From IMG/VR virus record IMGVR_UViG_2671180724_000008: a stretch of 64,000 bases of DNA, one strand, 5' to 3'. Source of the stretch: a virus. Lineage: Duplodnaviria; Heunggongvirae; Uroviricota; Caudoviricetes. How positions within the stretch are numbered: the first letter of the stretch is position 1; each line of letters opens with the position of its first letter. Positions 1 to 64,000 of the stretch are shown piece after piece. The notes beneath the pieces were generated by a model, which saw only the letters and a list, made by a program, of their open reading frames with translations, was not told the origin of the DNA and did not search any database. The position numbers were made by a program, and so were the translations under genes.

Positions 1-1
1 T

Positions 2-265
2 GGCGCAAAAATCTGGGCCGGTCCATTAATGCGAACAGGTGATGTAAGAATTTACAACGCAAAAACTGAGACGTTCGAGGATGTGTTAGGCGAATATGGG
101 ATGGGAAAAGAAACCGGCTTTTTGCCGTGGAACAGAGGATTGTTACTTGATCCAGAATTAAGCTCTTGGTTTCCAAATAAGGTGCAAGTTAACGTTGAGA
201 AATTTATCGTACTTATCATCTCCCGCAAAACAAGAACCCCAGTTGGTTTATATCTAAAAGATTAA
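2..265 (+). CDS. Hypothetical protein, C-terminal part of a gene starting upstream of the window
   Basis: Frame open from position 2 with no upstream stop; followed by hairpin plus T-run at 267-294. Confidence 0.35.
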   Translation, partial: GAKIWAGPLMRTGDVRIYNAKTETFEDVLGEYGMGKETGFLPWNRGLLLDPELSSWFPNKVQVNVEKFIVLIISRKTRTPVGLYLKD

Positions 266-266
266 C

Positions 267-294
267 AATTAGGCGACTTCTGTCGCCTTTTTTG
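267..294 (+). terminator. Rho-independent terminator (GGCGAC-ttct-GTCGCC then TTTTTT)
   Basis: GC hairpin followed by T-run directly after stop codon. Confidence 0.7.
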
Positions 295-390
295 TTAACA
301 GCCATTGATTCTCGCCTAAAAATTCTAAGGCAGCACCTACCATTTAACCTTTACACAGCAGCCGTAGGCATTTAGGCTATATCACATATA

Positions 391-409
391 AGAAAACAAG
401 TTGTTTCAG
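391..409. promoter_or_regulatory. Copy of recurring palindromic motif AGAAAACAAgTTGTTT upstream of parA
   Basis: Same motif recurs upstream of at least eight other genes in the window. Confidence 0.4.
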
Positions 410-441
410 ACAATAATAATAGACGCAAAGGGAACTCTCCA

Positions 442-1110
442 ATGACCAAGATCTTTGTGGTTGGCGGCACAAAGGGCGGGCCTGGCAAATCCACTGTTGC
501 CCAGCAAATTGCCGTTTGCCTGAAAGTCAAAAAGAAGAAGAAGGTTTATATCACTGATATAGATATTCAGCGCACGACAACAAGCTGGTGTGAAGACCGT
601 CGACAGAACGAAGACCTTGAGCTGATTCCTTTTGCCTACGTTCAGGATGACATCATTAAGCACCTAAAATCGCTTCAGGGTAGAGCTGAGTTTGTAGTGG
701 TAGATGCTGGTGGCTTTGACTCCGAAATTCAGCGACAAGCGATGCTGATGGCCGACGTTATCATTATCCCGCTGCGTCCTAAGCGTCGTGATTTGAAATC
801 TCTGCGTGACATCGATCCTATTATCGACAATGTTCGTAATGTAAACGATAAAGTGAAGGTCCGCGCGGTCATGAACCAGTGCCCGGCTTTGCCATCACAA
901 GTGTCTCGCATTCTGGCGGCTAAAGAGATTGTCGAGACGTTTGGCATCGAGTCTGCGCCAGTCAATCTATATAACCGCAACGTCTACGATGATGCGGAAG
1001 AGTCTGGTCGTTCTATCTTCGAAATGACCGGTAGCGAGCGCGACAAAAAGGCTGAAGCCGAGTTTGAAGAATTTGTAGATTATCTGTTGAGTCTGGAGGA
1101 AGAAGAATAA
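442..1110 (+). CDS. parA: ParA/MinD-family partition ATPase
   Basis: Deviant Walker A GGTKGGPGKST near N-terminus; about 220 aa; followed by overlapping small gene. Confidence 0.8.
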   Translation: MTKIFVVGGTKGGPGKSTVAQQIAVCLKVKKKKKVYITDIDIQRTTTSWCEDRRQNEDLELIPFAYVQDDIIKHLKSLQGRAEFVVVDAGGFDSEIQRQAMLMADVIIIPLRPKRRDLKSLRDIDPIIDNVRNVNDKVKVRAVMNQCPALPSQVSRILAAKEIVETFGIESAPVNLYNRNVYDDAEESGRSIFEMTGSERDKKAEAEFEEFVDYLLSLEEEE

Positions 1111-1469
1111 TGTCCATGAAAATGGGTGACCTAGCAAAGCGCAAAGAGCCTGATGCACCGGCTAAGAACACAACTCCTTTGCGCCAACCAGTCAGACCAC
1201 AGGGACGCCCGACTCGTGGCAAAGAGAAAATTAAGAGCCGCACGATGTCACTGGAGGACGAATACTTCGAACTGCTGGAGATGATGAAGTTCATCCCTCG
1301 TTTCGAGAAATTCACCCGTTCAGACGTGATTCGCGCAGCCATTTTCCATCTGGCAGAGAAGTCACCGCAGGAAATCGAGGACATCGTGAAACTTAACGAG
1401 GCGATCACAGCTGCCGATGTCACGATGCGTACCGATGAAATCAAACGAGAGTTGATGAAAAAAGGTTAA
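1110..1469 (+). CDS. Small basic protein, putative partition partner (ParB/ParG-like centromere-binding protein)
   Basis: Start overlaps parA stop (ATGA-type coupling); basic N-terminus; no motif recognised. Confidence 0.4.
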   Translation: MSMKMGDLAKRKEPDAPAKNTTPLRQPVRPQGRPTRGKEKIKSRTMSLEDEYFELLEMMKFIPRFEKFTRSDVIRAAIFHLAEKSPQEIEDIVKLNEAITAADVTMRTDEIKRELMKKG

Positions 1470-1475
1470 AAATCA

Positions 1476-1508
1476 TGCATTGGCGCAATGTACGCGCCAA
1501 TGCATGAC
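1476..1508. terminator. Strong 13-bp hairpin (CATGCATTGGCGC-aatgtac-GCGCCAATGCATG) between convergent genes; possible bidirectional terminator
   Basis: Perfect inverted repeat between the parA-operon stop and the stop of the minus-strand GIY-YIG gene. Confidence 0.55.
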
Positions 1509-1521
1509 TACAGTGTCAGCT

Positions 1522-2289
1522 TTATGCCGCGCTAACACTATGTTCAGTCCTAACCACCCCAACCTTCACAAAAGGGCTACCGTAGCTTGGTGGCTTCTTG
1601 ATTAATTTGCCTACATACAGTTTTCTAATATGCTCATCGGCTATTCTGCCAACAAATTCATAACGTTTTGTGTCGGGGCCAAGAGCTATATCCCTTGTAA
1701 AGTACTGCTGAGAACCGGCTTTGACCCAGCATTCAATCCGATAAACTTCCATTATCAGCCCACCATATGTAGCGTAGGCATATTTGAGATTCTCGTCTCT
1801 TGGAACCTTTGCCCATACGCCACGCGTAGCTTCATATAATGCCAGAGCGGACATTCCTGACTTGTAGGTGCTGTTTAGCAGGAAGGCAAGACCGGCGTGC
1901 TCAGGAGCAATTTCAGTTTCCTCTTGCAGCACTAAGTGATGGTAGGCGTCCAGTGATATTCTGCCCATCATGGAACCACTTCCTCGTACCTTATTCGTAA
2001 GCTCTCCGACCCCCATAAGGTCGATGCATGTCGCCTCAACAAGTTTGGCTGTGGTTTCATCCATACCATGACGAAGTATATCTATGCCTAATTTTTTATT
2101 AGCCAAAAGTTCTTTGATCCGCATGGATTTGGGAGAGTCATCGGGATACTTGATGTGATCGAGACAACGAGTCGATTTGCCTTTTCCTATGTAAAACGGT
2201 CTTTTCATCTTGTCTTCTGTATCATAGAGACAGTAAACATAGTATTTAGCCTTATCCAATGATCTCGCGTATACCGATAAATCGTCCAT
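1522..2289 (-). CDS. GIY-YIG nuclease-domain protein, possible free-standing homing endonuclease
   Basis: N-terminal YVYCLYD...PFYIGKGK...R...H matches the GIY-YIG signature; encoded opposite to the surrounding genes. Confidence 0.55.
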   Translation of the reverse strand: MDDLSVYARSLDKAKYYVYCLYDTEDKMKRPFYIGKGKSTRCLDHIKYPDDSPKSMRIKELLANKKLGIDILRHGMDETTAKLVEATCIDLMGVGELTNKVRGSGSMMGRISLDAYHHLVLQEETEIAPEHAGLAFLLNSTYKSGMSALALYEATRGVWAKVPRDENLKYAYATYGGLIMEVYRIECWVKAGSQQYFTRDIALGPDTKRYEFVGRIADEHIRKLYVGKLIKKPPSYGSPFVKVGVVRTEHSVSAA

Positions 2290-2400
2290 TATTGCATCTC
2301 TTAGCTACTGACTAATGCGTTCTATTTTACACATAAGTTTTTAATCAATTTAACAGGCTCAAAGTGTAGAGCTTCTGGGCGTCTAAGACGACAAGTTATG

Positions 2401-2458
2401 CCTGCTTCCGTATATATAAATAATAAGTAACTTATTAAATATATACAGAAGCAGGTCT
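2401..2458. repeat. Long hairpin element (CCTGCTTCCGTA, AT-rich loop about 35 nt, TACAGAAGCAGG) with T-run; similar copy at 49095-49153
   Basis: 12-bp stems in two related copies; loop of this copy contains the ATAAGTA..CTTAT palindrome. Confidence 0.5.
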
Positions 2459-2562
2459 TTTAAAAGACACCACCAGAACAACTCCCTTCCGTTTCCACTT
2501 CCAAAAACTGCCACCAGTCGCTATCATCCGCCCATTGTGATAAGTAAGTAACTACCTACCAG

Positions 2563-3312
2563 GTGAGCCACATGAGCCAAATCTTTTTCGACACCATCGA
2601 CAACGACCAGTACGACTTCATGACAGAGTGGAATACCGCTGTTATGGATAAGTGGGTTGCTGAAAACATTGGTTTGTCGCGTTGCAAAGACGAGGCTGAA
2701 CTCTTCGATACGAAGTGGTTTGATTACCGCGACATGCATCCTCTTATGGCCACCTGTCTGTTTACAGAGGCATACAAACGTCAGTACTCAAATATCATGC
2801 TGACGCACGGTCGAGAACACTTTGAAACAGCTCCGTTCACCACCGGGTTAAAACGCCTGCCTTATCAGGAGTTGTCGACTGCCAATAAAACGTCGCTATG
2901 GAAAGCACGCCAGTTTGCTGACCGCTATTGCTGCTCATACGACTACTTTATTTCCACCGTTCTTTCCGCAGCTGCACGACGACTGTGGGACAAGCTGCCG
3001 CGTCCGCAGCATTTGTGGCAGCCAGAACTGATTGAGATATTCGAAGATAAATTAGCCAGACGCGCAACAACCCGTCTGGATGACTCTCTGGTTAGCTTTA
3101 AGCATATGGGAGACATGCAGTTCAACCCGATTCAGGAAAGCTATTTTGAGTGGATTCTGGAGCGTTTACGCGCCATCCCCCGCAGCAAGCGCATACGCGC
3201 AATTTTCTCCGCTATCTGGCTAATGGAAATCGTTCCAGAGCGCCTTATTTCCGCCCACTTTCCAGAAGAACTGGAAGAAGCACGGCGGTTTATTGATCCC
3301 CTATCTAATTAA
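2563..3312 (+). CDS. Hypothetical protein (directly upstream of the helicase)
   Basis: 249-aa ORF; no motif recognised. Confidence 0.5.
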   Translation: MSHMSQIFFDTIDNDQYDFMTEWNTAVMDKWVAENIGLSRCKDEAELFDTKWFDYRDMHPLMATCLFTEAYKRQYSNIMLTHGREHFETAPFTTGLKRLPYQELSTANKTSLWKARQFADRYCCSYDYFISTVLSAAARRLWDKLPRPQHLWQPELIEIFEDKLARRATTRLDDSLVSFKHMGDMQFNPIQESYFEWILERLRAIPRSKRIRAIFSAIWLMEIVPERLISAHFPEELEEARRFIDPLSN

Positions 3313-3355
3313 CTAATACTAGAAAACAATTTGTTTAAAAAACAAAGGAAAGCAC

Positions 3356-4696
3356 ATGACCGAACTTTGCCATACAGGACGCGGGCTGTCCGAAGAGTTT
3401 GATGAAGATTTCCAGAACAGACTGACGGCATATTTTTGTCGTGATCACGAGTTTCTTACTCGTGCGGGAGATCTGGTTGTGCCTAGCCAATTTGCCAATG
3501 CGGCCAATGCCATATTGGTTAATATGGTTTCGGGCTATTACCGTATGTACAAGAGCGCGCCCTCTTCATCTGCAATTCTGGATATGCTTAAGCGTGCGAA
3601 ACGCGATAAGACTATCCGTGAGGAACTATTCGCCGATGTTGTTGCTGCGTTTAAGCGCATCCTTGCAGAAAAATTGTCCGATACCTCGTACATGGTTGAC
3701 CAGGTATCAACCTTCGCAAAAAGCGTAGCGTTTGATGATGCTCTGATTAAGGCTGCTGAACTGAAAGAGAAGGGCGACTTTCAGGGGGCGATGGCAATCA
3801 TGGCCAAGGTTCAGCAGATTGGATCGAATGAAGCGACCGGAATCTATGACTACTACACCTCCGCAAGTGAGCGATTGAAAGCGCGTGAATATGAGGCTTC
3901 AGAGGAGTATGTACCAAACAGTATTACAACTGGACTCCCTCTTCTCGATAGGTTGCTGTACCAAAAAGGCTGGGCAAAGCGCGAAATGGTGCTCTTCATG
4001 GGGTTCGCTAAATCCGGTAAATCGACCGCAATGGGTGAGTTTTCCATAAACGCAACGCTTGCCGGCTACAATGTTCTGTATCTCTCGCTGGAGGTTCACA
4101 CCAACATTTTGTCCGACCGCTTTGATGCAAGATTGTCGGAGACGGAAATGTCCAAGCTGGTGGAACGGCGCGATGAAGTTCATCGTAAGTTGGCAGAGTT
4201 GGGAGCCACGAAGGGGATTGGTAGTTTGTGGGTTGTTGAGCGTCCGTCAGGAAGTATGTCACCGGCCGATCTGGACCGTATGCTTAACAGTATGAAAGCC
4301 AATGGCATGGTGCCTGACATGGTTGTTGTCGACTACGCAGATTTGATGCGTGCCAGTTATGACCTTCGTGATGATCGCGCCAATATTCGTAGTATCTACA
4401 CCGATTTACGTGCTCTTTATGACAAACATAACGTTGCTGGGATCACGGCATCGCAGACAAACCGTGAAGGTGGCGCGTCAGAAGTTGCCACAATGATGCA
4501 CGCTGCCGACAACATCGAAAAAGTACGTATTGCTGACCTGGTAATAACGATCAACAAAACCGAAGAAGAAGAAGCGAAAGGAGAGGCTCGTCTCTACTTT
4601 GCTGGTTCGCGTAACCAGCAGGGAGGGATCAGCATTCGCGTTAAACAAAACCTCGAACAAATGCGCTTCATTGAGCGAATCTTAGACGTTACCTAA
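3356..4696 (+). CDS. DnaB-family replicative DNA helicase
   Basis: RecA-fold Walker A GFAKSGKST and Walker B-like MVVVDYADLM; conserved AAAGGAAAgCACATG initiation context. Confidence 0.8.
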   Translation: MTELCHTGRGLSEEFDEDFQNRLTAYFCRDHEFLTRAGDLVVPSQFANAANAILVNMVSGYYRMYKSAPSSSAILDMLKRAKRDKTIREELFADVVAAFKRILAEKLSDTSYMVDQVSTFAKSVAFDDALIKAAELKEKGDFQGAMAIMAKVQQIGSNEATGIYDYYTSASERLKAREYEASEEYVPNSITTGLPLLDRLLYQKGWAKREMVLFMGFAKSGKSTAMGEFSINATLAGYNVLYLSLEVHTNILSDRFDARLSETEMSKLVERRDEVHRKLAELGATKGIGSLWVVERPSGSMSPADLDRMLNSMKANGMVPDMVVVDYADLMRASYDLRDDRANIRSIYTDLRALYDKHNVAGITASQTNREGGASEVATMMHAADNIEKVRIADLVITINKTEEEEAKGEARLYFAGSRNQQGGISIRVKQNLEQMRFIERILDVT

Positions 4697-4701
4697 AAAA
4701 T

Positions 4702-4726
4702 AAGCGTGGAGAACACCTCCACGCTT
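4702..4726. other. Hairpin AAGCGTGGAG-aacac-CTCCACGCTT in the helicase-primase intergenic region
   Basis: Perfect 10-bp stem; T-run lies on the minus-strand side, so not a plus-strand terminator. Confidence 0.4.
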
Positions 4727-4777
4727 GATTCATTGGTGAAACAACTTTTCTTTTGCCAAACCACAAAAGAAAAACAC

Positions 4778-5959
4778 ATGAGCCTTTATGTTATATCAAC
4801 ATTTAGGTTGGTCACAATATTGCCTGTTAAAAGTGGAATTATCGTGAGCGAGCTGAAAGAGCTAATTACCGAATTAGATTTTGAACAATGGTTGGACACT
4901 GAAGGTATCGTTTATCGACGTGGAGGTGTGAGTGCTCGCGGTCGTGAAGTGAATATCAAGGAGTGTCCGGTATGCGGCAGCTCCAACTGGAAGGTATATT
5001 TCAATCTGACCAGTGGCGTCGGCAAATGCTTCGCTGGTGATCATCCCGAAGAGATTCAGTTCAATAAGCTGGTCTTCCTCAAGCACTACAGCGGTAAATC
5101 ACGACGACAGTTCGAGGAATATGTGCAGAACGCTCTTCTTTCCCAGGGGTGGGCACCAAAGAAAGAAGAGATAGTGCTTGCAAGCACAGTCGAGTTAGAG
5201 GGACCACTTGCACTCCCTCGTCATTACGAGCTTCCTATAGATGGCCGTCTTCCAGACTATCTGGTTGAACGAAACATATCACCTGAAATGGCAAAGTATT
5301 TTGACCTACGATACTGCGTCGAAGGCAAGCACGCTTATGTAGATCCGTATACAGATCAGGTAAAAGGACAGATATTCGATATGCGAGTACTGATACCGGT
5401 TTACGATCTGGATGGGGTAATGAAGACATTTCAGGGACGAGACATTACCGGTACAGCAGACCGCCGCTACCTCTTTCCTATGCAGCTTCCAGCTTCAGGT
5501 AAGTTTCTCTACAACGGCCATAATGCGGTCGGCAAACAGACTGTAGTTGTCTGTGAGGGGGCGTTCGATGTTATGGGGGTTAAACGAGCTATTTTTGATG
5601 AAGAAACATTACGTGATTACGTGGAACCGATAGGAACGTTCGGGATGCATCTATCTGGTAACACCACTCAGGATGCAGAAGATCAGTTAGGCGCGTTCCT
5701 GACGCTCAAGGCGCGTGGGTTACGTAATGTGATCATGATGTGGGATAGTGAAAAGCAAGCTATACGCAACACTATGGCCGCAGCCAGGCGACTGACCAGT
5801 ATCGGTCTTAATGTCAAAGTTGCGTGTTTGGGTGAGGAAGGACTCGACCCAGGCGGTGCAACGCCAGAACAAATTATCAAAGCCTATTATCGGGCAAAAC
5901 CGTATACCAAACAGTTGGAGTTGCAAAGCAAGGTTTTGGGCATTAAGGCTCTATCGTAA
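4778..5959 (+). CDS. DNA primase (zinc-ribbon plus TOPRIM, DnaG-like)
   Basis: CPVCGSS...GKC zinc motif and VVVCEGAFDVMG TOPRIM-like motif; start set at 4778 by the conserved AAAACACATG context. Confidence 0.75.
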   Translation: MSLYVISTFRLVTILPVKSGIIVSELKELITELDFEQWLDTEGIVYRRGGVSARGREVNIKECPVCGSSNWKVYFNLTSGVGKCFAGDHPEEIQFNKLVFLKHYSGKSRRQFEEYVQNALLSQGWAPKKEEIVLASTVELEGPLALPRHYELPIDGRLPDYLVERNISPEMAKYFDLRYCVEGKHAYVDPYTDQVKGQIFDMRVLIPVYDLDGVMKTFQGRDITGTADRRYLFPMQLPASGKFLYNGHNAVGKQTVVVCEGAFDVMGVKRAIFDEETLRDYVEPIGTFGMHLSGNTTQDAEDQLGAFLTLKARGLRNVIMMWDSEKQAIRNTMAAARRLTSIGLNVKVACLGEEGLDPGGATPEQIIKAYYRAKPYTKQLELQSKVLGIKALS

Positions 5960-5973
5960 CAAACGCCGTTAAA

Positions 5974-5994
5974 ATAAGTAGATGATTACTTATC
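5974..5994. promoter_or_regulatory. Copy of intergenic palindrome family ATAAGTA-N-TACTTATC
   Basis: One of about 15 dispersed copies, all intergenic. Confidence 0.4.
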
Positions 5995-6034
5995 TTTCTG
6001 TAAGAATACTTTCATCTGTTAGCTAGGAGTTGGT

Positions 6035-6817
6035 ATGAAAGACGAAATTCAGAAATTAGCCTGCGACATCATTGATAAAACTGGTTTAGAAATCAGCGAG
6101 AGCAATCGACTAGACATCATTGAAAAAGCGGTAAAAACAGCAATGGATCATATCGCCACTCGTTTGGTTGAGATCCCGCTACCAGGGCTACCTTATCTGA
6201 AGGTTGAGTTACACGTATGGGGTGAACCTTCTTGTGCACGGCGTTCTGCATTAGTTGTTTTTATTAGCAAAGAAAACCCGCTCAGTCTTAAAGTGCAGGT
6301 TGGTGCATGGATGGATGGAAAAGTGATCTACACAAATACCGTTTTTTGTGCGCCAAACGACAGTATTATTGAAGAGGCTATTCAGGAATCACTTCTAACT
6401 ATGCATAGCTTAGTTTTGCTGGAAGACAAGCAAAACTACGAAGAGTACTTACGGTCGATAAAAGGTGAGAGAACATTGTCACTTAAAGCCGATTTTGTTA
6501 CCCCGACAAACCTGTTGGAAGTCTTGCTTAATAAAGGGGCTAATGATGCCGTAAATGTAATCAGAGAGAGTGAGTATGCGTCTCTTTGCGACATGTGCAA
6601 AAGCCAGTTGGATCTGGTGCATATCGTTATTGATGCTGGGAAGGCATGTGATGGCGTAATGGCGGAATTTGCTGGGAAGATGGTCAGGATTGCTAACGAA
6701 TTACCGATGATAGAGCAAGAGGCTAAATCATACGCCACCAATCATGTCACAGAGCTTCTTGTCCCCTATCGCTTAGAAAGCAATCAGCGCAAGATGGTTA
6801 GCTGGGGAAGTTGGTAA
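6035..6817 (+). CDS. Hypothetical protein
   Basis: 260-aa ORF with GGAG RBS. Confidence 0.5.
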   Translation: MKDEIQKLACDIIDKTGLEISESNRLDIIEKAVKTAMDHIATRLVEIPLPGLPYLKVELHVWGEPSCARRSALVVFISKENPLSLKVQVGAWMDGKVIYTNTVFCAPNDSIIEEAIQESLLTMHSLVLLEDKQNYEEYLRSIKGERTLSLKADFVTPTNLLEVLLNKGANDAVNVIRESEYASLCDMCKSQLDLVHIVIDAGKACDGVMAEFAGKMVRIANELPMIEQEAKSYATNHVTELLVPYRLESNQRKMVSWGSW

Positions 6818-6872
6818 TCTCTCCGCGCGTCGTTTTTTACGCAAATAACGATAGGTAAGTACAAGATTATTT

Positions 6873-7355
6873 ATGGCGGTAGTTGTGAAAGCTGATTTGT
6901 CAAAAATCCCCTCTATTTCAGGAAATAATGGTTATTCACTTCGTTGTGAGGAAGTAAAGATAAACGGTGAGTCGGCATATTGCAGCTACTCCGTTTGCCA
7001 GCACACCATTCTTGCCTTCAAAGAAAACCGTCTTCCTCGAACTTCATTCCAGTCGTGCGCAACCACTATCAAAGCAGGCAAATGCAAGGCGTTAAAAATG
7101 ATGGTTGAAGAGATTCGTAAAGGAGAATCTCTGTATTTCGAAGATATGACCGCGCTCATTAAGGAGGTTGAAGAACGGAATAAACAAGCCAGAACTATAA
7201 AACGAAAACGTGACAGTGTAACGATTAATAGCATGGTTAAGAAGAGCACCACATCACAAACAGCGATCACTGACGTGTATGCGGCGTTGCTTGAAGAAAC
7301 AACAAAAGAAACACATGAGCAAATCGATCAACATATGGAGGCAAAACAACAATGA
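6873..7355 (+). CDS. Hypothetical protein
   Basis: 160-aa ORF; stop overlaps the ligase start. Confidence 0.45.
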   Translation: MAVVVKADLSKIPSISGNNGYSLRCEEVKINGESAYCSYSVCQHTILAFKENRLPRTSFQSCATTIKAGKCKALKMMVEEIRKGESLYFEDMTALIKEVEERNKQARTIKRKRDSVTINSMVKKSTTSQTAITDVYAALLEETTKETHEQIDQHMEAKQQ

Positions 7356-8674
7356 AAAAGTTGATCGCACTTAAGCATAAGCTGGACGAAATGAAAGCTA
7401 TGGGAACCAATGCAAAAAAAGAGGCATTGGCCAACATGGATGACTTCGAGCAAAGCATGGTTTCATTGATGCTCAACCCTTTCATCCGTTTTGGGGTAAA
7501 GAAATACAAAGTGGCAGAGCCGCTTAGTGAGTCCGTCCCAAGTGACGAAAAAGCCATTGATATACTGAATAAGCTGGCCTCTCGCGAGCTGACGGGGAAC
7601 GCAGCAATAGCTGCTGTTGAGTCTATCGTGGCGTCAATGTGCGCCGATGGGCAGGACGTGTTCCGTCGTTTCCTCTTAAAAGATCCGAAAGCTGGCGTTG
7701 GGATTAGCCTATGCAACAAGGTTTTTGAAAATCCCATTCCGAAATTCGAGGTGCAGCTGGCGTCACCGTATAAAGAAAAAGGCGACAAATACCCCTTCAA
7801 GCCAAATCCTAAAGCAAAATGGCCGATGATTGGCAGCCTTAAGCTCGATGGTTTGCGAGTAATTTGCGAGGTTATTGTTGACGAGGAAGAGGTGAACTTC
7901 CTTTCTCGTACTGGTAATCCAATCACGTCTCTCGATCACCTAAAGCCAGCCATGCTCGAATTAGGCAAACTTTCAGGCCACAAACACATCTTCTTCGATG
8001 GTGAAGGAACAGCCGGTTCATTTAACAAGTCCGTATCTGCATTGCGCAAAAAGAACGTGCAGGCAATTGGCGCTATTTATCATGTTTTCGACTTCTTCCT
8101 ACCGGAATGGCGGGCACAGGCTAAATCCAAAGAGTATGCAAAGACAGGTATGAAGCTGAAAGAGCGCCTGGCTATTCTCGTGGCGTTGTTCAAAAACGAT
8201 CGCAGTGAAGACTACGCGCAAGACATTCACCTACATCCGTTCTACATCATCCATAGCCACGAAGACTTCATCGAACGCTTCATGAAACGCCTGGACGATA
8301 ACGAAGAAGGGGAGATGGGCAAAGATCCGAACTCTGTTTACGAGTTTAAACGTACCCGCAGCTGGTGGAAGTTAAAAGACGAAGATTCAGAAGATGGTGA
8401 AATTATCGACTTTGAGCCGGGCGACCCGGACTCTGGTTTTGCCAACACACTTGGAAAAATTGTTATTCGTCTTGAAAACGGCGTCATCGTTCGTGCGAGC
8501 GGCATTAAGCATAAATATCTGGACGAGATCTGGAACAACAAAGAGAAGTACCGTGGTCGTATTGTCGAGGTTCATTGTCACGAGAAAACACCGGACGGCA
8601 GCTTACGCCACCCACGACTGAAATGGCCGCGTTGCTTACGCGATACAGAAGATCGAATCGGAGATAAAGAATGA
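7352..8674 (+). CDS. ATP-dependent DNA ligase
   Basis: Adenylation motif I KLDGLR and WWKLK-type motif V. Confidence 0.8.
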   Translation: MKKLIALKHKLDEMKAMGTNAKKEALANMDDFEQSMVSLMLNPFIRFGVKKYKVAEPLSESVPSDEKAIDILNKLASRELTGNAAIAAVESIVASMCADGQDVFRRFLLKDPKAGVGISLCNKVFENPIPKFEVQLASPYKEKGDKYPFKPNPKAKWPMIGSLKLDGLRVICEVIVDEEEVNFLSRTGNPITSLDHLKPAMLELGKLSGHKHIFFDGEGTAGSFNKSVSALRKKNVQAIGAIYHVFDFFLPEWRAQAKSKEYAKTGMKLKERLAILVALFKNDRSEDYAQDIHLHPFYIIHSHEDFIERFMKRLDDNEEGEMGKDPNSVYEFKRTRSWWKLKDEDSEDGEIIDFEPGDPDSGFANTLGKIVIRLENGVIVRASGIKHKYLDEIWNNKEKYRGRIVEVHCHEKTPDGSLRHPRLKWPRCLRDTEDRIGDKE

Positions 8675-8850
8675 TGCTCGGCTGGATGATTGCATTTTTA
8701 GCGGTTGGTTTTTTAATCGGTATTGTGGTGATGTCCAGTTGCATCAATGACTACATTAAAAGCGGTGTTATAGAACGACGCGGTCGTATTTATCGCATTG
8801 TAGAAATAACCCACACAGTGAAGGAGATTAAGGATGATCGTATTAAGTAA
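8671..8850 (+). CDS. Small membrane protein (59 aa; below track cutoff)
   Basis: ATG overlaps ligase stop; hydrophobic helix MLGWMIAFLAVGFLIGIVV; C-terminal RRGRIYRIVE shared with next small protein. Confidence 0.4.
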   Translation: MMLGWMIAFLAVGFLIGIVVMSSCINDYIKSGVIERRGRIYRIVEITHTVKEIKDDRIK

Positions 8851-9049
8851 GCGGGAGAAGGAAACGCTTCATGAAATCAGTAAGTGGCCGGAGTTCCCTG
8901 AGTACTGGAAGCCTAAAACGCGGGCTAAGTTAGAGCGGTTAGGGTTGGTTGCAAACGTTTCTGAAACGTGGTGTTCGGCCAACTACCAGTTAACTGATAA
9001 AGGGAAAGTATTGCTACAGCAATTAGTAGAATCAGGAGCGTTCAAATGA
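8834..9049 (+). CDS. Small hypothetical protein
   Basis: 71-aa ORF in a chain of overlapping small genes. Confidence 0.4.
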   Translation: MIVLSKREKETLHEISKWPEFPEYWKPKTRAKLERLGLVANVSETWCSANYQLTDKGKVLLQQLVESGAFK

Positions 9050-9198
9050 TTCCATACATCTCATTAGCTTTTATGGGTGGCTTCCTTATTGGCTTCGGCA
9101 TCTGTCGTGATTTAATTAAGCAGGAACTTAAAACCAAAACACTGTGCATCGGAAAGCGTGTGTATCGGGTAGTTCATGAAACAAAGGTGAAAAAATGA
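9046..9198 (+). CDS. Small membrane protein (50 aa; below track cutoff)
   Basis: Hydrophobic helix plus GKRVYRVVHE motif resembling the 8671 ORF. Confidence 0.35.
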   Translation: MIPYISLAFMGGFLIGFGICRDLIKQELKTKTLCIGKRVYRVVHETKVKK

Positions 9199-9485
9199 GC
9201 AATTTAACTTCTTGGGAATGGTGGTTGGCCACCTATTTCTTAGCGGCCGGAGTCGCATTCGCCTTTTACGTAGGTCAGTTAGTCGTAAAACTGTTGCTGA
9301 TTAAATTTGCTAGTCATAAACGTATCGATGATGGTCTGTGGCGTCTTGGCACCCTGGTGGAAACTCGCTACGGGCAACTTAAGGAGAACGAAACCATTAC
9401 TATCCAAGCGAAACGATTCACTGCCACCATCACAAGAACACCTAGTCGTAGAGTGGCATTGATCAAAAAAGTCACAACCGAATAA
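9195..9485 (+). CDS. Small membrane protein
   Basis: N-terminal TM helix WWLATYFLAAGVAFAFYVGQLVV. Confidence 0.45.
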   Translation: MSNLTSWEWWLATYFLAAGVAFAFYVGQLVVKLLLIKFASHKRIDDGLWRLGTLVETRYGQLKENETITIQAKRFTATITRTPSRRVALIKKVTTE

Positions 9486-9494
9486 AAACATATT

Positions 9495-9516
9495 GATAAG
9501 TATTTACTTACTTATC
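9495..9516. promoter_or_regulatory. Copy of palindrome family GATAAGTAtttacttaCTTATC followed by TTTT
   Basis: Perfect 8-bp AT-rich arms. Confidence 0.4.
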
Positions 9517-9875
9517 TTTTGTGTATAAGATGACTTTGTTTTCGTTGAGACGCGACTGTTTGAACTTAAATACAAGTGCAAACGAAGAAGTCTATCTGGC
9601 AGTAGCCTAATAAGCCAAACACCAGCGAGGTCAGTTTCCAGCCTCGTTACCGAAATGGGACACACTGAGCGAGTGTGATTGCAGAACGCAGGAGGGAACA
9701 TTCATGTTCCCTCCGATGAAGTAACAGAATGGGCGGTTGGTATATTTTCAACTCCATATGACTCCCGGATTCTTAGCCACTGACCGCCCATCCTGTTACG
9801 TCATTTTGTTCAATTATGTCGTTTATACTGGGTTAAAAAGCGGCGACGTAGCCCGGCTGGTATGGTTAGCCAGCA

Positions 9876-9997
9876 CACAACGTTGAGGCCATTACATTTT
9901 TATCAATTCTAAGGTTCTATTCACAGAGATACCGGCGAGCGTTGATATGTAACATGTTGGGCAAACATTCAATCGGAGTAGTGGCCTCAACGTTGTG
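9876..9997. repeat. Stem-enclosed element: 16-bp inverted repeat CACAACGTTGAGGCCA / TGGCCTCAACGTTGTG around about 90 nt
   Basis: Perfect long-range inverted repeat; stem related to elements at 10519 and 11268. Confidence 0.55.
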
Positions 9998-10263
9998 AAG
10001 ACGGGATTGTTGTGTAGGTTTAACCACTGTTGCCATTGGTGCCTGTTTTCACAACAAATGATTCCATACATCACATTGTATAAATTACAAAGTAGGTGCT
10101 GTCCTCAGAAACATCATCTACTTAAAGATTTTGCCTTCTACTATTGAGCGAAGTCGAAAGCGTCTGGCACTAACGAAAAGTGCAAGTAGCGGTGCGTTTC
10201 CTGGCAGAAACTAAACCGTCGCGATTGGCACTGTTGAGTAATAAATACTGGCAGTGCTGAATT

Positions 10264-10339
10264 GATGGTGTAGCTCAGCGGTAGAGCAGTTGGCTGTTAA
10301 CCAACTGGTCGGTGGTTCGAATCCACCCACCATCGCCAA
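10264..10339 (+). tRNA. tRNA-Asn (anticodon GUU)
   Basis: Cloverleaf by hand: acceptor GATGGTG/CACCATC, anticodon stem GTTGG/CCAAC with loop CTGTTAA, T-arm GGTGG-TTCGAAT-CCACC, 3' CCA. Confidence 0.8.
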
Positions 10340-10343
10340 TTTA

Positions 10344-10430
10344 GGGGAGTTAGTCCGTAGAGGTAGCGGTGTAGACTGTAAATCTACTGTCATTGCGACT
10401 CGGGTGGTTCGACTCCATCACTCCCCACCA
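10344..10430 (+). tRNA. tRNA-Tyr (anticodon GUA), long variable arm
   Basis: Acceptor GGGGAGT/ACTCCCC, anticodon stem GTAGA/TCTAC with loop CTGTAAA, T-loop TTCGACT, 3' CCA. Confidence 0.7.
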
Positions 10431-10434
10431 AATT

Positions 10435-10510
10435 GCCGGTTTAGCTCAGTTGGTAGAGCGCCTGCCTTGTAAGCAGGATGTCAGCGGTTCGTGTCCGTTA
10501 ACCGGCACCA
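10435..10510 (+). tRNA. tRNA-Thr (anticodon UGU)
   Basis: Acceptor GCCGGTT/AACCGGC, D-arm GCTC-AGTTGGTA-GAGC, anticodon loop CTTGTAA, T-arm AGCGG-TTCGTGT-CCGTT, 3' CCA. Confidence 0.8.
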
Positions 10511-10518
10511 ACATAATA

Positions 10519-10598
10519 TTGAGAACATTGGCGTAACGGGGTCATATCCCAATCTATGAATAAATGTTACGTTGCCGCGTGACAACCAGTGTTCTCAA
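10519..10598. repeat. Stem-enclosed element (TTGAGAACATTGG / CCAGTGTTCTCAA) with nested CGTAAC/GTTACG stem
   Basis: 13-bp inverted repeat; same CACAnnGTTGAG stem family in inverted orientation. Confidence 0.5.
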
Positions 10599-11178
10599 CA
10601 TTGTGGTGAATGCACAGGCTGATGTGCCGCAACTACAGTAGTGCGCGCTTTGCGGGGCTTGCTACAACCCTGTGTCGGAGATCAGCGCCGACCATCACAA
10701 TTTGGCTCTCTTGCAACAGCATAACGCTGAAATATGTCCAACCTGGTGCGGCCTGTTCACCCGCCGTTAGCTCCACGAAACGGAGCGCACAACAGATAAG
10801 AGAACTTCCCATATGGGGCTTGGCTTAAATGCATCGAGTTCTCTTATCGCTGTGTCACAGACAAATTTCCGACAGCCCTGTTTATCATCGGACGCAACCT
10901 AAAAGGTCGAGGCAAAGCCAGGTAATAGCGGAGGGAGTGACACAGCACACAACAGGTAAGAGCATTTGTAGAGTTCGACTCTCTACCGTGGGCTTTTTCC
11001 CGCGATGCGAGCCATAAATGCTCTTTCCGTTGTGGTGGATTCGCAGACTGATGCGATAGCTTTCTTGGATGTTAGGGAAATGCGGCCGCAAATCTTCCCT
11101 TTCGCGAGCGGTGATCGTCCGTAGTCCTAATTGGCTGCACCGTATGCCGGAGATTCAGTACCGGCCACCACAACGGCC

Positions 11179-11265
11179 GGAGAGTAGGGAGCATGGTGCT
11201 CAAGCGGTCTTGAAAACCGTCCCATTGTGCAAACGATGATGGTTCGATTCCATTACTCTCCGCCA
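11179..11265 (+). tRNA. tRNA-Ser (anticodon UGA), long variable arm
   Basis: Acceptor GGAGAGT/ACTCTCC, anticodon stem-loop GGTCTTGAAAACC as in enterobacterial tRNA-Ser(UGA), T-loop TTCGATT, 3' GCCA; D-arm atypical. Confidence 0.65.
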
Positions 11266-11267
11266 GA

Positions 11268-11345
11268 CACAGCGTTGAGCGGTTTGGCCTTTTAATCAAC
11301 TCGATTAAGACTCCGCTAACATAAACCAGACCGCTCAACGCTGTG
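11268..11345. repeat. Stem-enclosed element directly 3' of tRNA-Ser (CACAGCGTTGAGCGGT / ACCGCTCAACGCTGTG)
   Basis: 16-bp perfect inverted repeat around about 45 nt. Confidence 0.55.
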
Positions 11346-11420
11346 ATAGACAATTACGGCAGACGTTCTTAACCATAGCTTGCTAACATCCTAGCAACAC
11401 TTTTTTTCAGCGCAAAATTC

Positions 11421-11443
11421 AAAGGGGCTTCGGCCCCTTTTTT
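11421..11443. terminator. Bidirectional rho-independent terminator (GGGGC-TTCG-GCCCC flanked by A-run and T-run)
   Basis: GC stem with tetraloop; T-run on both strands; just past the stop of the minus-strand gene 11461-12795. Confidence 0.8.
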
Positions 11444-11460
11444 GAAAGCAATGGGCAAGT

Positions 11461-12795
11461 TCATGCCAAATTATCCAGATTTCTTTTCTTTTTTTCAATT
11501 ATATTTCTCGCGCCAGAAAAAATTTTACTCAAAATAATTGATTTGCTTGCTCTATTATTAAGATGTAACAACGCGCTATAAAATACATAGTTATCTATTT
11601 TACTATTTAAAGTATTCCCAAGCTTCCCGTTATATGTGCTATTAATAGTATTAAAATATACATGTTCAGGACCTATATTACAAATACCCCTATCAACTCG
11701 CTTTAAATAATGTTTAACTAAAGAAATAGCATCTTCCTTATCATTAATAACATAAAGTCCTGAGCGTTTACCTAGCTTGCTGTCCGAGAATAATTTATAA
11801 CCAACAAGTTCATTTAACGTATTATCCACTTTTGTCAACTCTTTGTTGGCAATCTCCAAATAATACTCAATCTCTTTCTCCATATTACTTATTAAAGAGT
11901 TAAATTCTGCTCGTAACAAATCACCACCAGGTGATTTATAACTCCATAAAATTGAATTGGTAATACGTACTACGTCAGATACTTCTGGTTTCTCTGAATA
12001 GTTTTTGTATCTAGTGCAAATAATGCTGTGCTTTATATATTCTCTAACTAATGATCGATAATCCCTTTCGAAAAGGTTTTTGACATCTAGTCTTCCATTG
12101 CTTGTTGTTATTAAGGTGGTGTTTAAAACTGGGTCGCCTTCAAAAAAATTATATTTATTTAGTAATCGTTTTAGCTTGTGTGAATTATGTGATGTTTCGC
12201 CATAATAATTTATCCCAAAAATAGCAATTATTAGCATAACATCAGGAGTGATGAAATGTCGTAATTGCTCGGCATAAACTTTTTTATCTTCGATTTTCGA
12301 AGATGGAGAGTAAAAACCTTTGTCTATATATTCTAATATTGAAACAATATTACTAACATAACGTATAAAAACTTGATTCATTACAACGGAATCATAAACC
12401 TGATGCAAATAATCTACTCTCAAGTTGTTTTTTATTTTTTCCCCTGTACTAGATGATAACTCTTCTTTTACCTGCCCAAGTAGCTTTTCGTGGTGCTCCA
12501 GCAATGTTTTAAACCATTGTTCAAATGATGATTTTCTTGCCTCAGTTAATGAATCTGATGTTATCTGGACAGCTTTCATAGCTGCTTTCGCACTTTTCTT
12601 TGCTTCATAAGCGTTCCATGCTGAAGCACAAAAAGCTGCCGCCGTGATGCAACTGGTAAAAATAGAAATCCTATCTGCAACATTCAAGCTCCAGAACCAA
12701 TCAGACGATGAAATCAAAACCACAGATATTACGGGAACAATGAAAATCAAAACAGGCATGTATGTACTCGCTCTAATAGTTATTAGTCGAGGCAA
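11461..12795 (-). CDS. AT-rich membrane-anchored protein of unknown function; candidate superinfection-exclusion, abortive-infection or defence gene
   Basis: Gene visibly much more AT-rich than neighbours; two N-terminal TM helices then about 380-aa soluble region; own AT-rich promoter region and terminator; opposite strand. Confidence 0.6.
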   Translation of the reverse strand: MPRLITIRASTYMPVLIFIVPVISVVLISSSDWFWSLNVADRISIFTSCITAAAFCASAWNAYEAKKSAKAAMKAVQITSDSLTEARKSSFEQWFKTLLEHHEKLLGQVKEELSSSTGEKIKNNLRVDYLHQVYDSVVMNQVFIRYVSNIVSILEYIDKGFYSPSSKIEDKKVYAEQLRHFITPDVMLIIAIFGINYYGETSHNSHKLKRLLNKYNFFEGDPVLNTTLITTSNGRLDVKNLFERDYRSLVREYIKHSIICTRYKNYSEKPEVSDVVRITNSILWSYKSPGGDLLRAEFNSLISNMEKEIEYYLEIANKELTKVDNTLNELVGYKLFSDSKLGKRSGLYVINDKEDAISLVKHYLKRVDRGICNIGPEHVYFNTINSTYNGKLGNTLNSKIDNYVFYSALLHLNNRASKSIILSKIFSGARNIIEKKKRNLDNLA

Positions 12796-12854
12796 ATATT
12801 ATATAAATCTCGTTATGATTTACAGACATGTATACGTATTGCTAATTATCACCA

Positions 12855-12888
12855 ACAAATGATAGGTGTGTACATATCTATCATTTGT
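12855..12888. promoter_or_regulatory. Palindrome ACAAATGATAG-N12-CTATCATTTGT in promoter region of the minus-strand gene
   Basis: Perfect 11-bp inverted repeat; half-site related to the GATAAGTA family. Confidence 0.45.
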
Positions 12889-12937
12889 TGTAAAATTAAT
12901 GTATACGCTATGAATACACTAATAATATGAGGTAATC

Positions 12938-13183
12938 ATGACTATCGTTATCTACGGACGAGATAACTGTTCATACTGCAAACGTGCGGTCGAGCTGGCG
13001 AAGCAACTAAAGGGACATGGCTACGGTGATTATGAGTACATCGACATCACTACTACCGGTATCGATAAGGAAAAACTTAGCGAAATTGTTGGTAAACCGG
13101 TAGAGACTATACCCCAGGTACTGATCGATGGCCAGCCGATTGGCGGATACACAGAACTGGCTGCATACGTCAGCACCCTCTGA
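12938..13183 (+). CDS. Glutaredoxin (NrdH/Grx-like redoxin)
   Basis: CSYC active-site motif near N-terminus, 81 aa. Confidence 0.75.
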   Translation: MTIVIYGRDNCSYCKRAVELAKQLKGHGYGDYEYIDITTTGIDKEKLSEIVGKPVETIPQVLIDGQPIGGYTELAAYVSTL

Positions 13184-13187
13184 TTTT

Positions 13188-13211
13188 AACGGCTCACAGG
13201 AGCCGTTTTTA
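13188..13211 (+). terminator. Rho-independent terminator (CGGCTC-acag-GAGCCG then TTTTT)
   Basis: Hairpin plus T-run after glutaredoxin stop. Confidence 0.7.
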
Positions 13212-13349
13212 TTCCCACCAAACTCACTCCCGTTTCCCTTAAAATTCAAAAAACAACGTCAAAATGATTCCATACCTACTATGTATGGAATCATTCGTGA
13301 AAATGAGTTACTTTTACTCTTGATCCTATAAGAATCTATGCCTAATATA

Positions 13350-13365
13350 CTGTTTACTTATACAG
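13350..13365. promoter_or_regulatory. LexA (SOS) box CTGTTTACTTATACAG, about 29 bp upstream of the recombinase start
   Basis: Matches CTGT-N8-ACAG with AT-rich spacer. Confidence 0.6.
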
Positions 13366-13393
13366 TGAATCGGCGTAACTCGGTGATTGTCAT

Positions 13394-14497
13394 ATGAAAA
13401 ATAGCTTTGACAGAGCACGCGCTGCGGAGAACACCTCAAAAGAGGCGATTGAGTATCTCGAAAGAGCATCTCAAATGCAGGCCGTTATGATCTCGCAGGT
13501 TAGCAATGACATGAGATTCTCGGACGCATTCATGTTATTCACTCGCTTATCTCTGCTTATAACCAGACGTCGGCCAGAGATCGCTGTTCATTGTATTTTG
13601 ATACATGTTTTGCCGCACATTGCTGATGTAAAAGTAAGTGACATTAATAGGTTCATGGTGAACCAACTGGTAAACCCACTAATACTGGATGGCAAAATTG
13701 TTATGGGCCGCCGCGTTTTCTCTCTGATGAAGCAGTTCCTTAGCTGGTGCGCCTTCCAGGGGATGATAGACGTGTCACCGTTAAACGATATGTCACTAAA
13801 CAAAGTTGCCGGTGGCGCAAAGCCCACACCTCGCGAGCGGAAGCTGACCGACGCAGAGGTATGGGTGTTCTGGAATATATGGGACTACTTCAATGTGTGC
13901 GCTGGTACAAAATGGGCGGCCAGGCTGTGTCTTGTATCAGCAAGACGACCTGACGAAGTACTGCGGGCTAAAAAAAGTGAGTTCAATCTTAAGCGTGGGG
14001 TTTGGAATCAAGGCAAGAGAAACAAGTCAGCACGTGAGCATTCGCTGCCTTTAAGCACATTAATGCGCACATGCATTGAAGAGTTGTTCGAATACGGTAA
14101 AGACAGCCAGTGGCTCGTGCCTTCGAATAAAAAAATCGGGAAAGACCTTCCTATGTCTAAAGTGGCAATAGCCCAGGCATTACGTCGTATTCTGGAACGA
14201 CCAGAACTGATGGAGCTTGAGCCATTTACACCCCGAGATTTGCGCCGTACTGCGCGTAGTTACTTCCCAGCATTAGGCATAAGCCAGGAGGTATCACGCA
14301 AAATCATGAACCACAGTCTTGAGGGGATAGATCGGGTCTACGACCGGCACGATTATATGGACGAGATGCGAGACGCCTTAGAAAGTTTCTCGACGTACAT
14401 CGCATCAATCGTAGAGCAACCGGATTTAGACGAAATTGACCACAAATTCAAGGGAGATCGTCTATCAACAGAGCTTATTCGTGTAAATTTTTCATAG
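13394..14497 (+). CDS. Tyrosine recombinase (phage integrase family); integration versus dimer-resolution role unresolved
   Basis: C-terminal motifs RDLRRTARSY and HSLEG...RVYDRHDY resembling P4-type integrase R/H-x-x-R/Y signature, recalled from memory; no obvious N-terminal arm-binding domain. Confidence 0.65.
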   Translation: MKNSFDRARAAENTSKEAIEYLERASQMQAVMISQVSNDMRFSDAFMLFTRLSLLITRRRPEIAVHCILIHVLPHIADVKVSDINRFMVNQLVNPLILDGKIVMGRRVFSLMKQFLSWCAFQGMIDVSPLNDMSLNKVAGGAKPTPRERKLTDAEVWVFWNIWDYFNVCAGTKWAARLCLVSARRPDEVLRAKKSEFNLKRGVWNQGKRNKSAREHSLPLSTLMRTCIEELFEYGKDSQWLVPSNKKIGKDLPMSKVAIAQALRRILERPELMELEPFTPRDLRRTARSYFPALGISQEVSRKIMNHSLEGIDRVYDRHDYMDEMRDALESFSTYIASIVEQPDLDEIDHKFKGDRLSTELIRVNFS

Positions 14498-14878
14498 AGA
14501 CTTTATGGCCTCAACAACCTTTTGTGATGCGCCTTTCTCTTTACCGAATCGCTCGTTATATGCAGCAAGAACCTGTTTTTCGTCCTCGTTAAGAGGAGCG
14601 GTGCCTTCTTTGTATAAAAATGCTGCGAGTTCAGGTTGGCGTTCTTCCAGCACCATCATCATAAGACGACTTGGCTCAATACCCAGCGCCAGCGCCAGCG
14701 GACGAACCTTATCGATAGGCAAAGGAATTTTGCCACTTTTAATTAAAGAAAGGTTGTTGGCATTTTTATAACCAATAAGTCTGGCTATTTGGGCCTGACT
14801 CATAGGTGAGGATTCAATCAGCCCTGCGATAAAAGCAGCATAGCGACTTTCTATAAATTCAATCTTGTTGTCAGACAT
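14492..14878 (-). CDS. XRE-family helix-turn-helix transcriptional regulator
   Basis: HTH region SQAQIARLIGYKNANNLSLIKSG; divergent from downstream plus-strand genes. Confidence 0.7.
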   Translation of the reverse strand: MSDNKIEFIESRYAAFIAGLIESSPMSQAQIARLIGYKNANNLSLIKSGKIPLPIDKVRPLALALGIEPSRLMMMVLEERQPELAAFLYKEGTAPLNEDEKQVLAAYNERFGKEKGASQKVVEAIKSL

Positions 14879-15129
14879 TGTTACAACCTTTGCGCGTTTA
14901 ATTCTCTCTGGTAAGTGCTTACCGATATTACATCAAAGGTTAGGGTTGTAAAGCTATTATCATTTTTTTCGGCAGGCACTTGTAAGACCGAGCAAAGGTC
15001 CATGCATGGAGAAAAACTAGCCCAAAATAGGTAAGAAAATTAACTTGCATCTGATATAGATGTATTCAGTATTGATACAAATTTTAGTAGTATTCCTTAC
15101 CATAGTATAAGTTAGAATGGATTGATTGA

Positions 15130-15342
15130 ATGAAAACCACTATTTCCAGCCTAATCGCTCTTGAGATCGGACACGTACAGAAATTAGCTGATGAGTGTGT
15201 AGCTGACATCCTCACCGATCTACCGAATGAGCAGATTCAGGTTGGTGTGAATGACACAACTGGCTTTATATTCGAACTTAACAACAAACGCTTCACGCTT
15301 CTCAATACCGGCTCCGGGTCTTTAGCCGTCAGAATCTGTTAA
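15130..15342 (+). CDS. Small hypothetical protein
   Basis: 70-aa ORF divergent from the XRE regulator. Confidence 0.4.
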   Translation: MKTTISSLIALEIGHVQKLADECVADILTDLPNEQIQVGVNDTTGFIFELNNKRFTLLNTGSGSLAVRIC

Positions 15343-15440
15343 CCCCTCTTCTCCCTGCGCGAATGGCTTAGTTCCCTGTTCGCGCAGTGCTACATTAAAC
15401 ACACTAGTAAATAATTTGTTTTCATAACAAAGGATTAGCC

Positions 15441-17549
15441 ATGTCTAAAAAACGTTCCATCAAAGAGGTTCAGGACTTCCGTGACAGTGTAAAACGAGTA
15501 GTCGCTCTCCTTTCAGGTAAAAACATCCCTGTTGCAGAACGAGGGGACGACGCTTATGTACGCTATAACGATGATGGAGAGCCAATTCTCGTAAACATCC
15601 CATCAATCCCGGATAACGCAACACCGGCATTGATGAATGCTGTGCGCGGATTTCTCGATCATGAGGTTGCTCACATTTTGTTTACCGATATTCGTGTGTC
15701 CAACAAAATGAGAGAAAAAGGACGCGTTCCTTCCTGGTCGCTATGGAATGCCTTAGAAGACGTGTTCATCGAGCGAAAAATGGGGCAGGTCTTTAACGGA
15801 ACAAGACGTAATCTGATGGCAACTCAGCGCCTTATAATCGAAAAAGTCTTTAAACCAAAGGCTTCAGAGGCTATTGCTTATTGTGGCAAAGATCAGCGCG
15901 CGCTTTTTCTAAACTTCTTTCTCTGTCCGGTTGTAAGAGCCTGGGATGGCCAAGCACCGTTCGTAGATTTCATGGATGAATACTGGCCTGTCATTGAGAA
16001 ACCAATTTCATTATTAAAAGAACATGGTATCGATGTGGCCGTGCGTAACATGTCTTGCACCGAGGATTGTGTAAAGGTGGCTGCGACCATAGCTAAGATC
16101 CTCAAAGACACTGAAAGTGAAAGCAAAGGTAAGGAGTCAGCTCCGGGAAAAACTTCCGATCCTTCAGACGCTGACCAGACGGATGCCTCTGGAGAAAACA
16201 ATGAAGACAACGAAGATCATGAGACACCCTCAGCGTTAGATAATCACAAATCTATCGAATCAGAATCACACAGTAAGCACAAACATGATAATAACGACAG
16301 TGATGATTCAGATAATTCTGAATCATCAGAAACAATATTCGATGATACAGAAAATGATAAAGAGGTATCAGATTCTGATGCTTCTGATAACGCGGCGTCA
16401 GAATCATTAACCGCTGGCCACGAAAAAAGAAAAACGACAGAAGACGGCTCTTCAGATATTCCAACTCCGTCAAAAATGAGTCTGGAAGAGGCTTTAGAGG
16501 AGCTGGATAGCATAGAAGATGAAGTCGGAGGCATGACAGAAGATGCTCTATCCGAAACGATTAAAAGCGAGTTAACAGAAAGCTCGAAAAGCGAATACAG
16601 GCCATACAATCGCTCATACGACTTCATCGGCTCGATTGATCAGGCAGAAGCCCATATCAAACGGCTTATTAAAACATTCTCCGATATTGATTTAGGAGGA
16701 TATCCAATCAGCCGCTATCGCATCGTTCCTGAAGGCAACCAGCTCTTCGACAAATATATTGAAAAGCATCTTTCGTCAGGTGTTTCGTCGACGCTGGCAA
16801 AAGACCTGGAGCGAGCAATAGCAAGCAGAAACAGAGTTCAGTTTATACCGGGCCAGCGTCGGGGGCGCATTCATGGTTCTAGTATCTACAGATTAGCAAT
16901 GAATGATGATCGCGTGTTTCGTAAAAAAGAAGAATCTAAAGCCGTTAACGCCTGTGTTCAACAAGTGATTGATTTATCAGGTTCAATGAGTGGCGAAACG
17001 ATAAAACTAGCTCTTGCAAGTGCATATACCATCGCCGATGCTCTTGATCGAATAAATGTTCCCAACATTATCACCGGCTTCACTACATTTGGCAGTCATC
17101 TGGCAGCGATAGAACTTAAGGCTATCAAGTATGAGTTCTCTCGCTTTGAATCTTTAATGCTACCTATCATCAAAAATTGGAATGAAAAAGCAAATTCTCG
17201 CGAAGTTCGCTCACGTATGGGGTGCGTAGGCTACACATTCCCACTTCTTAATAACGTGGATGGTGAAAGCATAGCCAGCCTTGCATCGTTATTTTCCGGT
17301 CGCATGGAGGACAGGAAGATCATGCTTGTTCTGAGCGATGGCGAGCCGCTGGCTGTTGGGAGAGGTTTTGACGCTCATTTGCGTTCGGTTGCGAAGCAAA
17401 TTGAAACGCAGACTGACATTGATTTGATGGCAATTGGCATCATGACTGACGCACCGGAGAGATTTTACGCAAATCATGCCCTGGTAACGAGCGTTGATAG
17501 TCTTGGTTCATCTGTAGTTACTGAACTATCTCGTATCATTTTGAAGTGA
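15441..17549 (+). CDS. CobT-like protein with C-terminal vWA domain and acidic Ser/Asp-rich linker
   Basis: MIDAS-like DLSGSMSG motif in C-terminal third; long low-complexity acidic insert; adjacent to AAA ATPase. Confidence 0.6.
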   Translation: MSKKRSIKEVQDFRDSVKRVVALLSGKNIPVAERGDDAYVRYNDDGEPILVNIPSIPDNATPALMNAVRGFLDHEVAHILFTDIRVSNKMREKGRVPSWSLWNALEDVFIERKMGQVFNGTRRNLMATQRLIIEKVFKPKASEAIAYCGKDQRALFLNFFLCPVVRAWDGQAPFVDFMDEYWPVIEKPISLLKEHGIDVAVRNMSCTEDCVKVAATIAKILKDTESESKGKESAPGKTSDPSDADQTDASGENNEDNEDHETPSALDNHKSIESESHSKHKHDNNDSDDSDNSESSETIFDDTENDKEVSDSDASDNAASESLTAGHEKRKTTEDGSSDIPTPSKMSLEEALEELDSIEDEVGGMTEDALSETIKSELTESSKSEYRPYNRSYDFIGSIDQAEAHIKRLIKTFSDIDLGGYPISRYRIVPEGNQLFDKYIEKHLSSGVSSTLAKDLERAIASRNRVQFIPGQRRGRIHGSSIYRLAMNDDRVFRKKEESKAVNACVQQVIDLSGSMSGETIKLALASAYTIADALDRINVPNIITGFTTFGSHLAAIELKAIKYEFSRFESLMLPIIKNWNEKANSREVRSRMGCVGYTFPLLNNVDGESIASLASLFSGRMEDRKIMLVLSDGEPLAVGRGFDAHLRSVAKQIETQTDIDLMAIGIMTDAPERFYANHALVTSVDSLGSSVVTELSRIILK

Positions 17550-17565
17550 TTAAAACAGCCTTAAC

Positions 17566-17587
17566 GATAAGTAACTACTTATGATAG
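17566..17587. promoter_or_regulatory. Copy of palindrome family GATAAGTAACTACTTAT
   Basis: Intergenic. Confidence 0.4.
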
Positions 17588-17644
17588 TTAATGATATATT
17601 TATATAAGAAGTTGAACGCTCATTAGAGAACAAAGGAAAAACGC

Positions 17645-18880
17645 ATGACTACTACTGCACTGCAAAATGAAAAAAATCCTTCTGATTACCTTGTTTGCAA
17701 GTGGTGCGGAAAATCATTTCACTATTTTAAGTCCCATGTAGCCTATGGTAATTGCGAGGGCATTCCTGAGTCGGTAAAAGATGCCGATCCTGACACCGTA
17801 CTGAAAATGTACACAACGCAGTTTCCAGATGAACCAACGCTATCGAAAAAGGCACTTGATGCAATTCAAGCTAAACGTGCCGAGCAAAAAAGCGAAATGG
17901 CCAAATCTTCTGGTGTGACCAGTAGCCCAGGCTACATAGGCACAGTTGAGTACAAGACAGATCTGGTCGCAGCTCACGAACTGCTAGACGTAACGGTGGA
18001 AGAACTCGGAACAAAACGTGGGACGCCGCTCATGGTTAGCGTCAACGTCAATACGCCGTTTCCAGAGTTCGTTCCTGAAGTGAAGAAGGGCTACGTATAT
18101 GGCGACTTCGAACTGATCAAAGACATTTTCATGATGCTTGAACTTGGCATACCAGGCTATTTGTGGGGACATGCAGGAACAGGCAAATCGTCATTGCCTA
18201 CACAGCTATGTGCTTTGCTCAATCGTCCGTTGATCCGTGCCCAACATACAGCATCAATGGAAGAAGCTCATGTTACGGGTCAAATTCTGGCGCGTGATGG
18301 CTCTACGTATTTCGAGCCAGGCTTGCTTGCGCTCGCAATGAAGCATGGCTGGGTTTACCTCGCGGATGAATACGACTTTGCGTTTCCACAAATTCTTGGC
18401 GTGTATCAGCCAGTGCTGGAAGGTGAAGCGTTGGTCATCAAAGAGGCGACACCAGAATGGCGTCGCATTACTCCGCATAAACGGTTTGCTTTTATTGGCA
18501 CTGGCAACACGAACGGATCTGGTGATGAAACCGGCTTGTACCAGGGTACAAACATCCAGAACGCCGCGAACTTTTCGCGTTTTGGCATCGTTTCGAATGT
18601 GAAATACATGAGCAAAGAGGCAGAGATCAACATGTTGATAAATGCCGGCATTGTGGATGAGTACGCTGAAAAGATGGTTAAGTTTGCCGGTATCGTTCGC
18701 GATGGTTACGAAGAACACAATATCAGCCAACCGATTGGGCCTCGTGAGCTTTTGTTGTCGGCCAAGATTGGAATGATGCGAGGCGACTTTGTGACAGGTA
18801 TTGAGCGTTCTTTCATTAACAAACTCCCTTCAGCTTCTGCACAAGCGGCTCGTGAAGTTGTTCAAAAAATATTTGGTTGA
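17645..18880 (+). CDS. CobS/MoxR-like AAA+ ATPase with N-terminal zinc-ribbon
   Basis: Walker A GHAGTGKSS; N-terminal CxxC...C motif; paired with vWA protein. Confidence 0.65.
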   Translation: MTTTALQNEKNPSDYLVCKWCGKSFHYFKSHVAYGNCEGIPESVKDADPDTVLKMYTTQFPDEPTLSKKALDAIQAKRAEQKSEMAKSSGVTSSPGYIGTVEYKTDLVAAHELLDVTVEELGTKRGTPLMVSVNVNTPFPEFVPEVKKGYVYGDFELIKDIFMMLELGIPGYLWGHAGTGKSSLPTQLCALLNRPLIRAQHTASMEEAHVTGQILARDGSTYFEPGLLALAMKHGWVYLADEYDFAFPQILGVYQPVLEGEALVIKEATPEWRRITPHKRFAFIGTGNTNGSGDETGLYQGTNIQNAANFSRFGIVSNVKYMSKEAEINMLINAGIVDEYAEKMVKFAGIVRDGYEEHNISQPIGPRELLLSAKIGMMRGDFVTGIERSFINKLPSASAQAAREVVQKIFG

Positions 18881-19060
18881 TCGTGCGTAAAGGATGTTTC
18901 GGCTCTCTTATCGCTGCTTCTGAAACTGGTAAGGCTTGTCTGGTGTGTCCAGACAAGCCCGATTGTCACCAATCAGCAAAAGAAGTTGCGATTTCGATGC
19001 ACGGGAAGTTCGTAGGCTTCCCAAATGACAAAATCAAAAAAACCAGAAAGGTAAAAACAC

Positions 19061-22000
19061 ATGAAGGCACTGATGGTTCGAACTGACTTCTCACTTGGGG
19101 AGTCGGCTTTAAAAGCGGAAAACGCGGTGAAGATTGCCAGAGAAGCTGGCTACACCGCTGTAATTTCAGCAGATAGCATGAATATTGCGAGTGTTATTCC
19201 ACTACAACGTGCCGCTGGTGACGACATGGCGGTTATTTGTGGTGTGAAACTAAATATCGTTGATGATCCCACATACGAGTACCGGGCTAAACTTGCTAAA
19301 GAGTCTAAGGGATGTATGGAATCATTAGAGCGAGGACGTAACTACTCGTTTACCGCTCTAATTAAAAATGAGCAAGGATATCGCGACATCTGCGAACTAA
19401 TGACGGTGGCCAACACACGAGAACAGTTCTACTTTGTACCGCGTCTCTCGCTCGAACAGTTGGTTTCTACATATGCCAAAGGCAACATCATCCTGCTCAC
19501 TTCCGACATCGGTAGCGTGTTCCAACGCAACGATTTTGCAAAAATCATAAGCACACTGATTACAGCGGGTGGAAAAGACAACTTCTATAGTGTGGTTTAT
19601 CCGCACCCTACCCCATTCTACGACCAGATTAACGTCCGGGCGATGAAAGTCGCCAGCGCATTGAAAATAGAGCCAGTGGCGTTCTATCCCGCTTATTACG
19701 AATCGATCGACGATGCAGACATTAAAGACATTGCGCACATGGTTACGAACAACATCAAAATCGACCAGCCGCATCGTCTGCGTATCCCCCACCAGCGAGA
19801 TAACGCCGTCAATGGTCGCCGCCATCTCCTTGAGGCTCTTAAAGCCTTCTCCGTTCGCATGGATGTGCCGGTAACAGCTGCAATGGCCTCAACAACGCAG
19901 GATACCATTATCGATGCCTGCACATGGCGCTGGCATGAATTGCCGCCAGCACTGCCAAAGATGGCAGACGACGAGCCTGCAACGCTTATGAAACTGGCTG
20001 TTGCAGGGCTGCGTAAACGTCTTACCACAAAAGAGTTTGGCTACACACCACCTGCTTCTGAGAACAGGGTTTATGTTGAGCGGCTAAAGTACGAAATGGA
20101 CACGCTGACTCGCCTGGGATTTTGTGGTTACTTCCTGATGGTACGCGATCTGATGAATCACAGCCGTGAAACTGGCATTCCTGTCGGGCCTGGTCGTGGT
20201 TCCTCCGCTGGATCTCTGGTGGCATGGTGCATAGGCATAACCAACGTCGACCCAATCCGTCACGGTCTTCTGTTTGAACGTTTCATCAACCCTGAGCGTC
20301 TCGACTTGCCGGATGCGGATTTGGACTTCAGCCAGGCACGTCGCCATGAAGTGATCGAGTATTTGAATGAACGCTACGGCGAAGATTACGTTGCGGGTAT
20401 TCCGAACTTCACATATCTGGGCGCAGCCTCTGCACTACGTGACACCGCTCGTATTTATGGTGTGGAGTCCGCAGATATGGCGGTATCAAAAGAACTGAAG
20501 AACGTCGAGGATGATAGCCTTCCATTGGAAGAACTGCGCGAACAACTGGCAAGTCTCGACAAATACGCAACAAAATATCCTGATGCATTCAATGCAGCCT
20601 GCAAGTTACAAAGCCTTATGCGTGGCTTTGGTAGACATGCGGCAGGGATGATCGTAGCAGGTGTTCCTCTGACAGAACGTACACCGGTTGAGCGCCGTGG
20701 TGACGCGCGTTGTATCGCATTTGACAAGCGTTACTGCGAGGCTATGGGCCTAATTAAGCTGGACGTGCTTGGCCTGGCAACTCTCGATTTGCTCGATAGT
20801 GCAAAACGCTACATAAAAGAGAACACAGGTGAAGATATCAATCTTGATGCCATTTCTCTTGAGGATCGCAAGGTGCTGGATGGTTTTGCTGCTGGGTACA
20901 CTCAAGGTGTTTTCCAGCTTGAATCAGGCCCAATGCGCAAGCTGCTTAAAGATTTAGGTGGTGGAATTGAGCCAATGAGCTTTAAAACGGTTGTTGCTAC
21001 GACTGCGCTCTTCCGGCCGGGGCCAATTCAGTCAGGCATGTTGGATGATTATGTTTCTGTCGCCAAAGGCTTTATGACGCCGGAATCATTACACCCCGTT
21101 CTTGATGAACTTACCGCAGAAACAAATGGCGTGATTCTCTATCAGGAACAGACGATGAACGCGACTCGATTGCTTGCTGGCTTCACAATGGCTGAAGCTG
21201 ACGGTGTTCGTAAAGCGATCGGCAAAAAAGACATGGAAAAAATGAAGAGCATGGGCGAGAAGTTCATCGTTCAGGCTCAAGCTGGCTGGATAGACGTTGA
21301 GCTGGAAGATGGCACTACACAGCGCATTCACCGTGCGGAACATTTTAAATGCGAAGACGGAACTCTGAAAACTGTCGAAGAGGCACTTGAGTACGGCGCA
21401 AAACTACCTATAAACGCAGTACGCGTTACAGCGTCACATCCAGGGCTATCAGAGATGAAAGCGAAGGAGATCTGGACCGCATTCGAAAAGAATGGTGCCT
21501 ACCAGTTCAACAAATCACACTCTGTTGCTTACTCCTTAATCAGTTATCAATCTATGTGGTTGAAAACTCATTATCCCGCAGAGTTTTTCGCTGCTGCTCT
21601 CACTATTCTTGGCGAAGATAAACACCAGGGGCTGGTTAAAGATGCGCTGACCTATGGTATTCGCGTATTGCCACCAGACGTTAACGTGTCATCTAACCGA
21701 ATCGAGATCCGCACGCTTGAAGATGGCAGCCAGGTGCTGTATGCGCCCTTCTCTGCTGTGAAAGGTTGTTCTGAGAATGGCTGCCAGGCCATCATGAGAG
21801 CGCGAGAAAAAGTTGGCGGCAAATTCGAGTCACTGGCGCAATTCGAAGAAGCTGTCGAGAAACGTGCCTGTAATAGTCGAGTGCGCGAATCACTGCAAAA
21901 AGTAGGGGCGTTTGCATCCATCGAGCCAGGTAGTCTGCCAGCAACTGATCCAGAGCGTCTCCGCGACCAAGCTGAATTGATGGGAAACCTTGTCATAGAC

Positions 22001-22579
22001 GCAGTTAAAGCCTCACGTCCGTTTGAGATGAACCCCAAACGTTCGGCTGAGATTAACGTGCTCATGACACGGATGGCGGCTGAAATGGGATTAGGTGATG
22101 AACTAATCCGCCCTAGCATTGGCATTAAGCCGAAAATCATGATCATTCTGGACAATGCAAACGGCAATGATGCTCGAACCGGTTACTTTATGGAGAACGG
22201 ATACGACGATTTTAAGGCCAAGCTGTTGACGGCTGGGGATTTGCGCATGGGCGATCTCTATGTCACAGGCGTTTGCAAAAAGGTGAAAGACAAAGAAAAG
22301 GACTACACCAAAGACGAGATCGGCCAGTTCACCGACTTTATGCGTGAAGAGATCAATCTGGTGCGCCCGACCTATGTGCTGACGTGTGGCAGCCGGGCAA
22401 CGGCATTGTTTAACAACAAAAACAAGCCATCCGATTTGGTCGGCAGGAAGGAGTACCTTCCAGACCTTGACGTTACTGTCTTTTACGGGTTTAACCCCAA
22501 CATTCTTTACTTCAGACCTGAAGAGGGAGAACGACTAGAAGCGATATTAGCCGACGTAGCAGAAACCATTAAGACGTGA
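19061..22579 (+). CDS. dnaE: DNA polymerase III alpha subunit (DnaE-like replicative polymerase)
   Basis: 1172 aa; core motifs GPGRGSSAGSLVAWCIGIT and NPERLDLPDADLDF typical of DnaE. Confidence 0.9.
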   Translation: MKALMVRTDFSLGESALKAENAVKIAREAGYTAVISADSMNIASVIPLQRAAGDDMAVICGVKLNIVDDPTYEYRAKLAKESKGCMESLERGRNYSFTALIKNEQGYRDICELMTVANTREQFYFVPRLSLEQLVSTYAKGNIILLTSDIGSVFQRNDFAKIISTLITAGGKDNFYSVVYPHPTPFYDQINVRAMKVASALKIEPVAFYPAYYESIDDADIKDIAHMVTNNIKIDQPHRLRIPHQRDNAVNGRRHLLEALKAFSVRMDVPVTAAMASTTQDTIIDACTWRWHELPPALPKMADDEPATLMKLAVAGLRKRLTTKEFGYTPPASENRVYVERLKYEMDTLTRLGFCGYFLMVRDLMNHSRETGIPVGPGRGSSAGSLVAWCIGITNVDPIRHGLLFERFINPERLDLPDADLDFSQARRHEVIEYLNERYGEDYVAGIPNFTYLGAASALRDTARIYGVESADMAVSKELKNVEDDSLPLEELREQLASLDKYATKYPDAFNAACKLQSLMRGFGRHAAGMIVAGVPLTERTPVERRGDARCIAFDKRYCEAMGLIKLDVLGLATLDLLDSAKRYIKENTGEDINLDAISLEDRKVLDGFAAGYTQGVFQLESGPMRKLLKDLGGGIEPMSFKTVVATTALFRPGPIQSGMLDDYVSVAKGFMTPESLHPVLDELTAETNGVILYQEQTMNATRLLAGFTMAEADGVRKAIGKKDMEKMKSMGEKFIVQAQAGWIDVELEDGTTQRIHRAEHFKCEDGTLKTVEEALEYGAKLPINAVRVTASHPGLSEMKAKEIWTAFEKNGAYQFNKSHSVAYSLISYQSMWLKTHYPAEFFAAALTILGEDKHQGLVKDALTYGIRVLPPDVNVSSNRIEIRTLEDGSQVLYAPFSAVKGCSENGCQAIMRAREKVGGKFESLAQFEEAVEKRACNSRVRESLQKVGAFASIEPGSLPATDPERLRDQAELMGNLVIDAVKASRPFEMNPKRSAEINVLMTRMAAEMGLGDELIRPSIGIKPKIMIILDNANGNDARTGYFMENGYDDFKAKLLTAGDLRMGDLYVTGVCKKVKDKEKDYTKDEIGQFTDFMREEINLVRPTYVLTCGSRATALFNNKNKPSDLVGRKEYLPDLDVTVFYGFNPNILYFRPEEGERLEAILADVAETIKT

Positions 22580-22586
22580 TCCCATA

Positions 22587-22612
22587 AACATGGCCTCTAT
22601 GGCCATGTTTTC
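22587..22612 (+). terminator. Rho-independent terminator (AACATGGCC-tcta-TGGCCATGTT then T-rich)
   Basis: Hairpin after dnaE stop. Confidence 0.6.
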
Positions 22613-22704
22613 CCTTATCCCCTCATATCCCCTATCCTCGAACTCCTTGCCTTATCATCACAATGATATAATCAATATAAAATGATAAGTAAAAAGGAAA
22701 GCAC

Positions 22705-23136
22705 ATGATCACCGATATTTACGAGAAAATAATGTCTGATCTCGAGTTTGACCGAGACAATCTGGAGGAAGTCTGGCGTAGACAACCCCGCCTTTTAATG
22801 GAGTATGGCTCAAAACTCGCTCATGCAGAAAGAAGTGTCGCAGAGGCAAAACTTAACCTTGAAGCTGTTGAAGCAAAGCTATACGACACAGAGCGTAAGA
22901 ACTTGAGTATGAACGGCATTAAGTTCAACGAGTCTGTACTGGACGCTAAGGTTAAAACAAACCCACAGTATCTGTCTAAACGGCAGAAGTTGGATGAAGC
23001 ACGGCACATCGCAGACATATACAAACATGCTGTCGCCGCCTTTTCGCATCGCCGAGACATGATCGTTCAGGCGTCGAAGATGGCCATCGTTGAGTTAGAT
23101 CGATTAGGCTCTGAACGCTTTATTACTCCCCGTTGA
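22705..23136 (+). CDS. Hypothetical coiled-coil protein
   Basis: 143-aa ORF with conserved AAAGGAAAGCACATG context. Confidence 0.5.
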   Translation: MITDIYEKIMSDLEFDRDNLEEVWRRQPRLLMEYGSKLAHAERSVAEAKLNLEAVEAKLYDTERKNLSMNGIKFNESVLDAKVKTNPQYLSKRQKLDEARHIADIYKHAVAAFSHRRDMIVQASKMAIVELDRLGSERFITPR

Positions 23137-23253
23137 TTTTTGATAGATAATAAGTAAGTACTGATCTATCATTTAACAGCTCGAAAGAGCCACGAATGAA
23201 CGAAAGCCCAACGCGCATAGCGCCATCGGCCAAATCACAACAAGGAGAAACAC

Positions 23254-24276
23254 ATGTCTAAGACATTACTTGATTTGCTTAACAAAACTCGTGAAGACAT
23301 TGCCGCCAAACGTGGCAAAAACACTGATTTGACCCGCTTAAAAGACGGCATCAACTATATCCGCATCTTCCCTAATAAAGACGACCCGAATGGTAAGTTC
23401 TTCCAGACTTTTGGTATGCACTACATTAAGTATCAGAACGAGGAAGGTAAAGAAGCAACCAATGCTTATATTTGTGAGCAACATACTCACGGTCGCGCTT
23501 GTCAGCTATGCGAAATGGTGATGGAAGGTCGCGCTCGTCACAAGGGTAACAAAGCAATGGAAGAGCGCATCGGTCAAATGCGTGCAACCCCTCGCTACCT
23601 GGTAAACGGCATTCTTTCAACTCGTGAGGATTTCTCCGATGCAGAGAAATGTCAGTTAATCGAACTGCCTTCCACTGTGTTCGATGATATCTGCAAAGCA
23701 ATCACCGAAGACATCGCTGACGATATCGGCAATCCATTAAGCAAAGAGGAAGGTTACGCATTTCAAATTAAGCGCACAGGCTCTGGTCGCGATACAGAAT
23801 ATGACGTTTCACCAAAACGTAAAGTCTTCAAAGGTGATATCGAAGATAAATTCTGGAACAACCAACATGACCTGATTGCTTATGTGAATCAGGCCGATGA
23901 AACTCGCCTTCTTGCGACAGTTCGCACTATGGGTCGTCTGATTGGCATCGCTGCACCAACTGCCACTGCATCGGCACCAGCAATTTCCTCAACAGCGAAA
24001 ACATCGGCCTCTGCACTGCCTGGATTTGGCTCGATCACTGGTCATACGGAAGGAGCGACGGCTGTAGCAACCGCCCACACTCCAGCTTCTGAACCAACCA
24101 GTCTGGTTGATGAAGAAGTCCTGCGAGCAATGGAATCTGAATTTAAATCAGAAACAAGTTCTGCTGCCACATCAGCCAAAGAGTCTGAAGCAGACGCAAC
24201 GACATCTGTAGCAGCCGCATCTGCGGCGGAAGATGAAGGTATTGATGACCTGCTGAAAGAACTGGAGTCTCTGTAA
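23254..24276 (+). CDS. Putative single-stranded DNA-binding protein (gp32-like)
   Basis: Cys/His cluster CEQHTHGRACQLCE and acidic Ala/Ser-rich C-terminal tail; position between polymerase and recombination genes. Confidence 0.4.
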   Translation: MSKTLLDLLNKTREDIAAKRGKNTDLTRLKDGINYIRIFPNKDDPNGKFFQTFGMHYIKYQNEEGKEATNAYICEQHTHGRACQLCEMVMEGRARHKGNKAMEERIGQMRATPRYLVNGILSTREDFSDAEKCQLIELPSTVFDDICKAITEDIADDIGNPLSKEEGYAFQIKRTGSGRDTEYDVSPKRKVFKGDIEDKFWNNQHDLIAYVNQADETRLLATVRTMGRLIGIAAPTATASAPAISSTAKTSASALPGFGSITGHTEGATAVATAHTPASEPTSLVDEEVLRAMESEFKSETSSAATSAKESEADATTSVAAASAAEDEGIDDLLKELESL

Positions 24277-24292
24277 TCCCATTACGTGACCA

Positions 24293-24321
24293 GTAAGGCG
24301 TCTACGGACGCCTTACTTTTT
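24293..24321 (+). terminator. Rho-independent terminator (AAGGCGTC-tacg-GACGCCTT then TTTTT); member of AGGCGTCC hairpin family
   Basis: Hairpin plus T-run; lies inside the 5' end of track ORF 24286. Confidence 0.7.
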
Positions 24322-24336
24322 GGAAGGAATGTACCG

Positions 24337-25281
24337 GTGAATTATCTCTTCGTAGATGGCAATAGCCTGGGTTATTACCACCAACAATCTGACAAATTGC
24401 ACAACGGCGAAATGGAAGTACAGGCTGCTTTCGGCTTTGTTAAGAACGTCCGTCGTTATGCCTCCATCCTCCATGCCCGACCTATGATTCTTTGGGATGG
24501 ATTTAGTGACAAGCGTCGCGACTTTTACCCGGACTACAAAGCAAATCGCGACGACGATCCTGATATGAAAAAGATGAAGGAAGGCTTTGCTGTCCAGAAG
24601 CCATACATCCTCAAAATGATGACCGCGCTTGGTGTTAACCAAATCATTGCAAAAGATGCAGAAGCGGATGATCTGGCCGGGCTGCTGGTATCCCGCATGG
24701 CACCGCAGCCAACCGTTGAACACATCTATCTGTTAACAGGCGATAGCGACTGGCTTCAGTTAGTTCGCGAAAACGTAAGCTGGGTAAGCCTGCGTGAAGA
24801 CGCCAAAAACAAGCAGGTTAATTTTGAGCAATTTGCGGAGCTGACAGGATTCGCCACGCCTCGCGCATTTTTGGAAGCAAAAGCATTACAAGGCGATAAC
24901 TCGGACAACATTAGCGGTGTTGGTGGCATTGGTGCTGGCGGCGCGAAAGAGCTGCTGCATGAATGGGGAAGTGTCGCAACGATGGTACGCGGCATCAACG
25001 ACGGCTCAATCGTGGTTAATAAAGGGCGTCATAAGACCGCCTTCAACAAACTAGCGAAGAATGCCTTCAACGAGAAAACAGGCTGTCGAATGCTCGAAGC
25101 GTTCAAGAGAAACATCACGCTAATGAACCTGATTGAGACGAAGTTTCCGCCTACCGAAATCGAAACAATCAAAGGCAATCGTGACGTGAAAGCATTCGAG
25201 CAACTGTGCTACGAGCTGAATTTCCGTTCGTTCCTTGAAGACCTTGAAGTGTTTGTTCTTCCATTCGAAAGGTATTGCTAA
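24337..25281 (+). CDS. 5'-3' exonuclease / flap endonuclease (FEN family)
   Basis: H3TH-type motif GDNSDNISGVGGIG; start reassigned to in-frame GTG at 24337 after the terminator with GGAAGG RBS. Confidence 0.8.
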   Translation: MNYLFVDGNSLGYYHQQSDKLHNGEMEVQAAFGFVKNVRRYASILHARPMILWDGFSDKRRDFYPDYKANRDDDPDMKKMKEGFAVQKPYILKMMTALGVNQIIAKDAEADDLAGLLVSRMAPQPTVEHIYLLTGDSDWLQLVRENVSWVSLREDAKNKQVNFEQFAELTGFATPRAFLEAKALQGDNSDNISGVGGIGAGGAKELLHEWGSVATMVRGINDGSIVVNKGRHKTAFNKLAKNAFNEKTGCRMLEAFKRNITLMNLIETKFPPTEIETIKGNRDVKAFEQLCYELNFRSFLEDLEVFVLPFERYC

Positions 25282-25547
25282 TGCTTAAATCGATTATTAA
25301 TGGCGCTACCACCACCCCTACCCAACTGGCAAAAGAGATTGTCTTTTATCACGGTGAGTACGCTGTCATCGCACTGCCGTCAATTCTAGGCGCTGCCGGA
25401 ATGAAAGCGACAGATCGCGAGTTTGGATTAGTCAGCGAGCAGGTCGTAAAAATCCTCGCTCGTGTATCCAAACACCTTAACCACGATGCGATTGTATTCG
25501 ACGAATCCGCCGCTTTAAAACGAATCAACAAAACAAAAGGAGCCTGA
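25275..25547 (+). CDS. Hypothetical protein
   Basis: 90-aa ORF coupled to flanking genes. Confidence 0.4.
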   Translation: MLMLKSIINGATTTPTQLAKEIVFYHGEYAVIALPSILGAAGMKATDREFGLVSEQVVKILARVSKHLNHDAIVFDESAALKRINKTKGA

Positions 25548-25549
25548 TC

Positions 25550-26623
25550 ATGGCAAAAGGAAAATCCGCACTGGCACTTGCTCTGAAAAAGAAAATCGGT
25601 AGCAACGACGAAATTCAGAAAGTAACCCATTGGATTGACACAGGCTTTCCTCCGTTAAACAAAGCTATTTCAGGTCGTTACGATGGCGGTTTCCCATGTG
25701 GTCGTATCGTAGAAGTATTCGGGCCGCCAAGCGCGGGGAAAACCTTTTTGGCAACAGCAGCAATGATCTCCGCTCAGAAACAAGATGGTCTGGCGGTATT
25801 CCTCGATCATGAGAACAGTTTTGACGTTGGCCTGGCGGTAGCCAATGGCCTGAATGCAGATGAGGATGACGGCCAGTGGGTATACAAGCAGCCTGATACC
25901 TTCGAAGACTCTGTAGAGTTGATCGGCACAATACTTAAATTGGTACGTGATGAAGAGCTTATCCCTGAATCAGCACCTATCTGTATCGTGGCTGACTCAC
26001 TTGCGTCTATGGTTCCGAACTCCAAAGCCGAGAAGTTCGAAAAGATGGCTGAAGGCACTGCCAAAGACAAAGATCAGCTAAACATGAACGACAATACGGC
26101 GCTTGCTCGTGCGACGAGCGCGAACTTCCCCACTCTGGCTTTGTGGGCACGCAAATATAACGCCTGCATCATCTTCTTGAATCAGGTTCGCACAAAAATC
26201 GGTGTAATGTTTGGCGACCCTACGACGTCACCAGGCGGCGATTCACCGAAGTTTTACGCTTCTGTGCGCATCCGTCTCGGTGCATCGGTGATGAAGGATG
26301 GTAAAGAGAAGATCGGTCAGGACGTAGGCGCAGAGTGCATCAAAAACAAAGTTGCACCACCGTATGGCAAATGCACCTGGAAATTCTACTTCGATCCTAC
26401 TCGTGGCCTCGACGTTATCGAGTCGCTCGTCGAGTACATGCTGGAAGAAGGATACCTGCCAAAGAACGCCAGCGGGCGCGTAGAAATTGGTGACAAGAAA
26501 TACACCAAATCACAGATCGTCGAGATGTATCGGGAGAAGCCACTAGCTGAAATCATTGCGGCTTTACAGGCAATCGACGACCGGAGATCAAAAGACAATC
26601 CCACCGAGTCAGTAGAAGAGTAA
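25550..26623 (+). CDS. RecA/UvsX-family recombinase
   Basis: GRIVEVFGPPSAGKTFLA closely resembles the RecA Walker A region. Confidence 0.85.
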   Translation: MAKGKSALALALKKKIGSNDEIQKVTHWIDTGFPPLNKAISGRYDGGFPCGRIVEVFGPPSAGKTFLATAAMISAQKQDGLAVFLDHENSFDVGLAVANGLNADEDDGQWVYKQPDTFEDSVELIGTILKLVRDEELIPESAPICIVADSLASMVPNSKAEKFEKMAEGTAKDKDQLNMNDNTALARATSANFPTLALWARKYNACIIFLNQVRTKIGVMFGDPTTSPGGDSPKFYASVRIRLGASVMKDGKEKIGQDVGAECIKNKVAPPYGKCTWKFYFDPTRGLDVIESLVEYMLEEGYLPKNASGRVEIGDKKYTKSQIVEMYREKPLAEIIAALQAIDDRRSKDNPTESVEE

Positions 26624-26628
26624 ACACA

Positions 26629-26652
26629 AGGCGTCCACAGGACGCCTTTTTT
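26629..26652 (+). terminator. Rho-independent terminator (AGGCGTCC-acag-GACGCC then TTTTTT)
   Basis: Hairpin plus T-run. Confidence 0.75.
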
Positions 26653-26665
26653 ATCTCTTGAAAAT

Positions 26666-26686
26666 ATATAAGTACTTACTTATCAT
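26666..26686. promoter_or_regulatory. Copy of palindrome family ATAAGTACTTACTTATC
   Basis: Between terminator and next start. Confidence 0.4.
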
Positions 26687-26715
26687 TTTCACATAACAAC
26701 CACATAGGAAAACAC

Positions 26716-26916
26716 ATGATCAAAATCTATCTATTGGCAGTAGCCACAGGCCTTTCAGTGGCTCTCATCTACGGATTACTGGTTCCGTCGCTGATTTCTG
26801 CAAAGAGTGATTTGGCCGTCATGCTTGGAGTTCTCGTTGGTTTTGGTACTCCTGTAATCGGTCTTATTGCTGGTCGTAAGTTTATTAACTCATTAATCAA
26901 AGCAAAGGGGAAATAA
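26716..26916 (+). CDS. Small two-TM membrane protein (possible NfeD-like partner of the SPFH protein)
   Basis: 66 aa, two hydrophobic helices; stop 4 bp before SPFH gene. Confidence 0.5.
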   Translation: MIKIYLLAVATGLSVALIYGLLVPSLISAKSDLAVMLGVLVGFGTPVIGLIAGRKFINSLIKAKGK

Positions 26917-26919
26917 GTA

Positions 26920-27750
26920 ATGAAGAAACGTTTACCTGTAATTGCTCTGGCGGCTATTTGCACAATGGGTATTATTGGCTATGACCGCGTAGAACCTGGA
27001 TTTGTTGGCATCAAAGTAAACAAAGTAGGTGAAGATAAAGGGATTGGTGAAGTTGTTGGTGTTGGCCACCAATGGGTAGGCATTAACACTGAACTTTATG
27101 TATTCCCGACCTTCAAACAAATGAAGATCTACGACGAGCCGTTCACATTCCAGATGAGTGACGGTACTGCTATCGGTCACAAAATTGGCGTTACGTATCT
27201 GGTTAATCGTGACAAGGTAACGACAGTGTTCCAGACCTATCGCAAAGGCGTAGACGATATCACCGAATCAGATCTGCGTCAGAAAATTGCCGACTCTCTA
27301 AACCGTTTGGCCAGCCGTATGACCACTGACTCATTTATCGACGGTGGTAAGGCACAATTGCTGGACAACGCACTGAAAGATATTCAGAAAGAGATGTCTC
27401 CGGTTGGTATTGAGGTACTGAGCCTGTCATGGGTTGGAAAACCTGATTACCCAAAAACCGTCATTGAATCCATCAACGCCAAAGTAACGGCTAACCAGCG
27501 TACTCTGCAACGTCAGCAGGAAGTCGAACAACGTAAAGCTGAGGCGAATATGCTGCGTGAACAGGCTAATGGTGAAGCTGATGCTATCCGTGCTCGTGCG
27601 CAAGCAGAAGCAGACGCCATTCGTCTGCGCGGTGAAGCTCTGCGTCAAAACCCGAACGTTATGGAACTGGAAGCCATCAATAAATGGAATGGCCAGTTAC
27701 CGCAGTACATGACTCAAGGGGCTAACACTCCTTTCATTACCGTGAAATAA
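26920..27750 (+). CDS. SPFH/band-7 (prohibitin-like) membrane protein
   Basis: N-terminal TM helix, SPFH core and C-terminal Ala/Glu-rich coiled coil. Confidence 0.75.
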   Translation: MKKRLPVIALAAICTMGIIGYDRVEPGFVGIKVNKVGEDKGIGEVVGVGHQWVGINTELYVFPTFKQMKIYDEPFTFQMSDGTAIGHKIGVTYLVNRDKVTTVFQTYRKGVDDITESDLRQKIADSLNRLASRMTTDSFIDGGKAQLLDNALKDIQKEMSPVGIEVLSLSWVGKPDYPKTVIESINAKVTANQRTLQRQQEVEQRKAEANMLREQANGEADAIRARAQAEADAIRLRGEALRQNPNVMELEAINKWNGQLPQYMTQGANTPFITVK

Positions 27751-27767
27751 CTCTCTTTGAGAAGTTC

Positions 27768-27791
27768 AGGCGTCCAGTTGGACGCCGTTTT
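27768..27791 (+). terminator. Rho-independent terminator (AGGCGTCC-agtt-GGACGCC then GTTTT)
   Basis: Hairpin plus T-run. Confidence 0.7.
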
Positions 27792-27845
27792 ATTCTCGTT
27801 ATTATCACATACAAGAAAACAATTTGTTAAAAGGTTAAGTTAATT

Positions 27846-28670
27846 ATGCCCAACCACATTACAAACGAAATCCGAGTCATAGGTGGCACAAATAAACAAC
27901 GCTTAGATTTCATACGTGCCATAACTAACAAAAAAGGTCTAATTGACTTTAATACCATTTGCAGACGTCCGAAAAGTATAGAAATGGAAGAAAACAATCA
28001 TATCAGGCGCATGGCCTCTGCAATGGCGGGCGAAACAGTTTACGACTACATGTTCGGTGAATTAAAGACTCCAGAACAGCTCGAATTAGCTATGCGTGAA
28101 TCAGGAATGACACGCAAGGAAATTCGCAAAATCAAAGAGCAGGCTCTTATGCGGCTTGAGAATTATCGTCGCTATGGCTATTACTCATGGTTTGACTGGT
28201 CGCGAGCTAATTGGGGAACAAAATGGAATGCCTACAACATCGAAATGCCCGTAAAACGTATCCCTACACGTATTAAGTACGGCCATAATTTCCGCCATAC
28301 ACACGTTCGAGCATATGCAAAACGAATCTATAAAAAACGTCTTGCAAGACATGCCGCAACTGGTGGTGAGTTGGTGATTCGCTTTGAAACAGCCTGGTCT
28401 ATGCCAAAACCAATTTATCAAGCGATGGCTAGAAAGTTCCCGCACCTTGAGTTTGTAATACGTTATGCAGACGAAGACTTCGGCAATAACTGCGGATTCA
28501 TTTTACTTCGCAACGGCAAATGGGAATATGACTACATTGCACCGGCGAATAACGAACAATCGTCAGAAGAAAAAATCAAATGGCGCAAGTTCGCCTTTGA
28601 GTTATGTTGTCCTGGTATCACTCCACAAGAATACGGTCTAAATGAAGAATACGAATACGCCGGATATTAA
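27846..28670 (+). CDS. Hypothetical protein
   Basis: 274-aa ORF preceded by the AGAAAACAATTTGTT motif. Confidence 0.5.
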   Translation: MPNHITNEIRVIGGTNKQRLDFIRAITNKKGLIDFNTICRRPKSIEMEENNHIRRMASAMAGETVYDYMFGELKTPEQLELAMRESGMTRKEIRKIKEQALMRLENYRRYGYYSWFDWSRANWGTKWNAYNIEMPVKRIPTRIKYGHNFRHTHVRAYAKRIYKKRLARHAATGGELVIRFETAWSMPKPIYQAMARKFPHLEFVIRYADEDFGNNCGFILLRNGKWEYDYIAPANNEQSSEEKIKWRKFAFELCCPGITPQEYGLNEEYEYAGY

Positions 28671-28716
28671 AAAAATTGTCATTTAGCTTTACGCATGAAG
28701 CATAGAGGTTAATAAG

Positions 28717-29457
28717 ATGAAAAGAAAAATTGAAGAACCAAAAACGACCCTTAATAAACATGGGGAAAAAATTCAAACACATCCAGCGTTCGGTCTTGTG
28801 AAAACAAGCCGTGTTAGCACAACTGGCATTCGCCTATTTGATTCAGAACTGGAACATAGAGACTATATTGAAATAGGCGTTTACGAGGCGGAACTGTCCT
28901 TAGACAATGAACGAACCCGGCCACAAAGAAGTAGCAATAGACGGCCTTTAGTTGAAATCAGACTTAGTCAGGCACAATGGGCTGCTATGGTTAGCAGTTT
29001 TGGTGTGGGCGAAGGTGTGCCATGCACTATTTCATATAAAACCATTGGCGACTCAATTAGAGTTCATGATATTGCCGAGCAAAAAAGTATTCGGCAAAAA
29101 TTCAACGATCAAATAAAGGCAGCTACGAATAGTGAGATTGATCGACTTAATCAGCAAGTTTCAGAGCTAGGTGAGCTTGTGAAAAAAGGAAGAGCTGGAA
29201 AACGTGACCTTGAAGAACTATATAGAAAACTTGCATCTGCTGTAGCTAACCTTCCTGAAAATCTGTGCTTTGCTACCGAATTAATGCAGGAGCAAATGGA
29301 TGAAATTGTCTCATCTGGAAAGGCGGAGATTGAGGCGTATGTTGCGGGCACGGTTATGCGTAAAGGGTTAGCAGCATTAGGCACAGAATCATGCATTAAC
29401 GATGATCCTACTGTCTCTATCACCAAAATGGAAAGCGGTAAAGAATTACTGCCATAA
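28717..29457 (+). CDS. Hypothetical protein
   Basis: 246-aa ORF. Confidence 0.5.
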   Translation: MKRKIEEPKTTLNKHGEKIQTHPAFGLVKTSRVSTTGIRLFDSELEHRDYIEIGVYEAELSLDNERTRPQRSSNRRPLVEIRLSQAQWAAMVSSFGVGEGVPCTISYKTIGDSIRVHDIAEQKSIRQKFNDQIKAATNSEIDRLNQQVSELGELVKKGRAGKRDLEELYRKLASAVANLPENLCFATELMQEQMDEIVSSGKAEIEAYVAGTVMRKGLAALGTESCINDDPTVSITKMESGKELLP

Positions 29458-29477
29458 ATGCATCTGAGGTACTGACA

Positions 29478-29867
29478 ATGCTTTTAATTCAACCTGGGTT
29501 CGGTTTAAAGATAAAAAAAGGGCATATGTTTGGTGAGCGAGATTCCAAACGAAAAATTCTGTCTATTCGATTACCATTTATCACCATTCATTGGTTAAAC
29601 AGAGAGTCAACCGATTATTGGTATAAATGCGCAAGAGCAGCATTTAACGACCCTGACTGGTTTGTAGAAAATCACCACGCGGTTCGTCAGGCAAAAAGAA
29701 AGGCTAATACGACATATATGAAGGCATATCAGGATGCCTGGGAAGAACATCGTGGCCGATACCAAAAAAACATTGAAAAACTTGAATCAGAAAATATGGA
29801 CCTAAGAAGAAAACTTGGTGAAGCACGTCGAGACATCGAAGCATATAAACGTCTTGTATCGGAGTGA
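29478..29867 (+). CDS. Hypothetical protein (basic, coiled-coil C-terminus)
   Basis: 129-aa ORF; start uncertain. Confidence 0.4.
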   Translation: MLLIQPGFGLKIKKGHMFGERDSKRKILSIRLPFITIHWLNRESTDYWYKCARAAFNDPDWFVENHHAVRQAKRKANTTYMKAYQDAWEEHRGRYQKNIEKLESENMDLRRKLGEARRDIEAYKRLVSE

Positions 29868-29929
29868 ATATATCTTTGCTTTATTTTTTCAAAGGTGATT
29901 ATTTTCCTATTTATAAGGAGAAGTAAAAC

Positions 29930-30355
29930 ATGGCAGCAATTAAGAAACTCTACGATGCCGCAAACGCGGCTCTGGATGTTATTGATGATGAAGTATCAAA
30001 AGGCTTTCCTGAACCTGATTGGGCGCATCAGCTACGAAACGCTATCGCCGAAATGAATCCACCAGATCCGACCACCGACGAGACAGACTGGCAGCGATTT
30101 ATCCGTATGTACGCTCAGGAAATAGGTCCAACGCCAACGGCAGAGCAAGCAATGCTGCTGAAATACTTCAAAGAGGCGGGAGAGGATTTACCAATTGATG
30201 ACTCAGCATATTGGTTCCACTGCGCATGGCGTAAGTATGACGTGATATTCACACAAGGCATGGGGAGCAAAGATATGGTTGTGTGGCATCTACTCCATAT
30301 AGACACAGCCGTTGACAGAGTTATTGAACAGTTTTTCCCTAAACAAGAAGATTGA
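29930..30355 (+). CDS. Hypothetical protein
   Basis: 141-aa ORF. Confidence 0.5.
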   Translation: MAAIKKLYDAANAALDVIDDEVSKGFPEPDWAHQLRNAIAEMNPPDPTTDETDWQRFIRMYAQEIGPTPTAEQAMLLKYFKEAGEDLPIDDSAYWFHCAWRKYDVIFTQGMGSKDMVVWHLLHIDTAVDRVIEQFFPKQED

Positions 30356-30410
30356 TCGCCTATTCATAACTAACAAAATAAGTAAACACTAACCACAAAA
30401 GGAAAAACAC

Positions 30411-30686
30411 ATGAGAGTTTTAGTTCGAATCGTTACCAGCACTGTCTATGACGTGTTTCCGCTTTTTATGGTCAAAGCCGATGGTCTTAACGACGAAGAA
30501 ACTGACGCGCTGATCCAGCGTATTCTCGTTGAATATACAGGTCATGACGCTGATTCAGTGATGGTTGATGATGATGGTGTTTGTTGGCATAACGGCAACT
30601 GTTGGTACGTAGAAGAGACTCAACAAATCAGTGATGAAGATGCCGCACATCTTGAGCGTATTTTAAGCATCAGCACTTTTGAGTGA
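30411..30686 (+). CDS. Hypothetical acidic protein
   Basis: 91-aa ORF with conserved initiation context. Confidence 0.5.
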   Translation: MRVLVRIVTSTVYDVFPLFMVKADGLNDEETDALIQRILVEYTGHDADSVMVDDDGVCWHNGNCWYVEETQQISDEDAAHLERILSISTFE

Positions 30687-30725
30687 GTTTACAGTAAAAT
30701 TTATATAAGTTAGTATCTACCTATC

Positions 30726-30905
30726 ATGAAGATTTTTATTGAATACTTGTTACTCATCGTGTCAATAGCTTTTGTCATCGACTGCATTTTCACTGGTGTC
30801 ATTCGTAAAGTCTTTTCCCCGGTGAACGACGTAGTAATAAACGCTTTGGCTATCGTGCTCGTATTTAATTCAGCATTTGATGTAATCAAAGAGGTGGCAG
30901 CATGA
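30726..30905 (+). CDS. Small membrane protein (59 aa; below track cutoff)
   Basis: Two hydrophobic segments; stop overlaps next ATG. Confidence 0.35.
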   Translation: MKIFIEYLLLIVSIAFVIDCIFTGVIRKVFSPVNDVVINALAIVLVFNSAFDVIKEVAA

Positions 30906-31237
30906 AGGCCATCCCATTCGCGCTGTTGTTCCTTTCTTCGATCGTTGTGGCCGACACCACTGTTTATCAGTGTGAAATGTCTGTAGCCGACGTTAAGAAT
31001 GGCGCTCTTACCGACGTCATAAAAGCACCATATGGAGCGATGGTCGTAGACAGCGGCGACCAGTTCTATGTTGTGCGTGACGATCGAGTATTGTCATCCC
31101 CATATCTCACAAACCGTAATGGCAAATTAACCGGCGTTGGAGAAGACCACTTCGTATACAACAAATACAAGGGCTTCTATGGCGTTCACGCTTCTCAGCA
31201 AAGCTACCTTTTCGATGACTGCAAGGAGGTTGGATAA
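30902..31237 (+). CDS. Secreted/periplasmic protein with N-terminal signal peptide
   Basis: N-terminus MKAIPFALLFLSSIVVADTT resembles a Sec signal peptide. Confidence 0.5.
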   Translation: MKAIPFALLFLSSIVVADTTVYQCEMSVADVKNGALTDVIKAPYGAMVVDSGDQFYVVRDDRVLSSPYLTNRNGKLTGVGEDHFVYNKYKGFYGVHASQQSYLFDDCKEVG

Positions 31238-31449
31238 TGGCATTAACACTGGCAGGTCTGGAAATCGAGAAAACAAGCGGCTACTGGCGTGCTAAGGGTT
31301 TCAAGCAGCCAGGCATTCTTGAGCGTCTGGAACGTGAAGATGGGTATATCGTCCACCAGCGGCGTGAATGGCGTATGTACGATCCAGAAACAGGAAAACT
31401 GACTACAAAAGCCGGAACACTCTGGGGTCTGTTGAAGAAAATACACTAA
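31237..31449 (+). CDS. Small hypothetical protein
   Basis: 70-aa ORF coupled to upstream gene. Confidence 0.45.
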   Translation: MALTLAGLEIEKTSGYWRAKGFKQPGILERLEREDGYIVHQRREWRMYDPETGKLTTKAGTLWGLLKKIH

Positions 31450-31496
31450 ATGCAAACTGACTGCGGCTCGTTCCGCAGTCATATTTCATAGTCGTC

Positions 31497-32029
31497 ACCG
31501 CTGACAGCATACACAATCAACTACCGCTGATAGCATATCGAGAGTCTATCTTACCGCTCACAGCATACTTTACTCGATTTTTTACCGCTGACAGCATACT
31601 TAAGACATTGCATGAATAATGTGTACCGGTATGGGTATAACCAGAACAAAATTACCGCTGGCAGCATACGAAGGTCTGACATATACCATTAATTACCGCT
31701 GATAGCATATCCAAACAAAAATTCCTCAATAAAACACCGCTGACAGCATACGTTCTATCAGGGAGCAGCAGGCAATAAATGCCTTTCACTACAAGCAATC
31801 AGCGCAATAGCAATAGAATGTTAGTGAGCGCAAACCTATATGGAATGCACTCTTCGAGGTTAGTAACCACTGGGGAGGTATGACAGAGCATTGAGTGGTG
31901 ATAGATGATTTACCGCTCACAGCATACGTTCATCTCACTATACCGCTGGTAGCATATCTTTAACCGTTCACAGCATACTTTTCAGAAAAATAGCCGCTGA
32001 TAGCATACATTTCACCGCTGACAGCATAT
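31497..32029. repeat. Iteron array downstream of repA (incA-like): about 12 copies of 17-bp TACCGCTGACAGCATAC in two clusters
   Basis: Direct imperfect repeats at roughly 31497, 31522, 31553, 31583, 31653, 31694, 31735, 31911, 31941, 31962, 31991, 32013; irregular spacing. Confidence 0.85.
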
Positions 32030-33123
32030 CAAAGCAGTTTGAGACTATTGGAAAGGATCTCAATCATCTTGATATTTTCAGGCGTCAAATTCTGCGAAAG
32101 TTCGGTTATCTTGTTGATAATGTTCTGTTTAGCATCAATTTCCCCGGCTTTCTCATCTGGTTTTTTGGGTTCGATGTCTTCAGGTTTTGGCGGTGCGACT
32201 TTAAGTTTTGGATTACGGCTGTGAATCTGGATATAGATCGACCGCCCTCGCTTAATCTCGCTGTATTCGAGATAGCCCAAATCTTGGAGAGCTTTTAAGC
32301 CGTTACGTATAGTCTGATTCTGCGAGCTGACATTCCTGCTACTCAAATTGAGTCGCGCACGCAATCGAGCAAGCGATACCGGCGCAGGCTTGGTTGGAAG
32401 ACTTTCGATGAAGGTGTACAGAGCCTGTGCTGTTTCTTTGCGTGGTAGCTTATTGATAACCTTTAACTGCAAAAGAACCTTATGGTCAAAGCGATATAGT
32501 TCGGCCAGCTTCGGTTCTGCATAGAACACCACCGTATCTTTCTGCTCGTTGTAGTCCACGCTATTGATGAGGTGCACCATCAGAAGCGAGATCTTGTTAG
32601 AGCCGTCGACGTTCTTTTCTTCATACGTTCTCTGGAAAGACAGAGTTGTACGCATGATCTTCAAAAGACTGTTTGTAAGCCGGTCGCGGAGTGTTTTGCG
32701 GATCTGTGACGATGGATAGCCACAAAACTTCGCAAATTTCGTGATGCTTAACTCGACACGACCGTTAGGTTCGCCGTATTCTGCCAGCGAACGCACAACG
32801 CCCACCCACGTTTTGAAATCATGATCCATGTCGAGACGAGGACCGGTTATCTTGATGTCGGAATAGCCTTCAGAACGGGCTACTTCGAGCTGAACAAGCT
32901 CCTTTGAAGCATCGATTTCATTTGGCTTGTTACGCTTGCTGTATTTTGTCCCCTTGAGCGTGGGCACGAACAACCCCAGCCGCATCAACGCAATTGGTTG
33001 GACTGTATTGTTGCTATTAGGGACAAGTTCCCCTGTGTACAATTCAAGGGAACCTTCTTCAAAGTTGTCGAGATTATCTTCTACTTCTTTGTTATTTTTA
33101 CCTTTTTTATTTTTTGTGGACAT
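32029..33123 (-). CDS. repA: Plasmid replication initiator RepA (P1/RepFIB-type)
   Basis: Iteron arrays on both sides; motifs NSNNTVQPIALMRLG, ITGPRLDMD, ALYTFIESLP, HSRNPKLK resemble P1 RepA as recalled; start placed at 33123 so the gene does not overlap upstream iterons. Confidence 0.85.
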   Translation of the reverse strand: MSTKNKKGKNNKEVEDNLDNFEEGSLELYTGELVPNSNNTVQPIALMRLGLFVPTLKGTKYSKRNKPNEIDASKELVQLEVARSEGYSDIKITGPRLDMDHDFKTWVGVVRSLAEYGEPNGRVELSITKFAKFCGYPSSQIRKTLRDRLTNSLLKIMRTTLSFQRTYEEKNVDGSNKISLLMVHLINSVDYNEQKDTVVFYAEPKLAELYRFDHKVLLQLKVINKLPRKETAQALYTFIESLPTKPAPVSLARLRARLNLSSRNVSSQNQTIRNGLKALQDLGYLEYSEIKRGRSIYIQIHSRNPKLKVAPPKPEDIEPKKPDEKAGEIDAKQNIINKITELSQNLTPENIKMIEILSNSLKLL

Positions 33124-33141
33124 GTGGACACCTTTGTCATT

Positions 33142-33245
33142 CAACCGCTGACAGCATACTTGATTTGCCGCTGGCAGCATACAAAAAACAGTTGGCAGCA
33201 TACGGCGAACCGTTGACAGACTATCAATTACCGCTGACAGCATAC
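33142..33245. repeat. Iteron array upstream of repA (origin/incC-like): about 5 copies
   Basis: Copies at about 33142, 33166, 33190, 33209, 33229, between repA start and GATC cluster. Confidence 0.8.
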
Positions 33246-33279
33246 ATGAACATGGCTTCAGACCAGTCGTGGCGCGGCT

Positions 33280-33361
33280 TACAGCGATCGGGGATCTTAT
33301 TTGATCTATACAAGGATCTATCTATGGATCTCTTTATTAGGATCTATCCTGTGGATATGTG
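33280..33361. promoter_or_regulatory. Putative plasmid origin core: six GATC sites in GGATCTA-like repeats plus DnaA-box-like TGTGGATAT
   Basis: GATC at 33286, 33293, 33303, 33315, 33327, 33341; DnaA-box-like 9-mer at 33351-33359; layout matches P1 oriR as recalled. Confidence 0.6.
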
Positions 33362-33444
33362 AATAATTAAAACAGGCATTTACTACCTTCGGCGCACCTG
33401 GTGGGTTATCGTTGCCTCGGCTAACAATCACAGAAAAATGACAT

Positions 33445-34089
33445 ATGGATCTAAAACGCACGCGCTGGGTTCGTCGTCTTGAAGACGGCTCATACACTAT
33501 CGAATCAAATTCCAACCTGAATAAGCAGAAGTTGCTTTGTGACATCTGCGGTATAGCGGCGAAGTGCCCGATCTACGAAACCAGAATAAAACTTGATAAG
33601 GCTGGTGTGAATTTTCATTTAAACAGTTGCATCAGGTACGTTCCATTGCTCGCATTTCGTAAACCGATCATCGGATTGGATGCCCCCTACTTCAACACAC
33701 TCCGTTCAGGTGTGACGTGGCGAGATCGTTTATCACCAGACAAGCTGATTTGCCTTGTATCCGCAGACACAGGGAAAATCATCCGTTTTGGGAAAGTAGA
33801 CAAGGTTTACTCAGGTCCAGTAGACGAAATGTTGCGGAAACACAGCCGGTTTAATCATCTCTGTATGGGTGGTGAGAAAATCGAAAAGGTGGAAGAAGTG
33901 ATCCGTAAATCCTACGGACACTTTCTGACCAAAGATAGCCTGCTCACCGCAATCTACATCAGACATGTAAAACGTGAGTTCGACCTCGAATACCACAGCG
34001 AAGAAGAGCTTAACCTTGTTGACCCACGTCCAAAAGCTGGCGTCATAAGCATAAACGCAGCGCGTAAAAAGCCCACTGACGCGCTGTAA
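33445..34089 (+). CDS. Hypothetical protein
   Basis: 214-aa ORF. Confidence 0.5.
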   Translation: MDLKRTRWVRRLEDGSYTIESNSNLNKQKLLCDICGIAAKCPIYETRIKLDKAGVNFHLNSCIRYVPLLAFRKPIIGLDAPYFNTLRSGVTWRDRLSPDKLICLVSADTGKIIRFGKVDKVYSGPVDEMLRKHSRFNHLCMGGEKIEKVEEVIRKSYGHFLTKDSLLTAIYIRHVKREFDLEYHSEEELNLVDPRPKAGVISINAARKKPTDAL

Positions 34090-34343
34090 CCCTCCAGATC
34101 GTATATTGGCGTAGATAGAATCTACGCCCCCTCAAAATAGCTCTCATAGCGTTCTACAGTGATCCTGTCTTATTTTTAGTCATACAGGCAAGCAAAGTTG
34201 CGCCACAACAAATAGGTATATACTTACTTATAAATTTTGTATATTAAGACGCTCGTTTCATTCCTAACATACCGTTATGCATAGTTGTTTACCTTCTCAT
34301 TGCTCTTAAAATTTGTATCAAAATAACCACAAAGGAAAAACAC

Positions 34344-35429
34344 ATGACTTTGCCATACGGCGTCATTTCTGACTGCCACTACCACAAATGGGATGCGTTC
34401 TCCACGACGAACGCTGAGGGGCTTAACTCCAGACTTGAAATACAGTTGGAAGCAACGAAAGAAGCAGCCATCGCCATGAAGAAGGCCGGTTGTAAGTACA
34501 TGTTGGTTGCCGGTGATACATTTCACGTCCGAGGAACTGTGTCCCCTTCTGTTTTGCATTACGTAACTGAAACGTACAAGTGGATTATCAACGAGCTTGA
34601 TCTGACAGTAGTAATGCTGGCCGGTAATCACGATCTTGAAACCAACGATTCAGTATATAGCGCCAACGCAGCAGCATCGCTGAGTTCTATCGGCGTGGTA
34701 ATCGTATGTGGCAAGCGCCCACACTCAATAAAAATTGGTGATGTGACTGTCCACCTGATTAGCTGGCGTAACAATCATGCGGAGCTTATCAGCGATCTGA
34801 AAGCATTACGTAAGAGCGTAGAAGGTGATAATCATGACGTTGTTATCCATACATCCATTAACAAAGCCATTCCAACAATGCCTGACGTCGGTATCGATGC
34901 GCAGGAGTTAAAGGATATCGGCTTTCGTCTCGTGCTTAGTGGGCATTACCACAACCACAAAGAGGTCATTCCTGGTGTTATCAGTGTCGGTGCGCTGACC
35001 CATCAAAATTGGGGAGATGTTGGATCTCTGGCTGGTTACATGATCGTAAACCCGGACGGCAGTTTCAGTCACTACGAAACCAGTGCGCCTAAATTCATTA
35101 ACCTGGAAGATTATGTTGCCGATGACCAAATTCGCGGCAACTACGTGCGTTTCCGCGCCGTAATTGAGAACGATGAAGAAGGCATTAAGTACCAGAATAT
35201 CCTCAAAACAATGGGCGCAAAAGGTGTCGTGTGCAACTTCATCCGTAAGTCATCAATGATGGAAGGGACAGCAAGCACAACGGAAACCAGCAAAATCGAT
35301 AGCTTGGGAGAGTCGGTATCTGCTTATTGCAAGATTGTCCACGATACTGACGGCGGATTTGATCTGAGCAAGTTGGATATTTTGTGTCAGGAAATCCTCA
35401 CCGAAGCGGAGAGTTCGGAGGCTGTGTGA
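34344..35429 (+). CDS. SbcD/Mre11-family nuclease (calcineurin-like phosphoesterase)
   Basis: Metallophosphatase motifs SDCHYH, VAGDTFH, LAGNHD, SGHYH. Confidence 0.8.
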   Translation: MTLPYGVISDCHYHKWDAFSTTNAEGLNSRLEIQLEATKEAAIAMKKAGCKYMLVAGDTFHVRGTVSPSVLHYVTETYKWIINELDLTVVMLAGNHDLETNDSVYSANAAASLSSIGVVIVCGKRPHSIKIGDVTVHLISWRNNHAELISDLKALRKSVEGDNHDVVIHTSINKAIPTMPDVGIDAQELKDIGFRLVLSGHYHNHKEVIPGVISVGALTHQNWGDVGSLAGYMIVNPDGSFSHYETSAPKFINLEDYVADDQIRGNYVRFRAVIENDEEGIKYQNILKTMGAKGVVCNFIRKSSMMEGTASTTETSKIDSLGESVSAYCKIVHDTDGGFDLSKLDILCQEILTEAESSEAV

Positions 35430-35658
35430 GGCAAAGTCGTTATGGGAGCTTTCGAGACTTTGCCATCACGATGAAAAGACTTGAACGAGGCCAGACGGTG
35501 ATGTTTCACAAGCCCTACCCGCCACAAGGAAATCCCGTAGCGTTTTATCTTGGAAGGTTAACAAGAAAAGGCGTATTGAGACGCAGATCCTTCCCGGCGC
35601 ATACGGAGTTCAGATTGAAAGAAGGTCAAAAGCTAACACACGGTATCAAAGGTGTTAT

Positions 35659-37575
35659 ATGAAGTTTTTAAAGCTCCAGGTTGAGAATTTTATGGCTATC
35701 GCCAGCGCGGAGGTCGAGTTAGATCAGCGTGGTTTAGTGCTAATTCAGGGCGTTAATAGTGATGATAGTTCCGCATCAAGTAATGGCTCTGGAAAGTCAA
35801 CTCTAATGAATAGCCTGATGTGGTGTCTTTATGGCGAAACAGCTCATGGTGTGAAGGGTGACGATGTGTTGTCTACCGACCATGAAAAGAACTGTCGTGT
35901 TGCAGTAACCATCGAGGATGAAGGCAAGAGATATGCGATCATTCGTCACCGTAAACACAAAGAGTTCAAAAATCGTCTTATCGTTCGTGGTGAAGATGGC
36001 GATATGACGAAAGGCAAAGATGCGCTGACGCAGGAGTTCGTCGAGCGTCTGATCGGTGCATCTAAAGAGGTTTTCATGGCTTCCATCTATGCGAGCCAAG
36101 AAGCTATGCCAGATTTACCTGGAATGTCCGACAAAAACCTCAAAACCATCGTAGAAGAAGCCGCTGGCGTTGACAGACTGACACGCGCCTACGCTATTGC
36201 TCGTGAGCGAGCTAATGCAGCTGCCGCACGTATGGATGTGGTTAAAACCAAATTGGAGTCGACAATCTCGACCATTGAGGCAACACAGTCAGAAATTGAG
36301 TCCGCGAAAGCCTCCTCTGAATCATGGGAACAAGAGCGTTCTAAACGTTATGACGATGCCTTGGCTGGGCTGGCAAGTGCCGAAGTTGAGTTAACGGAAG
36401 TTGAACTTGAGATCCGCACTCTTCCCGAACAGATCCGTGATACCGAGAAGGCAATCGAAAGTGAGCGCAAAAAGTTAGCCTCAAAAGAAGAACATGACGC
36501 CAAGTTGCTCAAAGTGCGTGGTGCGATAACTGATATTCGGGCAAGCATCAAAGCTACAGAAAATAGTCAGGCTGATGCAATGAGCCGCGCGCGCAATTTT
36601 AAGACTAAAGCAGAAGAGGTTGGTACTAAAGTGGGATCGCCATGCCCTACTTGTGGCAAAGCCTACTGCGAAGAAGATCTATCAACGGTGAAGGAGAATT
36701 TCATTGAACAAGCACGTCAGGAAATTGGTCAGGCGAAGACACTTGCAGAGGCAATGGCTAAACACAAAACGAATCTTGAGAAAGCGTTAAGCATTGAGTC
36801 TGCCCTTGTTAAAACGACACCTGATGTAACGGCTATCATTGCACGGATTGAAGAGCTTACTAAACAACTCTCATCTTTGCGTCATCGTGAGAAGGAGGTT
36901 GTTGCTATTGAGTCTCTTGTTACTCGTGCTCGTGCAGAGGTAGATCGTATCTCAAAAGAGGTTAATCCGTTTATTGCACTTATCGCCAGACACGAAGATA
37001 ACCTGGCATCCAGTAAGTCTACCTTCAAGTCCTTAAAAGATGAGTTGAAGGCTATTCAGGAACAAACGTTGCTATTGGAAAAAGCTCGTCAGGTCTACTC
37101 TCCTGCCGGGGTGCGTTCTCATATTTTGACGTCTGTTACGCCTTTCCTGAATACACGTACAGCTGAGTATCTCAATACGTTGTCTGACGGGAATATTACT
37201 GCTGAGTGGTCGACGATGGATGTCACTAAAAAAGGTGAGTATCGCGACAAATTCAACATTAGTGTGCAGAAGAAAGGTTCAAGTAAGTCGTTCCAGACCC
37301 TCTCTGGTGGTGAGAAGCGGAAGGTTCGCATTGCGTGTTCTTTGGCATTGCAGGATCTGGTTAGTAACCGGGCGAGTAAAAACATCGATTTGTTTATCGG
37401 CGACGAAATTGACGATGCACTCGATACAGCCGGTCTTGAACGCCTCATGGGTATTCTGGAGTCCAAAGCTCGCGAGCGAGGTACTGTGCTGATTATCTCC
37501 CATAAAGAGATGAAGTCATGGTTCCGGGAAACTATTACGCTGGAAGTTAAAGAGGGGCGCAGCTATGTCGTTTAA
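35659..37575 (+). CDS. SbcC/Rad50-family ATPase
   Basis: N-terminal Walker A GSGKST, long coiled-coil middle with CxxC hook-like motif, C-terminal signature LSGGEKRK and Walker B. Confidence 0.8.
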   Translation: MKFLKLQVENFMAIASAEVELDQRGLVLIQGVNSDDSSASSNGSGKSTLMNSLMWCLYGETAHGVKGDDVLSTDHEKNCRVAVTIEDEGKRYAIIRHRKHKEFKNRLIVRGEDGDMTKGKDALTQEFVERLIGASKEVFMASIYASQEAMPDLPGMSDKNLKTIVEEAAGVDRLTRAYAIARERANAAAARMDVVKTKLESTISTIEATQSEIESAKASSESWEQERSKRYDDALAGLASAEVELTEVELEIRTLPEQIRDTEKAIESERKKLASKEEHDAKLLKVRGAITDIRASIKATENSQADAMSRARNFKTKAEEVGTKVGSPCPTCGKAYCEEDLSTVKENFIEQARQEIGQAKTLAEAMAKHKTNLEKALSIESALVKTTPDVTAIIARIEELTKQLSSLRHREKEVVAIESLVTRARAEVDRISKEVNPFIALIARHEDNLASSKSTFKSLKDELKAIQEQTLLLEKARQVYSPAGVRSHILTSVTPFLNTRTAEYLNTLSDGNITAEWSTMDVTKKGEYRDKFNISVQKKGSSKSFQTLSGGEKRKVRIACSLALQDLVSNRASKNIDLFIGDEIDDALDTAGLERLMGILESKARERGTVLIISHKEMKSWFRETITLEVKEGRSYVV

Positions 37576-38308
37576 ATTAAGCCGCTCGCAGTTTTTGCAG
37601 GTATTTGCAGTGATGCAGTCGATAAAACTGATCAATGGGCATACTTCCAATAGTGCGGCTCCACGTATTCTGTGGGGCAGCAATAATATTGACAAAGCAC
37701 AATTCGCCCCGTTGCTTGGTCTAATATCCGAGACACCATTGATGCAAAGTTTGGAATCACTACCGTCTGGATGTATTGCGCCGATCTTGATTAATCCTTT
37801 TGTTGAGGGGGGATATCTTCCCAACGTCGGACCTGGGTTTATCGCAACCCATGAAACTGAAGATCTTAACATTAATAGCGAAGGGTTCTTTGGGGCAATG
37901 GATGCGCATCTCTGTATGGCTTTCACGAACCTTATTCGACTTGCCAATAAGCGGGCGGATAGTTTGGCATCGCCAGGTGATGCTTTTACTGGTTTCCTTA
38001 TCCAAAGGAGGGATAAAAAGTACAGTGCGGACAAACTACAGTTTGTTGGTAAGTATGGAGAAATGGTAGAAATCGAACTTCAGCTCCCTCATGTTTTAGC
38101 AAACGATAGTGCAGACAGTCGGAGGCTGTTGGGCATCATGCGTCATTTCATAGCAAGTGGCGTTAAACATGCCGTAGATAAACGTGTCACGCAGGAAAAT
38201 GAGTATTCAGACTTTGCAAGCTATCCCCAACCAACGTTGCAAACGGCAATAGTAGCCAATTCGTTGGAGGCGAGATTATTGGAAAACCCTATATGGGGAA
38301 CATGGTAA
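37565..38308 (+). CDS. Hypothetical protein
   Basis: 247-aa ORF overlapping SbcC-like stop. Confidence 0.5.
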   Translation: MSFKLSRSQFLQVFAVMQSIKLINGHTSNSAAPRILWGSNNIDKAQFAPLLGLISETPLMQSLESLPSGCIAPILINPFVEGGYLPNVGPGFIATHETEDLNINSEGFFGAMDAHLCMAFTNLIRLANKRADSLASPGDAFTGFLIQRRDKKYSADKLQFVGKYGEMVEIELQLPHVLANDSADSRRLLGIMRHFIASGVKHAVDKRVTQENEYSDFASYPQPTLQTAIVANSLEARLLENPIWGTW

Positions 38309-38317
38309 GGAGACTAT

Positions 38318-38887
38318 ATGAGTAAAAAAATCAGCGTAGTTGGTGTTGATCCCTCAATGAGCAACTTTGGGCTTGCTGTGGGCACTTTAGACCTTGAAAC
38401 GGACGAACTTGAGATTCACGGCCTTACTCTTGTTGAGACTAAAGCGGGGAGTAACAAAAAGACAGTTCGTGTGAACAGTGACGATCTGCGCCGTGCCAGT
38501 GAAATATGGCGTGTTGCGAAGCCAATCATTGATAAGGCAAATATGGTTTTTTGTGAGCTACCGGTTGGGAGCCAAAACTCTCGTTCGCAGACGTCTTACG
38601 GTATTTGTATCGGTGTACTTGCGTGTGTGGATAAGCCATTGATCCAGGTCACTCCAAACGAAATTAAGCATTTTGTCGGCAATAAACTTACTACATCGAA
38701 AGAAGAGATTATCCAGTGGGCTACGAAAAAACACCCTAAAGCACCGTGGCTGCGTCGTAAGCAATCTGGACAGGATGTTCTCGTGAACAAAAACGAACAT
38801 TTGGCTGATGCGGTGGCTGCCATCCATACCGGTATGCAAACGGATCAGTTCCGCCAGGTGCGCGATGTTCTTAAGTCTCTCATTTGA
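38318..38887 (+). CDS. RuvC-family Holliday-junction resolvase
   Basis: N-terminal VVGVDPS and C-terminal EHLADAVAAIHTG resemble RuvC catalytic regions. Confidence 0.6.
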   Translation: MSKKISVVGVDPSMSNFGLAVGTLDLETDELEIHGLTLVETKAGSNKKTVRVNSDDLRRASEIWRVAKPIIDKANMVFCELPVGSQNSRSQTSYGICIGVLACVDKPLIQVTPNEIKHFVGNKLTTSKEEIIQWATKKHPKAPWLRRKQSGQDVLVNKNEHLADAVAAIHTGMQTDQFRQVRDVLKSLI

Positions 38888-38893
38888 TTTCAT

Positions 38894-38917
38894 TGATAGG
38901 TAAGTGCTTATCTATTA
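38894..38917. promoter_or_regulatory. Copy of palindrome family TGATAGGTAAGTGCTTATCTA
   Basis: Intergenic upstream of nrdA. Confidence 0.4.
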
Positions 38918-38960
38918 ACATGGGCCACTATATTTAGTGGCCCTCTTTATTTGGTGATAC

Positions 38961-41276
38961 ATGATAAGCATCGTAAAACGTAACGGCCAAACAGAGCCGT
39001 TATCCGAAGAAAAATACAACCGCGTCGTAATGTATGGCGTAGAAGGCATTCGTGGTGTAAGCGCATCCGCTGTAGCAATGGGAGCTGCGGCCAGCATTTT
39101 TGATGGGATTACCACCAGCCAGTTGCATGAGGCTTTGGTTAAATCTGCCGCTGATTTGATCTCACCAGATGCACCAAATTACTCGCAGGTGGCTGCCCGC
39201 CTGAACATTTTTAAAATCCGCAAAGATGCCTTCGGTCGTTACGACTATCCGAACTTCTACCAACACATTGTCAAGAACGTTAACAAGGGCGTCTATGACA
39301 AGGATTTGCTGACACATTATTCATTTGAAGAGATCGAAGAACTCGGCAATTACATTAAGCCTAAACGTGACGATCTTTTTGGCTATGCAGCTACGGTGCA
39401 ATTGCAAAGCAAATATCTCGTTCAAAACCGTGTTACTGGTGAGATTCATGAGGGGCCGCAACATATCTATATGCTGGTAGGCATGTGTCTGTTCCAGAAT
39501 TGGGAAGACGACTGCGCTGGCAAAACACGTATGGAGATGGTCAAAGGTTTCTATGACGTTACAAGTACGTTCAAACTGTCTCTGCCCACACCAATCATGG
39601 CCGGCGTCCGTACTCCAACCCGTCAGTTCTCCAGTTGTGTGCTGATTGAGTCTGGCGATAGTCTGAAAGGTATTAGTGCAGCTTCAGCCGCAATTATCGA
39701 CTACGTTTCACGTCGTGCTGGAATTGGTATTGGTTTTGGCCGTATCCGTGCGCTGGGCAGCGAGATCCGCAATGGTGAAGCCACCCATACCGGAGTTATT
39801 CCATTCCTGAAGCATTTCCAGACGGCTGTTAAATCTTGTTCGCAAGGTGGTGTTCGTGGTGGCGCAGCAACAGCGTTTTACCCGATCTGGCATCTTGAAG
39901 TTGAAAGTCTGCTGGTGGTGAAAAATAACCGTGGTATTGATGAAAACCGCGTTCGCCATCTTGATTACGGCGTCATGAGTAACCGTCTAATGTACCGTCG
40001 ACTCGTCAGAAGCGAGAACATCACTCTGTTCAGCCCGCATGATGTGCCTGATATGTACGAAGCCTTCTTCACAGACCAGGATCTGTTTGAAAAGCTGTAC
40101 CATAAATACGAAGCCGATGATTCAATTCGCAAGAAGTCAGTACCTGCCATTGAGCTGTTCTCATCTCTGATGCAGGAACGAGCGTCCACGGGCCGAATTT
40201 ATATTGCGAACGTCGATCATATTAATGAGCATGGCGCTTTCATTCCTGCTCTTGCACCTGTCCGCCAGTCAAACCTGTGCATGGAGATCACTCTACCCAC
40301 TCGTCCACTGGCATTTACCGACGACCCGAACGGTGAGATCGCGCTATGCACTTTATCCGCTTTTAACCTCGGAGCCATCCGTTCACTGGAGTCTCTTAAA
40401 GAGGTGGCGTTCTATGCCGTTGCTGCACTGGATTCGTTACTGGATTATCAAGACTATCCGATGGAGGCAGCCGAAGTGCCTGCCAAAGCTCGTCGTAGCC
40501 TGGGAATCGGTGTAACCAACTTTGCTTATTACCTGGCAAAGAATGGCGTTCGTTATTCTGATACCGCTGGCAATAAACTGGTGCATGAAACGTTCGAAGC
40601 TATCCAGTATTACCTTCTTGATGCCAGCTGCCGACTTGCTGAAGCAAAAGGTGAGTGTGACTGGTTTGAGCAGACCAAGTACGCAATTGGTCAGTTGCCG
40701 ATCGACCATTACCGTTCTTCATTAGACGAAAGTGACGAAACCAACTTTGAGTTAAAGATGCCGTGGGAAGAACTGCGTGAACGTATTGCGAAATACGGCC
40801 TTCGCAACTCCACACTGACGGCACAAATGCCATGTGAGACTTCCAGCCAGATCACTAATTCCACCAACGGCATCGAACCGCCTCGTGGCCCGGTGTCGGT
40901 GAAATCTTCTAAGGACGGCATCGTTAAGATGGTCGTGCCTGAGTTTGAAAAACTGAAGGAACAGTATGAATACCTGTGGGATATGCCGGACAACCGCGGC
41001 TATCTGACAAAGGTGGCGATCATCCAGAAGTTCTTCGACCAGGCTATTTCAGCCAATACCAACTATGACCCTTCTCGCTTTGAAGGCGATAAAGTCCCAA
41101 TGATGACGCTACTGTCAGATTTGCTTCTCGCCTACAAGATGGGAGTTAAAACGCTTTACTACCACAACACCAGAGATGGGGCAGGAAAGCGTGATGACGA
41201 CGAACCGCAGAATCCACTGACGCAAGCTGTAGCCGTCGAGCCAGAAGATGAGTGCGACGGAGCCTGCAAAATCTGA
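38961..41276 (+). CDS. nrdA: Ribonucleotide reductase large subunit (class Ia, NrdA)
   Basis: 771 aa with N-terminal ATP-cone-like segment; followed by NrdB. Confidence 0.9.
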   Translation: MISIVKRNGQTEPLSEEKYNRVVMYGVEGIRGVSASAVAMGAAASIFDGITTSQLHEALVKSAADLISPDAPNYSQVAARLNIFKIRKDAFGRYDYPNFYQHIVKNVNKGVYDKDLLTHYSFEEIEELGNYIKPKRDDLFGYAATVQLQSKYLVQNRVTGEIHEGPQHIYMLVGMCLFQNWEDDCAGKTRMEMVKGFYDVTSTFKLSLPTPIMAGVRTPTRQFSSCVLIESGDSLKGISAASAAIIDYVSRRAGIGIGFGRIRALGSEIRNGEATHTGVIPFLKHFQTAVKSCSQGGVRGGAATAFYPIWHLEVESLLVVKNNRGIDENRVRHLDYGVMSNRLMYRRLVRSENITLFSPHDVPDMYEAFFTDQDLFEKLYHKYEADDSIRKKSVPAIELFSSLMQERASTGRIYIANVDHINEHGAFIPALAPVRQSNLCMEITLPTRPLAFTDDPNGEIALCTLSAFNLGAIRSLESLKEVAFYAVAALDSLLDYQDYPMEAAEVPAKARRSLGIGVTNFAYYLAKNGVRYSDTAGNKLVHETFEAIQYYLLDASCRLAEAKGECDWFEQTKYAIGQLPIDHYRSSLDESDETNFELKMPWEELRERIAKYGLRNSTLTAQMPCETSSQITNSTNGIEPPRGPVSVKSSKDGIVKMVVPEFEKLKEQYEYLWDMPDNRGYLTKVAIIQKFFDQAISANTNYDPSRFEGDKVPMMTLLSDLLLAYKMGVKTLYYHNTRDGAGKRDDDEPQNPLTQAVAVEPEDECDGACKI

Positions 41277-41281
41277 CATAT

Positions 41282-41308
41282 GGTGGGGGGTATCCCCACC
41301 TTCTCTTT
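41282..41308 (+). terminator. Rho-independent terminator (GGTGGGG-ggtat-CCCCACC then T-rich)
   Basis: Hairpin after nrdA stop. Confidence 0.65.
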
Positions 41309-41381
41309 GATTTGTAAGCCTTGTTTAAACAAATAAGATAACAACTTGTTTAAACACATCAAAAAGCAAAAGGAAAAACAC

Positions 41382-42524
41382 ATGTCATATTCAACGTTCC
41401 GTTTGGGTGCTAATGATGCAACCAAAGAGCCTATGTTCCTCGGACAATCTGTCAACGTGGCACGTTACGATCAGCAAAAATACCGTGATTTTGAAAAGTT
41501 GATTGAACGTCAATTGTCTTTCTTCTGGCGGCCGGAAGAAGTTGATATTTCGAGCGATCGCATCGACTTCAATACGAAGCTGCGGGACCACGAACGCCAC
41601 ATTTTCCTGAGTAATCTCCGTTATCAAACGTTGCTCGATTCAGTTCAGGGACGTAGCCCAAATGCAACGCTGCTGCCGCTTATCTCTATTCCTGAACTGG
41701 AAACGTGGGTTGAAACGTGGTCTTTCTCTGAGACTATCCATAGCCGTAGCTACACCCACATTATTCGTGGCATGGTGGACGATCCGAGCATTGTTTTTGA
41801 CGGTATTGTTACGGATGAAGAAATCATCAACCGAGCGATCAGTATCTCTGCTGAATATGACAGGCTTTATGGGATGACATGCGAGCGCCAGTCGTTAGGT
41901 GAGAAGGAGTTTGAACGTCTGTACGTAAATGAATATGGCTGGGAGCCATACCCTTTGCACCGTCAGCTTTTCCGCACGTTGGTGTCCATTAATGCGCTTG
42001 AGGCGATCCGTTTCTATGTAAGTTTTGCATGTACGTTTGCCTTTGGCGAACGGAAGTTGCTTGAGGGTAACACCAAAATTATGCGCTTTATTGCCCGTGA
42101 TGAAGCTCTGCATTGCGAAGGAACTGAACGCATGATCCGCTTCATGCGTACCGGTCGAGAAGGTTTATTGTGGAAAGAGATTGCTGCTGATGAAGAAAAC
42201 GTCATTTACGACACCATGAAATCAGTCGCCGAACAAGAAATGAACTGGGCAGACTATCTCTTCAAAGACGGTTCGATGATTGGTTTAAACGCGGATATTC
42301 TCAAAACCTATGTAAAATACCGCACCAATCTGGCTATGAATCGTCTTGGCCTGAAGGCTTTATTTCCAGAAGTTACCACTGATCCGCTGGTCTGGATGAA
42401 CAAGTGGTTGTTAACCGACACACTGCAAATTGCACCACAAGAGGCAGAGCAAAGCACATATCTGGTAGGTCAGATCGATTCTACCGTGGATAAGGCTTCT
42501 CTAAGCCAGTTTGCAGACCTGTAA
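41382..42524 (+). CDS. nrdB: Ribonucleotide reductase small subunit (NrdB)
   Basis: Ferritin-like di-iron protein directly after nrdA; start set at 41382 by AAAAGGAAAAACACATG context. Confidence 0.85.
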
Positions 42525-42601
42525 ACCGATACAAAGCATTATGTGGCCTGGCAACGCTGGGCCACAATGGATCACAAGAATTAAGAAGGAACAAAACTAG
42601 C

Positions 42602-43471
42602 ATGAACTTTACCAAACTGACTGACCACCTGAAACTTGCCACCGATCGACTCATTGGATTTAAGCCAGAACCATATGAGTTGCATGAAGGTCATGGTGTA
42701 GCTACTGAAAGTATTTACAAGATGGTCGATCAGTTTCATGAACTCTTCCAGCATCCGAGACGCGTTATGCCGACACCAGAGCTGCTTCGTCTCCGTGCAA
42801 GCCTGATTCATGAAGAAGCTGTAGTGGAAGGTATTCCAGCCGCAATGAATGGGGATATTGAGCAACTGCTGGATGCAATGGCCGACTTTTTATACGTTGG
42901 TGTTGGTACGATGGTCGCCATCAAAGGTGGTATTTCTACCGGCATGACCTATTACACGCAGGAACAGAGCATTGATCGCTTTATGCAGACAATTTTTGTG
43001 CCTGGTAACACTGTTTTCGATGATATGGCAATGCCATTTCAGGAAGCTCGTGAGGCGTCATGTATGCTCGAAGAGCTGGCAGATAAACTTGAGAACAAGA
43101 CTGTTAAGGATTCTGAGCTGATTCAGGAACTGCGCCGTGTAATGAACAAAATCTATGTGGCGTGCATGATGACCTATCGACTGGCTGATTTCCTCGGTAT
43201 CAATGTCGTCGAGCTGGTTGGCGAAATTCATCGGTCCAACATGACAAAATTATGGCCTGCAGATGCCGAAGAGCGTCGCCATGCTGTGGCCAACTGCAAA
43301 TACGACTCTTCTGACCTGGGATTTCGCCATGCTGATGGCACCGATAAGATGATCGGTTTTCGAATTTCCGATGGAAAGATTCTGAAGTCTCCAACCTATA
43401 GTGATGTCGATTTATCCTCCTTTGTTGAGCAAGCTAAAGCCTCAGCAATGTACGGAATGATCAAAAAATAA
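42602..43471 (+). CDS. Hypothetical protein, possibly MazG-like nucleotide pyrophosphohydrolase
   Basis: Weak match to MazG EExxE...D pattern (LIHEEAVVEG ... DAMADFLYVGVG). Confidence 0.3.
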   Translation: MNFTKLTDHLKLATDRLIGFKPEPYELHEGHGVATESIYKMVDQFHELFQHPRRVMPTPELLRLRASLIHEEAVVEGIPAAMNGDIEQLLDAMADFLYVGVGTMVAIKGGISTGMTYYTQEQSIDRFMQTIFVPGNTVFDDMAMPFQEAREASCMLEELADKLENKTVKDSELIQELRRVMNKIYVACMMTYRLADFLGINVVELVGEIHRSNMTKLWPADAEERRHAVANCKYDSSDLGFRHADGTDKMIGFRISDGKILKSPTYSDVDLSSFVEQAKASAMYGMIKK

Positions 43472-43540
43472 TTGTAGGTAGTTATCTATCTGTGTATATT
43501 GCATTGGCGCGTTAAATTTCTGAAACAACTATTCGTTTTT

Positions 43541-43566
43541 GGTGGCCTATGGCCACCATTTTTTTA
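43541..43566 (+). terminator. Rho-independent terminator (GGTGGCC-tat-GGCCACC then TTTTTTT)
   Basis: Hairpin plus T-run. Confidence 0.75.
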
Positions 43567-43642
43567 TCTATCTGGTCTTGTTCGCTCAATAAATGTAAAC
43601 TCACATAATGAATAAGTAGTTACTTATCTTTGTGAGGTTTTT

Positions 43643-44746
43643 GTGTCACTCCTTTTGAATCGTGAGCATACGAACGGTCAGGTAACAAACGCATCGTATG
43701 CAAAAGTTATTGAGACGGTGCTTAAAAGCGGCGTGCAGGCTGATGATCGCACAGGCACTGGTACTTTAAGCACCTGCTACGTTCCCTCTTACTACATGCT
43801 TACTGGTGGGACTGTGCCGCTTATTTCTGGAAAGGCGGTAAATCTTAAGCCACTACTTGTCGAACTTGAGTGGTATCTGAAAGGCACGGGCAACATCCAA
43901 TTTCTCAAGGATAACGGCGTTAAGATTTGGGATGCATGGGCCGATGAGAATGGCGATTTGGGGCCGGTTTACGGTAAGCAGTGGCGTCGCTGGGAAGATA
44001 CCCGCATCGTGAGCCATAGTGAGTATCTGAGCAAGATCGATACGTTCCGTGAACGCGGGTACAAAGTCGAGGGATACCTGGGTATCAGTGAAGATCGCGT
44101 AGTGCTGTCCCGTGAAATCGATCAGCTACAGCGTATTGTCGATACACTGCGCACGAACCCTACCGATCGTCGCATCATGCTTAACGCATGGAACGTAGGC
44201 GAGCTTGAGGATATGAAACTGCCACCTTGCCACTTTGTCTTCTCTTTGTGGAGTCGTGAGCTTGATTTTGAAACCCGTTTAACGATGGCAACTGACATTG
44301 GTCTTCAACACAGTCGCCTCGGTTACGAGTCTATCTACACCAAGATGCTATACGATCTGGAGATGGTCGGCAGTGTTACTGAAACTGAACTGGATGAACT
44401 TGGAATCCCCAAACGCATCCTCAACTCCTGCCTCGTACAGCGTAGCGTAGACACTTTTGTTGGTATGCCATTCAATATTGCTGGTTATGGCATTCTCACT
44501 CATTTTCTCGCGAAGATTACGGGTCACATGGCCGGTGCCTTTGTGCATTTTGGCTTTGACGTGCATTTGTACAATAACCACATGGAAAGTGTGTGTGAGC
44601 TAATGAAACGACAGGCTCCAGAGCATTCAGATCCGGTCGTTATTTTCCCTCATGAATGGTCTGAGCTGGATGATTTCAAATGGGACGATATTCTGATTCT
44701 TGGCTATGACCCTCTACCGTGGATCAAGGTTCCAGTGGCGGTGTGA
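43643..44746 (+). CDS. thyA: Thymidylate synthase (ThyA) with two insertions
   Basis: Motifs DRTGTGTLS, LPPCHF, QRSVDTFVGMPFNIAGYGILT; about 100 aa longer than E. coli ThyA. Confidence 0.9.
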   Translation: MSLLLNREHTNGQVTNASYAKVIETVLKSGVQADDRTGTGTLSTCYVPSYYMLTGGTVPLISGKAVNLKPLLVELEWYLKGTGNIQFLKDNGVKIWDAWADENGDLGPVYGKQWRRWEDTRIVSHSEYLSKIDTFRERGYKVEGYLGISEDRVVLSREIDQLQRIVDTLRTNPTDRRIMLNAWNVGELEDMKLPPCHFVFSLWSRELDFETRLTMATDIGLQHSRLGYESIYTKMLYDLEMVGSVTETELDELGIPKRILNSCLVQRSVDTFVGMPFNIAGYGILTHFLAKITGHMAGAFVHFGFDVHLYNNHMESVCELMKRQAPEHSDPVVIFPHEWSELDDFKWDDILILGYDPLPWIKVPVAV

Positions 44747-44747
44747 T

Positions 44748-45161
44748 ATGGCAAGAGGTATGTATGTCTTATGCGAAATTGAAGGTGTGCTGGCAAATAC
44801 CAGCCATCGTAAATCTGTATCTGACGCGGATGCAGGCCAGCTCATTGCCGGTGATGAACTCATTTTCCCTACCAGCCGTATGTTGCGTGGTTTTGCTCGC
44901 TCAGGGGCTGAAGTGGTGCTTATCAGTAGCCGCTCTGAAACCCTTGAAGCGCCCACTAAACGATGGCTGAAAGATTTTGGTGTTGATTACGACTGGCTTC
45001 ATCTCGTACCGAATGGCATCAGTTATGAGAAGCATATTAAGCGCACATTAGCGGAGCATAAAGGCGATCTGCTTATCGCTGCGCTGGTGCACGATCCTCG
45101 ACTCCGTGCCGCTTTAGCTGACTCTCATCATAGACCGGTCATCTATGAGGTGGGCAAATGA
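44748..45161 (+). CDS. Hypothetical protein
   Basis: In-frame ATG at 44748 just after thyA stop; stop overlaps DHFR start. Confidence 0.45.
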   Translation: MARGMYVLCEIEGVLANTSHRKSVSDADAGQLIAGDELIFPTSRMLRGFARSGAEVVLISSRSETLEAPTKRWLKDFGVDYDWLHLVPNGISYEKHIKRTLAEHKGDLLIAALVHDPRLRAALADSHHRPVIYEVGK

Positions 45162-45634
45162 AGATGATAGCTGCTGTTGGCCGTAATTATGAGATCGGTA
45201 GAGCGAACGAACTGCCCTGGCGTTGCTCTACCGATCTGAAGCTATTTAAGAGACTCACCAAAAACGCCACTGTCGTTATGGGACGTAAAACGATGGAAAG
45301 TCTCAAACGCCCTCTTCCAGAGCGTCATAATCTCGTTTTGACGCGCTCTCATGGCTTTGTACCAAATGGATTCTACCCTGCTGGTGTGGATGATGTGTTG
45401 CGATTACCAGAGCCTGTGTGGGTGATTGGCGGGGAACAAATTTACTCGCTATTCATGCCGCATGTTGAAGAGATTTGGCTCTCCCACATCGGCGTTGATG
45501 TACCAAACGCTGATGCATTCTTCCCGGCAAGCATGATGCGTAACTTAGGCTTTGTGCCTGTTGAAACAGCTTATACCCAACGAGCCAGCGAGGAAGAGCC
45601 TGGCTTTTCGCAGATCGTATACAGAAGGTCGTAA
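45158..45634 (+). CDS. folA: Dihydrofolate reductase
   Basis: N-terminus MIAAVGRNYEIG...LPW and VVMGRKTMESL resemble FolA. Confidence 0.85.
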   Translation: MKMIAAVGRNYEIGRANELPWRCSTDLKLFKRLTKNATVVMGRKTMESLKRPLPERHNLVLTRSHGFVPNGFYPAGVDDVLRLPEPVWVIGGEQIYSLFMPHVEEIWLSHIGVDVPNADAFFPASMMRNLGFVPVETAYTQRASEEEPGFSQIVYRRS

Positions 45635-46278
45635 TGGATTACCGGATTGGGATCACTGGTGCTCAGGGCAGTGGGAAAACAACCCTGGCTAAATATATCG
45701 ACAAACATTACGGAATCCCTTACGTGGATGCTGGTGTCGGAAGTTTGATGAGCCGCCTCGGTGTTCGAGTAGGTGAGTCTATGCCTCTATATGAGCGGCT
45801 TCAGATTCAAATGGAAATAGCAAAGCATATAGAGCTACTTACGCGTGGTGTTGAAGGCTTTGTTATCGATCGTACACCTGCTGATGTTATGGCCTACACG
45901 TTGGATTTGGTCGGCCATACAAATGAAGAGCGGTGTATTGAGTTAGCCCTCGATATCGAAAAGTTTTGCCACAAAACTGCCATTTCAAACTTTAACGCCA
46001 TTGCTGGCTTACGCCCGGGAGTCGCTCTCTCAGAGCGAGATTACTTGCGATCACAACGAGCATCATTAGACCGTCTGTATGTTGCTCGTATTGATGCGTT
46101 GATGTGCGGGGAACTGACAAAAATTCACCTGCATCCGCAAAGGGGAGATCTGCAAACCTTCGTCGTTTCCAACCGATATCGCACGGTTGAAGCAAGAGCC
46201 AGATCAGTGATGAGAATGCTAGATAACGCTGTAGAAAAGATAGAAAACCGGTTCTGTGGCCGAGTGACCGTTCATTAG
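45634..46278 (+). CDS. P-loop NTPase, putative (deoxy)nucleoside monophosphate kinase
   Basis: Walker A GITGAQGSGKTT at N-terminus; context among nucleotide-metabolism genes. Confidence 0.5.
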   Translation: MDYRIGITGAQGSGKTTLAKYIDKHYGIPYVDAGVGSLMSRLGVRVGESMPLYERLQIQMEIAKHIELLTRGVEGFVIDRTPADVMAYTLDLVGHTNEERCIELALDIEKFCHKTAISNFNAIAGLRPGVALSERDYLRSQRASLDRLYVARIDALMCGELTKIHLHPQRGDLQTFVVSNRYRTVEARARSVMRMLDNAVEKIENRFCGRVTVH

Positions 46279-46339
46279 AAATTGTTCGCCTCTTCTACAT
46301 TGCGACAATAAAACTCTCAAAATGGGTTAAGGATAAAAA

Positions 46340-46759
46340 ATGTTTAGTGAAATGTTGCTTGAAGATGAACTGGATCGGAAAACAACAGAGGCTTTGATTC
46401 GTGTGGCGGACGAACATTCTCGGTCGTTTATGAGCGATCGAGAGGCTCGTCTGGCTATTCGTGCCATATTCGAAACTGCGCAAGGGCTTGTTGGCGCACA
46501 AGTAGGTGAAGCCATTAACATCGCCATGTCTCAGTTCAGTGAAGGCAGTAAAAAGCCTCTGTTTCCTATGCATTTGATGCTGGCTGGTGGCACGGTGCTT
46601 TATATCTCTGTTTGTCTGGATAGCAACCAAATCAATATTCTCAACACTGCGTCAGGTAAGTGGAAAGATCCGATTGTCTGTGAAACCAGTGAAGAAACTT
46701 TGAAAAAAGCGGCTCAATTTGTACGTAGCGCACTACTTAAGGGCGCTAAGAAGTTGTAA
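46340..46759 (+). CDS. Hypothetical protein
   Basis: 139-aa ORF. Confidence 0.45.
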   Translation: MFSEMLLEDELDRKTTEALIRVADEHSRSFMSDREARLAIRAIFETAQGLVGAQVGEAINIAMSQFSEGSKKPLFPMHLMLAGGTVLYISVCLDSNQINILNTASGKWKDPIVCETSEETLKKAAQFVRSALLKGAKKL

Positions 46760-46768
46760 GGAGTTCTG

Positions 46769-47326
46769 ATGACAACGATTGTTGCAGGCATCGATATCGA
46801 GTCTACGGGACTGGATTTCCTTGCTGGTCATAAAATTATTGAAATCGCAATTACCCGCTATGAACTGGAGACACAGAGACATATTGATAGTCTGGAGATG
46901 CGTTTTAACCCTCGCAGAAACATAGATCCGAAAGCTCAAGCCGTTCATGGCATTTCATTGGAACAGCTCGCAGCTGAACCTTTGTTGTCAAATCATGCCA
47001 GCGAAATTGGCGCTTATATGGGGGCATGTAGTGCGTGGATTGCTCATAACGGCGAAGCGTTTGATATACCATTTATTCGGCACGAGTTTTCAGGGTATGG
47101 AGTAAGACTGCCAGACGTTCCTGTTATAGATACTATGTTATCGGGATTGTGGGCCACAGAAGACGGTAAACGCCCCCGCCTTGAAGAGTTGGCCTTCTCT
47201 CTTGGCTTTATATACGATCATGCCAAAGCACATAGTGCCTTATATGACACAAACTTAATGATGCAATGCTTCTTTAAGGCACGTAATAAGTACGGATTTT
47301 TTAAATTACCCTCTGAAATTGTGTAA
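46769..47326 (+). CDS. DnaQ-like 3'-5' exonuclease (DEDD), candidate proofreading subunit
   Basis: Exo motifs DIESTGLD, HNGEAFDIPF, HSALYD. Confidence 0.8.
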   Translation: MTTIVAGIDIESTGLDFLAGHKIIEIAITRYELETQRHIDSLEMRFNPRRNIDPKAQAVHGISLEQLAAEPLLSNHASEIGAYMGACSAWIAHNGEAFDIPFIRHEFSGYGVRLPDVPVIDTMLSGLWATEDGKRPRLEELAFSLGFIYDHAKAHSALYDTNLMMQCFFKARNKYGFFKLPSEIV

Positions 47327-47330
47327 AACA

Positions 47331-47368
47331 AAAGCCTACTTTAAAAAGTTTAAAGTAGGCTTTCTTTT
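47331..47368. terminator. Bidirectional terminator (AGCCTACTTT ... AAAGTAGGCT flanked by A-run and T-run)
   Basis: 10-bp stem with T-runs on both strands. Confidence 0.7.
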
Positions 47369-47484
47369 AAAGAACAGTCGCCTTTCAATCATTTCCTGCC
47401 TGTATTTAATACTTTTCCGCCTGATAGGTTTAGTCAAAATGTAGCCATCGAAACGCAAATGTAACCAAACAGAAGGAGACTTAC

Positions 47485-48294
47485 ATGAGTTCGGTTGAAA
47501 ATGTAATGACAAATGATGATCTGGACGAGCTGACAGCCATGTTGCAATCACTTGATGAACCAGTAAAAAAAGCTGCACAGGTTGAAAATACTGATGATAT
47601 TGACGATCTGCTGCTCGGCCTCGATGCTGGCGTAGCCATGAGTTCTGATGATGTTGCCGAAGAACTGTTCAATGAAGAAAAAGCAGGTGATTTCAGCTCT
47701 GCTTTAAATGAGTTGGAGTTAGCGCATGAGCCTATAAACGTAATTAACGCTGAAAGTGGTGAAGCTGCCGAAAATGAGCCAGAACAGTTGGGGATCATTG
47801 AGGTTGAAGAGTGTGTTGAGGTTAATGATGAATTAAAAGTTCAACAGTCAAATGATAGCAATACAAATAAAAAAACTCGTGCTGCAAGAGGTCCTCGTTT
47901 TACTTTAAGTGATAAAGATGATTCGTTTTTCAATAAAGCAGGCTTAGAAAAAGATATTTTCTTAGACGCTTACGAAAACGCGCCTGTCAAAGCGAAGGAT
48001 AAGATATTAAACCTTCTTAATTGGTTTAGCGGAGGTCCAGATATTAGTGTTTACACGGTAATTTCCATGAGACACCTTCTTACAGAAAAGAAGGCTACAA
48101 GTAATAGTATTAAGATTGCTTTAATGAGCAATCCAGAAAAACCGTATCCGCTTAACACTGCGTCAACTCAGGCTGGGCAAATGATGGCTGTATTTCCAGC
48201 TACAGGAATTGCCGTTAGAGACGGTGGAAATCTAACATTGAACGAAGAATCACCGATCGTTAAGAAGTTTGTCGCGGAGTACACTATTGGATGA
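47485..48294 (+). CDS. Highly acidic protein of unknown function
   Basis: N-terminal about 110 aa very rich in D/E; C-terminal half AT-rich; sits upstream of the Dam-type methyltransferase. Confidence 0.5.
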   Translation: MSSVENVMTNDDLDELTAMLQSLDEPVKKAAQVENTDDIDDLLLGLDAGVAMSSDDVAEELFNEEKAGDFSSALNELELAHEPINVINAESGEAAENEPEQLGIIEVEECVEVNDELKVQQSNDSNTNKKTRAARGPRFTLSDKDDSFFNKAGLEKDIFLDAYENAPVKAKDKILNLLNWFSGGPDISVYTVISMRHLLTEKKATSNSIKIALMSNPEKPYPLNTASTQAGQMMAVFPATGIAVRDGGNLTLNEESPIVKKFVAEYTIG

Positions 48295-48370
48295 CGTTCC
48301 CCTACTGAAAATAAAGCCCATAGAGAGCTTTATAGTGCTGGGTAAGCTAATCACATACCCAGCACCATAA

Positions 48371-48418
48371 AAACGCGCCAGAGAGCTTCTTGTTCGCATT
48401 TCTGGCGCGTTTTATTTG
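48371..48418. terminator. Bidirectional rho-independent terminator (ACGCGCCAGA ... TCTGGCGCGT then TTTTATTT)
   Basis: 10-bp GC-rich stem plus T-run. Confidence 0.75.
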
Positions 48419-48477
48419 ATTGCCATACATAAAATCAAATGCAAAAATAGGTAATCACTTACCTATCGAGAAAGAAG

Positions 48478-49071
48478 ATGATTGCAGCCGAAAAAATCAA
48501 ACAGCGAAAGCGCGACAACTCTCTTCGTGACCTCTGGAGAACACCTGATTGGCTGTTTTCTGCCATTCAACGTTATCTTGGAGTGACATTTGATGTTGAC
48601 GTTGCCTGCAACAAGGACAATGCAAAGCTGCCTAATTTCATAGGCATTGAGCGTGATGCTTTGAAATCTGAATGGGGACAGCCAGGTACAATTGCCTTCC
48701 TCAATCCACCCTACTCCAAAATCTCCCCCTGGATTGATGCGGCTATACGTGAGCAGGCTCGCGGAGTTACAACAGTGATGCTAATTCCTCAATCCCTCGA
48801 TACAAAGTGGTATGAGCGTGCAACAGAGTATGCGAATGAGACGATTATTCTGTCTGGTGGCCGCGTAGCGTTTGTCGAGCCTGACGTCAATTTGGGTCAG
48901 GTAGAAGTAAACATCAACCCCGGTGGCAGTATGCTCGTTGTTTTTCGAGGATTCTGTCAGGACGCTGGGCACTCTATAAGCAAGATCCCTTTGGACGTCA
49001 TGAAAAGTCTGGGAGGGTATGATCCTGCGAATGTGGTCAGGAAAAAAAGACCATCAAAGAAGGCTGCTTAG
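48478..49071 (+). CDS. Phage-type DNA N6-adenine methyltransferase (Dam family)
   Basis: WRTPDWLF, FDVDVA and NPPYS motifs. Confidence 0.8.
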   Translation: MIAAEKIKQRKRDNSLRDLWRTPDWLFSAIQRYLGVTFDVDVACNKDNAKLPNFIGIERDALKSEWGQPGTIAFLNPPYSKISPWIDAAIREQARGVTTVMLIPQSLDTKWYERATEYANETIILSGGRVAFVEPDVNLGQVEVNINPGGSMLVVFRGFCQDAGHSISKIPLDVMKSLGGYDPANVVRKKRPSKKAA

Positions 49072-49094
49072 TTTGTTCTGGCGAGTGTAATTAA

Positions 49095-49153
49095 CCTGCT
49101 TCTGTAAATAAATAACTACATATTAATTATTAATATACGGAAGCAGGCTGTTT
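49095..49153. repeat. Long hairpin element (CCTGCTTCTGTA, AT-rich loop, TACGGAAGCAGG); second copy of the 2401-2458 element
   Basis: Near-identical 12-bp stems. Confidence 0.5.
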
Positions 49154-49256
49154 TGTATCAGAGACTCCCAGACCTGAACACCACTACAGAATCCACTAGA
49201 ACCCCTTCTCAGACGCTTTAAAATCGATTTTATGAACCACTTTAAGGAAAACTAAC

Positions 49257-49487
49257 ATGTCATACCCGACCAATGTTGTTGCGCTCGTAGAGAGCGATTT
49301 TCTGGCTAAGGCTCGTGAAATGATGAAAGATCGCGAGCAGGCTTTCAACTTGTACGAATGGGCAATTAAGTGCTTGCATCTTGGGGAGCATCGCGAACTT
49401 GTTGAACAGCTTTTAGGTGAGTTGATCAACGAGGTGTTTGCCTTGAATGTTCAACTACATGGTCGAGAAAATAATCAATCGAAATGA
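49257..49487 (+). CDS. Small hypothetical protein
   Basis: 76-aa ORF. Confidence 0.4.
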   Translation: MSYPTNVVALVESDFLAKAREMMKDREQAFNLYEWAIKCLHLGEHRELVEQLLGELINEVFALNVQLHGRENNQSK

Positions 49488-50069
49488 TAGATAAGTACAA
49501 ACTATTCATAAGATGAATTGTAAGTGCTAAGATCTGATAGTTTCCAGTCATAGACTGGAGACTCGACCTGATGGGTGGGGGTAAGCGTCACTGGCGTCAG
49601 GTTTAAAAAAGCTCACTACCAGCGTAGAACCGGTGCCGTTTAGGTGTCGGGGAAGGGGGAACCAAAGTGAGCAGAGACAAGGGTCACTTTATGATTGTCG
49701 AGTCTGGGGTGTTTCGAGAGGTTGAATCCAGTACTCCCCTTCATAAAGTGTGGGAAGATCTCGGTTCTGGGGTGCTGTCATCCATAACTTCCCAAGTCTA
49801 AGCTGGCAGTAGACTTAGACCATAGCTTTTCAGGTTATGAAACGACCAGGTTGGTGAGGAATTTTATACTCACCTCCCTGGGAGAGTATTACCTGAAAAG
49901 ACAACCTCTCACTTCGTTCGAGGTGAACTTCACTCACTTCGTTCGTTCAGTTCAGGTTTATAAAAACCTGTACTGGGAAGTAATTTGTTTATTTTAATAA
50001 TTATTACACGCACGCGTGTGCGCACGCGCGAGGAAAAAAATAGGCGCGGCGCTTGATTCAGGAGTTTAT
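49488..50069. other. ORF-free structured region (about 0.57 kb) upstream of rnhA with hairpins, short direct repeats and a 25-nt alternating purine-pyrimidine tract
   Basis: No plus-strand ORF of 60 aa or more; hairpin CCAGTC-ata-GACTGG; repeats CACTTCGTTCG x2 and TCTGGGGTG x2; tract ACACGCACGCGTGTGCGCACGCGCG at about 50008-50032. Confidence 0.5.
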
Positions 50070-50660
50070 ATGACGTCGAAGACACCAGCCCGGTCGCAAG
50101 CAAAAACTCGCAAAAAAGACAAAAACAAAAATTCTCCCCGCACCAATCCCACAACGCCTGTCGTAGAGTTCAATCCCCAGCTTAAAACCGTGAAAATCTT
50201 CAGTGATGGCTCTTGCCTTAAAAATCCGGGTGGCCCGGGCGGTTACGGTATAGTTCTCCAGTATCGTGGTGAGGAACGCGAGTTCTCAGATGGTTTTCAT
50301 AGCACCACCAATAACCGCATGGAGATGATGGGGGCACTTATCGGGCTGGAGCGTTTGAAATATCCATGCAACGTTATTTTGCACTCTGATAGCCAGTATC
50401 TGAAAAACGGCATGACACAGTGGATGAAATGGTGGAAACGCAATGGATGGATGACTTCTGACAAAAAACCGGTAAAGAATGTTGATCTGTGGAAGCGTCT
50501 GGATGAGGCCGCAAGTCGACATAATGTTCGCTGGAAGTGGGTTAAAGGTCACGCCGGGCATCGTGAAAATGAAATATGTGATCGACTCGCGAAGATCGCA
50601 GCTTTTTCAGCAGCAGATATGCCTCACAAGAAAGATATTGGTTTTGTTTATAACAATTAG
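50070..50660 (+). CDS. rnhA: Ribonuclease HI with basic N-terminal extension
   Basis: Near-colinear match to E. coli RnhA motifs [35 protein letters not shown]; start set at 50070 (AGGAG RBS). Confidence 0.9.
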
Positions 50661-50808
50661 TAAGTAAGTATTTACCTATTATTTTAAATCATGTATCTTA
50701 TCGGCGTCAGGATGACAATGTGTCGGTAAGACACAGTTCCAGGATGGAACGAGAAAGGCGGCTGGCAATCGCCAGCCGCAACTCTTTCTGACACTGGATG
50801 GAGTCCAC

Positions 50809-51303
50809 ATGGCACGTCAAACCTATTTCACTTCTGCAACTAAACGTCCTCGTTCTTTACGTCAAATTTTGGCCGAATTATTTAGCGGTCGTGTTATGTC
50901 ACGTCTTGATGAACTAGAGACTACCGTTCGGTTGCTGAATGAACGTTTAGATAATCAAGCGTCAGTTGTTGCGAACGTGGGGGCGATTGTTGCCTCTGGT
51001 TCTTCACGCGAAGCGAAAAATGCACGGCCTTTAGTGAAGGAGAAAAACAACAAGGACAGTTCGAATGGAAAATTTTCAAAGAAAGAGGCTGAAACCAATG
51101 GCCTACGTTCTCATTATAGTTTCACTGGCGACGGTAGCAGTTCCAGCCGGTCAGAGCCTTTTGATGCCGGATTCATCCATCACCACACCTTCGTCGACGA
51201 CAATTACCACCACTCCAGTGGAGCGTCCTGTCACTCTGGATGGGATGGCGGTGGATGCGATACCTCAAGTTCATCCAGTTACTCAGGATCATGCTGTGAC
51301 TAA
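50809..51303 (+). CDS. Hypothetical protein; C-terminal half overlaps an alternative-frame TM ORF, so gene model uncertain
   Basis: Coiled-coil N-terminus then Ser/Gly/His/Cys-rich tail; alternative frame 51098-51316 encodes TM helix plus Thr/Pro-rich tail. Confidence 0.3.
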   Translation: MARQTYFTSATKRPRSLRQILAELFSGRVMSRLDELETTVRLLNERLDNQASVVANVGAIVASGSSREAKNARPLVKEKNNKDSSNGKFSKKEAETNGLRSHYSFTGDGSSSSRSEPFDAGFIHHHTFVDDNYHHSSGASCHSGWDGGGCDTSSSSSYSGSCCD

Positions 51304-51312
51304 GGCGGTTGT

Positions 51313-51501
51313 ATGAACTGGTTTTCAAATCACTTTGGAAAAATTTGGCTGGCAATTCTGGCCCTCATGGCCGCCGGTTGGGTATCGAACATTATAAAAC
51401 TTGTTTGCTCTGGCGATCTCCAGTTTCAGGCTGGCATGACCTTGGCTCGTGTAGTTGGGATTTTTATTTTTCCAGTCGGTTCGGTACTTGGTTACTTCTG
51501 A
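51313..51501 (+). CDS. Small membrane protein
   Basis: 62 aa with two hydrophobic helices. Confidence 0.4.
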   Translation: MNWFSNHFGKIWLAILALMAAGWVSNIIKLVCSGDLQFQAGMTLARVVGIFIFPVGSVLGYF

Positions 51502-51594
51502 CGGTTGTTAGTGCATATGCATTGACCGTCTTTGCGTAAGCAATTTATTTAACTAGAAAACAACTTGTTTTGACAAATAACAAAAGGAAAACAC

Positions 51595-52020
51595 ATGTTA
51601 GGTTTCTTCAAAAAGAAAACTCGTAAAGCAGTTATCGAAGTCAAAAAAATGGAGAACCGTGATGCGGTTGAGGCCACCGTGTGGGGCGCGTACATGATCT
51701 CCTATGCCGACGGCACATGTGACGCAAAAGAAATTGCCATTCTTGAGAAGACAATTGCAGCTCTGCCTGCGTTTTCTCCGTTTGCTGGTGAGATTGCCCA
51801 AATGAGCGCCAATATCCGTGCTCGTTACGAAGCGTCCCCTCGTTCCGCTAATGCACAGGCTATGCGTGAGCTGGCTGATATTGCGGGCACTCCAGAGGCG
51901 GTCGATGTTCTGTGTCTGTGCCTTGATATTGCCGACCAGGACGGCATTGGTGAACAAGAAGAGCAGGCACTGAAAAAGATCGCCCAGGCGCTTCAGTTGT
52001 CACTGGATGCTTATCTCTAA
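51595..52020 (+). CDS. TerB-like domain protein (tentative)
   Basis: Pattern YADGTCDAKEIAILEK ... ALQLSLDAYL reminiscent of TerB/DjlA-N family; conserved promoter and RBS motifs upstream. Confidence 0.4.
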   Translation: MLGFFKKKTRKAVIEVKKMENRDAVEATVWGAYMISYADGTCDAKEIAILEKTIAALPAFSPFAGEIAQMSANIRARYEASPRSANAQAMRELADIAGTPEAVDVLCLCLDIADQDGIGEQEEQALKKIAQALQLSLDAYL

Positions 52021-52178
52021 TGCTTGAGAGATTCCGGCTTGTGACCGTCATTGCTCTTCTGGTGATGGCGGTGTTGGTGGATTTTACGGGAAAGATGATG
52101 TCTGTCATTTCTGATGGCGTCCTCATTGGTCTGGCGATCTACTTCGCTTACCCGCTAGTCCGTAAAGCAACGTGTTAA
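52020..52178 (+). CDS. Small membrane protein (52 aa; below track cutoff)
   Basis: ATG overlaps TerB-like stop (TAATG); two hydrophobic segments; terminator follows. Confidence 0.35.
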   Translation: MLERFRLVTVIALLVMAVLVDFTGKMMSVISDGVLIGLAIYFAYPLVRKATC

Positions 52179-52181
52179 TGA

Positions 52182-52208
52182 CAAGGGCCAAATGGCCCTT
52201 GTGTTTCG
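52182..52208 (+). terminator. Rho-independent terminator (CAAGGGCC-aaat-GGCCCTTG then T-rich)
   Basis: Hairpin plus T-rich tail. Confidence 0.65.
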
Positions 52209-52317
52209 TTGACCGAAATAGAGAGTTTGCACCTTTACGTTTAGCTTGCTCCCCTTTTATGCCACATCACAATAAAGCCAATAAGAAAACAACTTGTTTA
52301 AGCATTAAGGAAAACAC

Positions 52318-52884
52318 ATGTGCGAGAAATGCAAAGCAATAGCTGATGAACAAAACGCCCTATTCGAAGAAATGGATGCTAATGAACTTGTCAAAATGTT
52401 AGGCATTGTTCGGGGAACAGAAGACGTTTCCATATTTGAGAGACTGTTTACAGTACTTAATTTTAATTCCACCTTTGAAGAACCAACTCAGGTTGTAGCT
52501 TTAGCACATCATTTCGGCGTTCATTACCTTGCTGAAAAAGAGAGAGCTGATAAGTTGCAAGCGACTTTGGATATGGTGAGCGAGACTCAAGGAACTCATG
52601 ACGGTAACAAAAGTGAGACGATTATTGCCAGCAAAGATCGTGAAATTGCCGGACTTAAGTCTTCTCTAACGATGTTGATGTCTGCATTCAATCTGATGTC
52701 TTCTAAGGCGGGTTATAAAATGCCGTCACTAAACAGTGACGATCCAATGGCCGTTCGTCAGCTTTTGGGAGCAATGGCCGACCAGCTCGACGACACAAAG
52801 AGTCGCCTTGAAGACATGATGCGGGAGCTCACGCATCGCCATGACTTGAATAAGCAGCCGCACAAAACGCAATACGCACTCTAA
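52318..52884 (+). CDS. Hypothetical protein
   Basis: 188-aa ORF with conserved promoter and RBS motifs. Confidence 0.5.
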   Translation: MCEKCKAIADEQNALFEEMDANELVKMLGIVRGTEDVSIFERLFTVLNFNSTFEEPTQVVALAHHFGVHYLAEKERADKLQATLDMVSETQGTHDGNKSETIIASKDREIAGLKSSLTMLMSAFNLMSSKAGYKMPSLNSDDPMAVRQLLGAMADQLDDTKSRLEDMMRELTHRHDLNKQPHKTQYAL

Positions 52885-52902
52885 TACTGCACCAGTCGAC
52901 AG

Positions 52903-52926
52903 GGGGCGAAAGCCCCCATTTTTACG
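52903..52926 (+). terminator. Rho-independent terminator (GGGGGC-gaaa-GCCCCC then ATTTTT)
   Basis: GC stem with GNRA-like loop plus T-run. Confidence 0.75.
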
Positions 52927-53025
52927 CCTTAAATCTGCTGTAACGCCTATGAATGCAGCTTTTATGCCTTTTCAAGTTTGCGATAATTACACCAATAAGA
53001 AAACAAATTATTTAATGGTGTAATT

Positions 53026-54711
53026 ATGAATACAGCCCTTTCCATCATCGACGATGCCAGCTCAAACACGGCTATCGACTATCGTCAGGAAATGAATGTC
53101 ATCCACGAAATCGTGGCCGAGTGCGAGAAAGAGATCGCCTTCATGTATCAGGTACACGACTTCGTTTATGGCGACGAACGCCACAACATGATTAATCGCC
53201 TGCTGCGACTAAACCATCGACCAGATGAAGATCGCTCGCGTTTAAATCGAGGTTGGTTGGATAAAGTCGATCTGGAATGGGTGAAACAGAATATTTGGGC
53301 CGAGTACTGGAGGAAGGTCACGGACATGACTAACGTTTTGCTGATCATGCCAGCTTCCCGTCGAGATGAGTGGCGCGAGCAGTTTATAGAGGGCAAACAG
53401 GAAGTCATCAAAACTGACAGAACCGGCTACCAGATGAAAGTTAAAGAGTTCGTTGGTGTACCGGAGTTCAAAGCAGAAACGGTCATACCCACGATGCTTA
53501 ATTTGCTGAATGACAGGCACAAATATCTCTCTGAGCGCGTGTATGGCTTGTTTAAGGCGCTGAGTCCTGCGCACAAGACAAATAAGACAAACGGTTTCAG
53601 CGAGCGGCTGATAATCGCTGACTGCATTTCTGATTTCTGGCGGGACAGCGTTAGCGTGAACTATCGCAAAGAGGACTACATCGACGATCTGCGTGTCTTG
53701 CTTCATTTCTTCGCGCACAAAGAATTTATTACCATCAACCGCACTGCTGAGGTGCTATCAGCTGCGTATAGGGCAAACGACTGCCAGACCGGTGACTGGA
53801 TGAACGTCGATGGAAATCTGATGCGCGTGAAGATGTTCAAGAACGGCAACGTTCACTTTGAAATACATCCTGACGTGGCCTGGAAGTTGAATGAGGTGCT
53901 GGCTTACAGTATGCCTGCTGCAATCCCCGCGCCATGCCGCACTGCGCCAAAAACACGGGCACCAAAGCAGTTCGGGTTAATCCAGAAGACGATCTCCGTG
54001 CCGGTTCGCACTGCGCTTCGTGACGGGCGATTGAGCAAAGACAAAGGCGTATGGTACTTCTCTGATTCAGCTCTCCAGAAGTCGCAGGTGGAAGAGCTTG
54101 AGCGCACACTGAGCTTCATTGGCGGCGTGCAGGAGAAAAAGCACTGGCAGTTCCCGTATGACATCGGCCATACGCTAAATACGATTGTGGCTACCGGTTT
54201 AATACCGGATACAAAATCACACCAGTTCTACCCTACCCCACGCTTGATTGCTGAGTACGTTGCCAGAGCCACTGAATTGAAGCCTGGTGAGAAGCTGCTG
54301 GAGCCTCAAGCCGGACGTGGGGATCTTCTGGCCTATATTAACGCCGATCTGGAAGATGTTACCTGCATAGAAATCGCACCTCTCTTCGCTGATATCCTGC
54401 GTGGAAAAGGGTATACGAACACGATTTGCTGCGACTTCATAAAGTGGTCTGAGGACAACGCAGGTTATCAGTTCGACAAAATCGTTATGAACCCGCCGTA
54501 CTCGCTTGGTCGTCATAGAGAGCACACGATGGCTGCGCTGGGGCATCTGAAAGTCGGCGGGCGTCTTGTAGCAGTATTGCCGGGCACTGCGCCAATACTG
54601 GACTGGATGACGATGGATAATTACGTTTATGCCAGAGGGAAGTCGTTTACCAACGAGTTTGAAGACACAGGGATCACAGTCAGCGTATACGTTTTCAAAC
54701 GCGTTAAATGA
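53026..54711 (+). CDS. Two-domain protein: about 400-aa N-terminal region of unknown function fused to C-terminal N6-adenine/N4-cytosine-type DNA methyltransferase domain
   Basis: C-terminal motifs FYPTP, EPQAGRGDL (AdoMet binding) and NPPYS (catalytic). Confidence 0.7.
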   Translation: MNTALSIIDDASSNTAIDYRQEMNVIHEIVAECEKEIAFMYQVHDFVYGDERHNMINRLLRLNHRPDEDRSRLNRGWLDKVDLEWVKQNIWAEYWRKVTDMTNVLLIMPASRRDEWREQFIEGKQEVIKTDRTGYQMKVKEFVGVPEFKAETVIPTMLNLLNDRHKYLSERVYGLFKALSPAHKTNKTNGFSERLIIADCISDFWRDSVSVNYRKEDYIDDLRVLLHFFAHKEFITINRTAEVLSAAYRANDCQTGDWMNVDGNLMRVKMFKNGNVHFEIHPDVAWKLNEVLAYSMPAAIPAPCRTAPKTRAPKQFGLIQKTISVPVRTALRDGRLSKDKGVWYFSDSALQKSQVEELERTLSFIGGVQEKKHWQFPYDIGHTLNTIVATGLIPDTKSHQFYPTPRLIAEYVARATELKPGEKLLEPQAGRGDLLAYINADLEDVTCIEIAPLFADILRGKGYTNTICCDFIKWSEDNAGYQFDKIVMNPPYSLGRHREHTMAALGHLKVGGRLVAVLPGTAPILDWMTMDNYVYARGKSFTNEFEDTGITVSVYVFKRVK

Positions 54712-54772
54712 TAGGTAAATACTTACTTAATTTGTGTAAGAATGTAGTAACTAAACGATAAGAGAAAAACAC

Positions 54773-55477
54773 ATGAACAACCTCCAGTTAGAGCATTTTA
54801 ACGTCACAGGCCATTCTGATTTTCCTTTCAAGTTTACATTGAAAGGTTATGCAGAGGATGCGGTAGGCCAGATCATTATTGATAAAGGCATCGTTAAGTT
54901 TGAGGGGAATTTTGATGAATCCGCGAAAACATTCATAGACTTCGTTGCCAAACGTTGGAGCGAGCAATGGAAAGACCTGGAAAAGCGCGCCAATGAGTTT
55001 GATCGGTTCATGGATGCAATGGATACAGCAAAAGAGGCTCTGGCTGCCGGGACTCCGTTAGATCTGGAGTCACTTTTCAACGGCGAAGTGGCCTCTGCAA
55101 TGTTCGCCACCATGTTCGCGGGTGAGTTCGTCCGCAGCGGTGCCAAAAACTACCTTGAGCTGGATTACAACGTCCCTGCAATTGGCGATTTCGTCGTTAC
55201 CATCCAACGCAAAGAAGGTAAGACGCCAGGTGAACGCGTCGCAGAGCTTGAGGCCGTTGTGGATCAGCGTAACGGAGAGTGTGACCGTTTGATCAACGAG
55301 CTTCATGCACTTCGGGAAGAAAGAATATGCGCGGGTAGCAATACACGTAATGCAGCGGATATCTACTTCCAGTTAGTTGAGGAATGCCAGATTCCACCAG
55401 GTGGCTCTCTTGTCGATTACGTAAGACATTTAATGGCGGAAGTTAGCTCCAGCCATAAAGATGGTGAGGTGCGCTGA
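54773..55477 (+). CDS. Hypothetical protein
   Basis: 234-aa ORF. Confidence 0.5.
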   Translation: MNNLQLEHFNVTGHSDFPFKFTLKGYAEDAVGQIIIDKGIVKFEGNFDESAKTFIDFVAKRWSEQWKDLEKRANEFDRFMDAMDTAKEALAAGTPLDLESLFNGEVASAMFATMFAGEFVRSGAKNYLELDYNVPAIGDFVVTIQRKEGKTPGERVAELEAVVDQRNGECDRLINELHALREERICAGSNTRNAADIYFQLVEECQIPPGGSLVDYVRHLMAEVSSSHKDGEVR

Positions 55478-55857
55478 TGTTTGGCATTGACGCACAGCGT
55501 ATAGCCGCTTTTGCAAAAAGCCCTCTTGATAATCCCTTGTCTCGTAGTGAGCAAATGGAGCTGGCAAGGCTTTTTCTTCATATTCAAAAACAGTCAGACG
55601 TTTTCAATAACATGCCTGATCAACCTATTCTGGATGGTCACATCCAGATGGTCATTAACAGTCATGAGAAAGGCTGGGCTGCAATCGTCCCCAGCACAAT
55701 TACATACAAGTTGGCGAAAGAGGTTCAAGAGTTTCGAAAAGCCAGTGTCGAATCGGAGTCTACCAAAGCCGCAATAAACACTCTTATTCGCATGGGATTC
55801 ACATGGAACGGTGGAGCCTACTGGCAAGCACCTCACCCCATTTTATCCGGCAATTAG
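55477..55857 (+). CDS. Hypothetical protein
   Basis: 126-aa ORF coupled to upstream gene. Confidence 0.45.
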   Translation: MFGIDAQRIAAFAKSPLDNPLSRSEQMELARLFLHIQKQSDVFNNMPDQPILDGHIQMVINSHEKGWAAIVPSTITYKLAKEVQEFRKASVESESTKAAINTLIRMGFTWNGGAYWQAPHPILSGN

Positions 55858-55976
55858 ACGCTACAAATCCTTCTGCGTGAATAAATAAAGGCCATAAGTT
55901 GTGGCCTTAAATAAATTGTTTTCTGCCTTTTCTTATTTGTGAAAATAACCACAACTAGAAAACAACGGAGTTAAGA

Positions 55977-56618
55977 ATGTCTAGTATTTCCGAAGCTCAT
56001 ATGTTCGCCGCTGGCGCTCATGGTGGCGTTGGTCAGAAAAGAAAATATACCGGCGAAGACTACATCAACCACCCGGTTGCTGTCCGAGAGATTGTTGCAT
56101 TGCATGACGGAACCGTGGAGATGCAAATCGCGGCGCTTCTGCATGATGTGGTCGAAGACACCCATGTAACCATAGAGATGGTTCGTGATCACTTCGGTGA
56201 GCGCGTAGCTGAAATGGTTCAGGCTCTGACCAACATTGCAAGGCCAGAAGACGGCAATCGAATACAGCGTTTCATCATCAATGTCCGGGAGCTGGAGCAA
56301 AATCTCGACATGCAGACGCGCATGATCAAGCTGGCTGACCTGCTCGACAATACCTCTTCTATCGTGAGTCGCGATCCCGAGTTTTCAGCTGTCTACCTCG
56401 CAGAGAAAGAACTGATGCTGGACGTACTCTTTCACGGCAAAGAGATTGGTGCCAACGCTGATGTTGTCGAGTACATGGAGAGGAAAGGTATAGAACACCC
56501 GTTGCTATTAAGTGCAATGGCGAAAGTCACTGAAGGTATTGCGCTTCTGAAACCGGTACACATCAAACGTTATGAAAAACACAAATCGCTGATCTGGAGC
56601 GCGTGGGAGGCTGCATGA
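55977..56618 (+). CDS. HD-domain protein resembling the (p)ppGpp hydrolase domain of SpoT/RelA (small alarmone hydrolase-like)
   Basis: AHGGVGQKRKYTGEDYINHPVAV and AALLHDVVEDT match the SpoT/Mesh1 HD motifs as recalled. Confidence 0.6.
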   Translation: MSSISEAHMFAAGAHGGVGQKRKYTGEDYINHPVAVREIVALHDGTVEMQIAALLHDVVEDTHVTIEMVRDHFGERVAEMVQALTNIARPEDGNRIQRFIINVRELEQNLDMQTRMIKLADLLDNTSSIVSRDPEFSAVYLAEKELMLDVLFHGKEIGANADVVEYMERKGIEHPLLLSAMAKVTEGIALLKPVHIKRYEKHKSLIWSAWEAA

Positions 56619-57157
56619 AGGTCGAAAAAATAGATGTTCTTTCCTTTGTGCTGACGGATCTGGAACGCCTCGATCCGGTTCGAGTGATGATTGAAAACTA
56701 CGAACCTGGTAAGGGAAGAATCACCATCACCTGCTACGGAAAAGCCTGGACAGCGGCTTGGTTTGCTATGGGCGGTGATGATGTGCAGACGTTCATTAAG
56801 CGAGTTAGCAACGACTATCTAATCGACAATTTCGACCCTCAACTGCTAAGCACGGTCGACGATGACAACGATGCAAATCTGCTTTTCGTGAAGTCAGAAA
56901 TCATAAAGTTACGAAGAGAGAGAGAAATCGACGCCGTACAGGCTCGCGAAATGTGGGACGAGGCGGAAAACGCTGATGACGTAAAAGAAAGCTGCTGTTG
57001 TTTCGGCGTCGGTAACAAACTGCTGAATCTCTTTGGTGATGATCCGTGGTATGCCGACTGGCCAACTGTACCAAACCCGAAATACCAGTATCTGGAACGC
57101 ATTGTGAACGCGGTACGTGAAGGGCTGAAAGAGTTAGACAAGTTAGAGGCATTGTAA
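56603..57157 (+). CDS. Hypothetical protein
   Basis: 184-aa ORF. Confidence 0.45.
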   Translation: MGGCMKVEKIDVLSFVLTDLERLDPVRVMIENYEPGKGRITITCYGKAWTAAWFAMGGDDVQTFIKRVSNDYLIDNFDPQLLSTVDDDNDANLLFVKSEIIKLRREREIDAVQAREMWDEAENADDVKESCCCFGVGNKLLNLFGDDPWYADWPTVPNPKYQYLERIVNAVREGLKELDKLEAL

Positions 57158-57612
57158 TGAGAGAGAAAATCAAGAACCCGGTCGTCGTATTGTATAAACG
57201 GGAAACCAGCGATTCTTATGCGGTATCCATCACTGATGGAAGCCAGAACATGCACGATGGCCTGCTAATGGCTTCAGTGTCTCCCGATGAGGCAGACAAC
57301 TCTTTTGCCGTTTTCGCTATGGTTGGTTACTACATGGCTGCCGAAATTGAGAAGTTGCGGGCGCAGAGAGATGCATTAGCGGCGGAGAATGCAGCCCTGA
57401 AAGAATCTGAGCGAGCATTCGATGAGATGTGTGCCGAGGAACACGGAGATAATTGGGTTAGCGAATTAACGGAGACTCCAGCCACCGATGCTTTTCTGGC
57501 TGAAGTACGTGCGCAGGGCGTGGAGATGTTTGCTGAGTGCGCATACACATTTGAACATCATGATCACGCAGTAGCTTTTGCCGCTGAGCTTCGTAAAGGA
57601 AATAAACAGTGA
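57157..57612 (+). CDS. Hypothetical protein
   Basis: 151-aa ORF. Confidence 0.45.
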   Translation: MREKIKNPVVVLYKRETSDSYAVSITDGSQNMHDGLLMASVSPDEADNSFAVFAMVGYYMAAEIEKLRAQRDALAAENAALKESERAFDEMCAEEHGDNWVSELTETPATDAFLAEVRAQGVEMFAECAYTFEHHDHAVAFAAELRKGNKQ

Positions 57613-58145
57613 ATGAGATTTACTACCTGACGTTACGTGAACGTTATTTACCAAAACCAGCGCCTAAATGCTCTGTTTGTGGCGAGGAAATGTCAATACA
57701 GCGCATATCTGGTGCACATGTTGTTTATGCCTGTTCCGGTGAGGGTGATGACGGATATTTTAAGATAGGGCGTACTTTTGCAGACGAACATTATGAAAAA
57801 TCACGCGTAACAGTAGTTGATGATTGTGATCCCGATGTGATTGCACTGCTGGACGAACTGGATAAAAGACAGCAACACATCCGACGTCTTGAGCAGGAGA
57901 ACGTAGAGATGGCCCTAACGCTTGAGAAACTGCGTGTTGAGCTGGAGACCGTTAAACAGCGGGAAAAGGATCTGTTTATGGAAAATGTTCGACTTAAGTC
58001 AGGTATAGCAGGTCTGATACACCTCGGTATTCGATATGCGGATGTCGAAGTCATGAAAATAGCTGGAGATGCCCAGCTTTCTACTCCATGCACTGACAGC
58101 ATCATAAACAGCATTGCAGCAGGCATTCGCATTACAGCAGAGTGA
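57609..58145 (+). CDS. Hypothetical protein with N-terminal zinc-ribbon and coiled coil
   Basis: CSVCGEE...YACSGEG motif. Confidence 0.45.
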   Translation: MNEIYYLTLRERYLPKPAPKCSVCGEEMSIQRISGAHVVYACSGEGDDGYFKIGRTFADEHYEKSRVTVVDDCDPDVIALLDELDKRQQHIRRLEQENVEMALTLEKLRVELETVKQREKDLFMENVRLKSGIAGLIHLGIRYADVEVMKIAGDAQLSTPCTDSIINSIAAGIRITAE

Positions 58146-58348
58146 GTGATATGGATAAAAATACCCCTGCTTACTGGAGTTTATCACTTGATACCGAATG
58201 CCCAAAATGCGGTCACAATTTCGATCTGCTTTGTGATGCTGATTTTTGGGAGTTTTCGGGAGCAAAACAGGCGTGTGAAGAAATAGAAGGTTACGAAACA
58301 TGCTGTCCAGAATGCAACCATGAATTTAAAACTGATTTTGTGTATTGA
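58142..58348 (+). CDS. Small zinc-ribbon protein
   Basis: CPKCGH ... CCPECNH four-Cys pattern. Confidence 0.4.
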   Translation: MSDMDKNTPAYWSLSLDTECPKCGHNFDLLCDADFWEFSGAKQACEEIEGYETCCPECNHEFKTDFVY

Positions 58349-58358
58349 AGCATAGCAC

Positions 58359-58880
58359 ATGACCGCCTTTACCAAAGAACAACTAATTGATCATATTAAT
58401 GATCGCAAAGATGTCCGTCAGAGAATGTTGGATACCGCGACGGTTTCTTCTGGATTCCGAGAATATCTTGAAAGAGAACTTGCCACCGATCAGATTGCTC
58501 TGGCGTCGCTGGAAGCTGAACCTGTCCTGTATCAGTCCTGCACTCGCCCCACCTGGAATAGCGGTGTTCCGTGGACGGAATGGAAAGAACGTAGTCGTGA
58601 GGGCTACGAAGACGATTTGCGCTTTACAGACACGCCTGATCATGCCGGTTGGATAAACAAATGTCGAAAACTATATACCACTCCGCCAGCGCCACTGCTA
58701 CCTGATGGACTGGTTAAAGCAGTGCGCTTCTATGAACAGGTTAAGCGTGAAAATCCGCCAGTCGAAACCGGAGCATGGAAAGACGCGGTTGACTGGGTGC
58801 TTAAAGAGGCTTTCCAGGCTGTATCAGTGTTGGAAAGCAGCAGAGAACACGAAGTTATTAGCCAGCAGGAGAAGGCATGA
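58359..58880 (+). CDS. Hypothetical protein, paralog family member A
   Basis: N-terminus MTAFTKEQLIDH shared with the 59075 ORF. Confidence 0.45.
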   Translation: MTAFTKEQLIDHINDRKDVRQRMLDTATVSSGFREYLERELATDQIALASLEAEPVLYQSCTRPTWNSGVPWTEWKERSREGYEDDLRFTDTPDHAGWINKCRKLYTTPPAPLLPDGLVKAVRFYEQVKRENPPVETGAWKDAVDWVLKEAFQAVSVLESSREHEVISQQEKA

Positions 58881-59065
58881 GACAACTTTACACCATTGTT
58901 ATCGCATTTGTTTTTGGTTTTGGCGGCATTTGCGTCGGTGAGAGTGCTGGCTATAACCGTGGATTAAGTGAAGGAGTTGCTATCAGCAAGGGGGATAAGT
59001 GGGATTGTGCTTACTCATACGTGACTGGATTCCTTATGTGTGATCGAACCCCAAAATATAAGTAG
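58877..59065 (+). CDS. Small membrane protein
   Basis: 62 aa with N-terminal hydrophobic helix. Confidence 0.3.
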   Translation: MRQLYTIVIAFVFGFGGICVGESAGYNRGLSEGVAISKGDKWDCAYSYVTGFLMCDRTPKYK

Positions 59066-59074
59066 AGGCTATCA

Positions 59075-59656
59075 ATGACCACCTTTACCAAAGAACAGTT
59101 AATCTCCCATGCACGCGAAAGCGTTAGTTATCTGGAAAACTTGAAAGGACGTGTTAGCAAAGAAGGTGCGGACTGCAAAGTTGTTCTTGAGATGGTTGAA
59201 CAAGATCTAAAACTGGCACGAATTGCACTGTCCTCGCTTGAGGCAAAACCAATAGGTGCATTCCACATTGCAGAACAGCAAGTTGACGGTACAAGTGACT
59301 ACCTCAAGGATGGAGAATGGCCTATTGATAATGGAATTATTGAGGTCTACGCCGCTCCACCCGTTCCAGTAGTACCGGAAGAAAAACTAATGCCGAACCC
59401 TCTTAGCAGATATGCGGTTGATGCGGTTGCAGCTATTGCAGAGGTGAGAGGCTGGAACGCCTGTCGTGCTGCTATGCTTCAGAAGAATGCTAATAACACA
59501 CCAGAATGCGACAACCTAGTTACAGAGTTAGCAATGTGGGTTAAACGGTTAGTCAGCCAATTGAAGAAAGCGAAGCCGGACTGTGACTTACCAGATAAGG
59601 CAATGAACTACCTAGAGCAGCACAGATTGGTGGGCGTGGAGGATGCCCTACGATGA
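59075..59656 (+). CDS. Hypothetical protein, paralog family member B
   Basis: MTTFTKEQLISH and LSSLEAKP motifs parallel member A. Confidence 0.45.
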   Translation: MTTFTKEQLISHARESVSYLENLKGRVSKEGADCKVVLEMVEQDLKLARIALSSLEAKPIGAFHIAEQQVDGTSDYLKDGEWPIDNGIIEVYAAPPVPVVPEEKLMPNPLSRYAVDAVAAIAEVRGWNACRAAMLQKNANNTPECDNLVTELAMWVKRLVSQLKKAKPDCDLPDKAMNYLEQHRLVGVEDALR

Positions 59657-60240
59657 TTGAAATAACAAAAGAAGAACTAACACAGGCAACAAAGGAGTAC
59701 GGGAAAAAGCACATCGCGCATCGTATGGCGAATGTGTTACTGGCCTTGTCTGAACAAAAGCCATCTGCGTTTGTAATGAAAGATGATTTGGCCGATCCGG
59801 CAATTGTTTCGACTCCGGCATATTTAGATATTGAGGATGCGGAACAAAAAACGATTGGGGATATTGTCGCGCTTTATGCCGATCCCTTTCCTGTCATCGG
59901 TGACACTACTGCTCTTGTGGACGATATTTTAAACATTCTCGCGCTTCTTGAGGCTGGCGATTGGTCAGAACATTGCACTAAAACGGAGTTAGGCGGTCGG
60001 CTTGAAAGAGAGATTACACAACTTATTGGTGATGCCCAAAATGATTTGTCACCTGAGCATCTCCCCTGCGATGTAGTCCTTGTGCCAGGGATGAGGATAC
60101 ACGAAGGCGTCAGAACGAAAACATTATTAACCGCATTACAGAGAAGAGCCGAACTAAGCTCGCGGATAAAGTTGATGCCATCCAAAATATTTGATGTCGT
60201 CAAATTTACGCCATCACAACATACTGAGAGAGATAAATGA
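59653..60240 (+). CDS. Hypothetical protein, possibly a distant third paralog
   Basis: N-terminal IEITKEELTQA weakly resembles members A and B. Confidence 0.45.
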   Translation: MIEITKEELTQATKEYGKKHIAHRMANVLLALSEQKPSAFVMKDDLADPAIVSTPAYLDIEDAEQKTIGDIVALYADPFPVIGDTTALVDDILNILALLEAGDWSEHCTKTELGGRLEREITQLIGDAQNDLSPEHLPCDVVLVPGMRIHEGVRTKTLLTALQRRAELSSRIKLMPSKIFDVVKFTPSQHTERDK

Positions 60241-60863
60241 GCACGGTAGCGAAAGATCTCACAGAAGATATTCTCAATGAAATTATTGCTGGTGCGAATA
60301 CCTCGCTTGAGCAACTTCTTGCGTTAGCACTGAGAGCCGAACGTCGAGACAGAAATCGTTTTTATGAGCGATTACCAGGGAAACGACCAGATAGATCAGA
60401 TGAAGATGGTTGCGATATAGACTACATGGAGCCTTCAGAGATTTATCAACTTGGTAAAGATGACGGCTGGAACGCTTATCACGATGCTGTGATGAAGTTG
60501 GATGAAAAAGTTAAACCTCTTTCTCGACCGGTAGATCACGGTTTCCGCGATAACTGCGAATGCTCTAGTTGCCAGACCACGGCCCGTATTTGTTCCGAAT
60601 TGACAGATAAATCCAGCCTAATCTACGAAGTTAATGTAGGCGGTAATACATGGGTCGAATGCACAAGAGCTGCATACGTAAGAGCAAAAGACAAGGGTGA
60701 ATTAACCAGAGTTGTTGCCCATCACCCAAATAATGAGCTTAAAGATCACCAAATTCGAGAACTGGTGAACGAGTTGAGGGATATTGCGGTTCAGTACCAC
60801 GGAACGCAGCAATTGCGGGAGAAGATTGCCAGAGCAGTGAACAACTCAGTCCGTAAAAAATAA
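60237..60863 (+). CDS. Hypothetical protein
   Basis: 208-aa ORF; last phage-like gene before the non-coding junction region. Confidence 0.45.
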   Translation: MSTVAKDLTEDILNEIIAGANTSLEQLLALALRAERRDRNRFYERLPGKRPDRSDEDGCDIDYMEPSEIYQLGKDDGWNAYHDAVMKLDEKVKPLSRPVDHGFRDNCECSSCQTTARICSELTDKSSLIYEVNVGGNTWVECTRAAYVRAKDKGELTRVVAHHPNNELKDHQIRELVNELRDIAVQYHGTQQLREKIARAVNNSVRKK

Positions 60864-61076
60864 GCAATAGTACGATAAAGAGGCCCCATGCTCTTGATGG
60901 GGCCTGTAGCAACTAGCGTTATGGACGCTGGTTTACGTACTCAATGATCGCTTTGATAATCGCGAACATCGGCGGCACGATTTTGAACAGTAAGTTAACC
61001 ATAACAGGCCTCACTTAGTTTTATCGCGCCTAGCTGCAAATACCTTTGGGCTTGCCTTTGCAGTTGCAATATCTGT

Positions 61077-61096
61077 AGTCGCCAGATACTTACGGC
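61077..61096. repeat. 20-bp direct repeat AGTCGCCAGATACTTACGGC (copy 1)
   Basis: 19/20 identical copy at 61250-61269; each copy next to a short hairpin. Confidence 0.6.
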
Positions 61097-61249
61097 ACGA
61101 TTTCGAGTTAAGGTAAGGTTTTAGAGTCACCAAAAACCTGGACTTAAATCTTCTTTGAGAACAACGATGTTTAGTAAATGGTCATTATTACCTGGTATGA
61201 CCACTCAACGTTTCTTGATGAATCCAGTACATTCGGTTAATCTTAATTC

Positions 61250-61269
61250 AGTCGCCAGATACTTATGGC
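61250..61269. repeat. 20-bp direct repeat AGTCGCCAGATACTTATGGC (copy 2)
   Basis: See copy 1. Confidence 0.6.
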
Positions 61270-61302
61270 TCAGGAACAGAGCCGCAAACTCTGTTTCCTT
61301 TT

Positions 61303-61333
61303 AAAAAGCCCAGCCTAGTCAACTGGGCTTTTT
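61303..61333. terminator. Bidirectional rho-independent terminator (AAAAAGCCCAG ... CTGGGCTTTTT)
   Basis: 8-bp GC stem flanked by A-run and T-run. Confidence 0.75.
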
Positions 61334-61631
61334 AATGTCTATTTTTAACCCAATGAACCTTCAATACCGCAACATCAGTGTCTTGCGAATTAAGATAGTG
61401 TGTATAGGTTATACATGCAAGTGCATAACTCTGTGGATAACTCAGGAAGGAAAAAGTAGCTTCCGCGCAATTTAGGCCAGACAAGGCTTTCGCAAAAATC
61501 AACGGAGAGAAAAAAATTTGTTAAAAATAACGTTTGTTGGAATTGTATATATTTATGCCTTTCAATAGTTAGCATCTTATTAACATCTTTTTTAAGAGAT
61601 AGAGTTCAAAAATATATAGCTTCAACATATA

Positions 61632-61647
61632 CTGTATGCATATACAG
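61632..61647. promoter_or_regulatory. LexA (SOS) box CTGTATGCATATACAG upstream of the UmuD'-like gene
   Basis: Perfect CTGT-N8-ACAG within TACTGTATGCATATACAGTA, about 20 bp upstream of ATG 61666. Confidence 0.8.
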
Positions 61648-61665
61648 TATTAAGAGGCGAGTATT

Positions 61666-62055
61666 ATGGGCTTCCCTTCTCCTGCGGCGGATTATGCTGA
61701 GAGCCGTATTTCTCTTGATCAGCAGATAATTAGACATCCTTCAGCGACCTACTTCTTGAGGGCAGCTGATAGCCATCATCGTGAGGGAATATTGCAGGGT
61801 GCATTGCTGGTGGTCGATTCCTCACTCACTCCTGTTGATGGATCTCTTCTTGTATGTGCTCTGGATGGGGAATATCGCGTAAAAAGATACCGGAAGTATC
61901 CACGTCAGCATCTGGAGGATTTAAGAACTGGTAAGAAGGAAGCATTGCCAAAGGATGATGATGGATGCACGGGCAGCAATGCCGTGTTTGGTGTGATCAC
62001 TCACATTATCAACGACGCAAGAAGTGGCGAGTTTGATGATTGTCCTGTGATGTAG
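61666..62055 (+). CDS. UmuD'-like protein: UmuD homolog encoded without the N-terminal pro-peptide, starting at the residues that follow the UmuD self-cleavage site
   Basis: Begins MGFPSPAADY, colinear with UmuD after Cys24-Gly25; retains DS and VKR catalytic-region residues; comparable to P1 HumD as recalled. Confidence 0.8.
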   Translation: MGFPSPAADYAESRISLDQQIIRHPSATYFLRAADSHHREGILQGALLVVDSSLTPVDGSLLVCALDGEYRVKRYRKYPRQHLEDLRTGKKEALPKDDDGCTGSNAVFGVITHIINDARSGEFDDCPVM

Positions 62056-62092
62056 GAGAACTGTTTAGGTGGTGCATTGCACCACCTTTTTA

Positions 62093-63193
62093 TCACACTG
62101 CGCGGAATGCGATTTCGCCAGGTATTACTTCACCTTGCCAATACATTTGGGCAGCAACGCGATCTGCGAGGTCACGATAAATAGCCGTAAATTCGCTATC
62201 TGGACGACTAATAACGGTTGGTGTTCCGTTATCCAGATCCTCACGAAGAGAGATATGAAGTGGCATTTGGCCTAACAACTGCGTGTTGTATTTCTCGGCC
62301 AGTTTCTGTGCGCCACCGGTGCCAAAAATTGGCTCGTGATGACCGCAGTTACTGCAAATATGCACACTCATGTTTTCGACGATACCTAGTACCGGCACTT
62401 CGACTTTTTCGAACATCACAATGCCTTTCTTCGCATCGATCAGCGCGATGTCTTGCGGCGTAGTTACCACAACCGCACCAGTTACAGGAATGTTCTGCGC
62501 CAGCGTCAATTGAATATCACCAGTGCCCGGCGGCATATCGAGAACGAGATAGTCCAGATCAGGCCACAGTGTTTCCTGCAACATCTGCATCAGCGCCTTG
62601 CTGGCCATCGGTCCACGCCACACCATTGCATTGTCGTCGGTGACCAGATAACCAATAGAGTTGGTTGCCAGGCCATGAGACATGATAGGTGCCATGTGAG
62701 TACCGTCCGGTGAGGTTGGACGTTGGTTTTCCGCACCCAGCATGGTTGGAATTGATGGACCGTAGATATCGGCATCCAAAATACCAACTTTCGCACCTTC
62801 AGCAGCCAACGCCAGTGCCAAGTTTACTGCTGTGGACGATTTGCCTACACCGCCCTTGCCTGAGCTGACGGCGATGATGTTCTTAACGCCATTAATGCCT
62901 GGTTGGTTTTTGACGCGCTTAAGCGTGGCAATGTTGTACGACAGCTTCCAGTCGATAGCCTTTGCGCCAGTGATACGGAGCAGATCACCACTACATTGCT
63001 CTTTCAGGTCTTCAAAAGGCTTATTCCACACGAAAGGCATGATTAGTTCGACATGCAGTGTGTCATCCATCAACGCAACATGGTGTAACGCTTTAAGCGT
63101 AGTCAGGTTGTGCTTCAGGGTTGGGTGCTGAAAATTAGCCAGCGTACCGGCTACCATTGCTCTCAGGGCATCCGGCGATTTGGACTCGCTCAT
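62093..63193 (-). CDS. apbC: Fe-S cluster carrier ATPase Mrp/ApbC (host chromosomal)
   Basis: Near-identical over most of its length to enterobacterial Mrp as recalled (SGKGGVGKSSTAVNLA, CxxC motif); divergent from metG as in E. coli. Confidence 0.95.
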   Translation of the reverse strand: MSESKSPDALRAMVAGTLANFQHPTLKHNLTTLKALHHVALMDDTLHVELIMPFVWNKPFEDLKEQCSGDLLRITGAKAIDWKLSYNIATLKRVKNQPGINGVKNIIAVSSGKGGVGKSSTAVNLALALAAEGAKVGILDADIYGPSIPTMLGAENQRPTSPDGTHMAPIMSHGLATNSIGYLVTDDNAMVWRGPMASKALMQMLQETLWPDLDYLVLDMPPGTGDIQLTLAQNIPVTGAVVVTTPQDIALIDAKKGIVMFEKVEVPVLGIVENMSVHICSNCGHHEPIFGTGGAQKLAEKYNTQLLGQMPLHISLREDLDNGTPTVISRPDSEFTAIYRDLADRVAAQMYWQGEVIPGEIAFRAV

Positions 63194-63350
63194 CCCGTCT
63201 CCTTTATTTTAATTTGCGCAATTGTCGCCTTGTAGTGTACTCCAGCTACGACATTTAATCATTTATGAGAAATGCTGTTATCACATGGCAGACATAAGGC
63301 CATTTTGTTACTATCAAGCCCCTTTTCACTACAAAGAAGTAATGCCTACT

Positions 63351-64000
63351 ATGACCCAAGTCGCGAAGAAAATTCTGGTGACGTGCGCGCTGCCGTACGC
63401 TAACGGCTCAATCCACCTCGGCCATATGCTGGAGCACATCCAGGCTGATGTCTGGGTTCGTTACCAGCGAATGCGCGGCCACGAGGTTAATTTCATCTGT
63501 GCCGACGATGCCCACGGTACGCCGATCATGCTGAAAGCACAGCAGCTTGGTATCACACCGGAACAGATGATTGGCGAAATGAGCCAGGAACACCAGACTG
63601 ATTTCGCAGGCTTTAACATCAGCTATGACAACTATCACTCGACGCACAGCGAAGAGAACCGCCAGCTGTCTGAGCTTATCTATACTCGCCTGAAAGAGAA
63701 CGGTTTTATTAAAAACCGCACTATCTCTCAGTTGTACGACCCGGAAAAAGGCATGTTCCTGCCGGATCGTTTTGTGAAAGGCACCTGTCCGAAATGTAAA
63801 GCGCCAGATCAATACGGCGATAACTGTGAAGTTTGCGGCGCGACCTACAGCCCGACTGAACTGATTGAGCCGAAATCGGTAGTTTCTGGCGCTACGCCGG
63901 TAATGCGTGATTCTGAACACTTCTTCTTTGATCTGCCCTCTTTCAGCGAAATGTTGCAGGCATGGACCCGCAGCGGTGCGTTGCAGGAGCAGGTGGCAAA
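63351..64000 (+). CDS. metG: Methionyl-tRNA synthetase, 5' partial (runs off window end)
   Basis: N-terminus [35 protein letters not shown] with HIGH-type motif and zinc knuckle CPKC...CEVC, matching E. coli MetG. Confidence 0.95.

Follow-up and report, generated by a model that had tools for sequence, protein, structure and literature searches.

Conserved hairpins and putative tRNA- and tmRNA-like modules in the tRNA gene region of an SSU5-like phage-plasmid

Gene content and limits of the noncoding stretch

The window, to which all coordinates refer, is the whole 64,000-nucleotide stretch of DNA that was analyzed, from an SSU5-like phage-plasmid of Escherichia coli. Positions 9490-11450 are occupied by a noncoding stretch of about 1.9 kb that resembles an RNA operon, with four tRNA genes, no credible ORFs and ten or more long helices that each enclose 45-150 nt. 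Three of the tRNA genes, tRNA-Asn(GUU) at 10264-10338, tRNA-Tyr(GUA) at 10344-10430 and tRNA-Thr(UGU) at 10435-10510, were found on the + strand by both ARAGORN and Rfam and are separated by gaps of 5 and 4 nt; the fourth, tRNA-Ser(UGA) at 11179-11265 on the same strand, was found by ARAGORN. This agrees with an earlier note made from the sequence alone, which had folded four tRNAs by hand and described the region as poor in ORFs; none of the region's ORFs has a Pfam match. The same note had also suggested unrecognised non-canonical tRNAs among the stem-enclosed elements of this region, and we reject canonical or near-canonical tRNAs as an explanation of them: ARAGORN reported only the Asn, Tyr, Thr and Ser genes at its default and 80% thresholds and no extra tRNAs at relaxed thresholds, and the Rfam tRNA model RF00005 had no match on these elements at E <= 10. 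A scan of the region with Rfam 15 matched only tRNAs when gathering thresholds were applied; relaxing the cutoff to E <= 10 added nothing relevant except two sub-threshold tmRNA alignments, and no sRNA family matched.

A promoter-like region on the + strand (9495-9531), read from the sequence, is conserved in SSU5-like relatives. It contains an operator-like palindrome, GATAAGTA-N6-TACTTATC (9495-9516), a -35 element TTTACT (9503-9508), a 17-nt spacer and a -10 element TAAGAT (9526-9531); it scored 8/12, under the threshold of a simple promoter scan, so the promoter is one that we infer. A putative intrinsic terminator on the + strand (11424-11443), GGGGC-UUCG-GCCCC followed by U6, would end the unit; it is absent from the list of a simple terminator scan, and Rfam gives a local match to a terminator segment at 11419-11442. 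The region is most likely a single noncoding + strand transcription unit from about 9538 to 11443, as suggested by the common strand of all four tRNAs, the promoter-like region upstream, the terminator downstream and the ORFs without Pfam matches. In P1, the homologous stretch sits within the C1-controlled ban operon.

Long helices and their pattern of conservation

Six segments fold significantly better as + strand RNA than their dinucleotide shuffles (9712-9808, 9870-10003, 10505-10612, 10784-10860, 10944-11036 and 11264-11349), with z-scores from -4.0 to -9.5 and 0/200 shuffles as good. Weaker scores against dinucleotide shuffles were obtained for 10845-10950 (z = -3.0) and 11027-11176 (z = -2.4), while 10596-10704, around the first of two tRNA-shaped elements (B copy 1), is not stabler than shuffles by energy alone (z = -1.0). 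The three inverted-repeat elements that the earlier note placed at 9876-9997, 10519-10598 and 11268-11345 were recovered in place or within a few bases, and the further long-range stems it had located approximately were resolved as 9716-9804, 10795-10848, 10849-10946, 10955-11028 and 11027-11176. The three elements with GTTGAG belong to a family of long hairpins, here called A, whose base reads CACAAC...GUUGUG. Their proposed common core, CACA(A/G)(C/T)GTTGAG, stands only in part: position 9876 reads CACAACGTTGAG and position 11268 reads CACAGCGTTGAG, but in the remaining element (E2) the left arm reads ACATAATATTGAG, its orthologues in P1, P7 and D6 read CTACAACGTTGAG, and the right arm, CTCAACATTGTG, alone fits.

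All elements of this set lie on the + strand. The first is a long hairpin at 9716-9804 (z = -5.9) with 22-nt arms (9716-9737 / 9783-9804) that are 91% complementary; SSU5-like relatives retain it, and where only one arm has changed the result is a G·U pair on the + strand. A short hairpin, GCUGG-(9 nt)-CCAGC (9855-9874), lies just 5' of the next module and reads GCUGA/UCAGC in one relative, a compensatory change. That next module is the A-type hairpin E1, CACAACGUUGAGGCCAUUAC ... GUAGUGGCCUCAACGUUGUG (9876-9997, z = -6.2), whose 20-nt arms (9876-9895 / 9978-9997) are 95% complementary; in nine orthologues 4 of its 20 pairs show compensatory changes, and wherever just one side has changed, the pair is G·U on the + strand. 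A module at 9992-10055 is closed by GUUGUGAAGACGGG / CCUGUUUUCACAAC (arms 9992-10005 / 10042-10055), a stem that the earlier note had missed; it uses the same GUUGUG strand as E1, and SSU5 and pJN2-26 have orthologues of it with different inner stems. The A-type hairpin E2 (10509-10608, z = -5.0) starts 2 nt past the CCA of tRNA-Thr and has 23-nt arms (10509-10531 / 10586-10608; 83%); its orthologues in P1, P7 and D6 are about 90% identical, and its G·U asymmetry favours neither strand.

Further downstream lies a spacer module (10700-10787) with the hairpin GCUCC-ACGAAAC-GGAGC (10770-10786); P1 and phages of Cronobacter and Klebsiella conserve it at 77-92%. It is followed by the A-type hairpin E3, CACAACAGAUAAGAGAACU ... 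AGUUCUCUUAUCGCUGUG (10788-10854, z = -4.0, arms 10795-10806 / 10837-10848), and by a module closed by GCUGUGUCAC / GUGACACAGC (10849-10946, z = -3.0, arms 10849-10858 / 10937-10946), which is missing from one relative, L002. The A-type hairpin E4, CACAACAGGUAAGAGCAUUU ... AAAUGCUCUUUCCGUUGUG (10948-11034, z = -5.1, arms 10955-10967 / 11016-11028), contains a T-arm-like hairpin, GUAGAG-UUCGACU-CUCUAC; its family is found 5' of B elements in many phages, and the stems covary. The last, E6 (11268-11345, z = -9.5), begins 2 nt past the CCA of tRNA-Ser and has 20-nt arms (11268-11287 / 11326-11345) that are 95% complementary. It is conserved behind tRNA-Ser in phage-plasmids of Klebsiella, where its interior differs, and a U·G pair in its stem is possible on the + strand only. 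The GCUCUUU of right arms of A hairpins resembles rrn boxA, but it covaries with the partner strand (GCUCUUAUC, GUUCUCAAC, GCUCUCAGC) and is therefore a helix strand.

The earlier note had made conservation of the stems in related genomes the test of its proposal, and the stems are conserved with covariation: orthologues in SSU5, in plasmids of the Y. pestis pMT type and of Klebsiella, and in P1, P7 and D6 preserve the helices by compensatory substitutions or by G·U pairs. The long inverted repeats are RNA closing helices on the + strand, not DNA sites. If the repeats were instead the termini of mini mobile elements, or binding or recombination sites of DNA enzymes, with the modules as cargo, one could understand why whole modules are present or absent between closely related phages, why the junction sequence recurs in alternating orientation, why one B copy adjoins an HNH endonuclease gene and why the core CAACGTTG is itself palindromic. 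Recurrence in alternating orientation makes the junction a substrate for homologous recombination. One-sided stem substitutions, however, are nearly all G·U on one strand, which is relevant to RNA and not to duplex DNA; the inner stem is unique to each hairpin and covaries with its own partner; and copies lie nowhere but in transcribed leaders and tRNA clusters, in the orientation of the tRNAs, with no target-site duplications or identical dispersed copies seen. We regard DNA-level elements as very unlikely. The mini mobile elements proposed earlier are likewise not borne out, as the copies are not dispersed, the G·U pairs fall on the + strand only and the differences are those of whole modules. 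Two specific candidates were also rejected. A MITE or small IS-derived element would have terminal inverted repeats with target-site duplications, and near-identical copies scattered over unrelated sites. Inverted repeats are indeed present, but the copies here are confined to tRNA clusters and pR' leaders, with unrelated interiors and strand-asymmetric G·U stem substitutions. The integron attC site has the order RYYYAAC ... GTTRRRY, whereas the order here is the reverse, GTTRRRY...RYYYAAC (GTTGAGC ... GCTCAAC, reversed on either strand).

The hairpin-base motifs are enriched about 7-10-fold: within 9490-11450 there are 5 copies of CACAAC where the rest of the window predicts 0.60 (Poisson P = 4e-4), and 3 copies of GTTGTG where it predicts 0.32 (P = 4e-3). 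CACAACA is the consensus target of the R1 seed of the host sRNA GcvB, and AgvB, which is encoded downstream of pR' in EHEC prophages (PMC4104026), mimics such a target; the repeated CACAAC(A), enriched about 8-fold in the region, could on this analogy be a GcvB sponge. We consider this extremely improbable, since the motif pairs with GUUGUG in a stable helix in each of the modules, the copies in Pseudomonas phage PAJU2 lack it, and AgvB-type RNAs are 51-60 nt long with a single-stranded seed and their own terminator.

A tmRNA-like tag template and a tRNA-shaped RNA family

Module M (9536-9700, + strand) was recognised by weak Rfam alignments and by conservation of its frame. The tag frame GCA AAC GAA GAA GUC UAU CUG GCA GUA GCC (9578-9607) reads ANEEVYLAVA and is followed by UAA UAA (9608-9613) and by conserved hairpins, possibly a pseudoknot. 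Both sub-threshold Rfam alignments, to beta_tmRNA (14.4 bits, gathering threshold 84) and tmRNA_permuted (14.9 bits, gathering threshold 47), cover the tag region. SSU5, pJN2-26, a Y. pestis plasmid and P1 all keep the frame, which has exactly 10 codons in 14/14 distinct orthologous DNAs; third positions are the most variable, and the changes are synonymous, TAA/TAG at the stop included. As in the tag frame of a tmRNA, there is no start codon, the frame begins at a GCA resume codon and ends in a stop, and the encoded peptide closes, like a degradation tag, with hydrophobic residues and A. In the pseudoknot-like element CCGA/UCGG, CCAA/UUGG and CCAG/CUGG substitute for one another.

No tRNA-like domain was found for M, as ARAGORN reported no tmRNA at its default and 80% thresholds, nor any in the window or in the P1, P7, D6 and SSU5-like loci; tmRNA calls emerge at a 70% threshold only, amid obvious noise. 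Among 120 loci with the tag pattern, ARAGORN found a tmRNA in 43, and the 60 in-frame M-type copies are all in loci without one. A hidden tRNA-like domain near M was rejected: BLAST against E. coli ssrA gave matches of only 7-10 nt (GGGCGGTTGG, TTCAACTCC, GACGGGATT), which are not kept in relatives and are in the wrong order. MFE folds of four lambdoid leaders showed no convincing pairing between M flanks and B inserts. M is absent from Rfam 15 and from the genome annotation, and no description was found in the literature searched; the tmRNA censuses searched report TLD-only forms and no message-only form. M is a putative tmRNA-like peptide-tag template, under codon-like constraint and with no tRNA part.

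The second family, B, is shaped like a tRNA. A covariance model (R1) built without close homologues of the window's two copies finds both on the + strand: copy 1 at 10601-10699 (68 bits, E = 2.3e-15) and copy 2 at 11030-11172 (62.5 bits, E = 5.7e-14), the latter with a helix at 11027-11038 / 11165-11176. A 7-bp acceptor stem is stacked on a 5-bp T arm, a 4-bp D stem is present, the D and T loops pair with each other, and a hypervariable insert of 12-150 nt stands where the anticodon arm would be. Copy 1 has the complementary loops GCUGA (D) and UCAGC (T), and copy 2 has ACUGA (D) and UCAGU (T). Of the features of a tRNA, all three helices are supported by covariation, and 5 Watson-Crick pairs take the place of the contact between the loops. 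Across 50 sequences 98% of cells are paired, with 8 compensatory pairs and 0/500 shuffles as good; across 115 model matches 99% are paired and 12/16 pairs show compensatory changes, the conservation of the 5' part being in part an artefact of the search pattern used for collection. The kissing loops also covary: a D-loop G faces a T-loop C (72) or U (10), and a D-loop A faces U (6) or C (1).

This evidence supports the B copies as putative tRNA-like small RNAs, so that an earlier proposal of such RNAs for the stem-enclosed elements holds for 10601-10699 and 11030-11172 only. Neither G3·U70 nor a canonical T loop is present in B. A CCA occurs within 5 nt after B in 33/101 copies; it is enriched but its position varies, which a conserved CCAAAUC module downstream probably explains. 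Because A and B use a common GUUGUG strand, full formation of both at once is impossible. Like M, B is absent from Rfam 15 and from the genome annotation, and no description was found in the literature searched. Two other readings were rejected: the CUGAUG of the B D arm is no hammerhead, as the core is CUGAUGC without stem II or GAAA, and the ORFs at 10610-10828 and P1 plp/upl have no Pfam match and overlap conserved RNA helices.

One could regard the whole region as a graveyard of tRNA pseudogenes and fragments without a function of their own. Canonical T-arm-like hairpins do occur in some A interiors (GAG-UUCGACU-CUC at 10971-10988, GGGUUCGAAUCCC in P1), the B D arm has the size of a tRNA's, and P1 can do without its homologous region in the laboratory. 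Decay is nevertheless quite unlikely, given that B has been kept, with compensatory changes, in phages of both Gamma- and Betaproteobacteria, that its D and T loops have a co-evolved Watson-Crick interaction, that M has a codon-like substitution pattern, and that decaying sequence would not be expected to contain 20-bp stems with 95% complementarity and no more than one mismatch or G·U.

The inserts of B comprise 56 unrelated centres in about 100 copies while the scaffold is strictly conserved, as might be expected in an arms race. B could act in trans as a tRNA-shaped decoy, sponge or scaffold whose insert gives specificity, with processing incidental; possible targets are host tRNA-directed defence nucleases, tRNA-modifying enzymes and other RNAs. 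B shares its location with phage tRNA genes, whose tRNAs counteract defences that target tRNA (bioRxiv 10.1101/2023.03.15.532788), and its niche downstream of pR' is a known site of phage sRNA genes (PMC4104026). On the other hand, the minimal copy L124 has a 12-nt linker and no insert, so the insert is not essential, no partner protein gene is consistently linked to B, and no anticodon-loop mimic was identified. We consider a decoy of this kind possible but doubtful; it overlaps the trans-acting half of the explanation preferred below.

M, an A hairpin and B might also make up a non-canonical phage tmRNA, with B as the tRNA-like part and M as the message, that re-programs the tag added to proteins on stalled ribosomes. 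The 10-codon, tmRNA-like frame without a start codon, its codon-like constraint and the exchanging pairs of the pseudoknot-like element would all suit such an RNA. B starts within 2.5 kb downstream of M in 24/60 M copies and upstream in none, and in HK620 the order A-M-A-B lies between pR' and the annotated terminator. However, B has neither G3·U70 nor the canonical T loop, the CCA that often follows it has no fixed position, no tmRNA is known in which the message lies 5' of the whole tRNA-like part, cleavage by RNase P should separate M from B, and in SSU5, pJN2-26 and the Y. pestis plasmid M is present without B. A non-canonical tmRNA is unlikely in our judgement.

Distribution, proposed processing and known systems

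Hundreds of temperate phages carry B and M, both in tRNA clusters and in the leader of the late operon, behind Q. The B 5' signature occurs in 628/5,426 complete E. coli genomes; in a genome-wide scan with the B pattern 78/120 matches lack the 3' half, about 70 chance matches being expected from an estimate based on pattern length and database size. In E. coli prophages, HK620 and Pseudomonas PAJU2, B comes after pR' and the antiterminator gene Q. A tRNA lies within 500 nt of B in 17/97 copies, which is every locus with any tRNA, and the two strands always agree. The modules at 10405-10802 share about 90% identity with P1 despite unrelated backbones, and among Cyrano, CMS-2020a and the window the differences are whole modules with breakpoints in shared junction sequence, a pattern that homologous recombination would fit better than transposition. 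In P1, plp and upl overlie homologous modules on the opposite strand. CRISPRi knock-down of the P1 trnT, plp, upl region had no effect on plaque formation (PMC10695390), hence any function would be accessory or conditional.

Our preferred explanation, which we hold to be somewhat more probable than not, is that a polycistronic transcript is cut by RNase P and RNase III into tRNAs and stable RNAs that mimic tRNA and tmRNA, the modules being conserved families that are swapped as cassettes among temperate phages. E. coli RNase III cleaves helices of about 20 bp, and in E1 and E6 all 20 positions pair when G·U is allowed. RNase P recognises stacked acceptor and T helices and the tRNA elbow, and also cleaves hairpin substrates such as the precursors of 4.5S RNA and of P1/P7 C4 RNA. 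The primary transcript would be processed by these host tRNA- and rRNA-processing nucleases, RNase P cleaving at the 5' ends of the tRNAs and B elements and RNase III within the 17-22-bp A helices. An endonuclease would be needed where E2 and E6 start, 2 nt past the CCA of tRNA-Thr and of tRNA-Ser respectively. The A hairpins would serve as punctuation that frees tRNA 3' ends otherwise blocked by a hairpin, insulates adjacent folds and releases B and M as stable small RNAs; a role as processing signals, which the earlier note had listed, is plausible. RNase III has little sequence specificity, and the conservation of the helix-base sequence (CACAAC, GGUAAGAGC/GCUCUUUCC) beyond pairing is left unexplained by it. 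Once released, B and M would probably act in trans, as tRNA and tmRNA mimics on the translation or tRNA-surveillance machinery.

In a further-reaching and rather unlikely version, temperate phages of Enterobacteria and their relatives would carry in M, as a message derived from tmRNA, and B, as a tRNA-shaped RNA with an elbow paired to itself, an unrecognised translation-directed RNA system that hijacks or re-programs ribosome rescue or tRNA surveillance. Its carriers would include P1, HK620, SSU5, the Y. pestis pMT-type plasmid and many E. coli prophages, with expression from the late-operon leader or from tRNA operons, and in one form it would place a phage-specified tag on proteins of stalled ribosomes. 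If B and M do act on translation or tRNA-directed defence, they would constitute an RNA-only layer of phage-host conflict; even as mere processing modules they would account for the movement of tRNA cassettes between unrelated phages. Phage tRNA clusters and the leader between Q and lysis genes are usually annotated as empty or with tiny hypothetical ORFs, yet they hold conserved structured RNAs, and recognition of B and M would correct the annotation of many genomes. The presence of both in the laboratory model phages P1 and HK620 makes their processing, their binding partners and any translation of the tag frame directly testable.

Long helices that flank or separate functional RNAs serve as RNase III entry sites in the rRNA operon and the T7 early transcript. 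The A hairpins, with cleavage inferred here, are similar long helices in a polycistronic transcript, but they keep a specific sequence at the base and surround a variable cargo of their own. In the tRNA-miRNA units of gammaherpesvirus 68, the 4.5S and P1/P7 C4 precursors and engineered "tRNA scaffolds", a tRNA or tRNA-like fold defines or stabilises an attached RNA. B may be compared to a natural tRNA scaffold with its insert at the anticodon-arm position; these are analogies and not homologues, as none has the B sequence or the kissing-loop elbow. Bacterial Y RNAs of the YrlA kind combine a long stem carrying a Ro-binding site with a tRNA-like domain and are linked to an rsr gene; the topology of YrlA is opposite to that of B, whose RNA ends sit on the acceptor side, and no Rfam Y-RNA model matched in the region. 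The prophage sRNAs AgvB, AsxR and StxS and the Pas RNAs share the lambdoid niche downstream of pR' (PMC4104026; PMC7547250; 10.64898/2026.05.13.724894) but are short and Hfq-type, with single-stranded seeds and their own terminators.

The rnaC and rnaD of T4 (species 1 and 2 RNAs) are likewise small structured RNAs in a phage tRNA cluster, co-oriented and co-transcribed with it, and rnaC has a tRNA-type T arm. They differ in having neither CACAAC/GUUGUG closing helices nor kissing D and T loops, and homology was rejected, as there is no sequence similarity and R1 matches nothing in the T4 tRNA region. With tmRNA (SsrA), M shares a GCA start without a start codon, 10 codons of the form AN(D/E)(D/E/N)x(Y/F)LAVA followed by a stop, an A-rich UAAAU before the resume codon, and a hairpin or pseudoknot downstream; unlike tmRNA, it has no acceptor stem, T arm, G3·U70 or CCA. 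Mycobacteriophage DS6A carries a reduced, TLD-only tmRNA, which means that phages can carry half a tmRNA (PMC4131195), and M would be the opposite half, a message without the tRNA part.

Conserved RNA helices on the plus strand

The RNA region has no ORFs and consists of conserved RNA structures and tRNAs arrayed in one orientation. All of the inverted repeats that an earlier note had listed there are present in the window, and most of these elements fold far better as plus-strand RNA than shuffled sequence does (z-scores down to -9.5). The suggestion that some of them might be unrecognised tRNAs was not borne out: ARAGORN finds four tRNAs alone, relaxed thresholds included, and a scan of the region with Rfam 15 returned nothing beyond tRNAs. 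The stems are conserved in related genomes. In E1 (9876-9997) all 20 pairs are kept in nine orthologues from E. coli, Salmonella, Yersinia and Klebsiella replicons, with compensatory changes at four pairs, and every one-sided change gives a G·U pair on the plus strand (read on the opposite strand, it would be a C·A mismatch). The hairpin at 9716-9804 shows the same substitution behavior. E6 (11268-11345) is kept after tRNA-Ser in Klebsiella phage-plasmids, where its interior differs, and its U·G pair forms on the plus strand only. For E2 (10509-10608), whose orthologues in P1, P7 and D6 are approximately 90% identical, the substitution asymmetry is uninformative as to strand. The long inverted repeats are conserved RNA helices on the plus strand; that they are elements acting at the DNA level is highly unlikely.

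The three stems grouped by the earlier note on a shared GTTGAG core (E1, E2 and E6) are members of a wider covarying family of long hairpins, family A. The motifs CACAAC and GTTGTG are over-represented 8- to 9-fold in the RNA region and sit at module junctions, with hairpins running from CACAAC to GTTGTG and intervening modules from GTTGTG to CACAAC. The hairpin CACAAC(A)GGUAAGAGC...GCUCUUUCCGUUGUG is usual upstream of the tRNA-shaped family B, and covarying stem variants include GAUAAGA/UCUUAUC, GUUGAGAAC/GUUCUCAAC and GGGAAGAAC/GUUCUUCCC, among others. The interiors are variable, some containing a canonical T-arm-like hairpin, and the 3' strand of A continues into the 5' strand of the B acceptor stem, UGUG being common to both.

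A tRNA-shaped family with variable centers

Three features recur in both the 10601-10699 and the 11030-11172 module: UGUGGUG/CACCACA as the closing stem, GRCUGA as the loop of the 5' hairpin and AGAUCAGYR as that of the 3' hairpin. A sequence pattern from the 5' part matches at least 120 IMG/VR contigs; because family B was collected by this pattern, its 5' conservation is overstated. Among the matches listed, a matching 3' part is present in 101 distinct copies of 65-215 nt, and the centers are unrelated (56 different at <80% identity), one copy having a 12-nt linker alone. B has a tRNA layout. A 7-bp acceptor stem and 2-3 nt are followed by a 4-bp D stem whose loop has 8 nt, then by the insert, and finally by a 5-bp T stem that stacks directly on the 3' strand of the acceptor; the D loop GCUGA is complementary to the T loop UCAGC. 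Aligning 50 sequences gives 98% paired cells and 8 pairs with compensatory changes, a result that no shuffle equals; four of the five T-stem pairs covary, and the T stem lies outside the search pattern. The loop-loop base covaries as well, G going with C or U, and A with U (6 copies; with C in 1).

Both window copies are detected, at E ~1e-14, by a covariance model from which the window's own homologues were left out. The model also finds pattern-independent copies with a fully compensated acceptor stem, AUUGGAUG/CAUCCAAU and, in Pseudomonas phage PAJU2, GAGUG/CACUC, as well as a second subfamily whose loops differ yet remain complementary. Across 115 model hits, 12 of 16 pairs covary. It is quite unlikely that the RNA region consists of decayed tRNA genes. 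A weak match to the B model at 19675-19794 on the minus strand (13.7 bits, E = 0.14), in which the T arm is missing, is probably due to chance.

Family B occurs in 255 phage records (Escherichia, Klebsiella, Pseudomonas, Salmonella, Burkholderia, Erwinia, Aeromonas and others) and in genomes of Enterobacterales, Pseudomonas, Moraxellaceae, Marinobacterium, Massilia and Rugamonas. Its 5' signature is present in 628 of 5,426 complete E. coli genomes and annotated in none. B immediately follows the Q antiterminator gene and pR' in one E. coli prophage, HK620 and PAJU2, and is also found within tRNA clusters; every IMG/VR B locus with a tRNA (17 of 97 copies) has it at most 500 nt from B on the same strand.

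Several other settings were observed. In the virulent Klebsiella phage Magnus (Ackermannviridae; 1880-4430 of the compared locus) a B copy scoring 71 bits lies inside a run of annotated hypothetical proteins of 30-70 amino acids, just upstream of tRNA-Met and tRNA-Arg; this stretch may itself be an RNA module array. In Klebsiella phage BUCT_49532 (1354-2146) a copy whose insert is 75% identical to that of window 11030-11172 sits between tail genes, immediately downstream of an HNH endonuclease gene and distant from any tRNA or Q gene. A recurrent sequence, CCAAAUCACGCCUCAGGACCGUGAU..., which forms a hairpin AUCACG...CGUGAU, lies just 3' of many B copies in lambdoid leaders (e.g. loci L036, L062 and L063) and may represent a further module family.

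A tmRNA-like tag template

Module M (9536-9700) has a conserved leader that begins at the predicted transcription start, with a tag frame 40 nt in. On the plus strand at 9578-9613 this frame reads GCA AAC GAA GAA GUC UAU CUG GCA GUA GCC UAA UAA, or ANEEVYLAVA followed by two stops; the E. coli SsrA tag is ANDENYALAA, also followed by two stops. In Rfam the stretch aligns with tag regions of tmRNA at sub-threshold scores. Relatives carry ANEDTYLAVA, ANDNQYLAVA and ANEDAYLAVA, and P1 carries ANDDLMMVAA. A tag pattern search matched at least 120 viral loci; among the matches listed, 43 are genuine tmRNAs by ARAGORN and 60 copies, from P1-like, SSU5-like and lambdoid phages, are without a tRNA-like domain. 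In the LAVA group the frame has exactly 10 codons in 14 of 14 distinct DNAs, entropies at codon positions 1, 2 and 3 are 0.22, 0.30 and 0.58 bits, and the changes include GUC/GUG, UAU/UAC, GAA/GAG, GCA/GCC and UAA/UAG. Across SSU5-like, P1-like and lambdoid phages the tag frame, which the earlier note does not mention, is conserved with a codon-like pattern of substitution. The relatives aligned share no in-frame start codon and differ by a 0-2-nt indel just upstream of the frame, and a pseudoknot-like pairing 3' of it covaries (CCGA/UCGG, CCAA/UUGG, CCAG/CUGG).

In HK620 the order is pR' - A - M - A - B - terminator. Among the matches listed, a B start lies downstream of 24 of the 60 M copies and upstream of none, and the lambdoid form of M occurs, unannotated, in 136 of 5,426 E. 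coli genomes. That M and B together build a non-canonical tmRNA is unlikely. Published tmRNA censuses report forms consisting of the tRNA-like domain only and no message-only form; the sets of plasmid and phage genomes that they searched yielded ssrA only in mycobacteriophages and Bacillus phage G. In P1, an annotated dicF-like region and a terminator-like hairpin (1292-1393 of the compared locus) lie directly upstream of the M module; DicF had no Rfam match in the window.

Module exchange and a proposed processing mechanism

A DNA ligase gene and small ORFs precede the region; a convergent ORF, whose match is weak and AbiC-like, and an integrase gene follow it. The convergent ORF (11461-12795, minus strand, 444 amino acids) matches PF16872, a putative abortive-infection domain, just under the cut-off (E = 3e-4); in Cyrano this place is taken by other genes. 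The E. coli phage-plasmids CMS-2020a and Cyrano are piecewise 97-98% identical to window 9400-11500, Salmonella phage SSU5 is ~81% identical over the first 490 bases, and P1, P7 and D6 are ~90% identical to 10405-10802. The same 350-base leader is carried by 773 plasmids, Y. pestis pMT-type and Salmonella pHCM2-type replicons among them. SSU5, pJN2-26 and the Y. pestis plasmid have no B; the window's lineage therefore acquired it, probably from a P1-like phage.

Close relatives are distinguished by whole modules: the gap between tRNA-Thr and tRNA-Ser is 8 nt in Cyrano, one CMS-2020a isolate is without 10530-11018 and has another hairpin of the same type, and a second isolate is without 10802-10943. 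The breakpoints map to the shared junction sequence, as expected if cassettes undergo homologous recombination. The spacer between the first B copy and the next hairpin (10700-10787) contains a hairpin GCUCC-ACGAAAC-GGAGC. It is 77-92% conserved in P1 and in phages of Cronobacter and Klebsiella, and may form a module family of its own. In P1, plp ('putative lipoprotein') and upl (1973-2542 of the compared locus, corresponding to window ~10509-10800) are annotated antisense to the tRNAs; they lie wholly over conserved A and B modules and are probably not genes.

The array is probably a single transcript, from a weak conserved predicted promoter with an overlapping palindrome to the terminator at 11424-11443. 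The palindrome, a perfect 8-bp inverted repeat (GATAAGTA-N6-TACTTATC, 9495-9516) overlapping the predicted -35, is partly conserved in relatives and looks like a repressor operator, by analogy with the C1 operator at P1 Pban. E2 and E6 begin 2 nt past the CCA of a tRNA, therefore exonucleases alone would be insufficient for those 3' ends and an endonuclease would have to cut to finish them. Helices of 17-22 bp are typical targets of RNase III, and RNase P recognizes stacked acceptor and T helices with an elbow. Taken together with the CCA spacing, these properties suggest that A hairpins act as punctuation in the transcript and that B, and probably M, would be released as stable RNAs. The strict scaffold, variable insert, tRNA-gene niche and tmRNA-derived partner point to the translation or tRNA-surveillance machinery as the candidate target of B and M. 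That the RNAs serve purely as trans-acting decoys is possible but doubtful, and a role as a GcvB sponge is very hard to credit. Knock-down of the homologous P1 stretch by CRISPRi left plaque formation unaffected (PMC10695390), so any role would be accessory or conditional.

The general kind is already known, both as structured RNAs in phage tRNA clusters and as mimicry of tRNA or tmRNA. Judged against a literature search that was thin on subscription-journal papers, families A, B and M and their A-M-A-B arrangement appear to be new.

Follow-up and report, generated by a model that had tools for sequence, protein, structure and literature searches.

We found that a gene on the minus strand of an SSU5-like E. 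coli phage-plasmid probably encodes a single-gene, membrane-anchored abortive-infection protein of the putAbiC (AbiC/AbiP) group, carried as exchangeable cargo in the slot between tRNA-Ser and grxA. The window analysed is the whole 64,000-nucleotide stretch of IMG/VR record IMGVR_UViG_2671180724_000008, and the gene lies at 11461-12759. It is most likely an anti-phage gene whose kind is already known but whose mechanism is unsolved, rather than an undescribed system. The preliminary description of this region is confirmed as an observation and partly supported as an interpretation. It had spoken of horizontally acquired prophage cargo, and the gene is compositionally foreign, single-gene cargo in a mobile-element hotspot for which the sequence favours an anti-phage reading; however, the protein is neither without a family nor undescribed, the signals around its gene are not private to it, and the element is a phage-plasmid, not an integrated prophage.

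Composition and genomic context of the gene

The reading frame is real and stays open up to a TTG at 12795, from which a 444-aa protein (11461-12795) had been derived, but homologues and the RefSeq annotation all begin at the conserved ATG at 12759, which makes the protein 432 aa long. As the TTG lies just 3 nt downstream of a conserved -10 hexamer, the 444-aa version is an over-extension, and the TTG start was dropped in favour of the ATG. The claim that the gene is more AT-rich than the flanking genes held when composition was calculated: its GC content is 0.324 against 0.457 for the window, the lowest among all 1335-bp segments (z = -4.7), and its GC3 of 0.268 ranks last among the 55 ORFs of 150 aa or longer (mean 0.466, sd 0.064).

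The placement of the gene between tRNA-Ser and a glutaredoxin gene is borne out by ARAGORN and by the RefSeq annotation of a 99.5%-identical plasmid. To the left, tRNA-Ser(UGA) (11179-11265, plus strand) is the last of a backbone tRNA cluster, and four tRNAs are the sole Rfam matches between 9400 and 13300; to the right, backbone similarity picks up again at grxA, which encodes a GrxA-family glutaredoxin (12938-13183, plus strand). In blastn comparisons with related plasmids, the backbone match ends at 11447 and restarts at 12938 (12843 for another allele), and these breaks in similarity mark the segment as an exchangeable cassette. The cassette proper, comprising the gene and its proximal promoter, spans 11448-12842 (junctions against L002, L003, L012, L014, L015 and L016), and the replaced segment extends to 12937 against some relatives.

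The left flank, up to 11441-11447, is conserved in 212 plasmids from complete E. coli genomes, and the same slot in relatives holds alleles of the gene that are 30-50% identical, an AbiGi/AbiGii pair, or gp49 only (L003, L014). Six of these 212 plasmids have the allele described here, 39-40 a 30%-identical allele, eight a 33%-identical allele and 19-35 AbiG; 77 have a match to gp49 as found in the gp49-only arrangement, a count of sequence matches and not of full slot contents. GC content is low for every allele (31-38%) and for the AbiG cassette. Outside as well as inside phage-plasmids (an integrative conjugative element, ICE, and a Pectobacterium chromosome), the gene stands solitary amid unrelated neighbours, with no conserved partner gene.

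Relationship to the putAbiC family

The preliminary description had found no family for the protein. We obtained a borderline match to Pfam PF16872 (putAbiC) of 21.7-21.8 bits (E ~2.7e-4 to 2.9e-4) at residues 144-219 of the 444-aa ORF, corresponding to residues 132-207 of the 432-aa protein (12139-12366, minus strand); this is 0.2-0.3 bits short of the gathering threshold of 22 bits. Five of eight close family members, and later 16 of 34, also match putAbiC (E <=0.01; best 3.3e-10). A wider homologous core, at residues ~31-216, emerged from hhalign comparison of the family profile with genuine putAbiC proteins (99.4% probability, E 3.1e-21, 181 columns), the bridging proteins in this comparison having themselves been recruited with the family profile in an exhaustive profile search. 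All ten of the bridging proteins scanned pass the PF16872 threshold (27-61 bits), and seven match the PADLOC AbiP and/or AbiC models (E 2.5e-7 to 1e-3). Through this profile-level homology the protein can be placed in a family, PF16872, and as that family is already in Pfam and NCBI names relatives of the same ~430-aa architecture 'putative phage abortive infection protein', the system cannot be called undescribed.

Other model collections returned little for the protein itself: PADLOC matched no defence model, NCBIfam gave noise only, and PHROGs gave families of unknown function only (phrog_18168, E 1.8e-177), with no exclusion-annotated PHROG family matched. Among SLATT two-TM effector domains, SLATT_1 was matched in one of eight members at E 0.23 and none in 34 members at E <=0.01; the weak Pfam matches to FHIPEP, MxiM, SLATT_1 and DUF6524 were rejected as noise. 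The protein appears distantly related to lactococcal AbiC and AbiP, through a transitive link that runs via models and bridging proteins. When PLSDB was searched with a strong putAbiC protein, no Lactococcus was found among the matches listed, which include 'putative phage abortive infection protein' genes from Vibrio, Bacillus, Pseudomonas and Pantoea.

The reference for AbiC is AbiC (Prf) of Lactococcus lactis plasmid pTN20 (PF16872; PADLOC PDLC02343). Like it, the gene described here is a single, mobile-element-borne gene whose product has two N-terminal TM helices and an all-helical extra-membrane domain (for AbiC, PMC13064643). The two have the putAbiC core in common, the PADLOC AbiC model being matched by one of 34 family members (E 1.4e-4) and by four of the ten bridging proteins, and for neither is there a fold match that hints at activity. 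They differ in length (432 aa against the 306 positions of the PADLOC AbiC model), as the protein here has an extra variable C-terminal half of ~215 residues; its gene is found in Enterobacterales on a phage-plasmid, its direct Pfam score falls narrowly short of the threshold, and no PADLOC model matches it directly. L. lactis AbiP (PADLOC PDLC02351) is likewise membrane-anchored and has the core in common, its model being matched by seven of the ten bridging proteins, but it has one TM helix and is much shorter (223-position model). AbiP is a nucleic-acid-binding protein that stops both DNA replication and the switch from early to late transcription, a major tail protein being its trigger, while AbiC reduces production of the major capsid protein (PMC13064643). 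The basic cytoplasmic part of our protein (pI 9.2) would suit nucleic-acid binding of the sort reported for AbiP, although binding and the tail-protein trigger have been shown for AbiP only.

Closer at hand, P0040, from an ICE of the Enterobacter cloacae complex, aligns over most of its length (E 2.6e-37 against the family profile), and NCBI names WP_161569778.1 of Pantoea agglomerans (406 aa; clustered with the 431-aa P0048) 'putative phage abortive infection protein'. Enterobacterial entries of that name resemble the gene described here in architecture and in being ~400-430 aa, low in GC and stand-alone cargo; they are 26-30% identical to its product, lie above the Pfam threshold, whereas this allele lies below it, and reside on other mobile elements. 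AbiGi/AbiGii, in sister phage-plasmids, occupies the identical slot in the same orientation and is equally low in GC, but its proteins are unrelated, and it consists of two genes without a transmembrane anchor. At this hotspot, the AbiC-like gene and AbiGi/AbiGii would serve as functional alternatives. Given the protein's homology to the AbiC/AbiP (putAbiC) group, the abortive-infection or anti-phage effector of the preliminary description remains the best reading of the sequence, and the presence of AbiGi/AbiGii in the same slot of sister plasmids also favours it.

Protein architecture and predicted topology

Of the two N-terminal TM helices previously proposed, TM1 (residues 1-19; 12703-12759, minus strand, as for all segments below) is clear, with a Kyte-Doolittle 19-residue mean of up to 2.36 and an AlphaFold2 helix at residues 2-18. 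TM2 (residues ~31-50; 12610-12669) is moderately hydrophobic (~1.3, by hand count from the translation) and is the most conserved segment of the protein (3.35 bits/column, with T39 and W48 invariant); in the AlphaFold2 model it runs on as a long helix (residues 30-102). This helix takes in a highly conserved Ala/Ser-rich juxtamembrane cytoplasmic segment (residues 51-100; 12460-12609). E73, K76 and D146 are likewise invariant. No fold match was obtained for the protein. Positive-inside counts agree with both helices: across 34 family members, the mean number of K and R residues is 0.4 in the loop, which is acidic, and 3.5 after TM2. This family-wide pattern predicts a cytoplasmic location for the large domain, with ~380 of the 432 residues on that side of the membrane and ~12 in the periplasm.

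The C-terminal half (residues 217-432; 11464-12111) is basic (pI 9.4), diverges fast (conservation of 1.4-1.9 bits) and is confined to a ~430-aa enterobacterial subfamily. It contains a hypervariable patch (residues 299-326; 11782-11865), which holds 12 of the 19 amino acid differences from a 97.7%-identical allele. We propose that this half is the specificity or sensing part of the protein.

Transcription signals flanking the gene

A hairpin at 11421-11443 (AAAGGGGC-tetraloop-GCCCCTTT) has an 8-bp G+C-rich stem and folds at -17 to -18 kcal/mol on either strand, with U6 after the stem on the plus strand and a weaker GAAUUUUG on the minus strand. A consensus terminator scan gave no call for it, but its sequence marks it as a strong predicted intrinsic terminator for the plus-strand tRNA transcript and a weaker one for the minus-strand gene. 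It had been described as a bidirectional terminator of the gene's own unit; the hairpin and its weaker minus-strand activity are retained as features, but it lies inside the backbone common to the 212 E. coli plasmids, whatever cargo these carry, and is therefore not private to the gene.

The gene's own promoter has a candidate -10 hexamer, TATAAT, at 12798-12803 (minus strand), recognised from the sequence and from alignment of alleles. It was missed by a consensus promoter scan because its -35 is poor. Further upstream, between the gene and the divergent grxA, lies a 38-bp palindrome (12853-12890, core 12863-12880) with arms of 19 nt, of which 17 are complementary. The 11-bp palindrome earlier assigned to the gene's promoter region (12855-12888) corresponds to perfect 11-mers within it (12855-12865 and 12878-12888); it is real and larger than was stated, but it belongs to the backbone and repeats a dispersed motif that has at least 13 sites. 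The motif is probably an operator used phage-plasmid-wide, and this copy is a candidate operator for the rightward grxA operon. Terminator and palindrome were rejected as private signals of the cassette, as both also occur in plasmids carrying other cargo.

Proposed mode of action and alternative explanations

On the abortive-infection reading, the gene would be expressed in the plasmid-prophage state, and its product would abort infections by other phages and so shield the host, and with it the phage-plasmid. Recognition of a product made by the infecting phage would fall to the cytoplasmic domain, whose variable C-terminal half would set specificity, and the activated membrane-anchored protein would then halt phage development. 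Alleles may be exchanged among phage-plasmids by homologous recombination in the conserved flanks (the left terminator and the right operator/promoter). The narrowly missed Pfam threshold, the want of a direct PADLOC match and the lack of any relative in 50,697 deposited phage genomes count against this reading. H-NS may silence AT-rich genes in E. coli, which would tell against expression in the lysogen; and since the mechanism of AbiC/AbiP is unsolved, the statement that the protein works like AbiC predicts little. Indirectly in its favour, a Klebsiella SSU5-like plasmid cuts the plating efficiency of lytic phages 10-100-fold, a result for the whole plasmid (PMC8969562); Klebsiella plasmid p2 (CP085480) has a published anti-phage phenotype.

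The membrane anchor could also point to superinfection exclusion or competition between elements, in which the protein, acting at the envelope and leaving the cell alive, would keep out the DNA of related SSU5-like phage-plasmids or other phages or prevent them from becoming established, and divergent alleles would reflect an arms race among competing phage-plasmids. Extreme allele diversity in near-identical backbones, together with the hypervariable patch, would fit this reading, as would the restriction of the gene in E. coli to mobile elements, never the chromosome, and its status as cargo of a temperate element with its own promoter, running opposite to the phage operons. We nevertheless consider exclusion unlikely: the proteins to which it is homologous cause abortive infection once DNA has entered (PMC13064643), and a protein with most of its residues predicted in the cytoplasm suits the sensing of intracellular phage products better than an injection block. 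Moreover, known exclusion proteins are typically much smaller. It is still less probable that the gene serves the element's own biology, for instance by maintaining the plasmid-prophage (through host killing or addiction), timing lysis or tethering replication to the membrane. Homologues do keep the same slot and orientation in 135 SSU5-like PLSDB plasmids from four genera (Escherichia, Klebsiella, Enterobacter and Salmonella), which could mean an ancestral backbone function, and a backbone regulatory palindrome adjoins the gene; but the gene is dispensable, being absent from the slot in gp49-only plasmids, AbiG plasmids and the isolated phage Cyrano, and tblastn found no relative encoded in 50,697 deposited phage genomes, SSU5-like phages included. 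Its relatives in unrelated elements, its low GC and the replacement of its alleles are also typical of cargo and not of core genes.

That the gene is a silent or decaying passenger with no current phenotype, as its AT-richness and a truncated 306-aa form in the databases (P0003) might suggest, is the least probable of these alternatives. Between alleles, dN/dS is 0.29 (dS 0.07), which indicates purifying selection; every full-length allele examined, from several genera, has an intact reading frame; and the -10 element, 5' UTR and N-terminus are conserved among alleles that are 30-50% identical in protein. A further possibility, to which we give somewhat more credence than to any of these three alternatives while still doubting it, is that the ~430-aa enterobacterial branch is a distinct single-protein sensor-effector, in which the near-invariant TM2 and the Ala/Ser helix form an oligomerising membrane effector and the fast-evolving C-terminal half, hypervariable at residues 299-326, serves as a phage-recognition module that can be exchanged. 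If so, allele swaps in a fixed slot with a terminator on one side and an operator on the other would amount to a cassette-style, population-level repertoire against phages or rival plasmids, and both the mechanism and the evolutionary logic would be undescribed for AbiC/AbiP.

Implications

SSU5-like phage-plasmids are often found in clinical E. coli, Klebsiella, Salmonella and Shigella, and their benefit to their hosts is poorly known. In these elements, the content of a single slot beside the tRNA cluster alternates among three or more very divergent AbiC/AbiP-like alleles, an AbiG pair and no such cargo. The AbiC-like alleles are missed by PADLOC, and if other defence-annotation tools behave alike, surveys that rely on them would undercount the defence genes of these elements. 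The practical gain is modest, since the family is already in Pfam and the proposed role is the expected one. AbiC was reportedly cloned in 1992, and a mechanism is said to be lacking still; an E. coli homologue with many natural alleles may make that mechanism tractable in a genetically easy host.

A low-GC gene on an SSU5-like phage-plasmid

By its sequence, the window belongs to an SSU5-like E. coli phage-plasmid. Among complete E. coli genomes the cassette region matches 213 places, all of them plasmids of ~105-115 kb and none chromosomal. Over the 20 kb next to the cassette, identity is 96-97% with Escherichia phages CMS-2020a, PhiR41_1 and Cyrano and ~80% with Salmonella phage SSU5. The cassette gene lies on the minus strand between tRNA-Ser (11179-11265) and a gene for a GrxA-family glutaredoxin (grxA; 12938-13183), as previously placed. 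The preliminary description gave it as 11461-12795, encoding 444 aa; the open frame is real, but ATG 12759 is the start in RefSeq and in every homologue (N-terminus MP(V/I)L) and TTG 12795 lies only 3 nt past a conserved TATAAT. We therefore dropped the TTG and adopted a product of 432 aa.

The AT-richness ascribed to the gene relative to its neighbours is borne out by calculation. At 32.4%, its GC content lies below the window's 45.7% and is the minimum among all 1335-bp windows (z = -4.7); its GC3 of 26.8% ranks last among 55 ORFs of 150 aa or more (mean 46.6%, sd 6.4). All alleles of the family share the low GC, whatever the host context (31-38% vs 44-56%), and the AbiG cassette that replaces the gene elsewhere is likewise GC-poor.

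An exchangeable cassette in a polymorphic slot

Comparison with related plasmids indicates that the slot is polymorphic and that the gene is a cassette exchanged within it. On the left, similarity to sister plasmids stops at 11441-11447, directly past a hairpin at 11421-11443, and the junction is the same in Enterobacter, Klebsiella and Salmonella relatives; on the right, similarity returns at 12938, the grxA ATG, or at 12843 when the comparison is with a plasmid carrying a 30%-identical allele. Some sister plasmids fill the slot, in the same orientation, with an AbiGi/AbiGii-type pair, others (and phage Cyrano) with only a gp49-family gene co-directional with grxA, and still others with alleles of the cassette gene at 50%, 33% or 30% protein identity, again in the same orientation. 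Across 5,426 complete E. coli genomes the left flank is present in 212 plasmids, part of which are accounted for by 77 matching the gp49 sequence of the gp49-only arrangement, 39-40 with the 30%-identical allele, 19-35 with the AbiG pair, eight with the 33%-identical allele and six with the window's own allele. A relative is encoded by 135 PLSDB plasmids from Escherichia, Klebsiella, Enterobacter, Salmonella, Pantoea and Citrobacter; in the inspected plasmids of the first four genera it occupies the same place.

The AbiGi gene (Pfam, E 4.5e-25) and its 403-aa partner occupy 6177-8236 of plasmid locus L002 and 5176-7235 of L012 (pCUVET20-PYO4.2), at 33-34% GC. A distant family member that passes the putAbiC threshold, P0040, is lone cargo inside an ICE on an Enterobacter cloacae complex chromosome (L007 8001-9287), with TraG-D/DtrJ-like genes on one side, an FRG-domain gene on the other and a GC content of 32.5% vs 55.8% around it.

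Other parts of the region also vary. The spacer between tRNA-Thr and tRNA-Ser (10511-11178), in which an Rfam search finds no family, measures 668 bp in the window and 493, 364 and 8 bp in the otherwise near-identical plasmid loci L001, L003 and L002, among which tRNA-Tyr is present or absent. A second variable slot, between grxA and a tyrosine recombinase gene (13184-13393), is empty in the window, where a terminator-like hairpin stands at 13188-13207. L002, L004 and L005 have a YafO-family toxin and partner in it; Cyrano and plasmid locus L011 have a 184-aa protein encoded on the opposite strand. At this slot, backbone similarity returns at ~13245-13262, beside a 33-bp palindrome (13263-13295; AATGATTCCATACCTA-C-TATGTATGGAATCATT). 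In L012 (1-2852), an ISEcp1-blaCTX-M unit truncates the DNA ligase gene ~2.3 kb upstream of the first slot, the blaCTX-M being annotated as frameshifted.

Signals flanking the cassette

The preliminary description assigned the gene its own bidirectional terminator and a promoter region carrying an 11-bp palindrome (12855-12888). The hairpin at 11421-11443 is as described, with an 8-bp G+C-rich stem, a tetraloop, and U6 on the plus strand or GAAUUUUG on the minus strand 3' of the stem. It lies within conserved backbone, however, and is therefore primarily the terminator of the tRNA cluster, into which the cassette gene merely reads. The perfect 11-mers are likewise present, but within a longer palindrome of 38 bp (12853-12890; arms 17/19 complementary) that does not belong to the gene. 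What the gene does appear to own is the proximal upstream region 12760-12842, where TATAAT (12798-12803) is the best promoter candidate; its 5' UTR and start context are kept among alleles only 30-50% identical in protein. A consensus scanner preferred the weaker TGTACA-18-GATAAT, which overlaps the palindrome, and both stand as candidate promoters.

The core of the 38-bp palindrome is a copy of a dispersed motif. The pattern TARGTAAGTNNTTACYTA (at most 2 mismatches) gives 22 strand matches, vs 0.10 expected, the copy at 12863 exceeding this limit and being picked up with a looser pattern. All 13 mapped sites (18-bp cores at 2541, 5975, 9497, 12863, 23151, 26665, 30706, 34213, 38897, 43609, 48448, 50661 and 54712) are intergenic, most lying within ~40 bp (often 1-20 bp) past the stop of a plus-strand ORF and 5-180 bp before the next ORF. 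The full palindrome is ~30 bp, with symmetrised consensus aaatgATAaGTAAgTAcTTACtTATcattt; the outer bases of the 13263-13295 palindrome resemble its flanks. Relatives with other cargo carry copies upstream of grxA or phoH, and in an Enterobacter plasmid, where an IS element lies between the palindrome and the AbiC-like gene, the palindrome is still beside phoH. Because copies are dispersed and are kept before grxA or phoH whatever the cargo, we predict that 12853-12890 is a regulatory site of the backbone that serves the rightward operon.

The dispersed palindrome resembles an operator or promoter element that serves the phage-plasmid as a whole, in the manner of the C1 operators scattered over P1; a literature search found no published description of it. 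A core copy (GGTAAGTGCTTACC, 14910-14925) lies 32 bp upstream of an HTH gene (14492-14878, minus strand, 128 aa) labelled 'putative repressor' in the Cyrano annotation, and half-sites occur near 15028 and at 15094-15118. The position of this copy suggests an autoregulated repressor that may bind the dispersed sites, a separate lead on phage-plasmid regulation.

Family assignment and protein architecture

The large domain (~380 aa) had been said to match no family. The protein scores 21.7 bits against Pfam putAbiC (PF16872; threshold 22). A word-indexed search yielded a family of 9, then 40 proteins, all of 400-445 aa and from Enterobacterales, some carrying PF16872 and one named 'putative phage abortive infection protein'; 16 of 34 members match PF16872 (best E 3.3e-10). 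Only 153 clusters came out of an exhaustive HMMER search covering 1.84 billion representatives. The defence-model search proposed earlier found no direct match (PADLOC run on the cassette protein), but distant proteins supply a bridge: all ten of the shorter HMMER matches scanned exceed the Pfam threshold, and seven match the PADLOC AbiP and/or AbiC models. Aligning the family profile with one built from the distant proteins yields 99.4% probability (E 3e-21) across residues ~31-216. On the Pfam score, the member matches and the profile-profile result, we place the protein in the putAbiC (AbiC/AbiP) superfamily as a divergent member, its link to the lactococcal proteins being transitive. Within the superfamily it falls in an enterobacterial branch of ~430-aa proteins that have an additional, variable C-terminal half. 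The system is thus not the undescribed one that had been proposed but a threshold-level addition to a known family.

Both N-terminal TM helices of the preliminary description are recovered: TM1 (residues 1-19) is strongly hydrophobic, and TM2 (~31-50), moderately so, continues into a long helix (30-102) in the AlphaFold2 model (pLDDT 80, pTM 0.69). TM2 is the most conserved segment (3.35 bits/column; T39 and W48 invariant), followed by a nearly invariant stretch (51-100) with Ala/Ser at 3-4-residue spacing, which may be a helix-packing or oligomerisation surface; conservation this strong suggests a role beyond anchoring for the membrane part. Among 34 members the inter-helix loop averages 0.4 Lys+Arg and 1.6 Asp+Glu, and the first 20 residues past TM2 3.5 Lys+Arg; this distribution of charge predicts a cytoplasmic location for the large domain. 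The putAbiC region (131-210) is moderately conserved and the C-terminal half (217-432) poorly so (1.4-1.9 bits; basic, pI 9.4). Against the 97.7%-identical pAMPD01 allele dN/dS is 0.29 (0.05 for grxA), and 12 of 19 replacements fall within residues 299-326 (28 residues; window 11782-11865), spanning the end of a long helix (277-318) and the first strand. Either recombination or diversifying selection could account for this patch.

Proposed function

We consider a single-gene abortive-infection function most likely, given the predicted membrane anchor, cytoplasmic domain, AbiC/AbiP homology, alternation with AbiG, purifying selection and conserved candidate promoter; relatives stand alone as cargo in phage-plasmid, ICE and chromosome. 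The gene would be expressed in the plasmid state, its cytoplasmic domain would sense a product of the infecting phage, with the variable C-terminal half setting specificity, and phage development would be halted at a post-entry stage, with the infected cell bearing a cost. Lactococcal AbiC reduces production of the major capsid protein; AbiP, which binds nucleic acid, stops both DNA replication and the early-to-late switch in transcription, and a major tail protein serves as its trigger (review PMC13064643). A Klebsiella SSU5-like plasmid, as a whole, makes three lytic phages plate 10-100-fold less efficiently (PMC8969562), which may count as indirect support for a defence role.

Superinfection exclusion or inter-element competition would fit the membrane location, the restriction of the gene to mobile elements and the diversity of alleles, but the bulk of the protein is predicted to be cytoplasmic and its homology is to abortive-infection proteins. 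The absence of the gene from the slot in gp49-only plasmids, AbiG plasmids and phage Cyrano, together with our finding no relative of the protein in deposited phage genomes, speaks against a role in the element's own life cycle; the dN/dS of 0.29 and the conserved signals speak against a silent passenger.

The putAbiC family is already known, and defence hotspots of temperate elements are a known setting as well. Of some interest are the cycling of alleles at a fixed slot, with a terminator on one side and a putative operator on the other, and a blind spot of PADLOC for this gene. If the cassette gene does act in abortive infection, it could bring the mechanism of AbiC/AbiP, long unsolved, within reach of an E. 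coli model.

Follow-up and report, generated by a model that had tools for sequence, protein, structure and literature searches.

In integrons, the promoter of the integrase IntI is controlled by LexA and recombination is coupled to the SOS response, a control that was reportedly described by Guerin et al. in 2009. The XerS/difSL and XerH/difH systems each consist of a single recombinase with its site beside the gene, and they are chromosomal and FtsK-coupled. Phage-plasmids also carry LexA-controlled induction modules, as described for the N15 antirepressor and GIL01 (PMC11652158). The Cre/loxP system of P1 serves plasmid multimer resolution, as stated in PMC7969092, and for Cre-type enzymes, target sites predicted from a 13-bp inverted repeat beside the recombinase gene were later validated (PMC4957104). 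SSU5-like elements are the largest phage-plasmid group in Enterobacterales and carry resistance genes, according to PMC7969092 and PMC9600943. Ciprofloxacin or mitomycin C induces SSU5-like elements, and no description of the induction mechanism was found in the literature searched.

We analysed a stretch of 64,000 nucleotides (hereafter the window) that belongs to an SSU5-like phage-plasmid of gut bacteria; such an element is a temperate phage maintained as a plasmid, here of ~110 kb. The first-pass annotation had put its tyrosine recombinase gene, int, about 47 kb from a host junction and supposed that the element had been placed next to mrp. We found no host-element junction within the 64-kb window, and apbC (mrp) and metG, at 62093-64000, proved to be cargo of ~110-kb plasmids. 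The region 60300-64000 was covered at ~98% identity by 98 E. coli records, all of those listed being ~100-117-kb plasmids, while apbC-metG was also matched by 5,802 records at only 80-90% identity, evidently chromosomal copies. Since both genes are plasmid-carried, there is no host junction at mrp, and the premise of a placement there was wrong. Among 5,426 complete E. coli genomes, all 261 matches were plasmid-borne and none was chromosomal. In PLSDB, the recombinase family was found at 927 places on 924 plasmids, including Y. pestis pMT1, 49 Salmonella plasmids (likely pHCM2-type) and Pantoea megaplasmids; its size thus exceeds 900 sequenced plasmids. Wherever the replicon type was known, the family occurred on plasmids only; among the species-level contigs, 4 of 62 were labelled plasmids and most of the others had no stated replicon type. 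In a complete 109,344-bp relative, neither another site-specific recombinase nor an excisionase was annotated. Moreover, a cer/dif/psi-like Xer core was absent from both the window and this relative, and Xer-dependent dimer resolution was therefore dropped.

The int gene (13394..14497, + strand) encodes a 367-aa tyrosine recombinase of P4-type lineage, as identified by Pfam, alignment, AlphaFold and Foldseek. Pfam Phage_integrase (PF00589) matched residues 172-320 (E 4.7e-10) and the core-binding Phage_int_M matched weakly, while no arm-binding domain was matched in Pfam at E values up to 0.1. The nearest outgroup proteins were P4-type integrases carrying PF13356 (Arm-DNA-bind_3/DUF4102), a domain listed in none of the family clusters but in the next relatives. 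The alignment with a P4-type integrase (26% identity over 335 residues, E 3e-33) began at residue 81 of the latter, and the motifs DLRRT and YDRHDY were common to Int and P4-type integrases. PF22022 was weak in this Int and precomputed in many family members. In the AlphaFold model, the N-terminus was all-helical with no beta-sheet domain. The Pfam search, the P4-type alignment and the AlphaFold model together show that Int is devoid of the ~65-residue (65-80) arm-binding domain, and that it is a two-domain protein (core-binding and catalytic) which descended from P4-type integrases and lost this domain. On both the P4-type C-terminal region and the missing domain, the first-pass annotation had been right. 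The best Foldseek matches of the model were lambda Int and Tn1549 Int 82-397 (E about 1e-6). Xer recombinases were also matched, XerH among them, whereas Cre chains ranked 35th or lower (E at least 0.04) and IntI structures stood low in the ranking. NCBIfam gave a weak generic integrase-domain match only, with no match to the integron-integrase model. The Pfam and Foldseek matches speak for the fold of a tyrosine recombinase catalytic domain. Of its R-K-H-R-H/W-Y residues, R185, K211, R284 and Y316 were invariant in the family alignment, as was R281, and H307 was nearly so. The His-I position is thus occupied by an invariant arginine (R281); because this is unusual, the activity of Int is an assumption.

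Upstream of int, a LexA (SOS) box, TACTGTTTACTTATACAGTG, was located at 13348..13367 (no strand) by its PSSM score of 21.2 bits and its conservation. Its CTGT-N8-ACAG core, CTGTTTACTTATACAG (13350-13365), had already been noticed close to int in the first-pass annotation; it lies 28 nt from the ATG (13394), and the 20-mer ends 26 nt 5′ of the start codon. The PSSM was derived from 28 E. coli LexA sites, which themselves score 12-25.5 bits, and the box falls within their range. The bare CTGT-N8-ACAG pattern was found twice against about one expected per window and alone is not significant, whereas sites of at least 21 bits were observed twice against 0.003 expected per 64 kb of Markov-simulated sequence. 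Among 42 distinct relatives, CTGT was present in 39 and ACAG in all, while the N8 occurred in 12 forms. The position of the box was conserved across relatives, also relative to the -10 element, and in the K. oxytoca-complex clade it was kept although Int is only 59% identical and the promoter is different. However, neither the Nissabacter and Chimaeribacter clades nor any part of the GACTCCAGAC clade has the box. Its absence there indicates that SOS control is not intrinsic to the job of the recombinase.

The putative int promoter was read from the sequence, with a -35 element TTGATC (13320..13325, + strand; 17-nt spacing in 37 of the 42 distinct relatives) and a -10 element TAATAT (13343..13348, + strand; 38 of 42). 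A promoter scan of the window did not return it, as it has 8 of 12 consensus matches against a threshold of 9 of 12, and the call therefore rests on conservation. The -10 element overlaps the LexA 20-mer by a single base, its last one, and the predicted transcription start is covered by the box. A Shine-Dalgarno-like GGTGA (13382..13386, + strand), likewise read from the sequence, lies 7 nt 5′ of the ATG. From this arrangement, int appears to be under LexA control. The literature searched on LexA or resolution in SSU5, pHCM2 and pMT1 contained nothing relevant.

The search for an inverted-repeat site with a 6-8 bp spacer, which had been suggested earlier, was rewarded directly upstream of int. 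We identified a 33-bp palindrome, AATGATTCCATAC-CTACTAT-GTATGGAATCATT (13263..13295, no strand), with 13-nt inverted arms and a 7-nt spacer, 98 bp upstream of the gene. This palindrome, which is a new finding of this analysis, is our candidate recombination site. A 13-7-13 repeat was present upstream of the int homologue in 62 of 62 species-level loci, with at most two asymmetric positions. The loci carrying it included Pantoea and Rahnella loci without the phage-plasmid flanking genes, several of them on named megaplasmids, as well as named Pantoea/Erwinia plasmids; of the 64 sequences compared, 56 lack the CobT, CobS and DnaE genes found around int in this element. Across the 42 distinct sequences of the close clade, the arms did not vary and the spacer occurred in 7 variants. 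Between clades, the arms differed symmetrically (ATTCCATAC vs ACTCCAGAC), and the arm sequence, beyond its pairing, was kept down to 45% Int identity. The spacer varied between loci and occurred in both orientations. Template switching in quasi-palindromes can also flip spacers; because it gives the same result, the flips were not used as proof of recombination. In close relatives the distance from the palindrome to the -35 element of the int promoter was fixed at 22-25 nt, whereas in the GACTCCAGAC clade the orientation of the site and its distance to int varied. The full palindrome was present once in the complete 109,344-bp relative, and the site was intact beside int in every locus examined. 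Across 89 loci, its left flank fell into 28 sequence classes and its right flank into 10, with divergence setting in where the left arm ends on its outer side. Neither among these 89 loci nor in the complete relative did a pair of full sites enclose an insert, and no cassette-like duplication of the full site was found. Similarly, no attC-type cassettes were seen at the loci compared or in the complete relative.

Three isolated half-sites, ATGATTCCATACATC, each consisting of one palindrome arm plus ATC, were found as exact and conserved 15-mers; all lie no more than 6 kb from int, and the rest of the replicon has none. They are located at 9046..9060 (+ strand), at 10058..10072 (+ strand; non-coding, ~200 nt upstream of a tRNA cluster) and at 19311..19325 (- strand; inside a dnaE-like gene). 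The GACTCCAGAC clade has no extra half-sites, though the palindrome is present there. Other roles of the palindrome were also considered. An operator of the neighbouring HTH protein was dropped, because the palindrome and int occur together in more than 50 loci without the HTH gene; the repeats in the HTH/orf70 switch region are different ones, GGTAAG-N2-CTTACC. A hairpin and a recombination site cannot be told apart by stem covariation alone, but a terminator or plain hairpin is disfavoured by the AT-rich composition, the lack of a T-run and the conserved arm sequence, and the grx terminator is separate from the palindrome, at 13188-13207. Supposed evidence for integration in Chimaeribacter was dropped as well, since the three loci seemingly without the repeat do carry one, with slightly asymmetric arms. 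A literature search on the site sequences returned nothing relevant.

The int gene overlaps by 6 nt the 3′ end of a convergent HTH gene (14492..14878, - strand), a putative prophage repressor with a weak Pfam HTH match and assignment to phrog_8 (transcriptional regulator). Among 64 compared sequences, int was followed by this gene in 10, and the other 54 lacked it. Its homologue in phage Cyrano is annotated as a putative repressor and is expressed in lysogens. No S24 cleavage domain was found by Pfam in the putative repressor, the one further annotated regulator that was checked is FljA-like, and the window scan showed no strong terminator between int and the HTH gene. A second strong LexA box, TACTGTATGCATATACAGTA (61630..61649, no strand; 24.0 bits), lies 16 nt 5′ of a humD/umuD-like S24 peptidase gene (61666..62055, + strand; phrog_811 UmuD-like, Pfam Peptidase_S24), the second putative SOS target. 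In the complete relative, LexA sites above 12 bits were found at humD and int only. In published LF82 data, Cyrano int rose from log2 5.6 in LB to 10.3 in macrophages (~26-fold) and humD rose in parallel from 7.2 to 12.2, a rise that is common to many other Cyrano genes and not SOS-specific. In the same data, int in uninduced lysogens was at about 5 times background.

Taken together, we consider it somewhat probable that int and its site form a LexA-repressed, Cre/loxP-like module for plasmid multimer resolution. Host LexA would bind the 20-bp box at the int promoter and hold int expression near a low baseline until DNA damage lifts the repression. Two Int monomers are predicted to bind the 13-bp arms of the palindrome, with strand exchange across the 7-bp spacer; the pairing of Int with this site is suggested by their strict co-occurrence and covariation. 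By analogy with Cre/loxP in P1, plasmid dimers and multimers could then be converted to monomers through directly repeated sites. The presence of one site per replicon, in a family that is plasmid-only where this is known, points to a reaction between sites on multimers. During the SOS response, RecA-driven recombination, and hence dimers, would increase while more enzyme is made. We infer the role in multimer resolution from context, namely the plasmid location, the single site and the lack of another recombinase or an Xer site. Among the points against it, a phage packaged from concatemers would gain nothing obvious from a resolvase made at lytic induction, and resolution does not account for the three conserved isolated half-sites. 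The Cre-like, LexA-controlled role in a phage-plasmid that had been proposed in the first-pass annotation is therefore the best-supported reading, by inference from sequence, while the placement next to mrp on which it leaned has fallen away.

The same promoter could instead have a mainly regulatory function. With int and humD as the sole strong LexA targets and int running towards the putative repressor gene, the promoter may contribute to SOS induction. Under SOS, convergent firing into the repressor gene would lead to lytic growth, with transcriptional interference or antisense RNA lowering repressor synthesis and the recombinase being a passenger or a second output. We regard this as unlikely. 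In its favour, the complete relative has only those two sites above 12 bits, yet the elements are SOS-inducible by a mechanism that we did not find described in the literature searched. Moreover, the putative repressor has no S24 domain, the FljA-like protein is the other annotated regulator checked, no strong terminator separates the two genes, and the convergent, 3′-overlapping layout is kept in phage-plasmid contexts. However, the phage-plasmids of Xenorhabdus, Morganella, Photorhabdus and Nissabacter keep the convergent layout without a LexA box upstream of int, the LF82 repressor transcript rises with int and does not fall (in data of unspecified strandedness), and the HTH protein is a master repressor by annotation only. 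For enteric SSU5-like elements, we hold with the same low confidence that the int promoter could be the SOS sensor that the lysis-lysogeny switch otherwise lacks, firing head-on into a non-cleavable repressor gene; it is no less doubtful that this one promoter would yield both a Cre-like resolvase and repressor shutdown by convergent transcription. Int might in addition dock at the conserved half-sites near early genes.

The half-sites, confined to the neighbourhood of int, would also fit a role of Int mainly as a sequence-specific DNA-binding regulator, with the palindrome as its autoregulatory operator at a fixed 22-25 nt from the -35 element and the half-sites as further operators. An integrase-fold repressor in SPbeta-like phages provides a precedent, according to bioRxiv 10.1101/2025.11.27.690993. 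But a protein that only binds DNA would not be expected to keep its catalytic residues, and here these, among them the nucleophile Tyr316, show little or no variation across the family; moreover, the GACTCCAGAC clade has the palindrome without extra half-sites and at variable orientation and distance from int; we therefore judge this role quite improbable. A true integrase, with the palindrome as attP core and a phage-plasmid that integrates and excises under some conditions, would fit the descent of Int from P4-type integrases and the statement in PMC7969092 that some phage-plasmids alternate between integrated and plasmid states. It is very improbable in view of 0 of 261 chromosomal places in the 5,426 complete E. 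coli genomes, the unsplit site beside int at every locus examined, the loss of the arm-binding domain, the lack of an annotated excisionase in the complete relative and a supposed host junction that is plasmid cargo. The unequal flanks (28 left classes vs 10 right, from the outer edge of the left arm) and the integron-like order of variable cargo, site, LexA-controlled promoter and arm-less recombinase could reflect an SOS-triggered exchange in which Int recombines its site with those of other replicons and swaps the DNA on the left. We give such exchange an equally small chance, since no locus has two full sites around an insert, NCBIfam gives Int only a weak generic integrase-domain match and none to an integron-integrase model, and in Cyrano homologous replacement is suggested by a replaced segment whose start falls within the 3′ end of grx. 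Finally, the LexA-like sequence could be a coincidence or a relic without regulatory function, as a window of this size should contain the bare 16-nt pattern about once and several clades lack the box. This is the least credible explanation, given the 0.003 expected occurrences of the 20-mer score, the retained position relative to the -10 element, conserved half-sites of the box around a variable spacer, and the retention of the box across a promoter change.

With this analysis, the recombinase gains a candidate 33-bp target, a putative regulator in LexA and, in multimer resolution, a proposed function that can be tested, and the misleading idea of an integration next to mrp is removed. The natural specificity variants in the arms may provide new recombinase/site pairs for genome engineering, which are likely orthogonal to loxP-type sites. 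If the int promoter also feeds the lysogeny switch, this would explain the mobilisation of these elements by DNA-damaging antibiotics.

Compared with known systems, the locus resembles integrons in having an arm-less tyrosine recombinase, a LexA box over its promoter and variable cargo beyond the site. However, Int has no NCBIfam integron-integrase match, IntI is low in its Foldseek ranking, and the site here is a double-stranded 13-7-13 palindrome. XerS/difSL and XerH/difH likewise pair one recombinase with one short inverted-repeat site in a self-contained dimer-resolution module, but they have no close sequence relationship to the Int family, and the element contains no dif/cer/psi-like core. 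The P4-type integrases (CP4-57, P4) align with Int over the core-binding and catalytic domains (~335 residues, 26-34% identity). Unlike them, Int is without the ~65-80-residue N-terminal arm-binding domain and has Arg at His-I, the int genes are plasmid-borne and not at tRNA-adjacent island ends, and a symmetric palindrome lies beside int in place of an attP with arm sites. As in N15 and GIL01, host LexA would act directly on a phage-plasmid promoter, and the element's own repressor is predicted not to be RecA-cleavable; in contrast to N15, the LexA-controlled gene is a recombinase and not an antirepressor, and the link to induction is hypothetical.

Cre belongs to another lineage, as Int is closer to lambda and Tn1549 Int in structure and to P4-type integrases in sequence. 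The loxP spacer has 8 bp and the one here 7 bp, Int differs from Cre by its Arg at His-I, and the int promoter carries a LexA box; to our knowledge, Cre is not LexA-regulated. Identity with the Pantoea recombinase of the Panto/pox system was dropped, because Panto is a Cre-type enzyme (41% identical to Cre) with a 13-8-13 rox-like site (PMC4957104). What the locus has in common with Cre/loxP of P1 is a phage-plasmid tyrosine recombinase without an arm-binding domain, and a site with two 13-bp inverted arms and a short asymmetric spacer near its own gene.

We found that the LexA-type (SOS) box which the first-pass annotation had placed upstream of int, the gene for a 367-aa tyrosine recombinase, was present at 13350-13365 (CTGTTTACTTATACAG), within the extended LexA 20-mer TACTGTTTACTTATACAGTG at 13348-13367; the int start codon (ATG, 13394) opens a 367-codon ORF. 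The bare CTGT-N8-ACAG pattern occurred twice in the window against about one expected, which is not significant alone, and the window was therefore scored with a position matrix from 28 E. coli LexA sites, on which the training sites score 12-25.5 bits. The int box reached 21.2 bits. The sole comparable other site in the window, TACTGTATGCATATACAGTA at 61630-61649 (24.0 bits), lies 16 nt ahead of a umuD/humD-like S24 peptidase gene (to 62055), and the third-best site scored 15.1 bits. Markov simulation of 300 sequences of 64 kb gave 0.003 sites per sequence at or above 21 bits.

Conservation of the int promoter (Pint) and the box was assessed at 87 close-clade loci (IMG/VR, GTDB genomes and annotated phages), which gave 42 distinct sequences from the upstream palindrome to the ATG. 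The -35 TTGATC was found in 37 of these and the -10 TAATAT, exactly 17 nt after it, in 38. The left half-site of the box (CTGT) was kept in 39 and the right one (ACAG) in all 42, while its central eight bases took 12 different forms. Box and -10 hexamer share one base, the first of the former and the last of the latter, and LexA bound there would therefore overlie the predicted start of transcription. With 8 of 12 consensus positions against a threshold of 9, Pint was absent from the automated promoter scan, and conservation is the ground on which we predict it. In the more distant K. oxytoca-complex clade (Int 59% identical) the promoter differs (TTGACC...TTAAAT), yet its -10 is again followed immediately by a box, here of 22.9 bits. 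No LexA box precedes int in the Nissabacter or Chimaeribacter clade or in the large Pantoea/Rahnella/Erwinia/Xenorhabdus clade, indicating that LexA control would be a trait of the enteric SSU5/pHCM2/pMT1/Klebsiella lineages and not of the whole recombinase family. On one IMG/VR contig of a Klebsiella-type phage-plasmid (L134), a GC-rich insertion about 160 nt upstream of int replaces both promoter and box; in this naturally occurring variant, int would no longer be coupled to LexA. A Nissabacter-type phage-plasmid (L150/L151), from a clade without a box upstream of int, has an 18-bit LexA-like site (positions 3977-3996) inside the int 3′ end; about 100 nt separate it from the convergent regulator gene.

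The gene product, Int, was initially read as a P4-related recombinase without an arm-binding domain, and the protein analyses agreed. Pfam identified a catalytic domain (residues 172-320) and a weak core-binding domain (71-133), with no match to an arm-binding domain. A search of 5.8 billion proteins returned a sharply bounded family of about 365 residues (E ≤1e-88), followed after a gap by P4-type integrases (E 1e-37 to 1e-20), the nearest proteins outside the family, which carry the arm-binding domain PF13356. When Int was aligned to one P4-type integrase, its residue 15 paired with integrase residue 81; about 65 N-terminal residues are therefore missing from Int. Consistently, the N-terminal half of the AlphaFold model (mean pLDDT 83) was all-helical, without a beta-sheet domain. 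The best structural matches were lambda Int, as the full-length protein and as fragment 75-356, and Tn1549 Int 82-397, with Cre far lower. In an alignment of 36 members, R185, K211, R284 and Y316 were invariant and H307 nearly so, with a few family members carrying Gln at this second His. The His-I position is occupied by an invariant Arg, R281 (RDLRR, against HDLRR in P4-type relatives), which is unusual; we infer that Int is catalytically active.

The search for an inverted-repeat site, proposed along with the initial reading, revealed AATGATTCCATAC-CTACTAT-GTATGGAATCATT at 13263-13295, 98 bp upstream of the int ATG. Its two perfect 13-nt inverted arms and 7-nt spacer give this candidate site the anatomy of a simple tyrosine-recombinase core site. 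A 13-7-13 repeat preceded the matched int region by 46-253 nt at 62 of 62 species-level loci (GTDB genomes); of these repeats, 32 were perfectly symmetric and the remainder had 1-2 asymmetric positions. The arms vary between clades by identical changes on both sides (TGATTCCATAC in SSU5-type clades, TGACTCCAGAC elsewhere). The AT-rich spacer is variable, and its forms include exact reverse complements of one another (TTAATAG, 29 occurrences, with CTATTAA, 13; TTAACAG with CTGTTAA, one each), indicating that the orientation of the site relative to int is not fixed. Among 64 sequences compared, the convergent HTH gene was present in only 10 and cobT, cobS and dnaE in only 8, with no neighbour conserved among the others, which include loci on the Pantoea plasmids pC3_1, pA and pPANA1 and on an Erwinia plasmid. 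The repeat therefore accompanies int and nothing else. The complete relative pEC881_2 (109,344 bp) has exactly one full site and no detectable Xer core of the cer/dif/psi type; int is the sole site-specific recombinase annotated in it.

Three exact copies of the half-site ATGATTCCATACATC (one palindrome arm plus ATC), all oriented towards int, were found at 9046-9060 (+), overlapping the start of a 50-aa ORF, at 10058-10072 (+), in non-coding DNA upstream of the tRNA cluster, and at 19311-19325 (-), inside dnaE. They are kept at the same places in relatives although the flanks have diverged, no further copies exist elsewhere in the replicon of a 109-kb relative, and they may provide Int with additional binding sites. 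An A-rich motif of loose conservation (CAGAATTTAAA / TTCAAAAAAC-like; 13236-13262, with equivalents in L064-L144) lies to the left of the palindrome at a distance of 8-25 nt, also at loci whose more distant left flanks are unrelated, and may be an accessory or bending element. The left flank of the palindrome falls into 28 sequence classes against 10 on the right, which marks a cargo hot spot. Two full sites bracketing an insert were found at no locus, and in the phage-plasmid Cyrano (pLF82) the replaced block begins inside grx; homologous replacement is therefore the simpler explanation of the left-flank variation. This variable region, between the tRNA cluster and grx, holds a 444-aa ORF (11461-12795, -) with a weak match to AbiC (putative abortive infection), found in this element alone among the 64 sequences. 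The tRNA cluster (10264-11265) comprises Asn, Tyr, Thr and, after a 670-nt gap, Ser; Cyrano has Asn, Thr and Ser only, close together.

The alternative that Int is an integrase and the element integrates is disfavoured, since every test run went against it. Matches to the region were Cyrano and plasmids of about 110 kb from E. coli, E. albertii, Klebsiella, Enterobacter, Salmonella and others, and the gene order (grx, int, convergent HTH gene, small ORF, cobT-like, cobS-like, dnaE) is that of SSU5-type phage-plasmids. The 5,426 complete E. coli genomes searched contained 261 matching places, every one of them plasmid-borne and none chromosomal. A tblastn search with a Pantoea family member found 927 places in 924 PLSDB plasmids, with hosts including Klebsiella, Escherichia, Enterobacter, Pantoea, Yersinia, Salmonella and Rahnella; a plasmid-only location of the family is established for E. 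coli and supported elsewhere. The first-pass annotation had also supposed a host junction at mrp, which proved wrong. The apbC(mrp)/metG pair (62093-64000) was matched by 98 E. coli records at about 98% identity, those listed all being plasmids of about 100-117 kb, and by 5,802 evidently chromosomal records at just 80-90%, indicating that mrp is plasmid cargo. Nothing within the window points to integration. It is unusual for a plasmid to carry a methionyl-tRNA synthetase together with an Fe-S carrier.

The best-supported reading of int is a Cre-like one, strengthened by the candidate site. LexA would keep Pint at a low basal level until DNA damage lifts repression, and Int dimers would occupy the arms of the single site. 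In a plasmid dimer or multimer, two directly repeated sites would synapse and recombine across the 7-bp spacer, returning monomers as Cre/loxP does for P1. We speculate that SOS control is useful because RecA-driven recombination, hence dimer formation, is up during SOS. In overnight LB cultures, int reads were about 5 times the prophage background, indicating that lysogens do express int. Cyrano int rose from log2 5.6 in LB to 10.3 in macrophages at 6 h in the expression table for LF82, in parallel with the S24 peptidase/humD homologue, the other LexA-box gene (7.2 to 12.2) (PMC9928086). The parallel rise fits LexA control without being specific to it, since several toxin-antitoxin and early genes also went up.

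The box could also serve as an SOS input to the lysogeny switch, with SOS-driven Pint transcription interfering with repressor expression, because int converges on the putative prophage repressor gene (HTH gene, 14492-14878, -) with overlapping 3′ ends. The putative repressor lacks an S24 domain, the one further annotated regulator that was checked is FljA-like, and humD and int have the only two LexA sites above 12 bits in the whole replicon, yet such elements are SOS-inducible: ciprofloxacin induces Cyrano 39-fold (PMC9928086) and mitomycin C induces other SSU5-like elements (PMC9600943). However, the box-less clades retain the same gene arrangement. The HTH gene diverges from a 70-aa ORF (phrog_2627), and the region that separates them (14879-15129) holds more copies of GGTAAG/CTTACC besides the palindrome GGTAAGTGCTTACC (14910-14923), all probably operators of the switch; the homologue of the 70-aa ORF is up about 90-fold in macrophages (published LF82 data).

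In the literature searched, we found no description of the box, the candidate 13-7-13 site or the function of the recombinase, which Pfeifer et al. mention just among the persistent genes of the SSU5 supergroup. Under the Cre-like reading, int and its site would work like Cre/loxP and like those single-recombinase Xer modules whose site lies beside the gene, although Int itself is not a Cre-type protein. P4-type integrases are the ancestors of Int, but their defining arm-binding feature is missing from it. Integron integrases are also arm-less recombinases and are under LexA control; Int is not an IntI but would share this mode of control with them.
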